From Pristiophorus japonicus (lineage: Eukaryota), in contig NC_091990.1 in NCBI RefSeq assembly GCF_044704955.1, positions 29,822,001 through 29,886,000 on the forward strand: a stretch of DNA of 64,000 nucleotides, written 5' to 3'. Of the stretch, positions 1-64,000 are shown piece by piece. Position 1 is the stretch's first letter; the number at the start of each line of letters is the position of its first letter. Under the pieces are notes generated by a model. The model saw only the letters and a program-made list of their open reading frames with translations, ran no database searches and was not told where the DNA came from. The position numbers and the translations under genes are program-made.

Positions 1-1548
1 ACTGGCTACTGAAGGTTGCTGAAGGAAGACAAGTTGCAGGGCTGTTGGTGGTTCCATCGTGTAGTCTTCACACAAGCTATTTTCAATTTCTAATGAAGCT
101 TATTTCAACAAAAGCAATAGCAAGACAAACACAAAACACAACAAAGCTCACAGCAGCACAGTGTCATGTGTAAAGTCTGGCACAGTGGCGAATCACGGGA
201 ATTGTCAAACTGTCTCGTCTCCATCCTAGTTTCAGCTATGCTGCTAGGGGACAGTGCTAAGCATAGCCAAAGCACCTCTCAGAGAGGGGTAAATCAATGA
301 GATGAGATCATTTCCTAGTGGCTGGTTAAAAGAATCATCGGCAGTTGCCGAGAAGCAGGCTTCCCTCAAACACAAGTGCATATCCCTGAGGGGAGAAAAT
401 CAGTGGGGGAGAAAAGAGAGAGGGTGTATGCTCCCATGGAAGCATATTATGGCCTGAAAATAGTCAAAACAAACCATTGATGTATTAAAACAAGGTCTGA
501 ATAAAACTCCTGTTAACTCTTTGCACAAAAGGTTTTGTAGCATTGTATAATAAAATGTATAATTGTACAACAAAAAAATAAGTACACATACCCCAATTTC
601 TGCTGTAACTCCTTGCTATTAAAAAAAAACATCTCAATGAATGTGAAGGTGCCTCAATGGTAACTTACCATCTGGTTATATTGTGCATTTTATACCACTG
701 AGTAATACTGATGGAACAAGCTGCTCACTGAGATTTTGAAAGCCTTGGTCTCCCATGACCTCAATGTAGATGCATGATGCACATCAGAGCAGAAAGTTTA
801 ATGTAGCAACCACGACTAGCGGGTAACAGGGTCACGTTTTGGTCAATGACTTGTTCCATTTCCTTCTCGCCATGCACTCACGTACGAAAGGTAACTTAAA
901 TGTTTAAACAAGTCAAGTTTAAATGATGTATTTCAGCTTGAAAAGTTTGGTGAAGTAAATTCTTGTCTCATTAGTTTCCAAGATTCCAGCAAAAATGGGA
1001 ATAGATATGTTGTCACATAGCCAGTACCTATTGGACACCATCAGGATGTCAGATGGGCACTAAAGCAAAAAAGGGGAATGACCTTTTACCCCATTCTCTA
1101 GCAAATTCAAGGTTAATTGCTGCTTTGAAGCAGAATTTCAAGACAAAGCTGAACAGCTAGTGGCCATTTTTTTGTTTGTGTCCTATCGATCTAATCAACA
1201 GGCTCCAAGTGACCCTCGATCACATCAGCCTGCCATTTAAATGAAAACAAGCCAGCATCCATTTTAATACCGTAGCAACTTAAGTCTTTTTTAAATAAAA
1301 CCTTCAGGAGAAATTCTACTCATTGCTCTGAGCTATGTTGGAACGCTACATGTCAGGCACAATTTCAGTTGAACTTTTGATTTTATACGCCTTTGGTTCT
1401 TTCCAGGTCGGGTGCAGGCTTTAGAAATGAATGTCAGATTGCCTTTCATATAGCTGCTGATTGGCATTATCGAGTGCATGTGACTTAAAAAAATGCGCCA
1501 TGTTTGATGAATATTGTAATTACAGATAACTGTTTGCTGAGGGTAGTT

Positions 1549-1960
1549 GGGTACAATAATGTAGTGGTTATTTTATCCGACTAGTAAACCAGAGGCTTGA
1601 ACTAATAAATAAGAGAACGCAAGTTCAAATCCCACCATAGCAATTTGAAAATTTGAACTCAGTTTTTAAAAATCTGGAAATAAAAAGCTGGTATCTTATC
1701 AGTAAAAAGTGACCTCAAAGCTGTTGGATCGTCATAAAACCTCAACTAATTCACTAAAGTCCTTTAGGGAAAGAAACCTGCCGTCCTTACCTGTTCGGGC
1801 CTATATGGGACTCCAGTCCTGCACCAATGTTGTTGACTCGTAACTGCTTTCAGAAGTCACCTAGCAAGCCCCTCAGTTGTACTAAAATTCTACAAGATGG
1901 CTCACCACATATTCGCAAGGCAACTAAGGATGGGCGACGCTCACATCCCCAGAATTAACT
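1549..1960 (+). mobile_element. tRNA-derived SINE with LINE-derived 3' tail
   Basis: A-box-like GTAGTGGTTA and B-box-like GTTCAAATCCC in the head. The tail (GGCTCACCAC...GGGCAACTAAGGATGGGCGACGCTCACATCCC) matches the LINE 3' ends at 57510-57597, 63930-64000 and 42100-42185 (reverse). Confidence 0.75.
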
Positions 1961-3562
1961 TTTTTTTCTAAAAAGTTGTATTTGGGGAGGACGCTTCCTG
2001 TTAGAAGCACTTCCAGTTCTGCCAATGACTAAAGAAAACAGGTTTGGAGCAGAAAATCCTGGTCCACAATATCACCACATCTATATAAACAATATAAGGG
2101 TATTTCTTGTCTTAAAAATAGAAAAATGTGTTATGGTTTTCATTACGCGGAAGAAATCTGCTATGAGGCTTCAGCAGAGAACAAATCCATACTTACCATA
2201 TAAATACCTTTTCAATTTACGGCCATAAAGATGGTCATAGTTTAAAATATTTATAAATCTGACCTTAGTGTTGTATGAAGTGCTACATATTCAACACTGC
2301 AAAATGTTCTAAACCAATCAGCATGAATTCAATTATCACAAAACAAAACATTGGTGCCTGTAGGGTACATCCATCTGATTTCTAGGACTAATAATGTATA
2401 TTACCCTACGGGGTTCCATAATGGTTTAAAAAAAAGCCTGGGGTGATATTAGTAATCCAGTTTCATTAATAATCCAGTTTCTGTAGCTTAGGCACCTTTT
2501 TTAAAAAATAATTGTATTTCAGCAAGACCTTTGTCTGCAAACAGAATTTATACTGCTACTGCATCCTATGGATTTTTCTGGGCCGAGTGAACATATTAGT
2601 GAGAAGATGCAATTTTTACCCAGCCAGCATTACATATCCCTTCAGCCAACTTTGTGTTACAATTAATTACAAAATATATATGTCATTTATATTCTTAGTG
2701 GTGCTTGTCCTGGAACATTGAAAAACTACCCCCGAATTCTCATTTTTAAAGTTAGACAATTGTGCTTTCTGTAACTCAATAAGCAGTTCCAGTCATGCCG
2801 AGAATACAAATGATCTACATACAAAGGTGCTTGTGTCATTTTCCATGTTGCATCGCTTATTATTGGCACATGGATATGTGCCAACCAGCTCCCACACGTT
2901 GAACTGATGATCTGAACACTGCTGCAGAATGATGCCAACAGAGGCAAAATGGCCAAAAACCCCAGTTAGCAGCTTCTTTCAAACGGACAATGGTAAATGG
3001 CCTGGGAGCAAATCATCCTCAGTCATAAATGACATGTAGCACAGGGGGCAGATACTTTCAAACTAATGTTGCGAAGAGGAAAGGTAAAGAGTAAATGACA
3101 ACAACAGTGAGAAAATAAAATGTGCACAATGTTCCAGCTTTCACGAAAATTTAAAAGCATTGAATGATCTTTAAAAATCATGCTCCAAGTGTTTGCCCGT
3201 GCCTTTCAAATTAATTCTTGTTCCATTCAGATGCTGTATCCTTTATACAATTGTAATTTATTCATTTTTTCTGGAGGTTATATTTATGAAAAGCATGTGC
3301 AAGCTTATGAATGCCTGATGTATTCACCTTTGTTTCTTTTGCATATTTATAATGATTGCTTAAAGATACATATTTCAGAGATTCTGCCAGAGCTAAAAAA
3401 GACTGTAAATAAGGGACAAATTCCCTCATTTCAAAATGGTAGCAGACTGAGACACGCAGCACTAAAGAATTCAAATGATGTGACCTTCTGATAATGTTCT
3501 AGATCAAGGTAAGAATTTTAATTCAATTAAATTATAATTTACAATTCTTGGGAAGAATCGTA

Positions 3563-3982
3563 GGGGCTGACAAGGCAGTCAGAAGTACCCAAAGCACCCA
3601 CAAATCAGGTGCTCAGGTCTAAAACTGCCTTCACACTTAATGCAATGAGTGCAGGGGGAATGCAAATGCGAAGCACCAAGCACACTACCAACCTGTGCTT
3701 CAATTGTACCCAAATTCCATGCAAATTAGGGCTCCTCCTATAATGTAGGCAACGTACCCATTTCTGATAGGCACTTTAGGGGAGGTCTACATTAAAAATT
3801 TTACTCACGAGATGCCGTCGCCATCTAGGGACACACTCCATTTCTAGCCTTCCTTTTCCTACCCCTCCCGTGGTCACTTCTTGAAAGAGGTCTTTATGTC
3901 CCATGGCATTAAAGTAACAGCAGCTTTTCAATGGGAGTCCTTCACTCACTACTGGCACCTAACATTCTAACTTCGGAGCCCC
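3563..3982. mobile_element. degenerate non-autonomous DNA transposon, possibly Harbinger-like
   Basis: Short terminal inverted match GGGGCT...AGCCCC, resembling the better preserved elements later in the window; no coding capacity. Confidence 0.3.
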
Positions 3983-4309
3983 TATGGTGCTAACATCACA
4001 ACATGTGGCAAGAGTCAAGGACAATACAAAAGTATTTAACCAAGCAGATTACATTACAGGGTCTGCTGCCATTTTGGAAATATGGAATTTAATTTATTCT
4101 GCTTAGTTAGGTTGATGATGCTCCCTGGAGCACAATTTACCTTTAATTGTAAGGGGTTTAAGACAATTTTCAACTCTTTCATTACTGCACACATGATACA
4201 GACAACAGATAAAAGTGTATAAATTCTCATAGTACTAGAAAAAAATCTTGGATGTCCAACCAAAATATCTACTATCCAAGGTTAGCAGTACTGTAACTAT
4301 TCTGAGGAG

Positions 4310-4585
4310 TTATTCAACCCAATGAATTATTTTTTGAAGTGTAGTCACTGTTGTTATATAGGCAAATGTAGCAGACAAGATTCCACAGGTGGCCATGGAC
4401 AGTTAACTTATTTTTGGTGATATTGATTGAAGGAAAATGTCCCTGCTCTTTTTTAAATAATGCCATGGGATCTTTAATGTTCATTTGAAAGGGCAGACAA
4501 GACTTGCTGCAATGTCTCATCTGAAAGACGTAACCTCCAAATGATGTAGCACTCCATCAGTATTGCACTTGAGTATTAACCTGAG
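4310..4585 (-). mobile_element. SacSINE1/DeuSINE-type SINE fragment
   Basis: Reverse complement of the Deu-domain segment (AAAGATCCCATGGCA...ACAGTGACTACACTTCAAAA) also seen at 16447-16905. Confidence 0.75.
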
Positions 4586-4946
4586 GCAGCTCGACAAAGT
4601 AGATGCAGAGAGGATGTTTCCACTCGTGTGAGGATCTAGAACTAGGAGGTATAGTTTAATAAGAGGTTGCCCATTTAGAACTGAGATTAAGAGGAATTTC
4701 TTATCTCAGAGGGTCATAAATCTGTGGAATTCTCTACCCGAGAGCTGTCGAGGCAGGGTCATTGAATTTATTTAATGCGGAGATGGACAGATTTTTGAAC
4801 GATAAGGGAGTGAAGGGTTATGGGGAGCGGGCAGGGTAAAAGTGGAGCTGAGCCCAAGATCAGATCAGCCATGATCTTATTGAATGGTGGAGCAGGCTCG
4901 AGGAGCCAAATGGCCTACTCCTGCTCTTATTTCCTATGTTCTTATG
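4586..4946 (+). mobile_element. CR1 LINE 3' end
   Basis: CR1 ORF2 C-terminal region, 3' stem-loop GGAGCAGGCTCGAGG...TGGCCTACTCCTGCTC and TTCTTATGT tail. Confidence 0.85.
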
Positions 4947-5039
4947 TAGAAGACTGGCAGTAAATAAAGGTTTTTATAAGCACATCAAAGCATAATCAAA
5001 GGTTGGAACCTCTAAGGGATGATGTCAATCTGTTATGGA

Positions 5040-6482
5040 GTAAAAGATGAACAATAAGCATTTCTGCCTCTATATTTACAAAGAAGAACCAGAAGAGTAC
5101 TTGAAGGAACAACTAAAAGATAAAAGGAAACCATTAGAAGTTTTAATAAGCCTCAAGGATGATAGGACTCTAGGCTGTTCAGACCTGACAACCGAGAGAT
5201 GTTTAAGAGAAAATAGCAGATACTATCCACAACTTTCCAAAATTCTTTGGAACAGGAAAAGTACCAAAGTTGAGTGTGGCAAAGGCTTTACTCTGCTCTA
5301 AAAAGGGAGAAGGATTAGCCAGCTGGTTATAGACTAGTTAGTCTCATACTAGTTATAGGGAAATGGTTAGAGGCAAGAGAAAAAACATCAGTTTTGGACC
5401 AAGGAAAAGTCAACATGGACAAAGCAGTGGATGCATCAATTTAAATTTCAAAATGTGCTTCATAAAATGCCAAATAAGAAACTTCTGAGATTACGGCTAT
5501 GGTATGAAAGGTGAAGCAGTGAGGCATGGATAGAAGGACAGAAGGAATAAATGAATGTGTTTCTTGGACTGTCAAGATTTAGCTAGTTGTGTACACCACG
5601 CACCTCTAGTGGGACTATGCACATAAATGATCTGGATGTGGGCATAGAGGGAGTATCAAAATTTGCGAATAAGTGGTTTAGGGTACATGACAAACTACGG
5701 AAAATGCGAGAGACTACATAGACAGATTAGTGGAGCTACAAATATGTAGCACAATGAAGGTAAATGTGAAGTAGTACAAAAAAGATGATAAAAATATTCC
5801 CTAAATCCAGAAATCTTTTGGTACCATTGTCAATGGAATGGGGGAAGAGAGAGATCTAGAGTACAGATCTTTAAAAGGATTAAAAAGGGCAATAGGGTTC
5901 TGGATTTTATATAAAGAAGCACTGAATTCAAAAGCAAGAATGCAATGATTAATCCGCAGATGATGTTGGTTAGGCTACAGGTGGAGTGTTGTGTGCAGTT
6001 TTGGAACCCCATTATTGAAAAATACTAAAGCTATGGAAAAGGTACAATATAGATTATGAAAAGTATATAGTTATGATGAGAGACTCGGAAAAACTAAGCT
6101 AGTATTCACTGGAACTGAATTTAAAGGGAGACCTAATGCAAGTGTTCAAAATCGTGAAAGGTTTTGAATAAGTTAACAGCGAGAGGTTATTTCCACTGGT
6201 CAATGAATCAATTACAAGGGGGTGCAAATTTGGGATTAGTACAAGTAGTGGGAAAACAAAATATGAAAAAAAAATCACCCAAAGAGTCATTAGAATATGG
6301 GATAATACATTGCCACAAGTGGCTAATGGAGCCAATTCAATCACATTTTGAGTGCAAAAACATTACGAAAAAAACTAAAAGGTACGGGGAAGAGAACGGA
6401 AAGATGCGAGTAGATGGTTGATGGTTTGAGTCTCTGCAGTGACAGAAATGACCTTCTTCTACACTTGGATTTCTATGATTAT
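5040..6482 (+). mobile_element. old degenerate CR1 LINE (RT to 3' end)
   Basis: Decayed RT motifs (TCAAAATTTGCGAAT; GGAGTGTTGTGTGCAGTTTTGG = EYCVQFW) and a TTTCTATGATT tail. Confidence 0.7.
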
Positions 6483-7387
6483 TTTCCATCCCAGTAACTC
6501 TTAAACAATTTAGCCAAGCTCGATGTGCACTCAATTTACTGCTGTGTTATGTGTTTTCATTTTAAAGTTGCACTTGGTATCTGAATCGTTTGTAAACAAA
6601 CTTAATATTGGCATGGAGATGAAACAAACCCAAAAAATTAGTTTACAAAAATTATGAACTTTTAAGAGGGCTAGCATGATTACTTATTTCTGTATACGCG
6701 AAAAAAAAAGTAAATTTTTACCAATGACTGTATATAATGTAAAATTCTACAATGTATGAACATATTTTCAAAATAAACCATGATACTATATTTTTGAGTA
6801 TATAATCTATTTTTGCATTTTTAAATGTATCCTCTCTCCAGTGAGGATTCAGCACTTAGTTGATTATCCATTATCCCATTTAACTAAAGTATTTGTTATG
6901 CTCAAAATATATGAGCAAATGAGTCTTTAATATGTTTGGATTTATATAATCAATGTTATTTGAATATAGGATGCTGTAACAGTGAATGTGTTACAACAGC
7001 TCTTGCAAAAGTGTGAAAGGTGTAGAACACAACACTTGAATTATAATATCTTTCCAATGAGCAGATTAATGATATACTGTTACTAGTGAGATATTTCAGA
7101 AGGAATTTATTTTACAAGCACAACCAATCTGCTTGGTAATGATTTATAGAACAGAATTGTAATTAAAATCAAGATGGAGTGAATATACCATTTGCACTAT
7201 GCATTAAAATATATCATATTTCCATATAATGTCTGCAATTTAAATCTGGTTAATTGTATTATAAAGGGATAAGTGCGTTTCAGAATTATCTGGTCAGGAT
7301 GGAAGCACTTTACAGTCAATGAAGTATTTTTGAAGTGCAGTCACGCAACTAAATTGCACAGCAAGGTCCCACAAACACCAAAGCGAT

Positions 7388-9605
7388 AACATAGAAAATA
7401 GGTGCATGAGTAGGCCATTCGGCCCTTCGAACCTGTACCACCATTCAATATGATCATGGCTGATCATGCAACTTCAGTACCCCATTCCTGCTTTCTCTCT
7501 ATATCCCTTGATCCCTTTAGCCATAAGGGCCACATCTAACTCCCTTTTGAATATATCTAACTAACTGGCCTCAACAACTTTCTATGGTAGAGAATTCCAT
7601 AGGTTCACAATTCTCCTCATCTCGGTTCTAAATGGCTTACCCCTTATCCTTAAGTCTGGACTTCCCAACATCGGGAACCTTCTTCCTGCATCTATGTTTC
7701 TATGAGATTCCCTCTCATTCTTCTAAATTCCAGTGAATATAGAAACATAGACATAGAAACATAGAAAATAGGTGCAGGAGTAGGCCATTCGGCCCTTCTA
7801 GCCTGCACAGCCATTCAATGAGTTCATGGCTGAACATGCAACTTCAAGTACCCCATTCCTGCTTTCTCGTCATACCCCTTGATCCCCCTAGTAGTAAGGA
7901 CTTCATCTAACTCCTTTTTGAATATATTTAGTGAATTGGCCTCAACAACTTTCTGGGGTAGAGAATCCCACAGGTTCACCACTCCATGGGTGAAGAAGTT
8001 TCTCCTCATCTCGGTCCTAAATGGCTTACCCCTTATCCTGAGACTGTGACCCCTGGTTCTGGACTTCCCCAACATTGGGAACATTCTTCCTGCATCTAAC
8101 CTGTCTAAACCCATCAGAATTTTAAACGTTTCTATGAGGTCCCCTCTCATTCTTCTGAACTCCAGTGAATACAAGCCCAGTTGATCCAGTCTTTCTTGAT
8201 AGGTCAGTCCCGCCATCCCGGGAATCAGTCTAGTCGATCCAGTTTTTCCTTCACATCAGCCCTGCCATCCCAGGAATCAGTCTGGTGAACCTTTACTGCA
8301 CACCCTCAATAGCAAGAATGTCCTTCCTCAGGTTAGGAGACCAAAACTGCACACAGTACTCAAGGTGTGGTCTCACCAAGATCCTGTACAACTGCAGTAA
8401 GACCTCCCTGCTCCTATACTCAAATTCCCTCGCTATGAAGGCCAGCATGCCATTTGCTTTCTTTACTGCCTGCTGTACCTGCATGCCTACCTTCAATGAC
8501 TGATGTACCATGACACCCAGGTCTTGTGGCACCTCCCCTTTTACTAATCTGTCACCATTCAGATAATAATGTGCCTTCCTGTTTTTGCCACCAAAGTGGA
8601 TAACCTCACACTTATTCACATTATACTGCATCTGCCATGCATTTGCCCATTTACTTAACCTGTCCAAGTCCCCCTGCAGCCTCCAAGCATCCTCCTCGCA
8701 GCTCGCACTGCTACCCAGTTTAGTGTCATCTGCAAACTTGAAGATATTACATTCAATTCCTTTGTCTAAATCATTAATGTATATTGTAAATAGCTGGGGT
8801 CCCAGCACTGAACCCTGTGCACCCCACTAGTCACTGCCTGCCATTCTGAAAAGGACCCGTTTATTCCCACTCTTTGCTTCCTGTCTGCCAACCAGTTCTC
8901 TATCCACGTCAATACATTACCCCCAATACCTTGTGCCTTAATTTTGCACACTAATCTCTTGTGTGGGACCTTGTTAAAAGCCTTTTGAAAGTCCAAATAC
9001 ACCACATCCACTGGTTCTCCCTTATCCACTCTACTAGTTACATCCTCAAAAAACTCTAGAAGATTTGTCAAGCATGATTTCCCTTTCATAAATCCATGCT
9101 GACTTGGACAGATCCTGTCACTGCTTTCCAGATGCGCTGCTATGACATCTTTAATAATTGACTCCAGCATTTTCCCCGCCACTGATGTCAGGCTAACTGG
9201 TCTATAATTCCCTGTTTTCTCTCTCCCTCCTTTTTTTAAAAATGGGGTTACATTAGCTACCCTCCAATCCATAGGAACTGAACCAGAGTCCATGGAATGC
9301 TGGAAAATGACCACCAATGCATCACTATTTCTAGGGCACTTCCTTAAGTACTCTGGGATGCAGACTATCAGGCCCTGGATATTTATTGGCCTTCAGTCCC
9401 TTCAATTTCCCTAACAGCATTTCCTGACTAATAAGGATTTCCCTCAGTTCCCCCTTCGCACTAGACACTTGGTCCCCTAGTATTTTCGTGAGGTTATTCG
9501 TGTCTTCCTTAGTGAAGACAGAAGCAAAGTATTTGTTCAATTGGTCTGCCATTTCCTTGTTCCCAACTATGAATTCACCAGATTCTGACTGCAAGGGACC
9601 TACAT
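7388..9605 (-). mobile_element. CR1 LINE (ORF2 RT region to 3' tail) carrying a nested second CR1 3' end at about 7742-8232
   Basis: ORFs 9331-9594, 8766-9317, 8293-8808 and 7824-8216 encode CR1 RT motifs ([35 protein letters not shown]). Two separate (TTCTATGT)n tails at 7388 and 7742. Confidence 0.93.
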
Positions 9606-10439
9606 GACCAAATCTTCTGGTTTAGTTGTTGGTTGAGGGAATTAAGTGTCAACGATATGTTGCAACTATATAGGCTTGTAACTGCACAACAGTAATGCAT
9701 TTTCAGGGCAATGCATTTCATCTGGGGAAAGAATAAAAATAAAATTAAAATTTAAAATCAGAAAAACATTCTTGCTTGTGGTCATTTCTGTTATGAAGAA
9801 TTGTCCATCACATTCTTGATCTACAGCATCTGTCTTACTTGCCGTCAGTAAAAAGAAACCATATTGCAGCAAAGTGCAACGAGGAGTTCCCAGTACTTCA
9901 ATGTAATATAATTACAACAGTGTTCCTTGATCTGTCTTTGGAAAAAGGACAATTTATTTTGCAACCCAATGTAATAGGACCAAGAATGTTCTGGAATGAA
10001 AAATGATTCGGACTACCAGACAGATAGAACCATAACAAATTACAAGACGACAAAAAAAAAAAAGAGGGCACGAGAGAAAGAAACAAGAGGGAGATAACTG
10101 TGTTACTGAAAGAATCAGAGTGCGAAAAAGCAGAGAAGATAGTTGCAAGGAGATACAATTTTGCTTTTATTTTTCTCCAGAAGCGAATGGCACAGAAAAT
10201 CAATGTATAATATAAAAGCGCTTAACACTGGAGTAATTTGAAGTTATAAAATTGCCTGCCTTCCAAGTCACCATCAGTAACATCACAGGAGATCCACTAA
10301 TAGTTTAGCAATTGCATACCCTTGGCTACAGTTACTACTGATTTCACAAAGTAATTGAAATTCCATTGGATTATGCATTTTCAGAGACTTGCATGAATAG
10401 TGTATCACACCAGAAGTAGCATAATTTGTTCAAGCTACC

Positions 10440-11222
10440 TAGGTTCACCAGATTGATTCCTGGGATGGAGAACATAAGAACATAAGAATTAGGAACAGGA
10501 GTAGGCCATCTAGCCCCTCGAGCCTGCTCCGCCATTCAAAAAGATCATGGCTGATCTGGCCGTGGACTCAGCTCCACTTACCCGCCCACTCCCCGTAACC
10601 CTTAATTCCCTTATTAGTTAAAAATCTATCTATCTGTGATTTGAATACATTCAATGAGCTAGCCTCAACTGCTTCCTTGGGCAGAGAATTCCACAGATTC
10701 ACAACCCTCTGGGAGAAGAAATTCCTTTTCAACTCGGTTTTAAATTGGCTTCCCCGTATTTTGAGGCTGTCTTATGAGGAGAGATTGAGTAGAATTGGCC
10801 TATATTCTCTAGCATTTAGAAGAATGAGAGATGATTTCATTGAAACATACAAAACTCTTACAGGGCTTGACAGAGTAGATGCAGGAAGGATGTTTCCCCT
10901 GGCTGGGGAGTTTAAAACCAGGGGTCACAGTCTCAGAATAAGGAGTCGGCCATTTAAAACTGAGATGAGGAGAAATGACTTCACTCAGAGGGTGGTAAAT
11001 CTTTGGAATTCTCTTCCCCAGAAGGTTGTGGAGGCTCAGTCATTAAGTATATTCAAGACAGAGATCGATCGATTTTTGGATATTAAAGGAATCAAAGGAC
11101 ATGGGGATAGTGCAGGAAAGTGGAGTTGAGATCGAAGATCAGCCATGATCTTATTGAATGGCAGAGCAAGCTCGAGGGGCCGAATGGCTGACTCCTCCTG
11201 TTTCTTACCTTTATGTTTCTAT
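10440..11222 (+). mobile_element. CR1 LINE 3' portion interrupted by an antisense CR1 3' end (about 10470-10768)
   Basis: Plus-strand RFTRLIPGM / YEERLSRIGLYSL...VVNLWNSLP is split by a minus-strand copy with an (AACATAAG)n tail. Confidence 0.9.
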
Positions 11223-11311
11223 CTCATGTCAGCACGTATTGGTAATAAACCTTAGAATTGTCAATAAACAGTTAAAAAAAATGCACAACTAGTAATCAGT
11301 AGGAAAACATA

Positions 11312-11317
11312 TTTATT
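11312..11317 (-). promoter_or_regulatory. candidate polyadenylation signal for S100PBP
   Basis: Minus-strand AATAAA at the distal end of the largely TE-free, AT-rich stretch 11300-14246 downstream of the stop codon. Other AATAAA hexamers also occur in this stretch. Confidence 0.35.
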
Positions 11318-14246
11318 GAATATTTGAAGTACAAATCTAAAACTATGATTTAAAAAAAGACAAAAAAGGACTTTACAGCAATGAAGGACCACAATGACAA
11401 CTTTTCATCAGGCATTGTTGGCCAACTGGAGTTCTCAATTAAAGCAGTTTGTTTTCATAGCCTTAAGGGATCAGCCAGTCAAGTGTCTTTTTGGAAGCCA
11501 ATTTGAAATTTTCAGTCAGAAAAAACATTGTTGACAGATGTACTTTATTTCCAGAGTTTTTTGGTCACTTCCCCAGACCAAGTGATTGCTACAAAACTCC
11601 AGACTAGTCCCCTCAACCTGCTTAAAAGTGAAATATATTTTGACAGATTTTCAAATGATCTTAAATGCTCTTGAGGATAACACTTGCATATCCCTCGATC
11701 ACTTGCTGTTCAAGTGTTTGATGAGCTAAACTGCTGGTTAGAGCCAGCCCATTCCATATTGTGTGTAGAACTCCCCTTTCCTATGATGTTAAGTTCCACT
11801 GTGGGGATATGAATCAGAACAATGGACTGTGGGTGGGCAGATTTGACAATATCTGTTTCTAACTAGATCTAAACTGTAAAGTAGAAGTATAGATTGACTC
11901 AAATACACTCAGTGAGCTTAGAGTTACCCATTACATTATCTTATTTATACACAACTCAATAGAACAATGATGCTCAATCATTTTAATATCAGACCTTTTT
12001 GCAAAATCAGTAGGTTTCGCTGTCCCCTCCTTTCATCATAACCATAATGAGTCTATGACTAACTGAAAACTAAAAGTTACTCCCCATTCAGAAGCCCATC
12101 TCCCCCGCACACCACCCCCCCCCCCACCACCACCACCACAGTTCCCAGAGCTACTGTCCCTCACTGATGCATTCCTTGCTGCCCCTTTGCAACACTACTG
12201 CATTGCTCCAGAAGCAGAGACTCTCCCAACTGCTGTCAGTGACAATTCCTGAACCTGCCAAAACTAAGATCGTGAACGCCTGCACAGTGAAAACATGGAA
12301 AGGGTCTGGAGTTGGGAACCAGGACCCAAGTGCACCAGGAAGCTGAGCTGCAGCAACCCACAGGCTGAAGAAAACTGCTACAATAAGCGCAACTTTCCTC
12401 AGGGAATAGTGGCTTGGGTAATGCACCATTATTAGTACCTAATCCAAATATATTTCACCAATACTTTGTCGGCTCCACAGTAGAGTGTAAGTTACTATGG
12501 TGCAATATTACAATGATTCAATATTAACACTATACAGTAATTGGTACAATCGCATTCAGAACATTTTTATGATATGCATTATTTGTATCCAGTTTGATTT
12601 ACAGTAGTATCCCCAGTATACTGAATTATGTCTGACAAATGCATATTACTATAGCTCAATATCACTTGACAGTCAGTTTGAGCCCTGAACCTGAAACTGC
12701 ACTATAACTGTAGTGTTAGCATGAAGCAAAACCACTTCACATCGATGCTGCTGTTGTTGTCGTGTGAATGTGCTCTTAAGTAACTAAAGCCAGAGACATG
12801 AATATAAAAAGGCAAAAGTAAAAGTAACCACACAAAATAGCACAGTAGATTGAGGGAATCAGGTAAAATATTAAATGAATGTTAAGCACTATTCACATTA
12901 TTGACAAGTCACTTTTATTTAGACTGAATAAGTCAGTATGTCAATTAGTTGTAGTTAGCTGAATGTAGAATATATAAAAGGATTTAATAGGCTCTAAATG
13001 ACCTAAATGAGACACATTTGATATTGTTAAAAGTGCAATTCTTTGACTAAGAGGATATTAAATGATATGAGTATGCTTTACTGTACATCCAGTTCTCTTA
13101 CTGGTATTTGGGTATGTGTTACAGCAGTACAATAACCCTAACTCATGCTACCAGGCTCCAGAATTTCTTCAAAATCAGTGTTGTTTTCAGTGCAAGTCTA
13201 GGACCAGTACTTTTATTATTGAAACTGGTACTCAGACTGTTATTTGGGATTGACAACAGTACATGGAGGTAGGGCATGGCCATCAGGTCACTGCTGCAAT
13301 GGTGGTTTGGAATAATTTCACTTCAGTTATTACTGTGTAGAATTTAAAAGGTCACCAACCATAACTTGTACTTAAAGTGCTTTGAGCTCAAATGGAATAC
13401 AAGATGTAAGGTTGAACACGACATACCATTTACTTTTTCTTCCTCATGCTATATGCCCTGGAAGTTTCAAGGCCAGACGGAAAATTGAATTGTGTTGTAA
13501 GTAGATGAAAAGAAATAATTGCACCACCAAAATGACTACCCCTCCAAAACAGTAACCACATGAATTATACTCTATTGCTTGTGACATATTCACAGTCTGT
13601 AGAAAAAAAAAATCATACCAGAACCCTGCTTCTGAATACCTACATGAGTTACCTTAAATTTCTAAAATCAATTATATTCAGTTGGAAACATTAATAACTG
13701 ACCTTTCAGACTGTCTGCAATTTTGGAGTATAGACATTATTACGTCCAGTATTAGAGCCATGACTTGTGAAAGAAAGCATAATGCCTCTCAATGGCCACT
13801 CGACCACTGTGTGCTGGCAATTAAATCCACACATGCAAGTAAAATATTAATTTGTAATTGCATAGTCTGCTTCAAGACCAAAGTTGCAACCCGTCAGCTT
13901 TACGGATCTTTCCTGTGATTTCTTGATCTCAACCAAGCTATTTTCGCAACAGCCAAGCTGATTATTTGCAGAGAGCAGAATCTAATAAGAGCTTGCCAAC
14001 TCCTATAGAACCCGCCCCCTCTCAGTCAGACATTCAATAGAATCTTCCGGCAAAGAAAACCAACTTTCTCGTTAAGACTAGAGAAGAAATTTCTTTTACA
14101 AGCACCAGATTACTTAGTACAGTACTACAGAAAAAAGCACCCAAACAGCCCACCAAAAACTTGGAAACGAAATCCACACAAACTGAACTTACAACTTTGT
14201 GACACGTCAGAAGAATGCAATTGATTCCAGGCTGTATATTCTGCAA

Positions 14247-14373
14247 CTAAGGTATGGGACTACGCTGAAAACGAGCTGGTATTCCTCTGAAACGGCAAAA
14301 CTGTCCATTGCTGTTTGCCCATTGGAAGAGATTAGGCTTGTTGAATGAATGCACGTTCCGTCTGGAATAATTT
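14247..14373 (-). CDS. S100PBP: S100P-binding protein, last coding exon
   Basis: Acceptor ttttctcAG, phase-compatible. Translates (R)NYSRRNVHSFNKPNLFQWANSNGQFCRFRGIPARFQRSPIP*, resembling the human C-terminus RNYARR...LTQWV...RFQRLP as recalled. Confidence 0.9.
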
Positions 14374-15224
14374 CTGAGAAAACAAATGTTACGACATTAA
14401 AACAGGTTCTAAAAATGCTCTTCTGTACCAAACTATTACACTGTAAGCAATATACAACAAAATCAATAACAGAACTTTCTAAGTACAAGTCAGATTTGAG
14501 TTTTCTTTGGAGAGAAGCAATTACTTGTGTAGGATCTTTGGGAACTGAAAAGGTGTTGCTCTGAATGGTCCATAAACTGTAAGGAATGTGGTACTTTTGT
14601 GTGACTATCAAAAGCACTGATATTCTCAGCTTTTCTCTCCTTTCAGACTGCCAGTCTCTTTTGCTTGTTTAATTTTCTCTCATTTCTTTCAGCACTGGCC
14701 ATTACAGAGCCAATTAGTGGAAAAAGTGTAGGACACAACATTAAATAGTAATTCAGACTTCAAAAATTTGCCGCCGCCTAGGACCAGGTAAGAGTCATAG
14801 AAAGTCAATAAAAGCTGTTAAAAAAGCATCAAGGATCCTGGCTTTTAATAATAGAGGCAGAGTACAAAAGCAAACTTAAATATCCTTCCTGTAATGTAGA
14901 ACCCAATACTGCACACAGTACTCCAACTGAGGTGTTAAGATTTTATATAGGCTCACCATTACCTCTTGGTTTTTATTTTCTATCCCTAGCGTTAAAACCT
15001 TCAATTTCACTAGCTTTTCTTACAGCCTTATCAACCCGAGATGCTGCCTTTAATGTCCAGAGAATCTGTCACCCCAATCTTTCTGCTCTTCCCCACCACC
15101 GAACCTACTTCCATTCAGAATATCACCTCACACTTATTGAAACTGAATTCCATCGGTCACTTTTTAGCTAATTCTCCCAATCAATAGCCCTTTGGTCTTC
15201 TGAAGAATTAAAGACACCTCCTGG

Positions 15225-16443
15225 ATTAATTTAGGAAATCCAGCACAGATTTGATAAAGGCAAATTGCATTCAACTAACTTGATTGAGTTTTTGAATGAG
15301 GTAACGGATGGTTGAAAAGGGCAATGCGGTTGATATGGTGTACATGGACTTCCAGAAGGCACTTGATAAAGTGCCACATAATAGGCTTGCCAGCAAAGTT
15401 CAAGCCCATGGAATGAAAAGGGACAGTGGCAGCATGGATACGAAATTGGCTAAGTTACAGGAAACAGAGTACTGGTGAATGGTTGTTTTTCGGACTGGAG
15501 GAAGGTATACAGTGGTGTTCCCCAGGGGTCGGTACTAGATATATTAATGACGTGGACTTGGGTGTACAGGGTACAATTTAAAAATTTGCAGATGTCACAA
15601 AACTTGAAAGTATAGTGGTGAACAGCGAGGAGGATAGTGATAAACTTTAAGAGGACATAGACAAACTGGTGGATTGGGCAGACACGGAGATAAAATTCAA
15701 GACAGAAAAGTGCGGTTACATTTTGGAACGAGGAGACACAATATGAACTAAAGGGTACAATCTTAAAGGGGTTGCATGAACAGAGACACCTAGGGGTATA
15801 TGTGCACAAATTGTTGAAAAGTAGTTGGTCAGGTTGAGAAAGCGGTTAAAAAAGGGATCCTGGGCTTCAAATAGAGGTATTGAGTAAAAAAGTAAATGAT
15901 AAACCCTTTTATAACACTGTTTTATAACACTGGTTCGGCCTCAACTGGAGTATTGTGGGAAGGCCTTGGAGAGGGTGGAGAAAAGATTTACAAGAATGGA
16001 TCCAGGGATGAGGGACTTCAGTTACGTGGATAGACTGGAGACGCTGGGGTTGTTCTCCCTGGAGCAGAGAAGGTTGAGAGGAGATTTGAAAAAGGTGTTC
16101 AAAATCATGAGGGGTTCAGACAGAGTAGATGGAGAGAAACTGTTCCCATTGGCAGCAGGGTCGAGAACCAGAAGAAACAGATTTAAGGTGATTGGAAGAA
16201 CCAAAGGCAACATGGAGGAATAACTTTCTTTACGCAGCGAGTGGTTAGGATCTGGAATGCATTGCCTAAAAGGATGGTGGAGGTAGATTCAGTCGTGGCA
16301 TTCGAAAGGGAATTGGATAATTACCTGAAGAAAAAAAAATTGCAGGGTTACAGGGAAAGGGACTAGCTGAAGTGCTCATGCAGAGAGCCATCATGGGCTC
16401 GACGGGCCCAAATGGCCTCCTTCTGTGCTGTAACCATTCTATG
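15225..16443 (+). mobile_element. CR1 LINE, RT to 3' tail (degenerate)
   Basis: YMDFQKA, SGVPQGS and GLFSLEQRRLRGDL motifs; TAACCATTCTATG tail. Confidence 0.88.
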
Positions 16444-16446
16444 TAA

Positions 16447-16905
16447 GCTGTGGCTCAGTGGATAGCACACTCGTCTGAGTCAGAAGGTTGTGGGTTCAAG
16501 CCCCACTCCAGCAACTTGAGCACATAAATCTAGGCTGACACTCCAGTGCAGTGCTGAGGGAATGCTGTACTGTCGGAGGTGCCGTCTTTCGGATGAGACG
16601 TTAAACCGAGGCCCTATCTGCCCCATCAGATGGATGTAAAAGATCCCATGGCACTATTTCGAAGAGCAGGGGAGTTATCCCTGGTGTCCTGGGCCAATAT
16701 TTATCTCAATCAACATAACAAAAACAGATTATCTGATCATTATCACATTGCTGTTTGTGGGAGTTTGCTGAGCGCAAGTTGGCTGTCACGTTTCTCACAT
16801 TACAACTGTGACCACACTTCAAAAGTACTTCATTGGCTGTAAAGTGCTTTGAGACCTCCGGTGGTCGTGAAAGGCACTATATAAATGCAAGTCTTTCTTT
16901 TCTTT
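16447..16905 (+). mobile_element. near full-length SacSINE1/DeuSINE-type SINE
   Basis: tRNA-like head (TGGCTCAGTGG, GGTTCAAGCCC), Deu central domain and L2-like tail CTATATAAATGCAAGTCTTTCTTTT. Confidence 0.85.
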
Positions 16906-17393
16906 TTATGATTTTGGCATCCACTACAAATTTGACATGACTCCCTATAGATCTATATCCAAATCATTGACACACAGTGAACAAAATATACCACCACTCC
17001 TAAACATATCATCTCCCTAATGTATTTGTTTTCCATTCTTGCCCAGTTTGCAGCCAGGTTTCATTTAATGCTATTAAGTCTAGACTTTTTGTAAAATAAT
17101 TGCTTCCAGTTCATTGCGCCACACTCTGCGCATTGCCATACATGCATGGAGGAGGAGGAGGAGAGGAATGGGAAATATGCTTTGTCCCAGTAACTGGTTA
17201 TAGAGGGTCATTCAGAGTTCTGCAACATTCCAACTCATTCACTGATTTAGTGAAATGTTCATGGAATGGGGAGGCACTTAGGGAACGCGCGAGAAAGAAA
17301 GACCAATAAGATTTTTTTTTTTTTAAATAGCTTTTTGTAGCAGGTCATTTAGTTTAAAATAAAAACAGTCATGCTTTTATATTCCAGGTTTAC

Positions 17394-17493
17394 CTGGTAG
17401 TGAGGTCTGATGGGTGCTGCCAAGAACTAGAATGTTTTCTGTATTCTCCATCAGCCACCTGGTCCATTAGGTAGAGCAATTCTTGCATTGGTC
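17394..17493 (-). CDS. S100PBP: S100PBP coding exon 4 (conserved C-terminal domain)
   Basis: AG/GT boundaries, 100 nt. Translates (G)PMQELLYLMDQVADGEYRKHSSSWQHPSDLTT(R); WQHPSDLTTR is the S100PBP signature. Confidence 0.95.
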
Positions 17494-17902
17494 CTGCAAA
17501 ATAAACACTGTTAAATTGTGCTCGTTTTATAGATCACGTCTTATCCCACTTCCAAAATTTCAAGGTACAGCGCTCCTATGCAGTCCATCACATTGTATTT
17601 ATATAATAGGCATGCACAGAAAGCTAATTGCTGTTAACAGTCAATGATTAGAATAGGGGAGCCTAAACTGCAGTCTGTGGACCACATGCCCCTCAAAGCC
17701 CAGTCAACTTAGTCCCATTAGCACCGATTTGTGCTGCTTGAGCGTTGTGGGCCAGGGCTTTGCAAAGGGTCATGCAGCACCATTGCCTCATTAGTGGATA
17801 AATCCTAAATTAAAATCATTAAGATCCGTAATCAGCAACCCGAGATTAATAGAACGTGGATTTAAGCTTTATATGTGTGTCCCAAAGGCGCCATACTACA
17901 TA

Positions 17903-20243
17903 CCGTATATACTCGCGTATCATGCGACTTTTGAAGACCTAAATTGTAACCTAAATTTGGGGGGTCGCATGATACGCGAGATACAAAATTTGCGGGTGTG
18001 AAGTGCTGGCCAAGATTAGGCTGTTAGGCTGTTAAGCAGACCGTATCCACGCTGAATCTCAGCATGCTCCAACAATCCTCTATGTAAAGACATTTCTCTT
18101 GGTTTCTCCTCTCACTCTCCATTATGGTTGTAAATCGAATATCCATGGTTGATATTAGTTTCTCGATACTCATGACCAAATCATTAGTTTATGTGGAAAA
18201 CAAGCCAAGTTCCTGCAGCACACCACTAACGACATCCTCCCAATACAAAAAAAAATCCATTTGACTCCTGCTGAAATTCTTCTCTTCGGGGGAGAGGGTC
18301 GCGGAGGTCGGGGGGGGAGGAGAGGGTCGCGGAGGTCGGGGGGGGAGGAGAGGGTCGCGGAGGTCGGGGGGGGAGGAGAGGGTCGCGGAGGTCGGGGGGG
18401 GAGGAGAGGGTCGCGGAGGTCGGGGGGGGAGGAGAGGGTCGCGGAGGTCGGGGGGGGAGGAGAGGGTCGCGGAGGTCGGGGGGGGAGGAGAGGGTCGCGG
18501 AGGTCGGGGGGGGAGGAGAGGGTCGCGGAGGTCGGGGGGGGAGGAGAGGGTCGCGGAGGTCGGGGGGGGAGGAGAGGGTCGCGGAGGTCGGGGGGGGAGG
18601 AGAGGGTCGCGGAGGTCGGGGGGGAGGAGAGGGTCGCGGAGGTCGGGGGGGGAGGAGAGGGTCGCGGAGGTCGGGGGGGGAGGAGAGGGTCGCGGAGGTC
18701 GGGGGGGGAGGAGAGGGTCGCGGAGGTCGGGGGGGGAGGAGAGGGTCGCGGAGGTCGGGGGGGGAGGAGAGGGTCGCGGAGGTCGGGGGGGGAGGAGAGG
18801 GTCGCGGAGGTCGGGGGGGGAGGAGAGGGTCGCGGAGGTCGGGGGGGGAGGAGAGGGTCGCGGAGGTCGGGGGGGGAGGAGAGGGTCGCGGAGGTCGGGG
18901 GGGGAGGAGAGGGTCGCGGAGGTCGGGGGGGAGGAGAGGGTCGCGGAGGTCGGGGGGGAGGAGAGGGTCGCGGAGGTCGGGGGGGGAGGAGAGGGTCGCG
19001 GAGGTCGGGGGGGGAGGAGAGGGTCGCGGAGGTCGGGGGGGGAGGAGAGGGTCGCGGAGGTCGGGGGGGGAGGAGAGGGTCGCGGAGGTCGGGGGGGGAG
19101 GAGAGGGTCGCGGAGGTCGGGGGGGGAGGAGAGGGTCGCGGAGGTCGGGGGGGGAGGAGAGGGTCGCGGAGGTCGGGGGGGGAGGAGAGGGTCGCGGAGG
19201 TCGGGGGGGGAGGAGAGGGTCGCGGAGGTCGGGGGGGGAGGAGAGGGTCGCGGAGGTCGGGGGGGGAGGAGAGGGTCGCGGAGGTCGGGGGGGGGGGAAA
19301 GAGAGGGTCGCGGAGGTCGGGGGGGGGGGGAAGAGAGGGTCGCGGAGGTCGGGGGGGGGGGAAGAGAGGGTCGCGGAGGTCGGGGGGGGAGGAGAGGGTC
19401 GCGGAGGTCGGGGGGGAGGGGGGAGAGGGTCGCGGAGGTCGGGGGGAGAGAGGGTCGCGGAGGTCGGGGGGGGAGAGAGGGTCGCGGAGGCCGGGGGGGG
19501 AAGAGGGGGTCGCGGAGGTCGGGGGGGAGAGAAGGTCGCGGAGGGGGAAGAGAGGGTCGCGGAGGTCGCGGAGGGGGAGAGAGAGGGTCGCGGAGGTCGG
19601 GGGGGGAAGAGAGGGTCGCGGAGGTCGGGGGGGGAAAAGAGAGGGTCGCGGAGGTCGGGGGGGGAAGAGAGGGTCGCGGAGGTCGGGGGGGGAAGAGAGG
19701 GTCGCGGAGGTCGGGGGGGGGAAGAGAGGGTCGCGGAGGTCGGGGGGGGGAAGAGAGGGTCGCGGAGGTCGGGGGGGGGAAGAGAGGGTCGCGGAGGTCG
19801 GGGGGGGGAAGAGAGGGTCGCGGAGGTCGGGGGGGGGAAGAGAGGGTCGCGGAGGTCGGGGGGGGAAGAGAGGGTCGCGGAGGTCGGGGGGGGAAGAGAG
19901 GGTCGCGGAGGTCGGGGGGGGGAAGAGAGGGTCGCGGAGGTCGGGGGGGGGGGGGGAAGAGAGAGTCGCGGAGGTCGGGGGGGGGGAAAGAGAGAGTCGC
20001 GGAGGTCGGGGGGGGGGGGGGGGAGAGAGAGCACGGAGAGAGAGAGCACGGAGAGAGAGAGCACGGAGAGAGAGAGCACGGAGAGAGAGCAGAATCCACT
20101 CGATGTTTCATGTTAAGGTCTGTATTCGATCTCAAAAAAGTGACTCGCATGATACATGAGATATATGGTAAAATCATGTTTTGGGGACGAAAATTTAGCG
20201 GTCGCATGATACGCGAGATCGCAGGATACGCGAGTATATACGG
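17903..20243. mobile_element. non-autonomous Tc1/mariner-superfamily (Tc2-like) DNA transposon
   Basis: TIRs CCGTATATACTCGCGTATC...GATACGCGAGTATATACGG flanked by TA on both sides. Subterminal repeats of TCGCATGATACGCGAG at about 17965, 20145 and 20202. Confidence 0.85.
18288..20090 (+). repeat. G-rich 28-bp minisatellite (about 60 copies) followed by a 15-bp GAGAGAGAGAGCACG repeat
   Basis: Unit GGAGAGGGTCGCGGAGGTCGGGGGGGGA read directly from the sequence; it explains the three >600-aa low-complexity ORFs. Confidence 0.97.
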
Positions 20244-20781
20244 TACGATGATCAGTCTCCCTCAACAACAAAATCTATGAAAGACACAGCTATCCTCATT
20301 AAAACCAGAGTATGTTAAAAATTAGACACAAAGAAGCATTTTCAAAACAAGTATCAACGTGTATTATTTTTTTTTAAAAATCAAGCCTGCTGCTCATACT
20401 CAACTACATTTTCAAGTTGGTGAATATTTCAATCTCCAACAGGAGTAATTTTGCATCTTTAACCAATTAAATGCGTCATGAAATAACCCATAGCCTGCCT
20501 CCTGAATTTAGTTTACAAGAGTGTTCAAGAATGTCAAATGAATACTTGGTTGTCAAAAAGAATTTTTGTTCAATTTCAGAGTTCAAGAAGTCAAAATGCT
20601 TATTTTTTTGATCTCCTTGGTTTAGCTCCTTCAGACATGCCAATAATTTAAATATGTTCCTTCCAATTTGACTTACCTGATCACTCAATTTAATTTGGAG
20701 GTATTGTACACTAAGCTCAAGCTGCCTGATACACAATGTACATCAAATAATCTTCATCAGATAAAGCAAATCAGTCTATCT

Positions 20782-23585
20782 CCAGGATATGATGTAATTG
20801 GGATTACAGAGACAAGGCTCCAGGGTAAACAAGGCTGGGAACTCAATATCCAGGGTTATTCAATGTTCAGGAAGGAAAAGGAGGGGTAGCGTTACTGGTT
20901 AAAGAGGAGATTAACGCAAGAGTAAGGAGGACATCAGCGTGGATGATGTTTCGCAGCTCTACTATATGGGTAGAGCTGCGAAACACTAAAAGGGCAGAAA
21001 ATGTTAGTGGGTGTTGTGTACAGACCACCAAACAGTAGTAGGGAGGTTGGGTATGGCATCAAACAGGAAATCAGGGATGCGTGCAACAAGGGTACAGCAG
21101 TTATCATGGGCGACTTTAATCTACATATTGATTGGGCTAACCAAACTGGTAGCAATACTGTGAGGAGGATTTCCTGGAGTGTATTAAGGGATGGTTTTGT
21201 AGACCAATGTCGAGGAACCAACTAGAGAGCAGGCCATCCTAGACTGGATCTTGTGTAACGAGAGAGAATTAATTAGCAATCTGGTCGTGCGTGGCCTCTT
21301 GGTGAAGAGTGACCATAATATGGTAGAATTCTTCATTAAGATGGAGAGCGACACAGTTAATTCAGAGACTAGGGTCCTGAACGTAAAGAAAGGAAACTTC
21401 GATGGTATGAGGCGTGATTTGGCTAGGATAGACTGACGAATGATACTTAAAGGGTTGACGGTGAATAAGTAATTCCAGACATTTAAAGATCACATGGATG
21501 AATTACAATTATTGTACATCCCTGTGTGGTGTAAAAATAAAACAGGAAAGGTGGCTCAACCGTGGCTAACAAGGGAAATTATGGATAGTGTTAAATCCAA
21601 GGAAGAGGCATATAAATTTGCCAGAAAAAGCAGCAAACCTGAGGACTGGGAGAAATGTAGAATTCGGCAGAGAAGGTTTAATTAGGAGGGGGAAAATAGA
21701 GTATGAGAGGAAGCTTGCAGGGAACATAAAAACTGACTGCAAAAGCTTCTATAGATATGTGAAGAAAAAAAGATTAGTGAAGACTAATGTAGGTCCCTTG
21801 CAGTAAGAATCAGATGAATTCATAATGGGGAACAAGGAAATAGCAAACCAACTGAACAAATACTTTGGTTCCGTCTTCACTAAGGAAGAGACACAAATAA
21901 CCTCTCGAAAATACAAGAGGACCGAGCGAGAAGGGGGAACTGAAGGAAATCCTTATTAGTCAGGAAATGGTGTTAGGGAAATTGAAGGGACTGAAGGGCG
22001 ATAAATCCCCAGGGTCTGATAGTTTGCATCCCAGAGTATTTAAGGAGGTAGCCTTAGAAATAGTGGATGCATTGGTAGTCATTTTCCAACATTCCATGGA
22101 CTCGGGATCAGTTCCTTGGATTGGAGGGTAGCTAATGTAATCCCACTTTTTTTAAAAAGGAGGGAGAGAAAACAGGGAATTATAGACAGTTAGCCTGACA
22201 TCGGTGGTGGGGAAAATACTGGAATCAATTATTAAAGATGTAATAGCAGCGCATTTGGAAACAGTGACAGGATCGGTGTCCAAGTCAGCATGGATTTATG
22301 AAAAGGAAATCATGCTGGACAAATCTTCTAGAATTTTTTGAGGATGTAACTAGTAGAGTGGACATGGGAGAATCAGTGGATGTGGTGTATTTGGACTTTC
22401 AAAAGGCTTTTGCCAAGGTCCCACACAAGAGATTAGTGTGCAAAATTAAGGCACATGGTATTGGGGGTAATGTATTGACGTGGGTAGAGAAATGGTTGGC
22501 AGACAGGAAGCAAAGAGTGAGAATAAACAGGTCCTTTTCAGAATGGCAGGCAGTGACTAGTGGAGTGCCGCAGGGTTCAGTGTTGGGACCCCAGTTATTT
22601 ACAATATACATTAATGATTTAGAGAAAGGAATTGAATGTAATAGCTCCAAGTTTGCAGATGACACTAGCTGGGTGGCAGGGTGAGCTGCGAGGAGGATGC
22701 CAAGAGGCTGCAGGGGGACTTGGACAGGTTAGGTGAATGGGCAAATGCATGGCAGATGCAGTATAATGTGGATCAATGTGAGGTTATCCACTTTGGTGGC
22801 AAAAACAGGAAGGCAGATTATCTGAATGGTGACAGATTAGTAAAAGGGGAGGTGCAACGAGACCTGGGTGTCATGGTACATCAGTCATTGAAGGTAGGCA
22901 TGCAGGTACAGCAGGCAGCAAAGAAAGCAAATGGCATGCTGGCCTTCATAGAGAGGGGATTTGAGTATAGGTGCAGGGAGGTTTTGCTGCAGTTGTACAG
23001 GGCCTTGGTGAGACCACACCTTGAGTACTGTGTGCAGTTTTGGTCTCCTAATCTGAGGAAGGGCGTGCTTGTTATTGAGGGAGTGCAGTGAAGGTTCATC
23101 AGGCCGATTACCAGGATGGCAGGACTGACATATGAGGAAACACTGGATCGGCTAGGCTTATACTCAATGAAATTTAAAAGAATGAGAGGGGATCTCATAG
23201 AAACGTATAAAATTCTGACGGGACTGGACAGGTTCGATGCAGGAAGAATGTTCCCGATGTTGGGGACATCCAGAACCAGGGGATACAGTCGAAGAATAAG
23301 GGGTAAGCCATATAGGACCGAGATGAGGAGAAATTTTTTCAGCCAGAGTTGTGAACCTGTGGAATTCTCTGCCACAGAAAGTTGTGGAGTTCAGAGTCCA
23401 GTTCAATGGACATATTCAAAAGGGAGTTGGATGTGGCCCTTACGGCTAAAGAGATCGGAGGTATGGAGAGAAGGCAGGGGTGGGGTACTGAAGTTGTATG
23501 ATCAGCCTCGATCATATTGAATGGCGGTGCAGGCTCGAAGGGCCGAATGGCCTGCTCCTGCACCTATTTTCTATGTATCTATGTA
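20782..23585 (+). mobile_element. CR1 LINE, most of ORF2 (APE endonuclease + RT) and 3' tail, frameshifted
   Basis: DVIGITET, GVVYRPPN, MGDFN and SDHN endonuclease motifs; [18 protein letters not shown] and FADDT RT motifs; TTTCTATGTATCTATGT tail. Confidence 0.95.
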
Positions 23586-24469
23586 ATCTGCTCATTTGCA
23601 TGCCCAATATTACTGGAAGTTATATTGAACTTTGAGTTTATTCCTGAAAAGATTACTGGAGGCCTGGAGTCATTGCGGTTTCATTTTAGCTTCCTCCTCT
23701 TGATTGGCTCATGGTATGGAACCAAACGTTTATAAGGTTTAGTCCACATAGAAATACTTGTGAATGATAAAAAGATCAAATTAAATTTATTGTGCATACT
23801 GATGGAAATCTTCAAATTACACAACCCAATTCTGCCAAGGCACAACAACTTTACTCAACAATGAAATGGCAGTCACACCATTACACCACAGCATCCATCG
23901 AGGAGTAAACACTGATAAAATGAACTTCCCAGCATTATGGTGTTTAAAATCACATCTGCCCCCAATGTAGCACAGAGCTATATAGATCAGGTGTCCCCTC
24001 CCACTCTTGTATTAGTTGATCTCATGGATGGAGACACTGAGCTGGAGTGTCACAATGGGTCAGCACCCCTCAGTTAGGAAGAGGAATAAAATAGTCTCTA
24101 TTCCTAATTGCTGTCCTTTAGCAGTCTGTTGGGAGTTGCACCTGTATGGATATCGGGAGCACACAGGATAGTGTTGTTATGAAGCATTTCAAAGTTGAAT
24201 AGTCCGATATTCACTGCGCATGCTCATATTTGAAGAACGGGCACTTGGATCAGGTATAGAAAGCCTGACATTACCCATGAGAGTAGTGTCCACGTTTACA
24301 CTGCAAGAGTTAGTTCCCTTGCCCCAATGCCAAATTGGAAACCAACAAAAATGGTTGTTTCAAGAACGGTTTAAAAAAAGTGAAAACATGCAGTTCCTGT
24401 TGGACAGCTTTCTCCTGCAAAGGAGTATAATTGATGCAACAGATAACACCAGATTGTGCATTAAGTATA

Positions 24470-24810
24470 CAGTAACCAATGCACTTCAATGCAGCATTTA
24501 GGGAGTGCGGCACTGTTGCAGGTGCCATTTTCTGGGTGAAATATTAAACCAAGGCCCCATTTGCCCTCTCAGGTGGATGTAAGACTTCCTGTGGTACTAC
24601 TGAAAGAAGAAAGAGGAGTTCGCTCGATGTCCTGACCAACATTTATCCATCAAACAGATGATCTGGTCATTTATCTCACTGCTGTTTGTGGGACCTTGCT
24701 GTGTGCAAATTGGCTGCAGCGCTTCCTACATTACAACAGTGACTACACTTCAAAATTACTTCATTGGCTGCAAAGTGTTTTGGGATGTCCTGACGTTGTG
24801 AAAGGCGCTA
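24470..24810 (+). mobile_element. SacSINE1/DeuSINE-type SINE, 5'-truncated
   Basis: Colinear with 16535-16880. Confidence 0.8.
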
Positions 24811-25064
24811 CAGTCCCCACAGCTTATAGCGTGCACGCTGGTGTCAATGCGATTTGCCCGCTATACATGATGGCCGGTGTAACCCGACGGCCAAGGTATT
24901 GGAGGTGACGAGTAATCTCGGGATCGTACTATCTTCTCGCACTGATCATGATCAGGTCTGTTGAAATCTGCTGGTATTTTGGGAGATATATTTTATAAAC
25001 TTCACAAGTTTAGACTGAACTTTAAAATGGCAGCTGGTCATTATTCCGTCATTCACACCCTATC

Positions 25065-25370
25065 GAGACCAACCTTTTTCTAACTTCTGCCATTACCATT
25101 TCAATTCAGCCCATCATCCCTTTTATCTCTCTAATTGCTCCTGCCTTCCATCCTATCACAGATCTTCCCTTTCGTTCTTTCCTCCCCTCCCCCTTTCAGT
25201 GCTCCTGAAGAATAATCTGTTCTTTTCGAACATTCGCCAGTTCTGACGAAGGGTCATCGACCCGCAACGTTAACTCGGTTTTTCTCTCCACAGATGCTGT
25301 CAGACACGGTGATTTCCAGCATTTTCTGTTTTTATTTCAGATTCCAGCATCCGCAATATTTTGCTTTTGT
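25065..25370 (+). mobile_element. Penelope-like element terminal-repeat fragment with hammerhead-like motif
   Basis: AGTT-CTGACGA-A-GGGTC-ATC-GACCC-GCAA-CGTT-AACT at 25239-25275, followed by TCTCTCCACAGATGCTG...TTTCCAGCATTTTCTGTTTT as in vertebrate Penelope repeats. Confidence 0.7.
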
Positions 25371-26514
25371 AGATTGAACCCGAACTACAGCATCAACTTG
25401 TAGTTTATCTTTATGGCTATTGACCGTTACTATGTTGTGTGGGGTCCTTGGCTCTACTGTTGCCATGGCGGCACAGGCACGTTTTCTGGTGACTCTTGGT
25501 GAGAGTTTACTCTGCATATCTACTACTCCGAGTGAGGGCATGGGAAACATCATGCCAAAGTTGTTCTGAAGTTTGGGGCTGAAGTACGCAGCAGTCATAG
25601 TCTGTTTCACCTCTGGTCAGTTTCACCACTAGAGCAGGTAAATGATTGTGAGCAGCAATTGCAGGAGTTCTAGAGGCCACAGGGGGGGGGTGTGGGGGGA
25701 AACTGAAGGATGCAGGGCTGACGGAAAGGACTTAATAGCAGGTAATCACACTTTAATGAGGTGCAAACAGCTGCTTGAACTACCCGAAATACAAGTGATG
25801 GCAAGTGATACAGGCGGCTGTCTGGGATAAGCAGGGATGGTTGCAAGTGATGGGGACTGTATAGAAATGAGAGTTTATTCTTTCTTTATCACACAGGTGC
25901 AACCTTTGCACAGTAGCAGACTGCCTAAAGCCAGCAACTCAAATGCCAACAGGCTCCATGATTAGAAAAAATGTATTTCAAACATTTTTATAAGCAAAGA
26001 TACAAAATAAGATTAGCTACAATTTTTTCCCCTACATCTTTATCAGCATCTATGTAACGCACATATCCAACAAACCAGGTCTCCTTCAATAGAAAATTAA
26101 GCCTGTGGCAACTAGGGAATGACCAATAACAGTTCTATTGTTGCTGTCCAAACTCCTTATAATTAAATTAGCTATGATTATGGTTTACAATTATTACCAC
26201 ATAAAAGGCTTCAAAAATCCACTGGTCAGGGTCCTACAAACTTTGTATCTGGAGAAACAGAAAGAAATATATGGAAACCAGGAAATGGTAGGACAATATA
26301 TAACTGCTAAGCTCTTGTTCTTTCTTGCTTGTAGCCAAGAACTAATATTTTAAAGGAATAGAAAATGAAAAAACTGAGGGGGAAGGAGAGTAGAACATTA
26401 AAAAGGAAAATGGGAAATATGTTTAAGGGGAGGGGATTTCCTCTTTGAACTCTGTACAATGAAACAGTCAATTTATGTAGAATATGTTTGATTTCGCCAT
26501 CTGTAACGTACTTC

Positions 26515-26850
26515 AACCACTTGTATTTATATAGTGCCTTTAACATAGTAAAACGTCCCAAGGCGCTTTACAGCAGTGTTATAAGACAAAACAAATAAAT
26601 TTGATACCGAGCCACATAAGAAGAAATTATAGCAGATCAAAAGAGGTAGGTTTTAAGGAGCGTCTTAAGGGAGGAAAGAGAGGTAGAGAGTTTTAGGGAG
26701 GGAGTTCCAGAGCTTAGGACCCAAACAGCCGAAGGCACAGCCACCAATGGTTGAGCAGTTATAATCAGGGATGCTCAAGATGGCAGAATTTGAGTGGTGC
26801 AGATATCTCAGGGGGTTGAGACTGAAGGAGATTACAGAGAAAAGGAGGTA
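26515..26850 (-). mobile_element. L2 LINE 3' end
   Basis: GGCAFGCLGPKLWNSLP motif and reverse-complement CTATATAAATACAAGT tail. Confidence 0.8.
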
Positions 26851-27092
26851 CAGAAAAATCTTTATTATATTTTTAACCAAAATAATTACAAATCAAAAAA
26901 CTTTACAAATGGAAATAAGTAGATTTCTATGCACTCTGGTTTCAGAAGACAAGATTTTTTTTCTCTCACCACAATGTTGCAGCATTTGAAATTTAGGAAG
27001 AAAAGGATGATTCATAATTCCAAAGCCTTTCATGAATTCTTAGGCTTTATTTCTGACTTTTTCCAACACATTCCTGTTACTTCATAGGTTAC

Positions 27093-27187
27093 CTGGAGTC
27101 TCACAACCATTCTTCACGTGGTTTGAAACACGCTGAAGATATAAATGTTTCTGCCGTTCTATCTCCGCATCAAACGCACAATTCAAT
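27093..27187 (-). CDS. S100PBP: S100PBP coding exon 3
   Basis: Acceptor ttctgcctttcAG, donor GTAACC, 95 nt. Translates (R)LNCAFDAEIERQKHLYLQRVSNHVKNGCETP(G), resembling human LEQQKQLYLRSVIAHI. Confidence 0.93.
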
Positions 27188-27834
27188 CTGAAAGGCAGAA
27201 GAGAAAACCTAAGCCAGCTAATAATCTCAGGCAAGAAGTTCTGTTTTCCATATCTCAATTAATTTGCAACTATTTTTTGATTGTTGCATAGGAGCAAGGC
27301 TATGCAGTTTGGAAACATTCCAAGCAAATGGTCCAGCCAACGTGTGTGCAACGCAGGCTGGAGAAATCATATGACCTACTGCTGTAGCGCATCAGCGCCT
27401 ACAGAGGCACCATAAATGCTCCAAGTTGGCATAACGCAATGCTTCCATCTACAGGCAGCACAGAATACTGAAACCAATGGATTGAGATAGCACAATTAAA
27501 CCGGACACACATTGATATGTAGAAAACAAAATGAGTATCAATACTATATTAAATATCATATCCTTAATGAGCAAGCTCCAGACATGGAAAAATGTTCATT
27601 TGGGGTGGGGGGGAATTCATTGAGGTCACGTTGCCGGGTTTCAGATACAACGTACAACTCCTGGTCTGCCTAGGCTACGCGGAAATCATAGATGTAAAAG
27701 GACAGTATGTTAACCACTGTCCCAAGATAAATAAATAACTTCAATCAGCTGTGTCTGGGCTGCATGTAAACTGGGACAATTATATTACTAACAAATTTTT
27801 GCCTGTTCTTGTAAACTCAGAGGTCACTGCTTAC

Positions 27835-27956
27835 CTTGTTCCTTTACGTTTTGCTGCTGTTTTGGTGGGATTACACTTCTGTTGTTTCTCCATTTTTGCA
27901 GATTCTACGAAACTTTGCTTTTGCTTGCTGGCATCCCGTTCGCAAGATGATAAAGT
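27835..27956 (-). CDS. S100PBP: S100PBP coding exon 2
   Basis: Polypyrimidine tract + AAG acceptor, GTAAGC donor, 122 nt. Phases 0/2 bridge the neighbouring exons; translates TLSSCERDASKQKQ...AAKRKGT(R). Confidence 0.82.
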
Positions 27957-28710
27957 CTTTTCCAGAAAAAAAAATATGAAAAGGACAATGGGAAGAGAGG
28001 AAGATGAAAATATATAAAACATTGTTTTTAAAATATATTTTACGATAAGGACATAGCTCGACTAGCAGCACAGCTAGATAGGTGACAGATGCAGTTCAAT
28101 TAAAAAAATTTTAAAATAATACATTTAGAACGCAGTTGAGAACACTGTATATAGAAACATAGAAAATAGGTGCAGGAGTAGGCCATTCAGCCCTTCGAGC
28201 CTGCAGCACCTTTCTATATGATCATGGCTGATCAGTCACCTCAGTACCCCTTTCCTGCTTTCTCTCCATACTCCTTGATCCCTTTAGCTGTAAGGGCCAT
28301 ATCTAATTCCCTCTTGAATATATCCAATGAACTGCCATCAACAACTCTCTGCAGCAGGGAATTCCACAGGTTAACAACTCAGTGAAGAAGTTTCTCCTCA
28401 TCTCAGGTCCTAAATGGCCTACCCCGTATCCTAAGACTGTGTCCCCTGGTCCTGGACTTCCCCAACATCGGGAACATTCTTCCCGCATCTAACCTGTCCC
28501 GTCCCGTCAGAATCTTACACGTTTCTATGAAATCCCCTCTCATCCTTCTAAACTCCAGTGTATAAAGTCCCAGTTGATCCAGTCGCTCCTCATATGTCAG
28601 TCCAGCCATCCCTGGAATCAGTCTGGTGAATCTTCGCTGCAATCCCTCAATAGCAAGAACGTCCTTCCTCAGATTAGGAGACCAAAACTGAACACATGAA
28701 ACTCTTTTGA

Positions 28711-28727
28711 GAAGGCCAAGAAGCGAT
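28711..28727 (-). pseudogene. U2 snRNA 5'-end fragment (about nt 1-16)
   Basis: ATCGCTTCTTGGCCTT versus U2 ATCGCTTCTCGGCCTT (15/16), starting exactly at U2 nt 1 and abutting the tRNA fragment. Confidence 0.6.
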
Positions 28728-28753
28728 ACTCGGATCGCTGGATTCAAAGTCCA
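28728..28753 (-). pseudogene. tRNA-Gln(TTG) internal fragment (anticodon arm, variable loop, T-stem 5' strand)
   Basis: TGGACTTTGAATCCAGCGATCCGAGT, 26 nt identical to vertebrate tRNA-Gln-TTG as recalled; not a complete cloverleaf. Confidence 0.85.
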
Positions 28754-28761
28754 CCAACGGT

Positions 28762-28877
28762 AAACCTACTGCACCTGGTATTCCGAGGTGGTCTCCCATC
28801 CAAGTACTAACTAGGGCTGACTCTGCTTAGCTTCTAAGATCAGACAAGATTGGGCATTTTCAGACTAGTGTGGCCAC
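28762..28877 (-). pseudogene. 5S rRNA pseudogene, near full length
   Basis: TGGCCACACTAGTCTG...GAAGCTAAGCAG...GTTAGTACTTGGATGGGAGACC...GGAATACCAGGTGCAGTAGGTTT. Internal A and C boxes are recognisable, with many CpG-type substitutions; solitary copy. Confidence 0.92.
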
Positions 28878-29590
28878 ATGAAACTCTTAAAGGTTAGTTT
28901 GCAGGTGCAGCAGGTAATCAGGAAGGCAAATGGAATGTTGGCCTTCATTGCGAGAGGGATGGAGTACAAAAGCAGGGAGGTCTTGCTGCAACTGTATAAG
29001 GTATTGGTAAGGCCGCACCTGGAGTACTGCGTGCAGTTTTGGTCACCTTACTTAAGGAAAGATTATACTAGCTTTGGAAGGGGTACAGAGACGATTCACT
29101 AGGCTGATTCCAGAAATGAGGGGGTTACCTTATGATGATAGATTGAGTAGACTGGGTCTTTACTCCTTGGGAGTTCAGAAGGATGAGGGGTGATTTTATA
29201 GAAACATTTAAAATCATGAAAGGGATAGACAAGATAGAGGAAGAGAGGTTGTTTCCATTGGTAGGGGAGACTCGAACTAGGGGGCACAGCCTCAAAATAC
29301 AGGGGAGCCAATTTAAAACCAAGTTGAGAAAGAATTTCTTCTCCCAGAGGGTTGTGAATCTGTGGAATTCTCTGCCCAAGGAAGCAGTTGAGGCTAGCTC
29401 ATTGAATGTTTTCAAGTCAAAGATAGATAGATTTTTAACCAATAGGAGAATTAAGGGTTACGGGGAGAGGGCGGGGGTAAGTGGAGCTGAGTCCACGACC
29501 AGATCAGCCATGATCTTATTGAATGGCGGAGCAGGCTCGAGGGGCTAGATGGCCTACTCCTGTTCCTAATTCTTATGTTCTTATGTTCTT
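28875..29590 (+). mobile_element. 5'-truncated CR1 LINE nested antisense in another CR1
   Basis: ORFs 28878-29102 and 29183-29548; (TTCTTATG)n tail; same subfamily as 10470-10768. Confidence 0.92.
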
Positions 29591-31589
29591 ACAATATTCC
29601 AGGTGAGGCTGCACCAAGGCCCTGTACAATTGCAGTAAAACCTCCCTGCTCCGATACTCAAATCCTCTAGCTATGAAGGCCAACATGCCATTTGCCTTCT
29701 TCACTGCCTGCTGTACCTGCATGCCAACTTTCAATGACTGATAAACCATGACACCCAGGTCCCGTTGCACCTCCCCTTTTCCTAATCTGCCGCCATTCAG
29801 ATAATATTCTGCCTTTGTGTTTTTGCCACCAGTGAATAACCTCACATTTATCCACATTATACTGCATCGGCCATGCATTTGCCCACTCACCTAACCTGTC
29901 CAAATCACCCTGAAGCCTCTTAGCATCCTCCTCACAGCTCACACCGCCACCCAGTTTAAACTTGGAGATATAACACTCAATTCCTTCATCCAAATCATTA
30001 ATGTATATTGTAAAGAGCTAGGGTCCCAGCACTGAGCCCTGCGGCACTCCACTAGTCATTGCCTCCCATTCCGAAAAGGACCCGTTTATCCCAACTCTCT
30101 GCTTCCTGTCTGCCAACCAATTCTCTATCCACGTCAGTACATTACCCCAATACCATGTGCTTTGATTTTGCACACCAATCTCTTATGTGGGACCTTGTCA
30201 AAGGCCTTTTGAAAGTCCAAATACATCACATCCACAGGTTCTCCCTTGTCCACTCTACTAATTACATCCTCAAAAAATTCCAGAAGATTTGTCGAGCATG
30301 ATTTTCCCTTCATAAATCCATGCTGACTTGGACCGATCCTGTCACTGCTTTCCAAATGCGCTGCTATTTCATCCTTAATAATTGATTCCAACATTTTCCC
30401 CACTACTGATGTCAGGCTAACCGGTCTATAATTACCCGCCTTCTCTCTCCCTCCCTTTTTAAAAAAAAAAGTGGTGTTACATTAGCTACCCTCCAGTCCA
30501 TAGGAACTGATCCAGAGTCGATAGACTGTTGGAAAATGATCACCAATGCATCCACTATTTTTAGGGCCACTTCCTTAAGTACTCTGGGATGCAGACAATC
30601 AGACCCCGGGGATTTATCAGCCTTCAATCCCATCAATTTCTCCAACACAATTTCCCACCTAATAAGGATATCCTTCAGTTCCTCCTTCTCACTAGACCCT
30701 CGGTCCCCTAGTACATCCGGAAGGTTATTTGTGTCTTCCTTCGTGAAGACAGAACCAAAGTATTTGTTCAATTGGTCTGCCATTTCTTTGTTCCCCATTA
30801 TAAATTCACCTGAGTCCGACTGCAAGGAACCTAACGTTTGTCTTCACTAATCTTTTTCTCTTCACATATCTATAGAAGCTTTTGCAGTCAATTTTTATGT
30901 TCCCGGTAAGCTTCCTCTTGTAATCTATTTTCCCCCTCCTAATTAAACCCTTTGTCCTCCTCTGCTGAATTCTAAATTTCTCCTAGTCCTCAGGTTTGCT
31001 GCTTTTTCTGGCCAATTTATATGCCTCTTCCTTGAATCTAACACTATCCTTAATTTCCCTTGTTAGCCACGGTTGAGCCACCTTCCCTGTTTTATTTTTA
31101 CTCCATATATAGTTTTTGGCACCCCGTTATAGGAAGGATATAAAACTAGTGGAAAAGCTATGGTGCGGTTTTACTAGGACTGAGGTTACTTGGAAAAAAA
31201 AGAGTGCCGGATTTTGCAACAATAAGGGTGAGGCCAACGGCGCTTACCGTTACAACGGGGTAAATCGGATAGCAACTTCTGGCGTCCGCATATGCAATTA
31301 AACGCACAAATCCGGAAGTTGCTGTCAAGAGATACCCTGCTCCTTCACATGCTGCACTTTTGCAATTCCATGCCGATACTCGGCATTGATATCACTGTAT
31401 CCCACTAATTCTGCACTAAAAACAACTGTAAAAGTTAATGCTCGTGCATTCAGGAGTAACTGAGTATTTAACGGCGTGATATGTGATCATTATTGCTGAA
31501 CAACCTTCTGCTGGCCCTGAAAATTTAATTTTACAAGTGTGGAGTCTCATTTCCTCAGAAGAAAATTCGTGTTGGAGATTTTGTAAAAA

Positions 31590-34500
31590 GATCATAATTC
31601 ATTAAGATTTAGGGTAGTTATGGAAAAGGACAAAAGTCGACCAGGAATAAAGGTTCTCAATTGGGGTAAAGCAAATTTTGCTGAGCTGAGATGGGATTTG
31701 GCCAAAGTGAACTGGAAACGGCCATTTGATGGTAAATTAGTGTCAGAGCAGTGGGAGGCATTCAAGGAGGAGATCCTGAGGGTACAGACAAGTATGTTCC
31801 CTTAAAAAAAATATGGGTGGGGCTAACAAATCTAGAGCCCCCTGGATGTCAAGGGACATACAGGGTAAGATAAAGAAAAAAGGGAAGCTTATGACAGATA
31901 CCGAGAACTCGATACTAAAACTCTAGAGGAGTATAAGAAGTGCAGGGGTGCAAATAAAAAAGATAGCAGGAAAGCAAAGAGAGAACATGAAAGGATGTTG
32001 GCAAGTAAATTCAGGGAAGATCTAAAGATATTTTACCAATACATTAAGAGTAAAAGGATAACGAGAGAAAGAGTGGGGCCTATTAGAGGCCATAAAGGAA
32101 ATTTGCATGTGGTGGCAGAAGACGTGGGTATGATTCTTAATGAATACTTTGCATCTGTTTTCACAAGAGAGGGGCGATGCAGACTTGGCAACGAGGGAGG
32201 AGGAGTACAAAATATTAGATGAGATAAACATAGAGAGGAAGTGTTAAGGGGTTTAGAAGTTTTGAAAGTGGATAAATCCCCAGGCTGAAATGTATCCCAC
32301 CCAGGCTGTTAAGCAAAAGAGGAAATACCAGAGGCTCTGGCCATCATTTTCCAGTCCTCTCTGGCTACAAGTGTGGTGAGAGGACTAGAGGACTGTTAAT
32401 GTATCTTTGTTTATAAAGGGAGAAAGGGATAGAATGAGTAATTACAGGCCAGTCAGCCTAACCTCACTGGTGGGAAAATTATTGGAAAAAATCCTGAGGG
32501 ACAGGATAAATCTTCATTTAGAAACACATGGATTAATCAAGGACAGTCAGCATGGATTTGTTAAGGGAAGGTCGTGTCTGACTAACCTGATTGAATTTTT
32601 CAATCAGGTAACCAGGAGGGTCGATGAGGGCAATGCGTACGATGTAGCGTATATGGATTTCAGCAAAGCTTCTGATAAGGTCCCACCTAGTAAACTGGTC
32701 ACAAAAGTAAAAGCCCATGGGATCCAGGGCAAAATGGTAAGTTGGATCCAAAATTGGCTCAGAAGCAAGAAACAAAGGGTAATGGTTGATGGGTGTTTTT
32801 GTGACTGGAAGGTGGTATCCAGCAGGGTTCCACTGGGCTCAGTGCTGAGTCCCTTGCTTTTTGTGGTATATATCAATGACCTGGACTTGAATGTTGTGGG
32901 TATGATTAATGAGTTTGCAGATGACATTAAAATAGTCTGTGTGGTTGATAATGAAAAAAGCTGCGGACTGCAGGAAGATATCAATGTACTGGTCAGGTGG
33001 GCAGAACAATGGCAAATGGAATTCAATCTGGACAAGTGTGAGGTAATGTCTTTGGAGGTCTAACAAGGCAAGGGAACACATTAAATGGTATGACATTGAA
33101 AAGTGTAGAAGAACAAAGGGACCTTGGGGTGCAGGTCCACAGATCCCTGAAGGTAGCAGGCCAGGTGGATAAGGTGGTTAAGAAGACAGTTGGAATACTT
33201 GCCTTTATTAATCGAGGCATGGAATACAAGAGCAAGGAAGTTATGCTTGAATTGTATAGAACACTGGTTAGGCCGCAGTTCTAGTCACCATGGGCTCAAA
33301 TTTCCCCATGAGTTGCACTGTTTTTTTTTATGTAACTTGATTTTTCTGGTGTTTCTTTTTAATTTCAAATATGACCATTTAATTTGCGCCATTGTAAGCG
33401 AGTTAGTTAGGTTTTTTTTTTTGTTAGGTCAGTTTTTTTTCCCTCCAAAAGGGGGCGTTCCCAACCACTTATACCAGTTATGCCAATTTGGCCAGAAAAA
33501 AGTTGTGCTAAACTAACTTAGGGCAGCATATGTGTCCACTTTTGTCCACACAGAAAGACCTTACATACAGTTAAGGAATCGGCGCAAGTAACAACATTTC
33601 AAGCGCCACCAAGCACCAAACAAAGCACAAGCAGTAATAACCATTCAATAAAAATTAAAGAACTGAAGTAAATAATTAAATTAAGAGCTGAAGTAAATCC
33701 TACCTTCAACTAAACTCGTTTCGGCCTGGGATAGGGGAGGGAGAACGCGGCTGCCACCCAATTGACTTTCAATCCTTTTCGGGCGGGAAATTTTTCCCTT
33801 TTTGCCCAGATTTCAGGTTTTTGGTCAGACTTTAAAAACGGTAGCCTGAAACCTGGCAGAGGCATGGAGCTTCGGCTCCCTCGCGGTGATTGGACTGACT
33901 TGGGCGCATGCTCAACGGTCGGCAAGTGTGCTAGAACCAGGCGGGCCAAGTGTGGAAGGACACAGAGGTCCAGCACAACACACGGCACTATGATTCTAAG
34001 CATCTTTGCGCACTGACATCTTCAAAGAGCTTCACACATAAATTATTTGTAATACAACCTAACTGCATGTTGCTGATTACTTATTGAAACACAGGATGGG
34101 ATGTAGGTTAAGCCCATGGCTGTTACTGTATATGTGCTTCTTTAACATGACAAGACGACCACCCAACCAAACGACACAAAGCCAGCCCAGCATGGCAAGT
34201 GACGTCACTACATGACAAGCTATCCTCGGTCCAAACCACTAGACTTCAGCCAAAAACGATCAACCTCTTCCCCCCCGATCAAAACGCAGTCGCACCAATC
34301 TGTTTCTTGCAACCCACTGCAGCAGGCCATTCGGCCTGGGATAGGGGATGGATGCGTTTTGCAGGCATCACAACCACAATCATGGGACGGAGCTACTGCG
34401 CATGCGCGACTGCTCTACTGCGCATGCGCGCAGCTGCCGGCATGGTTTTCGGCGCAGGGCTGTAGCTCCGACCCCCTACTCCACGAGGAGCGCTGCAGCA

Positions 34501-35068
34501 GGACTCGGGACACACAGCAGAGCGGCCAGAATCATGAGAAAGTTTTTTGGCGCTGTTTCCAGCGCACAAAGTCACCGCATCTCGGGAGAGTGCACCGAAA
34601 AAAGGGGTTGCATTCCAGGAAAGATGTGATTGCACTGGAAAGGGTACAGAGGAGACTTACAAGAATGTTGCCTTGCCTGGAGAATTTTGGCTATGAGAAA
34701 AGATTGGAGATGCTGGGTCTGTTTTCTTTGGAACAGAGGAGGCTGAGGGGAGACCTGATTGAGGTGTATAAAATTATGAGGGGCCTGGATAGATTGGATA
34801 GGAAGGACCCGTTTCCCTTGGCAGGGGGGGGTCAACAATCAGGGGGCATAGATTTAAAGTAATTGGGGGGAGGTCTAGAGGAGATAGGAAGGGAAATTTC
34901 TATCCCCAGAGGGTGGTGGGGGCCTGGAACTCACTGCCTGAAAAGAGTGGTAGAGGCAGGAATCTTCACCACATTTAAAAGATACTTGGATGTGCACGTA
35001 AAGTGCTATAGTGGATACGATGGGCCGAAATGGCCTCCTTCTGTGCTGTAAGTTTCTATGATTCTATG
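31590..35068 (+). mobile_element. CR1 LINE (different subfamily), interrupted by a DNA transposon at 33292-34610
   Basis: ORF 32407-33063 carries RT motifs (NYRPVSLTS, YMDFSKA, FADDIK). The reading resumes at 34611 (RKDVIALERVQRR) and ends in a TTTCTATGATTCTATGA tail. Confidence 0.92.
33292..34610. mobile_element. non-autonomous PIF/Harbinger-like element, right TIR missing
   Basis: Left end GGGCTCAAATTTCCCC. Shares CCAAAAGGGGGCGT, AAACTAACTTAG and AGGCCATTCGGCC blocks with 48343-50061; CAT occurs at both junctions with the host CR1. Confidence 0.7.
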
Positions 35069-35860
35069 AGTACATTTTTCGGTTACTCTTCCTGTCTCTT
35101 ATCCCTCTTTTTATCCCATCTGTATTTTCCCATCTTTATTTCACTTTCTGTACATCATTTAAATATAATTGATATTTCCTGCTTTAGACTCAGTGTGGAT
35201 TCTTCAATCTGATTGGTTGAAGAGCCTCACTGTTGCTTTACCTGCTTACAGACACCGTGTAGAGGACGTCTCGCTGAAACAGACGCCAGATCAGAGCACC
35301 TCTGCACTCTAAAGCCTGCAAAAACTTTGGGCAGCTGTCAGCGAGGTGAATGCAAGTGCCTTTCCTTCACCGCTGACCGCATAATCCGGGCCATTAAAAA
35401 GTGCATGGGAGCAAGGACAAGAGTGGGATTAAGCTACTTGTTCAAGTGGAGAAAAATACCAGCAGACTTGATAGGCCAAATGGCCCACATCTGTTCTGCA
35501 ACATTCTAAGATTCTGTAACAATTCAGCATTGTTAACAAGTGAAAAGACTGGAAATTATATTTTAAAAATTAAGATAAGACAATCTTGTTTTAGGATCCA
35601 ATGGATCTGGACTTACAGCCGAAAGCTATTCAAATTCAAGTCCAATTCATGCATCATGTCTATTCAAGCCAACAGAGACAGAGTGTGCGAAATCGACCAC
35701 ATTAGTGCAGTGACAGTTAATATTCAGACTGGAGGCTGAGGCACATGGCTAACTGTTTCTACTTAAATTTACTACAGCTGTGCTACACACATTTTCTGAG
35801 TAACTCGTGGGATATTCCCACACAACACAAAGACATAAAAAGTATTTATGGGCCGCTTAC

Positions 35861-36829
35861 CTTTAGGTCCTTGACTTTATCGTCAATGTGTACAGGAAAG
35901 CTGATGTTTTCTTTTACCTCATCATCTTTAATAAAAGATACTCTTTCAGAAATCATTTGCTCCCAGAACGTTGACTTATTGTTGTCTTTGAGCAGGTTTT
36001 GCGAGCTGCTTGTCGGGATAGTTACGAGCATCTTGTCTTGATCGCCAGGATCTGTTTCATTAGCGCTGCCTGCATGGTTTGTTTCATCTGCACAAACTAG
36101 CCCATGGTTTATCAAAGCAAGCTCATCAACCGATAGATAAGGCAGATCCGATTTTTCTACGTCACTGCGTTCGGGAACAGAACTGAGATTATGCAGGTCA
36201 GACTTGAGACTTTGGTTAATCTCTTGCTCCACCTTCAATACAGTAACATCTGCTGATGAGTCATCACTCAAATAACTTGCCTGTATTTCATCAATACCAA
36301 GGTAGTTCTCAGATAACTTTGATGTATCTGGGGGAGGCAAAGACAGCAGACTGTTGCTAATATATGTACACTCACAGAGTGTTTTATCATCTACTTGATT
36401 TGCATCATCAAATTTGAGTACAGGTGAAACAGCGTTATCAACGGTGTCATCATCTGATTCCCGAAGAATTCTATCTATTTCCTCGGATGTAAAGTTTATT
36501 GGATCCTCACCATCAACTTCTGTTTCCTCCAATTCCAGCAGTGAATCGTCAAGGTCTTTAATGTCATTCAATATAGTCTTCCTTTGCAAATAAAAAGGGG
36601 ATGCCTCCTTCAAAGGAGTGGATCTTTTAAATGTGATTAGTGTGTTAAACAGACCAAACTGCATATCTGCTGAAGCATTAGCAGACGAAGTGAAATGTCC
36701 TGTATCTTCAGACACTGATGTATTTGCATCTCCTTCGCTCAAGGTATTTGACTGGACGAAATGTCGGAAGCCTGCTTGAGACTCTGCGCTTTCAGTACAT
36801 GGTTGATCACTGCAAGGCGATGAGCACAT
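35861..36829 (-). CDS. S100PBP: S100PBP first coding exon (323 codons); whole exon probably 37036-35861
   Basis: Long non-repeat acidic ORF with probable start MCSSPCSDQ. DLDDSLLELEE...INFTSEEIDRILRE resembles human LDDSLLELSE...VNYTEEEIDALLKE as recalled. Phase-0 donor AAG|GTAAGC; acceptor tttttAG at 37037-37038. Confidence 0.9.
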
Positions 36830-37199
36830 CTTTTCAACAATTCTTGTTGGAGTGTGTACACAAGGAGTAATGGGTGAAAGTTCTCTCCTGAATTGAGATT
36901 TGAGCAACTCATTTGTTTATCACAACACTCATTGTATTAACATGCATGTTACCTTCAACCTTCAATATTCGGCGGCAACAGACACCAAGTCAATCTCCAT
37001 CCATTATTTCCTTCCTGGTTGATTTGTTTCCTTTCCCTAAAAATAGATATTTTGTTGGTAAACTTACATGGTTTTGTCTGACAAATACAAAAGTCAAGTT
37101 AAATTTTTTTTAATTGAAAAGTGGTATATTTATTTGATGACTTGAAAATCATAGGGCTCGGAAAGGTCAAATAATAGATGAATGACCTGTAGCATCACC

Positions 37200-38452
37200 A
37201 ACAACTTGCATTTATATAGCACCTTCAACGTAGTAAAATGTCCCTAGGAGCATACACTGAGCCACAAAGAGCTATTACAGGTAAACAAAAGCTTGGTCAA
37301 AGAGGTAGGTTTTAAGGAGCGTCTTAAAGAAGGAAAGAGAGGCAGAGAGGCAGAGGTTTAGGGAAGGAATTCCATAGCTTAGGTCCTTTGCAGCTGAAGG
37401 CACGGCCAACATTGGTGGAGCGATGAAAATCAGGGATGCGCAAAAGGTCAGAATTGGAGGAGCACAAAGATCTCGGAGGTTTGTGGGACTGGAGAGGTTA
37501 CTGGGATAGGGCAAGTCCATGGAATAATTCGAAAACGAGGATAAGAATTTTTAAAATCAAGGCGTGGCTGGACAGTGAGCCAATTTAGGTCAGCGAGCAC
37601 AGGGGTGAACTGGACGGTGCGAGTTAGGATGCAAGCAGCATTTTGAATGAGCTCAAGTTTACTGAGGGTACACGGTGGGAGGCCAGCCAGGACAGCATTG
37701 GAAGACTAGTTTAGAGGTAAAGGCATGGCATGGATGAGGGTTTCAACAGATGCGCTGAGGCAGGGGCAGAGACAGGTGATGTTAGCAGTCTTGGGTGATG
37801 ATGCAGATATGGGGTCAGAAGCTCAGCTCAGGATCAAATAGGACACCAAGGTTGCAAACAGTCTGGTTCGGACTCAAACAAACAGTGTCCAAGGAGGGGG
37901 ATGGAGTCATTGGCTAGGAAACAGAGTTTGTGGCTGGGAACGAAGACAATAGCTTCAGTCTTCCCAATGTTGGAGGAAATTTCTGCTCATTCAATACTGG
38001 ATGTCGGACAAGCAGCGTGATAGATCAGTGGCAGTGGAGAGGTCGAGCGAGGTGGCGATGAGGTAGAGCTGGGAGCCATCGACGCACGTGGATCCTGCAA
38101 CGTGTTTTTGGATGATGTCGACAAGGGACAGCATATAGTCTCAACGCCGAGAGCATGCAGAAATCAAGCGCAGACAGCGGAAAGAGCATGCAGCGAACCA
38201 GTCCCACCCACCCCTTCCCTCAACGACTATCTGTCCCACCTGTGACAGAGTCTGTGGCTCTCGTATTGGACTGTTCAGCCACCAAAGAACTCACTTCAGA
38301 AGTGGAGGCGGGTCTTCTTCGATTCTGAGGGACTGCCTATGATGATGATGATAATAAATGAGAAAAGGAGGGGACCGTGAACAGATCCTTGGGGGACAGC
38401 AGAGGTAACAGTGAGAGGGCGGGAAGAGAAGCCGTTGCAGGTGATTCTCTTT
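37200..38452 (-). mobile_element. L2 LINE 3' portion with an RTE 3' end inserted at about 38135-38352 (plus strand)
   Basis: L2 tail at 37200 (reverse of CTATATAAATGCAAGTTGT). The RTE piece ends GGGACTGCCTATGATGATGATGAT and matches 56293-56480 in reverse. Confidence 0.8.
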
Positions 38453-38743
38453 TGCTATAGAACTCTAAGCTAAATTCCCTGCTTGCACCAGAATGAATCC
38501 AATACAGAAACTGCTCGCTTCTGAGGCTTCCAGCATAGATAAAGTTGCCAGAAGTAAAGATTCCATGTTAGCACAATTCCAGAAACATATTATTGTAAAT
38601 AGCTAATAGGCTACAGCAATGATCGGTCTGAAATTAACCAGGACGTTCACTCTTTGGTGGCTCTATAACTATCAATCGTAGAGGAAATTCTACTCTTCTA
38701 TTCTGAAATAAATCTCAGTAAAATTGCTGATATAGTAATAGAA

Positions 38744-39553
38744 AAACATAGAAACATAGAAAATAGGTGCAGGAGCAGGCCATTCGGCCCTTCGAGCCTG
38801 CACCACCATTCAATGAGTTCATGGCTGAACATGCAACTTCAAGTACCCCATTCCTGCTTTCTCGCCATACCCCTTGATCCCCCTAGTAGTAAGGACTACA
38901 TCTAACTCCTTTTTGAATATATTTAGTGAATTGGCCTCAACAACTTTCTGTGGTAGAGAATTCCACAGGTTCACCACTCTCTGGGTGAAGAGGTTTCTCC
39001 TCATCTCGGTCCTAAATGGCTTACCCCTTATCCTGAGGCTGTGACCTCTGGTTCTGGACTTCCCCAACATTGGGAACATTCTTCCTGCATCTACCCTGTC
39101 TAAACCCATCAGAATTTTAAACGTTTCTATGAGATCCCCTCTCATTCTTCTGAACTCCAGTGAATACAAGCCCAGTTGATCCAGTCTTTCTTGATATGTC
39201 AGTCCCGCCATCCCGGGAATCAGTCTGGTGAACCTTCGCTGCACTCCCTCAATAGCAAGAACGTCCTTCCTCAAGTTAGGAGACCAAAATTGTACACAAT
39301 ACTCCAGGTGTGGCCTCACCAAGGCCCTGTACAACTGTAGTAACACCTCCCTGCCCTTGTACTCAAATCCCAACATGAAGGCCAACATGCCATTTGCTTT
39401 CTTAACCGCCTGCTGTACCTGCATGCCAACCTTCAATGACTGATGTACCATGACACCCAGGTCTCGTTGCACCTCCCCTTTTCCTAATCTGTCACCATTC
39501 AGATAATAGTCTGTCTCTCTGTTTTTACCACCAAAGTGGATAACCTCACATTT
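38744..39553 (-). mobile_element. young 5'-truncated CR1 LINE
   Basis: Uninterrupted 217-aa ORF2 C-terminus (38819-39472), nearly identical to 7742-8232. Confidence 0.95.
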
Positions 39554-40124
39554 AATGGTTTATTAATGACTATATGTATGAAGCGGTCATAAATTCACAA
39601 TCTCTGTAGTAACAAATGAATTACAAAACATTTTCCACAAATGAATAATACACCATTACTGCTGCGATGTATTCTAAGACCAATCCAATACATATTTCAA
39701 CAAAGATCACTGGAAACAGGTTAAATCAAACTTTGTAATACAGTGCAGACATAGAAACAGTGTAAAGGTTTAATTGCCCATTAGCAGGTCACGGTTCTGT
39801 GAGGTCAGTGAATGGAGGAATGATCATTTTGTGATCAGGTTGACTGTAATTAGTAGAAACAAATAAAGAGAGCATGTTGGCAACACAGAATTATTCCCAC
39901 ATGCGTATTACAGTATTGTTATTGTCAGTAGAATGAATCAGGGTCAAAGATTAATAGTACAGATAATTCAAAGTCATGGTGTTCAGAAATTAACACATAG
40001 ATGGAAGTTTATGGGATCGGTCAGTGCAGATATTAAGGCCTGTAACCTGGCCTCCTCTCCTTAAATATGAATTATAGTGGTATACCGTACTTTAAGTTGC
40101 CCTTCACATACACCAATCATCTAA

Positions 40125-40405
40125 TAACAACTGTATTTATATACTGCCTTTACCATAGTGAAACATCCCAAGGCGTTTCCACAGGAGTATTGAGAGATTT
40201 TTTTAAATTGACACCTAGCTGCATTAAGTAGAAATTAGTGCAGGTGACCAAAAGTTTGGCCAAAAAGGTATGTTTTAAGGAGTGTCTTGAAGGAGGAAAG
40301 AGAGGTAGAGGTGCGGAGAGGTTTAGACAGGGAGTTCCAACAGAAGGCACGGCCACCAATGGTTGAGTGATTATAATCAGGGATGCTCAAGAGAGCAGAA
40401 TGAGA
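40125..40405 (-). mobile_element. L2 LINE 3' end (followed by a DeuSINE tail at about 40475-40590)
   Basis: Colinear with 26515-26850. Confidence 0.75.
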
Positions 40406-40784
40406 AAAATATTGCAGCAACACTGACCCTTTCAGACTGTTAGATCACCCAGGAAAGCTATTCAAAGAAGCATAACGCTTCTACATTACAACAGTGACTA
40501 CACTTCAAAAGTACTTTATGGCTCTAAAGCATTTTGGGGCATCCTGAAGTCAGGAAAGGTGCTGTATAAATGCAAGTTCTTTCTTTAACTTTGAAATGGC
40601 AAGTTGTCTTAGATATCAAAATCTGAACAATTTTTTTTTAAATAAAGATCACAAGAGCTTAGTTATTTTGCATTTTTGTAAGAAGTTATTCATAAGCCAG
40701 CAGGTGAACATAATAGGAGCAGGAGTAGGCCATTTGGCCCCTCGAGCTGAATTGCCATCCATTTTAAAAACCTCAATGCAGTTC

Positions 40785-41390
40785 ACAAGACAGGGAAGGC
40801 CATTCAGTCCATCTTAATTCATCTATCCAGAAAGATCTCTCAGTCCTGATATTGGAGCATCCAATTGTTTATTAAGTATTCAGGGGTTTTTGCCTCCACA
40901 ACTATCTGGATGTCTATCCACACTTTGTGAAGAATAATTTTGTGATATCGGCCCTAAAATGATCTTTTATTAATCTCTATCCTTTAGTTTGATGTCCACA
41001 ATTTAAAATATTCCAGATTTACTTTTTCCATTTCCTTTAGAATCTTGTATACCTCTATAATATTAACTCAGACATCTTTCGAGATTGAAACACCCATGTT
41101 TGTTTTTTATTCTTTCCTCAATGCTCAGATCTACAACACTAGGATTCAGCCTTTTCTCGGCACTGAAAATCTCACTTGTTGCCTGGCAACCAGGACAGGA
41201 TGGCGTATTCAAGATGCAGCCTGACCAGAGCGCTACACAGTTTCATCTTTATTGCCTCTGACTTGTAGTCTACGGTTTTTGCTATCCAGTTCAACATTAC
41301 ATTGCCTATGTTGGTTGCTGCTGTACACTAATATCTACCAGCGAGCCTAAAACGCCACGGTCTCTTTTAGCTTCCTCCTCAGCTACCTCG
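40785..41390 (-). mobile_element. old CR1 LINE fragment
   Basis: Reverse strand reads ALVRLHLEYAILSWLP, a decayed LVRPHLEYCVQFWSP. Confidence 0.6.
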
Positions 41391-41618
41391 GGCACAAAAA
41401 AGTTAAATCGGCATAAGTGACTGAATTAAAAAAAAAGTTGGCTCCGTCTATTTGCAACACAAGAGGGTTGGAGCAGACACACCCATCAGTTTGTCTGGAA
41501 TGTATAATTTGATCCTGTCAGCTGCAGAGTAATTCAAGGTCTTTGTGTAATTTGATCCAGTCATCGTCAGGCTGGCTACTGAGTTCACAGTGCTAACACT
41601 GCTGGCAGAGAACGGATA

Positions 41619-41748
41619 GTTCCCTCTAATTTTTTTAGCACTGCGCGACCCCTTTAAGGGGCTGCACGACCCATTCAAAATGTTGCGCATGAAAAACCAG
41701 CAGCATGGGTTCACTGGAATGCTCACGGGCAGCTTAAAGGGAACATTG
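41619..41748. mobile_element. hAT-like MITE, left end degraded
   Basis: GTTCCCTCTAA...TTAAAGGGAACATTG inverted termini; related to 43807-43974. Confidence 0.55.
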
Positions 41749-42094
41749 CTCACACTGTCGAGTTCAGAGAACGCACAGTGCTCACACCGTCTGGAAGGGG
41801 TAAGGCCATGGGGGGGGTCGGGGGGGTCGGGAGAGATTTCAACATGAGGATGAGAATTTTTAAATCAAGGTGTGGATGGACAGAGCACAGGGCTAATGGG
41901 TGAACGGGACTTGCTGCAAGTTAGGATACGTGCAGAGTTTTGGATGAGCTCAAGTTCATTGAAGGTGGAAGATAAGAGGCCGGCCAGGAGAATATTGGAG
42001 TAGTGGAGTCTGGAAAATAACACAAATGTAGTTTCATGCTTGCTAGTCAGACCAACGCAGAACACGCATTCTTTTTTAAAAATGTATTTGTTCA

Positions 42095-44650
42095 TTCTCG
42101 GGTTGCAGCCAAGGCCAGCATTTATTGCTCATCCCTAGTTGTCTATGAAAAGGTGGCAGTGAGCTTCCTTCTTGAACCGCTGCAGTCTGTGAGGTGAAAG
42201 TACTCCCACAGTGCTGTTAAGTAGGGAGTTCCAGGACTTTGACCCAGCAATGAAGAAATGGCTATTTTTGCCCAAATCAAGATGGTGCGACTTGGAGGGG
42301 AACTTGGAGGTGGTGATCCTATGTGCCTGTTGCCCTTGCCATTCTAGGTGGTAGAGGTCACGGGCAACATTACCTCTAGGCTACAAGGCTGCGCAGCTTT
42401 CTGCCAGTCCCTTGCAGCCAGAGACCAGCTTTGTCAATGTGAATTTTCGTGCATGAGTGAAACTGTGACTGGGTGTGGGAAGTGCTGTCAAAGAAGCCTT
42501 AGTGAGTTGCTGCAGTGCATCTTGTAGATGGCACACACTCTGCAGCCATAGTAAGCCAGCGGTGGAGGGAATGAATGTTTAAGATGGCGGATAGGATGCC
42601 GATCAAGCGGGCTGCTTTGTTCTGGATGGTGTCAAGCTGAGAGTGTTGTTGCAGCTGCACTCATCCAGGCACGTGGAGAGTATTCCATCACACTACTGAC
42701 GTACCTTGCAGATGGTGGAAAGGCTTTGGGGAGTCAGGGGGTGAGTCACTCGCTACAGAATACCCAGCCTCTGACCTGCTTTTGTAGCTACAATATTTGT
42801 GTGACTGGTTCAGTTAAGTTTCTGCTCAATGATGACCCTCAGGATGTTGACAATAGGGGATTTGACGATGATAATGCCGCTGAATGTCAAGAGGCGGTAG
42901 TTACTCTCTCATTGGAGAGAGTCATTGCTTGGCACTTGTGTGGCACGAATGTAACTTGCCACTTATCAGTCCAAGCCTGAATGTTGTCCAAGTCTTGCTG
43001 CAGGCAGGCACAGACTGCTTCATTATCTGAGGAGTTGCGAATAGAGCCAAACACTGTGCAGTCATCAGCGAACATCCCCACTTCTGACCTTGTTATGAAG
43101 GAAAGGTCATTGGTGAAGCAGCTGAAGATGGTTGGGCTTAGGACACTGCCTTAAGGAACTCCTGCAGCGATGTCCGGGGCTGAGGATTGACCTCAAACAA
43201 CCAGAAACATCTTCCTGTGTGCTAGGTATGACTCCAGCCAAAGTCTTCCATATTGACTTTAGTTTTACTAGGGCTCCTTGGTGCCACACTCAGCCAAATG
43301 CTGCCTTGATGTTAAGGGCAGGCACTCTCACCTCACCTCTGGAATTCAGCTCTTTTGTCCATGTTTAGCCCAAGGCTGTAATGGGGTCTGGAGCCAAGCG
43401 GTCCTGACAGAACCCAAATGATGCATTGGTCAGCAGGTTATTGGTGAGTAATTGCCACTTGATAGCACTGTCGACAAAACTTTCCATCACTTTAAGAGTA
43501 GGTTGATGGAGTGATAATTGGCCAGATTGGATTTGTCCTGTTTTTTGTGGACAAGACATACCTAAGCAATTGTCCACTCTGTCAGGTAGATGCCAGTAAC
43601 TGTACTGGAACAGTTTTGCTGGAGGTGCTAGCCAAAATGCGATACCAGCATCACGGCTAGTTCTGGAGCACAGGTCTTCAACACTACTGCCGGGATATTG
43701 TTGGGGCTCATAGCCCTTGCTGCTGTATTAGTGGGCTCAGCAGTTACTCGATAGCACGTGGGGTGAAGCAAATTGGCTGGAGACTGGCACCTGTGAGGGT
43801 GTAAACCAATGTTCCCTTTTTTTGGGAGGGGGGGGCGTACAAGGCCCCTTTCAGCAGGTGCGCAGCACATTCAAAATACCATGCATGTGCATTTTTTCCC
43901 ATTGAAAAGCCAGTGAGCCAGATGCACGGGAGGTCCAGAGCGCTGCGCAGACATGCAGCTCAATGTGAACATTGGTGTGAACCTCAGAAGGAAGCCGAGG
44001 TGGATCATCCACTCAGTACTTCTGGCAGAAGATGACTGCAGTCTTGCCTTTTGCACTCACGTGCTGGGCTCCACCATCTTTAAGTTTGGGGATGTTCATG
44101 GAGCCTCCTTTTCCGGTTAATTGTCCACCACCATTCACGACTGGTTGTGGCAGGACTGAAGAGCTTTGATCTGATCCGTTGGTTGTGGGATCACTTAGCT
44201 GTGTCTATAGCAAGCTGTTGCCACTGTTTCGCATGCATGTAGTCCTGTGCTTGAGCTTTACCAGGTTGGCACTTGATTTTTAGGTATGTAGTGAAATACA
44301 ATTCTGCTGCTGCTGATGGCCCGCAGCACCTCGTGGATGCCCAGTTTTGAGCTGCTAGATCTATTCTGAATCTATCCTATGTAGCACAGTGGTAGTGCCA
44401 CACAATATAATGGAGAGTGTCCCTAGTGTGAAGATGGGACTTGGTCTCCATAAGGACTGTGCGGTGGTCACTGCTACCAATACGGTCATGGACAGATGCA
44501 ACTGCGACAGGTAGATTGGTGAGGACGGGGTCAAGTAAGTTATACCTTGGGTTGGTTCTCTCACCACCTGCCGCAGGCCCAATCTGGCAGCTATGTCCTT
44601 CAGGGCTCGGCCGGTTCCGTCAGTAGTAGTGCTACCAAGCCACTCTTGAT
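42095..44650 (-). mobile_element. degenerate LINE of a second CR1/L2-group family (endonuclease end to 3' tail)
   Basis: MFADDCTVF...WTDKWQVTFVPHKCQ, VLKTCAPELA and LRQVVREPT motifs; tail shared with the SINE at 1549. Confidence 0.85.
43807..43974. mobile_element. hAT-superfamily MITE
   Basis: TIRs CAATGTTCCC...GTGAACATTG; 8-bp TSD GTGTAAAC/GTGTGAAC (7/8). Confidence 0.75.
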
Positions 44651-45299
44651 GGTTCTATATAAATTACATTGAATTTACAGCACAAACAGGCCAGCTCCTT
44701 ATTCTAACAATATGATCCATCACAAAAGCTGTTAACGTGCCCACAATATACAACTTGCACAGTTAGAGCAGTGTTGTCCAATAAATTGGGAATGCAGATG
44801 TGGCTCATTGCATTTGTGATTACTACGTAAATAATGAGTATGAGTGTGTGTCACTGGGCATGTGATCTCAATACCCATTCACACAGCGTGTGCATGTTAA
44901 ACTTAAAACTTTTTGTGCATTTGTTATAAAATGGAGATGTAAAGCAGAGTGTGCGAGTGGTTTTTGATTGTTACGTGTGGTTTTACTTCCTTGGTTACTG
45001 AATTTTGGCAGATGTTTGTTAAGGAAATAAACACACGGACAGTCTCAGCAATTTTTCATAAACAAATCCTCCAACTAGAGGCAAAAGTGTGCAAGTTAAA
45101 TTGTGAACTGGTTAACAACTTCCGCAATCAATACAAAGACTGCTGGAATGAGGAGCTACCCTTACTGCTGACTGCAAGGGATCTTAGTGAAACAAGTCGA
45201 GGCAACTTCTACCCAGTTCGTAATGGGCATGGGTCCATGAAATTGCCCAAGTTTTGCACCAACATTCAAAAAGGCTACAGGAATGGTTGATGAGCAAAC

Positions 45300-45520
45300 C
45301 TCATCATAGGCTGTCCCTCGAACAAGGATGACTTGCTTCCACACCAAAAGGGATGAGTTCATAGATGCTTCAATGGAAGACCCGATATTCCAGTCCTGAA
45401 CTCCAGGGGTGGAAGATGCCTACGCATGAATTTTTAACGTGTGGTGACCGTTGCACATCAGCCACCACACGGGCTTGACAGAGCTATGCCTTTATCCAGT
45501 GGCAAGGGCAAACCAGGATG
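45300..45520 (-). mobile_element. RTE-type 3' end or RTE-tailed SINE
   Basis: TCATCATAGGCTGTCCCTCGAACAAGGATGACTTGCTTCCAC; related copies at 54520-54685 and 62428-62830. Confidence 0.7.
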
Positions 45521-46065
45521 AGCAAACCACCGCACCAGTCAAGACCAAGACTAAATTAGATTAGAGCAAGGATTAAGTTACAATGCAGCTGACTGTGCTA
45601 CATCTGACATAGGCCTGAAATGAAATACACAAAACTTCAAAGCACACACCTATTGCAATAGCTAACAAGGCCCGTCATTTACAACTCCAATTGTTAACCT
45701 AGAATTTTGCAGTTGGAAGAAAACATGGAAAAAAAATCAAGTTGGATGAGTGAACTGTTATCTTTTTTGAAAACACATCACCCAAGGACTCAAAATTCCC
45801 ATGGGTTATATCTTAAGCCAAGGAGAATTCAGTACAAATAGTCGATTGTATTTTGTAAGCTACACAATAAATCCCATGGTTACAGATAGGGCTTTCCTCC
45901 CCCCTCCACCAGCTCCTTTTCTTATACAAACCGTTGGAATACAGCTTCCATATGTAGACCGAAACCTGTATCTTTACCCAATCACTTGAGTTAGTGTAAG
46001 CCTAATAATGTACCCCAAAATCATAGTAAATCAATGACAAGAGAATAGTCTCCCAGTCATCTCAC

Positions 46066-46308
46066 CTGAAATAATGCCACACGATTAGGCCAAATTTGCA
46101 CAGTAGCAGGAACACCAACAAAATACTGACCTCACATAAATCAAACTGGGTTGATTGTTTAAAATCAAGGCAGAGTCAATAATTCTTACAGCTCCTCTCC
46201 TTGAAGTTTTAGAAGCAAGTCTCCGATAGTAAATATCAAAGATTCTTTCTTGAGGAGCTCCTGCTGTCTCCTTCACAAACAAAGGCTTAGCAAATCGATT
46301 ACTTCAGT
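46066..46308 (-). other. candidate non-coding 5' UTR exon of S100PBP
   Basis: Unique sequence bounded by acceptor actttctcatAG and strong donor CAG|GTGAGA on the gene strand. Confidence 0.45.
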
Positions 46309-46859
46309 CTATGAGAAAGTCCCTCGATTATAATAGATGCTTGTTGAGAAGAGTGAAGCACAATAGTGCTTGGTATGTCTGGGCCAGATATGCTGACAGA
46401 TGGCTGGGCCATTTGCAGAATGGGTAAAAATCGGAACAGGAGTAGGCCATTCATCTTCTCCAGCCTATTCCATCATTCAATCAACAACTTACATGTATAT
46501 TATGCTTTTAAAATGTCTCAAGGCACTTCACAGGAATTTGACACTGAGCCACATAAGGAGATATTAGGACAGGTGGCCAAAAGCTTGGTCAAAGAGAATA
46601 GCTGCAAGGGCGGAATTAAAGGAGAAGAGAGAGGTAGAGAAGCGGAGAGGTTTAGTAAGGAAATTGCAGTTTAGGGCAAAGACAGTTGAATTGGAGGAGT
46701 GCAGAGATCTGAGTGTTGAAGGGCTGGAGGAGATTACATAGATAGGGAGGGACGAGGCCATGGAGGGATTTGCAAACAAGGATGAGAATTTTAAAAGTCA
46801 CGAAGTCATTTGTAAAATCCCTTGATACCCTTCCTTACCCAAATATTTATCAATCTTGA

Positions 46860-47568
46860 TGTAAGGGGGTATAGTATTGTAAGGGGATAAAATACTGTCA
46901 CCAAAGTGGAAGGAGACATTCACTTATTTGCATGTAAAGCTCACTTATAAAACTCACTTACAAAAGGGTTTTAAAATGGAGAACAGCTAAAAAGCAAAGC
47001 TTGCTGGTTTAATGCATTGAACCATAGCACAGACTGATAGAAGATTCAGTACAGCACAACACTTGCCAAGGACCGAAGCTGTTTGGGGAAAATATATTAT
47101 AGTATTGACTGGTAGTTTTGTCTAGAGTTCTTGGGAGAGGGATAAGGAGGCAGCACCCTGGGAAACAAGGTGAATCAAAACGTCATGAGGAACTGAGGCA
47201 AAGTTGACGCCACTGAACAAACACATTCCCTAAGACTGACAGGTGATGGGAGATGAACAGGTTGGGGGAACCACTCAGAGCCAGCCTAATAAGGGTCAAC
47301 GAATCAATGTAACTTCGCTGATAGCAGTCGGCCAATCGGTAGTTTTGTAACAGGGTCGCACACCTCAGAAAATGTATAACTTTCGATGTAGAAACCTTTG
47401 TTCTTAGAAGGGTTCATCGGAACACTTCCCCTGCATGCTTGAATAAAAACCTGTTGAACCGAGGTTTCGTCTGAATGATTCTGTGGTCGCTATACAGACG
47501 GGCGGGCGTCAATTCCTTATATCAGGGAGTCCACCTGGAAGAAGAGAAGTCTTCCTTTTACTCCAACA
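46860..47568 (+). mobile_element. solo LTR (709 bp)
   Basis: TGT...ACA termini with an exact 5-bp TSD CTTGA (46855-46859 and 47569-47573). TATA-like TGTATAAC at about 47373 and AATAAA at about 47442. Interrupts a minus-strand CR1 3' end. Confidence 0.88.
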
Positions 47569-48190
47569 CTTGACTTGAAAGCTTCAATTGACGCTCAGCA
47601 CTCTCAGCCTTTTGGGGGAAGAGAATTCCAGATTCCCACTATTCTTTGTGTGGAAAAGTGCTTCCTGATTTTTGTTCCTAAATGGCCTAGCTCTTAATTT
47701 TAAGGTTGTGTCCTCTTGTCCTGGAGTCCCCCACCAGAGGAAATAGTTTCTCTATCTGCACTGTTGAATCCTTTTATCATTTTAAACATCACAGCCAGAT
47801 CACCTCAACCTTCTAAACACAAGGGAATACAAGCCAAGTTTATGCAACCTGTTCTCATAATTTAACCCTTTAAGGTCCAAAATCACCAGTGAATCTGCGC
47901 TGCAGCCCCTCCTGAGGGACAGTCTCCAGAACTGAATGCAGTACGCCAGATGGGATCTGACCAAGGCTCTCTATAACTGAAGCATCAATTCCTCCTTTGC
48001 ATCCCAGCCTCCTTGAGATAAAGGCCAACATTCCAATAGCATTTTTGATTACTATTTATACCTGTGTGCTAGCTTTTGGTTATTTATGTACACGGACACC
48101 CATATCTCTTTACTCCTCCAGTTCCTATATTTCTCACCATTAAGAAAATGTTCTGATTTGTATTTCTTTGATCAAAAGTGGATGACTTTT
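47569..48190 (-). mobile_element. CR1 LINE 3' portion (host of the solo LTR)
   Basis: Reverse strand reads ALVRSHLAYCIQFW and WNSLP motifs. Confidence 0.8.
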
Positions 48191-48342
48191 CAACCTTCCA
48201 ATCCTCCTTAGATATGGAAGTGGTGCCAGAGGACTGACTGGAGGATTGCAAATGTTGCACCCTGTTCAAAAAAGGGGAGAGATAAACCCGGCAACTACAG
48301 GTTAACCTAACGTTTGTGGATGGAGAAACCTTTAGAGACAAT

Positions 48343-50061
48343 GGCCCCAAGTTTCCACATGATTTGCTCCTGATTTTTAGGAGCAACTGGTGTAGAACGG
48401 AGTATCTTAGAAATCGGAATTCTCCACATTTAGTTTTCTGCAGTTCTAGACAGGTAGAACAGTTTCACTTTGGAACAGAATTTTTTTTTCCAAAAGGAGG
48501 CGTGTCCAGCCACTGACACCTGATTTGAAAGTTTCCACAGTGAAAACGTACTCCAAACTAACTTAGAATGGAGTAAGTGAAGATTTTTGTACGCTTGAAA
48601 AAACCTTGTCTACACATTAAAAAATCAGGCGCAGGTTACAAATTAGGCGTAGGGAACGAGGGGGGGGGGGAAAGGAAGTCATTAAATTCTACAATAAATC
48701 CTTAGGTATACTTATACAAATATTATACAAATAAATCCAACCTGAATAAAAATTTATAAGCAAAGAAAAGGTTAAATAAACCATGTTCCTACCTGCGTGA
48801 AAGTGCTTCAGGCAGGCCTTTCAGGCAGCGGGTCGAAGGCTGAACGGGCCGGGCCCGAGACTTCGGGCAGGGCCTGTCCCCAGCACCAGATTTACAGGTA
48901 GGTGGCGTTGGGTCGGGTCGGGGAGGGAGAGGGAGAGGTCGGGTCGGGTCCAGTCGAGGGGGAGCGGGAGTCGGGTCGAGTCCAGTCGGCGGGGGTCGGG
49001 TCCAGTCGGGGGGGAGCGGGAGCGGGAGTCGGGTCGGGTCGAGTCGGGGGGGGGGGGGGGAGAGCGGGAGCGGGAATCGGGTCGGGTCCAGTCAGGGGGA
49101 AGCGGGAGTCGGGTCGGGTCGGAACGGGAGCGGGAGTCGGAAGTCGGGTCCAGTCGGGGGGGAGCGGGAGTCGAGAGTCGGGTCGCGTCCAGTCGGGGGG
49201 GAGCGGGAGCGGGAGTCGGGAGTCGGATCGGGTCCAGTCGGGGGGGAGCGGGAGCGGGAGTCGGGTCAGGTCCAGTCGGGGGGGGGGGGGGGGGGGGGGA
49301 GCGGGAGTCGGGTCGGGGGGGGAGCGGGAGTCGGGCCGGGTCCAGTCGGCGGGGAGCGGGTCCAGTCGGGGGGGAGCGGGAGCGGGAGTCGGGTCGAGTC
49401 GGGGGGGGGGGGGGGGCGGGTGCAGGAATTGGGTCGGGTCCAGTCGGGGGGAAGCGGGAGTCGGGTCGGGTCGGAACGGGAGCGGGAGTCGGGAGTCGGG
49501 TCCAGTCGGGGGGGAGCGGGAGTCGAGAGTCGGGTCGCGTCCAGTCGGGGGGGAGCGGGAGCGGGAGTCGGATCGGGTCCAATCGGGGGGGAGCGGGAGC
49601 GGGAGTCGGGTCAGGTCCAGTCGGGGGGGGGAGCGGGAGCGGGAGTCAGGAGTCAGGTCGGGTCCAGTCGGGGGGGAGCGGGAGTCAGGTCCAGGCGGGG
49701 GGGGGAGCGGGAGTCGGGAGGAAGCAGGAGCTGGCCGTGGGAGGAGCCTTATTCACGTAGCCCAAGTGAGGCCATTCGGCCAGGGCTAGGGGCTGCGTGC
49801 TTCGGGCACCTCCCACACAGTTTCGGGCACCTGGAGCTACTGCACTTGCGTGCCCACTGTAGCGCATGTGCAGAGGTCCCGGCACTGTTTTCAGTGCAGG
49901 GACCTAGCTCCGCCCCCTACAGCTCCTGCGCCAAGGGTCAGAGGACCTGCAGGGAGGTGGAGAACAGTGCGTTTTTTTTTTTCAGGCGCCGTTTTCGGCA
50001 CGAAAAACGGGCGTCCAGCTCAGAGGGGCGCTTGTTTTGCCGCGTGTGGAAACTTGGGGCC
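48343..50061 (+). mobile_element. non-autonomous PIF/Harbinger-like element with expanded G-rich internal repeat (about 48910-49720)
   Basis: Perfect 17-bp TIR GGCCCCAAGTTTCCACA and 3-bp TSD AAT; the host CR1 RT sequence rejoins across it. Confidence 0.88.
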
Positions 50062-50477
50062 AATAATCCAAGAAAATTAGCTGTCACTTGGAAAAATGTG
50101 CGTTAACAAATGACAGCAAGCCCGGATTTGTTAAAGGCAAATCAGTTACGTAGAGAGACTAGATAGCTGGGGTTGTTCTCCTTAGAGCAGAGAAGGTGAA
50201 GGGGAGATTTAGTAGAGGTCTTCCAAATCATTAAGGGTCTTGAAGAGTAAATACCATAGTCTAATTGAATGGTAGAACAGGCTTGAGGGGCTGAATGGGC
50301 CACTCCTGCTCCTATGTTTCCAAGTTGATAAAAGGGTATTGATCAAAGACGGGTAAATATAGTTGAGATACAGAACTGCCACGACCTAATTAAATAATGG
50401 AGCAGGCTCGAGGGGCTGAATGGCCTACCCCCGCTTCTGTAAATGTATGCAATTACTTAACATAATTGGTAGAGGGC

Positions 50478-53400
50478 AATCAATCCCATCACCCACGTAC
50501 CCGGTTCTCTGGGTCATAGTCGTGTGGAAACCTGTTTTTGCATTCTAACTCATCAAGCCATTTTAACCTAAATAAAGCCCAAGGGTTTTTGCCAAATACT
50601 GTTGGATCAGGGTGAGGCCCCTTGAACTGGACGGGTCACACCGTGACATCACTGGACAAGCCTCACCCTCGCACTGCAGCATCACAGGGAAATCAGAAAT
50701 CACAATAGGTTTGTAATCTGGGTAAATTTGAGGCAGGAAGCCACACAACCAGCGAAGTGAAGGAAAGGGAGAGTGAACTGACTGCGATTAACTGGCTGGT
50801 CTATCTCGGAGGGAATGTGATCGAATACAACATCTGAATAGCTTTGCTTTGCGATGAGAACACAAATCATGAAAACATCATGAACCAGATTAGATAGAAG
50901 GTTATGAACTTTGAAAGGTTTGTCTTAACTTGATAATCTTGTAACACCATTTGTGAAAGTCATAAGCAATATGAAGTTTAACAGAGTTGGGTGCAATAGT
51001 TTATTTTGTTACTAGTATATCCTCTATGCCATTACTCACAGGTAGTATGGGCCTGGTTCCTGAGCCCCATTCTCAGGTCCCTCACTGACTGGCTCCTCCC
51101 AAGCCCTTGAGTTTGCCACTCACTCCCTGTTCTGTCGACAACTACTTATCATTGGAAGATCTCCCATAGCATTACTTGGGATAGTTTGGTCAAGTTAAAA
51201 ACTTGTCTCGAGTACCTGGCAGACATTTACTCTCTGCTACCCGAGGAACAGAACGGAGATCAACGGGTCTGCTGTGTCTCCTATGGCCATTCTCTCGGGC
51301 AAGACTTGTTGAAATGCCTTGGCTCCAAGTATAGCCCAGTGGGAATTGGTTTTAGCTCCATCTGAAGTCCCTACCAACAGCCACCCCATCTCCCTGGCAG
51401 CAACCTAGCATCAGTGAGTCCTGATCAATGGTAGCCAGAACCACCGATGACCTAGAGTGTACAGCTCTACAGCGATGACCTAGATCACAGCTCTACAGTG
51501 CTCCGAGCCCAAGAAACACGAGCACTGTTTCAGAAGGACGTTGGAATCATCCTCCACCAGAAAGAGAGAATCAATCCCATCACAGCCCATTGCCCGTGAC
51601 CCTGTTCCCTGGGTCGTAGCCACATGTTTTTGCATTCTAGCGCATCAAGACAATGGGCCCAAGTTTCCACAAGCGCCGAAACGGCACCTAAAAAAATCCT
51701 CGGTATTCTCCACCTACTTACAGGTCCTCTGGCCCTCGGCGCAGCCAGCACGAGCTGTGGGGGGGTGGGGGGGGGGGCGGAGCCAGGTCCCGGCGCTGAA
51801 AACAGTGCCGGGACCTCTGCACATGCGCGCTACAGTCGGCACGCAAGTGCAGTAGCTCCAGGCGCCGAACTGTGTGGGAGGGGCCTGAAGCACGCAGCCC
51901 CTAGCCCTGGCTGAATGGCCTCACTGGGGCTGCGTGGATAAGGCTCCTCCTACAGCCAGCTCCTGCTCCCCGCCCCAGCGACCAGACCCGACACCCACTC
52001 CCGCCCACCGCCGACCAGACACCTGCTCCCGCCCCCCGCCGACCAGAACCGACACCCGCTTCTCCCCCCACCCCCCCCGACCCGACTCCCGGACTGGATC
52101 CGATCTGACCTCTCCCTCCCCCCCCCCCTCGACACGAACGGCTTTCTCTCCCCCCCCCCCTCCCGCTCAGCGGCACGAACGGCTGCAGAATTCTCCCTGG
52201 CTGAAGCACTTTCACACAGGTAGGAAGATGGTTTATTTAATCTTTTCTTGGCTTATAAATGTTTATTCAGGTTGGATTTATTTGTATAATATTTGTAGAA
52301 GTATAAATAAGGATTTATTGTCGAATTTAATGAGTTCCCTTCCGCCCCCACCTCGTTCTGGATGCCTAATTTGTCACCTGCGCCTGATTTTTTAATGTGT
52401 AGAACAGGTTTTTTCAGTTCTACAAAAATCTTCACTGGCTCCATTCTACTTTAGTTTGGAATACATTTTCACTGTGGAAACTTTCAAATCAGGCGTCAGT
52501 GGCCGGACACGCCCCCTTTTGAAGAAAAAATTCTGTTCTAAACTAGAACTGTTCTACCTGACTGGAACTGCAGAAAAAAAAATGTGGAGAATTGCGATTT
52601 CTAAAATAGTCCGTTCTCCACCAGTTGCTCCTAAAAATCAGGCGCGAATCATGTGGAAACTTGGGCCCATTGTAACTTAAATAAAGCCCAAGGGTTTTTG
52701 CCAAATACAGTTTGATCAGGGCTGGGCCCTTTGAGACGGGTCACACCGTAACATCACCAGGCAAGCCTCACCCTCACAATGCACATCACAGTGAGATCAG
52801 ACATCACAACAGGTTTGTAATCTGGGTACATTTGAGGCATGAGGCTACACAACCAGTTGAAGTGAAGGAAAGGGAGGATGCACTGACTGTGACTAACTGG
52901 CTGGTCTATGAGTGAATGTGATTGAATAGAACATCTGAACAGCTCTGCTTTGTGATGTGAACACAAACAACGAAAACATCATGAACCAGCAGATTAGACA
53001 GAAGGTTTGTCTTAATTTGTTTATCTTGTATCATTTGTGAAAGTCATAACGAGCAAAATGAACAGTTTAACAGATACCGTAATATTGATGCAGAGTTGTG
53101 CAATAGTTCATTTTGTTTTTGGTATATCTTCCATGCCATTGCTCACAGGTAGCTAAGTCTGGGTACTGAGCCCCATTTGCAGATCCCTCACTGACTGGCT
53201 CCTCCCAGTCAGTTTACTACTCACTCCCTGTTCTGTAAATGTAGACATCTACTTATGATTGGCAGATCCCCTGTGACATGGCTCTGGATAGTGTGGAGGA
53301 TGGCGAATAATCACAAATGTTTACTGAGCCCCGCCAAGAGAAGGCAAACACTCCCATCACCCACGCACCCCGTTCCCTTCAGGTTGTAGTCATGTAGAAA

Positions 53401-53480
53401 CCAGTTACTGCATTGTAGCGCATCAAGTTTGTGAAGGAAAGGGAGCTGCACTGACTGTGACTAACTGGCTGGTCTATCCA
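50478..53480. repeat. diverged local tandem duplication, about 700-bp homologous block (2 copies + 1 deleted copy)
   Basis: 50478-51185 aligns with 51569-51654 + 52669-53292; partial third copy at 53353-53480. Confidence 0.85.
51655..52668 (-). mobile_element. non-autonomous PIF/Harbinger-like element, same family as 48343-50061, inverted
   Basis: TIR GGGCCCAAGTTTCCACA...TGTGGAAACTTGGGCCC with flanks AAT/ATT; the body is the reverse complement of 48343-50061 with a shorter repeat core. Confidence 0.88.
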
Positions 53481-54018
53481 GGAGCACTGTCACTTTGTCT
53501 GAGACCAAGCTCATACTGCAGGAGTGGTGAGAAGCTCTTGACCCCAGTGTCATCTGGGTCCTTGCCAAGGACTTCCCAGGTCAGCTGGCTCAGGTACTGC
53601 CATCTAAAGCACTCACTGCATCAAGGCAGCTCCTCTTGCACCAATGATCCTGGTTCACCCGACGGCATTGCAGCCATTCTGGACCTTCTCATTGATTCTG
53701 AAGGTGGTGTCAAGTGGCCAACTCCAGAACGGGAGAGGGGGACGGGACAGAAGGGAGCACTATCACTTTGTAGATGGAACTTGAGCTTGGGCCCAGGTCT
53801 CAAACAGCAATACTGGAAGAGTCGGAGAGATGCGCGAGTCTGGGTCCTTGCCAAGCACCTCCCAGGTCAGCTAACTCAGATACTGCCATCTAAAGCACTC
53901 CAACAGTGTGAAAACAGCTCCATTTGTGCCAGTGATCCTGGTTCACCTGATGGCATTGCAGCCATTCTGGACCTTCCCATGGATTCTAAAAAGGGGTCAA
54001 TTGTCCAACTCCAGAACC
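53481..54018. repeat. about 270-bp tandem duplication
   Basis: GGAGCACT.TCACTTTGT...CTGGGTCCTTGCCAAG...GATCCTGGTTCACC.GA.GGCATTGCAGCCATTCTGGACCTT...CCAACTCCAGAAC occurs twice. Confidence 0.85.
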
Positions 54019-54689
54019 AGTGGAATCTTGAGTTTAATATTCAGATGGCATCAAAATCTGTGGCTAGTAACATTACAAAGAGAAATATGATACATTTTGC
54101 ACCCAGGATCTGCATTAAGCATTTGCAGATTAAATGGTTTGCTATATGCTGGGAGCTAAAAATGCCTGTAGATGTCCTTGTTGCAACCCACTGATTTTTA
54201 TAGGCATTTTTTTCTGCCACAGGTACATGGTTGGCGTCAGGATGGGCGAGAGGAAATGAGTACATTTATCAAAGTGTACCCACAGACTAAAGTTGAGAGT
54301 AACTAAACCACAGACAATTAGATCACATACAAGACAGCGTGCATCCTGACTAGAATCAAATCAATTCCAGTAGGGATACCACAATGAAATTCCCGTCACA
54401 CGGTACCTCTGCGTCCCGTACATATCTCCGCGCCAAGTCTACATCTTTTAATTTGTTTTTCTTTATGGCCAACAACCAAGCCCTCCACGGATCCATCTAA
54501 ACACGCTGCCAATGTTATTACTAGGCAGTCCCTCGTGACAAGGACGACGCCCTTCACACCAAAAAAGGATGGGCTCACAGGTGTTACAATGAATTATATC
54601 TTAAAGGGTGGAAGATGCCTGTGCATGGATTTTTTTTTTTAAAAACGTGTTACACCAGCCACCACACGGGCTTGACAGAGCTAGGAATG

Positions 54690-57597
54690 ACAACACTGGC
54701 ATTAACTGACAATGTGGAAAACTGCCCGGGTATGTACTGTCCACAAAAATCAAGACAAATGCAATTCAGCCAATTATTGCACCATCCGTCTATTCTCAAT
54801 CAGCAACGCGATGGAAGTGTTATCAAGCAGCCCTTGCTCACCAATGCTCAGTTTGGGCTCTGCCATAACCACTTGGCTCCAGACCTCATTGCAGCCTTGG
54901 TCCAAACATGGGACCATAGGGGGAGTACAATGAAGGTTCACTAGACTGATTCTTGGGATGGGGGGGATTGTCCTATGAGGAGAGATTGAGTAGACTAGGC
55001 CTATATTCGCTAGTTTAGAAGATTGAGAAGTGATCTAATTGAAACATACAAAATTCTTACAGGGCTTGCCAGGGGTCAGTCTCAGAATAAGGCGTTGGCC
55101 ATTTAGGACTGAGATAAGGAGAAGCTTCTTCACTCAGAGGGTGGTGAATCTTTGGAATTATCTATCCCAGAGGGCTATGGAGGCTCATTCTTTGCCGAGA
55201 TCAATAGATTTTTGAATATTAAGGGATATGGGGACAGTGCAAGAAAGTGGAGTTGAGGTAGATGATCAGCCATAATCTTATTGAATGACGGAGTCGGCTC
55301 AGGAGACCGAATGGTCTACCCCTGCTCTTAATTCTTATGTGCTTATGGACAAAAGAGCTGAATTCTAGGTGAGGAGAGTGACTGCCCTTGACATCAAGGA
55401 AGCATTTGACAGGGTGTGGTATCAAGGAGCCCTAGCAAAACTGAAGTCAGTGGGAATCTGGAGGAAAGCACGCCACTAGCTGGAGTTATACCTAGCACAA
55501 AGTAAGATAGAAACATAGAAAATAGGTGCAGGAGTAGGCCATTAGGCCCTTCGAGTCTGCACCGCCATTCAATGAGTTCATGGCTGAACATGCAACTTCA
55601 GTACCCCATTCCTGCTTTCTCACCATACCCCTTGATCCCCCTAGTAGTAAGGACTACATCTAACTCTAAGATGGTTGTGGTTGTTTGAGGTCAATCCTGT
55701 CAGCCTGCAGAAGTTTCTTCAGGCAGTGTCATAGGCCCAACCATCTTCAGCTGCTTCAGCAATGACCTATCCTCCATCATGTCAGAAGTGAAGCTGTTCC
55801 TTGATGATTACCGTGTTCAGTTCCATTTACAACTTTTCAGATAATGAAGCAGTCCATGCCAGCATGTAGCAAGACCTGGACAACATTCAGGCTTGGTCTG
55901 ACAAGTGGCAAGTAATATTCACGCCACACAAGTTCCAGGCAATGACATTCAATGGCATTACCATCGCCGAATCTCCCACCATCAATATCCTGGGGGTCAA
56001 CATTGACCAGAAACTTAACTGGACCAGTCACAAGTACTGTAGCAACAAGAGCAGGTTAGAGGCTGGGTATGCTGTGGCGAGTGTCTCACCTCCTGACTCC
56101 CCAAAACCTTTCCACCATCTACAAGGCACAAGTCAGAAGTGTGATGGAATATTCTCCACTTTCCTCAATGAGTGCAGCTCCAACAACACAAGAAGCTCAA
56201 CATCATCCAGACAAAGCAGCTCGCTTGACTGGCACCCCATCAAACATTCACTTCCTCCACCACTGGCGCACTGTGGCTGCTGTGTGCATCATATCATAGG
56301 CAGTCCCTCGGAATCGAGGAAGACTTGCTTCCACTCTTAAAATGAGTTCTTAGGTGACTGAACAGTCCAATACGAGAATCACAGTCTCTGTCACAGGTGG
56401 GACAGATAGTCGTTGAGGGAAGGGGTGGGTGGGACTGGTTTGCCGCACGCTCTTTCCGCTGCCTGAGCTTCATTTCTGCACAGCGCCCTCTCGGATGCAC
56501 TTCCTCCACTTAGGGCGGGATTTGGCCAGTGGCTCCCAGGTGTCAGTGGGGATGTTGCACTTTATCAGGGAGGCTTTGAGGGTGTCCTTGTAACGTCTCC
56601 GCTGCCCAGCTTTGGCTCGTTTGCCGTGAAGGAGTTCAGAGTAGAGCGCTTGCTTTGGGAGTCTCGTGTCTGGCAGAATGAAACAATGTGGCCTGCCCAG
56701 CGGAGTTGATCAAGTGTGGTCAGTGCTTCAATGCTAGGGATTTGGCCTGGTCGAGGACGCTAATGTTGGTGCGTCTGTCCTCCCAGGGGATTTGTAGGAT
56801 CTTGCAGAGACATTGTTGGTGGTATTTCTCCAGCGACTTGAGGTGTCTACTGTACATGGTCCATGTCTGAGCCATACAGGAGGGCGGGTATTACTACAGC
56901 CCTGTAGACCATAAGCTGGTGGCAGATGAGAGGGCCTGGTCTTCAAATACTCTCTTCCTCAGGCAGCCGAAAGCTGCACTGGAGGCGGTGTTGAATCTCG
57001 TCGTCAGTGCCTGCTCTTGTTGATGAGAGACATGGGAAGTGGTCCACGTTGTCCAGGGCCACGCCATGGATCTTGATGACTGGGGAGGGCAGTGCTGTGC
57101 AGCGAGGACAGGCTGATGGAGGACCTCTGTCTCATGGATGTTTAGCATAAGGCCCATGCTTTCATACGCCTCAGTAAATACGTTGACTATGTCCTGGAGT
57201 TCAGCCTCTATGTGCGCAGACGCAGGCGTCGTCCACGTACTGTAGTTCGACGACAGAGGTTGAGGTGGTCTTGGACCTGGCCTGGAGACGGCGAAGATTG
57301 AACCGGTTCCCACTGGTTCTGTAGTTTAGTTCCACTCCAGCAGGGAGTTTGCTGACTGTGAGGTGGGGCATGGCAGCGAGGAAGATTGAGAAGAGGGTTG
57401 CATAATCTACAAGAAGGACTGCATCAAGGGGAACTTAGTGTACCCCTCCAAGTTACACACTGTCATGACTTGGAAATAAGGGAGCACCTTCACCACAGGA
57501 TCAGCAACGGTTTAAGGTGGCGGCTCACCACGACCTTCTCAAGGGCAGTTAGAGATGGGCAATAAATGCTGGCCTTGCCAGCGACGCCCACATCCCA
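54690..57597 (+). mobile_element. second-family LINE with three nested insertions: CR1 (+, 54920-55345), CR1 (-, 55505-55667) and RTE (-, 56293-57400)
   Basis: Host motifs WKTARVCTVHK and LSTIYKAQVRSVMEYSP rejoin across the inserts. The RTE shows AHIEAELQDIVNVF and RKRVFED motifs plus an (ATG)n tail. Confidence 0.85.
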
Positions 57598-57917
57598 GGC
57601 AGTGCATTCCAAATCCTAACCACTCGTTGCATAAACAAGTTTTACTCATGTCGTCTGATTCTTTTGTCCCCTCTGTTCTTTTGCTGATCACCTTAAATCT
57701 GTGCCTTCTGGTTATCGCTCAGCCATTGGAAACAGTTTTATTATTTACTATCTAAATCCTTCATTAATATAAAAACCCTGAGCAAATCTCGTAAGCCTTA
57801 TCTGCTCTAACCATTTAACTGTAATCCCTCATCCCGGAACAATTCTGGTAAATCTCTTCAATAGCCTCTCCAAAGCCTTCACATCTTCCTAAAATGTGGT
57901 GCCCAGAATTGGACACA

Positions 57918-58528
57918 ATAGAAACATAGAAAATAGGTGCAGTCTTTCTTGATATGTCAGTCCCGCCATCCCGGGAATCAGACAGGTGAACCTTAGCTGC
58001 ACTCCCTCAATAGCAAGAATGTCCTTCCTCAAGTTAGGAGACCAAAACTGTACACAATACTCCAGGTGTGGCCTCACCAAGGCCCTGTACAACTGTAGCA
58101 ACTCCTCCCTGCCCCTGTACTCAAATCCCCTCGCTATGAAGGCCAACATGCCATTTGCTTTCTTAACCGCCTGCTGTACCTGCATGCCAACCTTCAATGA
58201 CTGATGTATCATGACACCCAGGTCTCGCTGCACCTCCCCTTTTCCTAATCTGTCACCAATCAGATAATAGTCTGTCTCTGTTATTACCACCAAAGTGGAT
58301 AACCTCACATTTGTCCACATTATACTTCATCTGCCATGCATTTGCCCACTCACCTAACCTATCCAAGTCACTCTGCATCCTCCTCGCAGCTCACACTGCC
58401 ACCCAACTTAGTATCATCTGCAAATTTGGAGATACTACACTTAATCCCCTCGTCTAAATCATTAATGTACAACGTAAACAGTTGGGGACCCAGCACAGAA
58501 CTTTGCAGTACCTCACTAGTCACTGCCT
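57918..58528 (-). mobile_element. CR1 LINE fragment with large 3' internal deletion, nested in an older CR1
   Basis: In ORF 57889-58320 the tail is fused directly to GLTYQERL. Confidence 0.85.
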
Positions 58529-58727
58529 TTTACTCCATCTGTTGCTGAACTCATGGTTTATATAGTTTTATCATAACTTCCGGACTTTTACACTCTATGC
58601 CTCTATTTATAAAGTTCAGGATCGCCTTATGCTTTCTTAACTGCTTTGTCAACCTGTCCTGCCACCTTCAAGATTTTTACACATGCACCCTCAGGTCTCT
58701 CTGTTCTTGCACCCCCTTAAAAATTGT

Positions 58728-60339
58728 TGTTCAACCTCTCTTATCTGGCACCACCTGGCCTGTGCCAAATAAGAGGATTTGCCGGACGGCAGGAGGTCAC
58801 GCTGATCCTAGAGTTGTCAGCGGTGCCCATTAAGTTTTTAATGTAATGGTTCATTGCAGGTGGAGACATCAACTCTCGAACATCAGTGAAATGTTGCTGT
58901 GGGCTGCAGGTCAGCCGAGAAAGATCGGCAGTGTTTACAGCGCAGTATAAATCCTTCCAACTGATGTAAAGTCCAATGTCTGATCTTGAGAGTTTGTTCT
59001 CGATGAGCGATCTTCATTGTTTTCAGCATTAGTTCAGAGAGCCTGCAATACTTCATCCTACTTTATCCTCTCAATCGTCAATATCAGTTTTTAAACAAAT
59101 TTTTAAAAATCGATCATGTATGATTCGCACATAAAAAGGAGAGAGAGAAATGGACGGATGGATTCTAGTTGGATTAAAACATGAGAAAAAATAAGTCTAA
59201 CTGTGTACATTTCCAGTTGTTTGTGTTGATTGTGTATTTTTTGACGGCCTGTGAGGATTTGTTGAGATCTGTAAAATTATATCGAGTTTCTCGCTCTCTA
59301 TATTTAGGTGCTGAATGCAGTGTCATTGAAATATTAAGGGTTACCTGTTCTATTCACAGTGCTTACTGACCTGCAGAATATTTCTGAAAATGCTGTTTGA
59401 GCCCCCTCAGTACCTATTCCAAGAGAGGGGGAAAGTGTTGGACATGAATTGAATTCCTACGCGAGTAAATCTTACTCCAGCGCAGGCATTCGTTTCCATT
59501 CTGGACTTGTCCCAGATTCAGGGCGGATTCACAGCCGGCGCTTCTTCATTCATTTTGGGAATGGGTCCTGGATCGAGGCACCTGGAGCTGGGAGTGAAAC
59601 GGGGATTGACATTTGGTTCTCCAGTAACCTGCCGGGAGTGAGCCCACGGGACTCCCCGTTTGGTGGTGGTGTGTGTGTTTCTGGTTTAATTTATAATAGA
59701 TTCGAGCCGCCAGCGCAGCAGCCTGGGGTCGAATGTTTTGTGTATTCAGTGCTCTGTCGTGGCCCCTGTTGACACTTGAAGTAAATATTTATTTTTGAAG
59801 TAGAGCTGGAAGAGAAAAAAAGTCGTCGAGCTATGTTTGTGCTGATAGACAGTGAGGATTTGTTGAGATCTGTAAATTTATATCGACATTGGCCTTTACA
59901 TCGTTGGAAGGATTTATACTGCGCTGTAAACACTGCCGATCTTTCTCGGCTGACCTGCAGCCCACAGCGATACGTCACTGATGTTACCGACAGCTACACA
60001 TTGACCCCGCTGCCCCGAGAGTTGGTGTCTCTGCCCCAAATGAACCATTACATTAAAAACTTACCGGGTACTGCTGACAACGAAAGTGTGTCGTGAGATC
60101 GCTGACAATGCTCCGACCCAACCAAGGAGGGAATACCGGAGGCAGCAGAGAGAAGAGCAGCAGCCAGCCCCAGGACACAGCGTGCCGACCCGACCGAGGA
60201 ATACCGGAGGCAGCGTGGAGAAGAGGAGCAGCCAGCCCCAGGACATAATGCAGATCGCGACCCCCCCCCCTTGCCGGGACGATGCCGAACAAGGGAGGTT
60301 GTCAGTTAAAGGAGTACCGGATAAGAGAGGTTCAACCTG
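58728..60339. mobile_element. non-autonomous Tigger/pogo-like DNA transposon with long inverted arms
   Basis: Termini GTTCAACCTCTCTTATCTGG...CCGGATAAGAGAGGTTCAACCTG followed by TA; internal inverted arms at 58834-58985 and 59882-60062. Confidence 0.78.
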
Positions 60340-60586
60340 TATTGCCTCTCTTCATTCCGCCAATGGGAACAGTTTCTCTCCATCAAATCTCTTCTCGACT
60401 CTAAGGAGAACAACCCCAGCTTTCCAATCTAGCCATATAACTGCAGTCCCACGTCCCTGGAACCATTCTTGTAAATCTTTTCTGCACCCTCTCGAAGGCT
60501 TTCACATCCTGGACACAGTACTCCAGTTGAAGTCAGATCAGTGTTTTATACTGGTTCATCATAACTTCCTTGTTTTTCTACTCAAT

Positions 60587-61971
60587 AGGCTCAATTTTGG
60601 GCGAGCCTGTTTTTTAGCGTACTTACTCAAGTTGCGCCACTTAAGTATGTCCGGAGGAGATGCTCCGGAAAAAAATGTTCCAACTTTGGCCGCTGTCTGG
60701 CCTCTTCACTGCAGCCGCAGTAGCGCTGCGAGTTGGCAACCGGCCATTTGCAAGTTGTTGCGATTGTAAACGGGGTTTCCACTGCACTGTCGGTGAAGTT
60801 ACAAGTGTGAAGCGGGAGCAGCTCCAAGACAACTCCTGCCTTACAGCTCTTTATAAAAGTCTTTTTCTTGAAGTTTCAACTGAAATGTTTGTTACTTAAG
60901 GCTCAAGTTCATCAACGTCGAGAAATACCACAGTTTGTGTCTTAAAACATCTTGCAATATTCTTTGCCATGTTTATGGGAATGAAGGATTGTACAATGCC
61001 AAAATTTTTATTAAAGTATTTTTCTTAAAGTTTCCTCTCACTACAAAAAAAACCAACAGCTGATCACCAGTGTAATCACTCTCTAATTTAACTTGCAGGA
61101 CAAATTAATAGAGTGGGTTTAAGTGCTTCCTATTTTTACTTCCAATGTGCATTTGTGCCCATTGAACTTTATTTGCCACAATGAGCCCAACTACAAACAC
61201 ATCAAGCTTTCTTTGTAAGATCCTAACTGTCTCCTCCAAGCCCACAGCCCCGTTAGATTGGTGTCATCTTTGAATTTAATTACCTTGGACTGAGTGCAAC
61301 TTTACATATACTAAGAACAGGGAAGGCATGAACCCCTGATCACCCACTCTATTCCCACCTTGCTTCCTTTTGTACCCCGATGCTGGCTAGTTCGATCGCT
61401 CCCGCCCCTAGCCCAGGCCGAGTGGCTTCCCTGTTCGTTCTCCCGCCCCTAGCTCAGGCCGAGTGGCCTCCCTGTTCGTTCTCCCGCCCCTAGCCCAGGC
61501 CGAGTGGCTTCCGGCCCGCTGCCTTCCCGGGTCGAGTGCAGAAAGGTGAATTGCAGTTTGATGCTGAAGGTAGGACTTCAATTTTTTTATTTCTTATTTT
61601 AATTGTGCGGATGGTTTTGCAAGTCTATTCCCTAAGGCTTGATTGGTTCAGGTCCTCTCCACTTCCCGCCCCTATCCCAGGTCGAATGGACTCCAACGTA
61701 CCTACCTGCGCCGATTTCTTTAACTCTCCACAAGGGTTTTCTCAAGTGGCCACATACGCTGGCCTAAGTAGAAATGGAGTAACTAAATGGCCAGAACTGG
61801 CGTAGGTGACTGGTAAAGCCCCCTTGAGAAAAAAAAACTAACCTAAAAAAAGATGTAACTAATTGAGTTACGCTGGTGCAAATTGATTGGAGAAACTGGG
61901 GTTTAAGTTAGGCCAGAAAAAGCAGCCTACTCCAAAAAAAAACGGAGCAGCTCCTGGGGAAAATGAAGCCC
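60587..61971. mobile_element. non-autonomous PIF/Harbinger-like element related to 33292-34610, inverted
   Basis: Imperfect TIR AGGCTCAATTTT...AAAATGAAGCCC with flanks AAT/TAT inside a CR1 fragment; internal 41-bp tandem repeat (about 3 copies) at 61399-61512. Confidence 0.72.
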
Positions 61972-62004
61972 TATGCCTCCATTTATGAACAGAGTGACAC
62001 CTGC

Positions 62005-62305
62005 CAACCAACCGGAAGCGACTGCAAGCTCCCAAATTTAAAAAATAAGGTTCACCACAACAGACGGAGGATCTGAAAAGTGTTCCGGCTACCCAGCTTT
62101 CTCACCAGCCCCACTCACTTCCCCACTTTCTCACCAGCCCATTTCCTTCCCCACTTTCTCACCAGCACGCTCCCTTCCCAGCTATTTTAAATTTTCTAGC
62201 TTTCTCAACAAATCATCTCTCTCCCAGGCTTTAAACATTTTTTTTAAAAAACAAACCCGCAGCGCGCATGCGCAGACCACTTCCGTTCGTTGGTAGCGGT
62301 CATGC
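62005..62305. promoter_or_regulatory. housekeeping-promoter-like motif cluster (NRF1 + ETS), candidate S100PBP promoter/first exon
   Basis: GCGCATGCGCA at 62264-62274 next to CACTTCCG at 62278-62285; CCGGAAG at 62012-62018; lies upstream of S100PBP on the minus strand. Confidence 0.4.
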
Positions 62306-62427
62306 CCATTTAATGAAGCTTACCATCCTGTAAGCCTTTTTAAATTGCTTTCTCAACAATGCCCTGCCACCTTCAACGATTTGTGCACATATACCCCCGG
62401 GTCTCTCTCTTCATGCACTCTCTAGTT

Positions 62428-62830
62428 TATCATCATCATCATCATAGGCGGTCCCTTGAACAAGGATGATTTGCTTCCACAAGAGTTCACAGATGTTTCA
62501 ATGAAGGACCCGATGTTCCAGTCCTGAACTCCAATTGAGGGGGTGGAAGATGCCAGTGCGCGGATTTTTTTTTTTTATATAAACGTGTGGTGACTGTTGC
62601 ACACCAGCCACCACATGGGCTTGACAGAGCTAGGTCTTGGTCCAGTGGCAAGGGTTGAACCAGGATGACTGGAGACCCGTTCTGCTGCACAGACCAAGCA
62701 CGCACACATATCAGTGTGGGCTGGCCCATGCTGCCCCTGGGCCCTCGGCTCTTCTGGGCCCCGAACCCTCATTTGCTGCACCTTTGCCCACGATGTTTCA
62801 GGGCCCAGCGCTCCAGTTCTATTTATAGCC
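62428..62830 (-). mobile_element. RTE-type 3' end or RTE-tailed SINE
   Basis: (ATC)n tail + ATAGGCGGTCCCTTGAACAAGGATGATTTGCTTCCAC. Confidence 0.7.
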
Positions 62831-63334
62831 CCGACCTGCGGTGGTGTTCGCACATATGTCGGGGCGGCCCACGATAACCACAGGCCCCTTCCACTCACCA
62901 CCACCAGCCAGCCTTCTCAAAGCTTTCGTCAGACCGCAAACATCCTTGTACAATGCCAGCCCGTCATTCAAGATTAGGACCTGGAAGGCAGGGAGCTTGT
63001 AACCTTCGGGACCCTGTCCAGTTCCACCTCCCCAAGTGGTGATCATGCCTCGATAGCCCACTACTGAATGGATTACCTTTTCCAGTACTTGCAGCCTCCA
63101 TGTTGAGCAAGGCTCAATTGCAGAAATATTCCGAACAGTAGAGCCTTGCTCTGCCAGGTCTTTTTCACAGCATCTGAATTAGAGCTGGTCTTCTCCAGGG
63201 GTTGGCTCTTCAGCTAATGTTTCGACATAGCAGTGGGAGCCACATTCAAGGTAAGTGAGTTTTTATGTCAGTGGATGAGTTCATAGAATAGTATAGCACA
63301 GAAGGAGGCCATTCAAGGAAGTATTTGGCCCATC

Positions 63335-64000
63335 AGTCTACCTCAATCATCAGCAAAGTGATGGAAGGGGTCATCGACAGTGCTATCATATGGCACTTAC
63401 TCACCAATGCTCAGTTTGGGTTACGCCATGGACAAAAGTGCTGAATTCTAGAGGTAAGGAAAGTGACTGCTTTTGAAATCAAGGAAGCATTTGACTGAGT
63501 GTGGCATCAAGGAGCACCAGTAAAATTGAAGTCAGTGGGAATCGGGGAAAACTCTCCACTGGCTGGAGTCATTCCTAGCACAACGTAAGATGGTGGTGGT
63601 TGTTTGAGGTCAATCCTGTCAGCCCAAGGGCATCGCTGCAAGAGTTCCTTAAGGCAGTGTCCTAGGCCCAACCATCTTCAGCTGCTTTACCAATGCCCTT
63701 TCCATCCAGGACAAAGTAGACTGCTTGACTGGCACCCCATCCACCACCGGCATACCATGGTTGCAGTGTGTGTCATCTGCAAGATGCACTACATCAAGGG
63801 AAACTTCAAGTTTCCCTCCAAGTTATATACCATGTTGACTTGGAAATATATCACCATTCCTTGATTGTCGTTGGGTCAAAATCCTGGAATTCTCTCCCCA
63901 ACAGCACGTCACCACAGGAACGGCAATGGTTCAAGAAGGTGGTTCACCATCACCTTCTAAAGGACAATAAATGCTGGCCTTGCAAGCGACACCCACATCC
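63335..64000 (+). mobile_element. second-family LINE, internally deleted, 3' end at window edge
   Basis: Colinear with 54780-57597; ends ATAAATGCTGGCCTTGCAAGCGACACCCACATCC. Confidence 0.8.

Follow-up and report, generated by a model that had tools for sequence, protein, structure and literature searches.

The cassette on the minus strand at positions 28693-28888 of the window (the whole 64,000-nt stretch of Pristiophorus japonicus DNA that was analysed) is a real feature that behaves like a template-switch chimeric retrocopy, likely made by a LINE which sequence comparison places in the Tx1 clade. We consider it about 70% probable that the cassette ends in the 3' tip of this LINE at the LINE's fixed site in the ORF2 of a CR1-type element, and that it arose in one reverse transcription reaction with two template jumps. 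The features of the locus are the following:

28156..28696, minus strand: 3' part of an older CR1-type LINE copy, which hosts all else (~68% to the young copy)
28693..28700, minus strand: target flank after insertion, TTCATG plus 2 nt of the older copy (canonical target, TTCATGCACAAGGA)
28701..28711, minus strand: 11-nt 3' tip of the Tx1-clade LINE, CTCAAAAGAGT (11-nt suffix match to natural LINE 3' ends)
28712..28727, minus strand: U2 snRNA nt 1-16, ending in the loop of the first stem-loop (15/16 match, shuffles, fold of the U2 5' end)
28728..28753, minus strand: diverged tRNA-Gln(TTG) from the anticodon arm to the T-loop, truncated at the first T-loop T (identical to tRNA-Gln(ttg) genes at 26/26 positions)
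28754..28761, minus strand: 5' leader of this diverged tRNA-Gln, followed by its two initial G (leader also in L077, L079, L080 and L185)
28762..28875, minus strand: 5S rRNA copy, nt ~7-120 (Rfam; diagnostic changes of a 14-copy 5S/tRNA-Gln fusion family)
28875..28882, minus strand: target-site duplication of 8 nt, or 6 nt if its last two letters are 5S with CpG decay (from sequence; such duplications measure 0-14 nt elsewhere)
28883..28888, minus strand: 6-nt stub of the LINE tip (105 stub-type junctions genome-wide)
28889..29591, plus strand: young 5'-truncated CR1-type copy with the Tx1 target site (91-95% to 8 of 8 empty-site copies)
29592..30933, minus strand: 5' part of the older CR1-type copy (sequence comparison)

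Composition of the cassette

The 5S, tRNA-Gln and U2 pieces lie on the minus strand where the original prediction had placed them. The 5S piece (28763-28881) matched Rfam RF00001 with 65.9 bits against a gathering score of 38, which was the sole gathering-level Rfam match in the whole window, and its true 5S portion begins at about 28875, corresponding to nt 7 of the genome's own 5S unit. Since the tRNA and U2 pieces are too short for Rfam and ARAGORN, they were identified against the genome's own genes; Rfam at E<=10 detected neither piece in the window, and ARAGORN called no whole tRNA there. The tRNA piece (28728-28753) was identical at 26 of 26 positions to ARAGORN-called tRNA-Gln(ttg) genes (L148, L149, L151), with 118 exact matches genome-wide and none for the control. 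The U2 piece (28712-28727) shared 15 of 16 positions with the first 16 nt of the U2 genes in this genome, the exception being a C>T change at a CpG. A match of this quality anywhere in U2 was reached by none of 20,000 shuffles (the best, 14, by 3 shuffles). Within the 754 kb compared, the 16-nt U2 piece was found only in U2 genes and at the cassette locus.

Two details of the original prediction had to be corrected. The seven letters CCGTTGG, previously taken for a linker, are the 5' leader of the tRNA, behind which approximately 25 nt of the tRNA have been deleted. Further, the insert had been said to lack a LINE tail, but the 11 nt after the U2 match are those of natural LINE ends, and six of them lie inside the 14-nt repeat that flanks the cassette. 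The tRNA/U2 joint and the U2/tip joint each have 1 match genome-wide, so that U2 adjoining the tip was found once.

The small RNA pieces share the sense of the LINE 3' end and the U2 joints are unique to the locus, as expected of a template-switch retrocopy; retro-insertion by template jumping, as proposed earlier, is supported. The cassette is neither a SINEU nor a U2-containing SINE: SINEU elements form multicopy families with a U1- or U2-derived 5' head, whereas U2 is internal and single-copy here. A linked 5S-tRNA-U2 gene array was rejected as the source, the arrays that were read being on different contigs and having spacers. Twin priming by the adjoining CR1 was also rejected, as the pieces are antisense to CR1 and in sense with the Tx1 tip.

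Target site and flanking repeat

The cassette stands at the 5' end of the young CR1-type copy, itself inserted in an older minus-strand copy whose halves (28156..28696 and 29592-30933) are contiguous (L206 coordinates 622/621). The target site falls in the RT-coding frame of the host LINE, about 700 nt from its 3' end, and the RT frame spans it; in its empty form the site has 23,130 occurrences genome-wide. At the cassette only TTCATG matches the canonical target, because the young CR1 copy extends only 4-6 nt beyond the nick. The ORF of the target LINE carries an RVT_1 domain, and its protein has relatives at 47-68% in shark and ray as well as in birds and turtles; the source records name none of them CR1 and give no clade for any. 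We tentatively call the element CR1-type on account of its bird relatives and of its C-terminal and tail features. The window contains more old CR1-type copies at ~68-71% to the young family (8545-8921, 22466-22881, 7741-9605 and 21691-23584), as well as a 97% CR1-type piece at 10469-10770.

The 14-nt repeat reported earlier (28693-28706 and 28875-28888) is present and exact. Its interpretation as a 14-bp target-site duplication is not retained: the repeat is best read as six nt of stub or tip plus a 6-8-nt duplication of the target. A duplication of 6-8 nt around the whole insert lies inside the 0-14 range of other filled sites; of 52 filled sites whose upstream flank is intact, 20 have all 14 nt of the target duplicated and the others 0-13 nt, the zero-duplication class comprising stubs and perhaps some miscalled sites. 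Stub-type junctions numbered 105 genome-wide, the cassette locus included, against 0 for the control (20 were read), and the stub at 28883..28888 is likely left from a previous insertion that aborted and took the place of 5 nt of CR1. Alternatively, a 14-nt duplication may have been cut over an earlier stub, which would likewise need the LINE tip.

The 5S/tRNA-Gln fusion family

A genome search with the cassette gave 41 scored matches from 675 candidates, the best 12 of which include the tRNA part. When the joints were searched separately, as the original prediction had suggested for telling a SINE family from a one-off chimera, the answer differed by joint: that between 5S and tRNA was present at 14 loci (<=1 mismatch; control 0), whereas the tRNA/U2 joint was single-copy. 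U2 is present on only 1 of the 14 fusion copies, which refutes a composite SINE that includes U2. All 14 copies share the ~25-nt tRNA deletion, which is at odds with the joining of three RNAs in one go. On the question of whether copies sit at the same CR1 site, 12 of the 14 do, ending in tip plus target (TTCATG), and 10 of these 12 carry only 9-12 nt of LINE. The remaining two (L003 and L005) have no tip, meaning that other insertion routes exist.

Both the 3' and the 5' joints vary among the fusion copies, some stopping in the T-loop like the cassette and others reaching the T-tract; 3' ends and tip variants differ as well, only L007 and L010 sharing one. The shared deletion together with the differing joints points to copies of one pre-existing RNA, and most likely the 5S/tRNA fusion was already a single RNA before the cassette was inserted. 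Two subtypes, of 6 and 5 members, were distinguished among the 11 copies comparable, L064, L069 and L072 having been left out of the subtype and dating comparison owing to truncation or an indel. The fusion copy of the window and that of L002 end at the same base and differ at 1 of 141 positions. With respect to SINE3-type elements, the 5S/tRNA part shows the uniform internal structure, whereas an inherited, LINE-derived shared tail is missing; each insertion seems to have acquired its LINE tip anew. We predict that the fused RNA was transcribed by Pol III from an older chimera, given the 5S promoter, the presence of only three T at the old 5S end and the T-run behind the tRNA.

A candidate source locus is L003 (1496-1690), a full fusion that lacks a tip, a CR1 flank and a clear target-site duplication and takes a central place in one subtype, but its 3' end differs and it carries a CpG change absent from most copies. 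At L005 (1480-1815, minus-strand view), the fusion is combined with a second tRNA piece and an unidentified segment of ~70 nt, the whole lying between 13-nt repeats and having no Tx1 tip. The diverged tRNA-Gln occurs on its own, too. Its 3' end has 122 occurrences, its leader heads dispersed copies (L077, L079, L080), and L185 is an independent, undeleted 5S+tRNA chimera with the same leader. Copies with a broken acceptor stem, a leader and a T-tract occupy ~120 places (L173-L202, L075-L085), where they adjoin several different LINEs and also form tandem pairs, in the manner of a second SINE-like family. An older 5S + tRNA-Gln(CTG)-like chimera, with a possible 15-nt duplication, was observed at L014 (1400-1720, minus-strand view) within a tRNA-headed SINE that is presumably Deu-type.

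The LINE that donates the tip

The donor LINE forms units of ~7.2 kb, in tandem. Three copies were fetched: one is intact (ORFs of 698 and 1299 aa), another has a full-length ORF2 and a shorter ORF1, and one has broken frames. Its ORF2 contains APE and RT domains, with a zf-RVT match below cut-off, and resembles L1 ORF2p among solved structures. Judged by the ORF2 protein, which is 49% identical over 1296 aa (99% of the query) to Xenopus Tx1L ORF2 (TX1 149 kDa), the best match bearing an element name, the LINE belongs to the Tx1 clade.

The junction of tip and target has 15,664 exact occurrences (control 0), a figure that includes tandem arrays and multiply hit sites and is therefore not a number of loci. 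For a sample independent of this junction, a motif at the ORF2 end (15,040 matches) was employed and the first 30 copies were read; these are neighbours on one contig, with tandem arrays and near-identical duplicates, and hence are not independent. The tip end followed ORF2 in 30/30 of them and the target came next in 28/30, the downstream sequence being CR1 in 14, another LINE copy in 14 and off-target in 2. In this non-independent sample, the share of 28/30 exceeds the >20% of flanks of one type by which Kojima defines a target preference. With two target letters added, a small hairpin forms at the terminus of 16 of the 18 natural LINE ends compared and not at the other 2, in a comparison made with no shuffle control. 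The intact copy at L058 (G000:C1:9709700-9717700) is one of at least 8 units arrayed head-to-tail with the 14-nt target between neighbours, and C1 carries further arrays of this kind.

Capture of small RNAs at the site

A T-loop motif within 30 nt of tip plus target was found at 35 junctions genome-wide, of which 30 were read. ARAGORN called a tRNA in 24 of the 30, a 19-20-nt intron was kept in 11, a T-run stood just before the tip in 23, and many captured tRNAs retained leaders and trailers, as judged by eye. These captures are unprocessed Pol III transcripts rather than mature tRNAs. The 30-nt gap in the search pattern partly forces the 9-14-nt tip lengths of this set and yields only sense captures; in the 14-copy fusion family, picked without that bias, 10/12 still have 9-12 nt of LINE.

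Two-RNA inserts were recognised by ARAGORN or Rfam in 5 of the 30:

L124, L127: 5S+tRNA (the L124 tRNA scoring just under the cut-off)
L130, L138: two tRNAs
L141: U6atac + tRNA-Tyr

Four further inserts look double by eye only, and in L177, which came from a different search, the tip is preceded by three tRNA-type RNAs arranged head-to-tail. This site captures pre-tRNAs, 5S and U6atac routinely, and often in head-to-tail strings. Among the 30, an intron-bearing pre-tRNA-Tyr was captured much more often than any other tRNA (L122, L125, L128-L130, L132, L136, L138, L141-L144, L146), mostly with one trailer sequence, which suggests one or few source genes. At L127, the sense 5S+tRNA-Ser insert is preceded by part of the 5S 5' end in inverted orientation, resembling twin priming. 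Ordinary 5S was joined to long 3' portions of Tx1, or lay stacked behind Tx1 copies inserted earlier (L015, L019, L020, L013), and L004 (1430-1497, minus-strand view) has an insert of ~65 nt before the tip with no Rfam match.

Proposed mechanism and alternatives

In the reading that we prefer, the LINE endonuclease would have nicked the CR1 sense strand at the site, which likely already bore the 6-nt stub, and the reverse transcriptase would have copied only the terminal 11 nt of the LINE, which can fold as a small hairpin. From there it may have jumped to a U2 5' fragment ending in UU and copied this to nt 1, and then to the pre-fused 5S/tRNA-Gln RNA ending in the T-loop U, which it would have copied almost to the 5S 5' end, before joining left a duplication of 6-8 nt. 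The purine-rich cDNA end could, speculatively, pair with U-ended RNAs. The LINE, its site, the tip, the fusion family and the unique U2 joints are observed directly, whereas the order of jumps, the transcription of the fused RNA and the insertion in place are what we infer.

Insertion in place requires that two hits be assumed at a target that is only half canonical. This assumption would be spared if a Tx1-made cassette had arisen in another CR1 copy and been re-inserted through CR1 proteins, with truncation just past the cassette, a course of events that we regard as unlikely. Private changes run at similar rates in CR1 (6/668) and in the cassette (1-2 in 141-168 nt), which suits such hitchhiking and cannot separate it from insertion in place, and identical small inserts are indeed found at several CR1 loci (L023, L027, L030, L036), where they may be duplications. 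However, the uniqueness of the tRNA/U2 and U2/tip joints means that the assembly holds no source copy. Moreover, the repeat runs on for two letters that agree with the host flank, for which hitchhiking would need a CpG change in the 5S, and insertion at a poor target has precedent in the off-target cases (2/30; L019, L079). Ligation of the RNAs into one molecule by an RtcB-type activity prior to reverse transcription is improbable. Both short pieces end in loops, like cleavage products, but the tRNA is joined to nt 1 of U2, and pre-tRNA leaders form the joint in many other cases. RtcB does not accept such 5' ends, which carry a cap or a triphosphate, and this disfavours the route. It has nonetheless been proposed for L1 chimeras by Law and Burns (2026, PMC13174262), on whose reasoning pieces that are all in the sense of the LINE indicate template switch or ligation and not twin priming.

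Two separate insertions, in which U2 and the tip came first and a tip-less 5S/tRNA copy followed exactly at the U2 5' end, appear very improbable. Repeated hits at one site are common (L002, L008, L064), tip-less fusion copies exist (2/14), and the option is named for tripartite chimeras by Doucet (2015, PMC4476161); yet the repeat-hit loci that were read show tip and target letters between the insertions, and none stand between tRNA and U2. We give least credence to the view that three free RNAs were joined de novo, with no LINE tail and a true 14-bp target-site duplication, or that the cassette is a composite SINE with U2. The repeat does have exactly the canonical length of 14 nt, and the cut may have been displaced by 6 nt over a stub already present. 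Against this view, the 5S/tRNA joint and the deletion are common to 14 loci, five extra letters complete a natural LINE end, and one copy only carries U2. A single reaction with two jumps rather than three, starting from the LINE tip, is the reading retained.

Comparison with known systems

Template-jump chimeras and Tx1 elements that target transposons are already known. Tx1 families target Tx1D, piggyBac, Mariner, Harbinger and LTR elements, RNA genes (U2) and microsatellites, and U1/U2 sequences are added by template jump (Kojima 2015, PMC4494074). Like the LINE described here, Xenopus Tx1L, which targets Tx1D, and crocodilian Tx1-Mar with its SINEU are two-ORF APE-RT LINEs that prefer a mobile-element target, their tandem insertions sandwich a target-site duplication and they acquire snRNA pieces via template jumps (PMC4494074). 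In contrast to those targets, the target here is the ORF2 of another LINE, in antisense; in contrast to Tx1-Mar/SINEU, U2 adjoins the LINE tip instead of forming a head, and the main cargo is pre-tRNA. The excerpt of Kojima (2020, PMC7245038) makes no mention of Tx1, and a literature search that reached few subscription journals, with Repbase and Dfam outside its scope, returned no Tx1 family targeting CR1 or any LINE.

As in U6-L1, U6-L2 and tRNA/5S-L1 chimeras, the small RNA lies 5' of a LINE 3' end within a target-site duplication (PMC4476161, PMC13174262), and platypus U6-L2 has a short LINE part like that of the cassette. Tripartite chimeras, U6-L2 among the subjects, are treated by Doucet (2015, PMC4476161), and human L1 chimeras with tRNA and 5S, mostly antisense, by Law and Burns (2026, PMC13174262). 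The human tRNA/5S chimeras are few (21 for tRNA), mostly antisense and made of tRNA halves (PMC4476161, PMC13174262), while the captures read here are in sense (partly by search design), unprocessed, often multiple and at one address. The tripartite chimeras that Gogvadze (2007, PMC2104539) ascribes to a double template jump likewise combine three templates in one insertion with short flanking repeats; they were reported as single or rare, whereas at the present site two-RNA inserts amount to at least 5/30 and three-RNA inserts occur. A 5S head added to a tRNA SINE is known from the composite SINEs cited in PMC4494074. By their description, SINE3 and 5S+tRNA composites resemble the fusion in having a 5S head followed by tRNA-derived sequence, a shared internal deletion and subtypes; the fusion differs in having only 14 copies, no body and no inherited tail. 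What sets the present system apart from the literature searched is a Tx1 LINE aimed at another LINE, together with the frequent serial capture of precursor RNAs and a proto-SINE of 14 copies.

Biological significance

The single cassette is, taken alone, an ordinary by-product. Beyond it, we tentatively raise the possibility, on which we would lean towards doubt, that an undescribed Tx1 family parasitises another LINE. Through one site in the CR1 RT gene it would have broken thousands of copies; its reverse transcriptase would routinely prime on an 11-nt hairpin tip and string U-ended RNAs (pre-tRNAs, 5S, U6atac and U2 pieces) there, and the 14-copy fusion would be a SINE at birth, its tail borrowed afresh with each jump.

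As a rule, the way in which SINEs gain heads and tails has to be deduced from families that are already complete. At the present site, which can be searched as a single address, the stages coexist, comprising bare stubs, the tip with one RNA and strings of two or three RNAs, together with the diverged tRNA at ~120 places and the fused 5S/tRNA RNA at 14. The rules of template jumping can thereby be counted in vivo, including the choice of 3' ends, the length of LINE copied beforehand and whether RNAs are joined by jump or ligation. An intact site-specific ORF2p with strong jumping, whose activity is predicted, would be of interest for the enzymology of RNA sequencing. If true, the targeting of one LINE's ORF2 by another LINE would bring a further class of target to the Tx1 clade, and a CR1-targeting Tx1 may bear on the CR1 load in large shark-like genomes.
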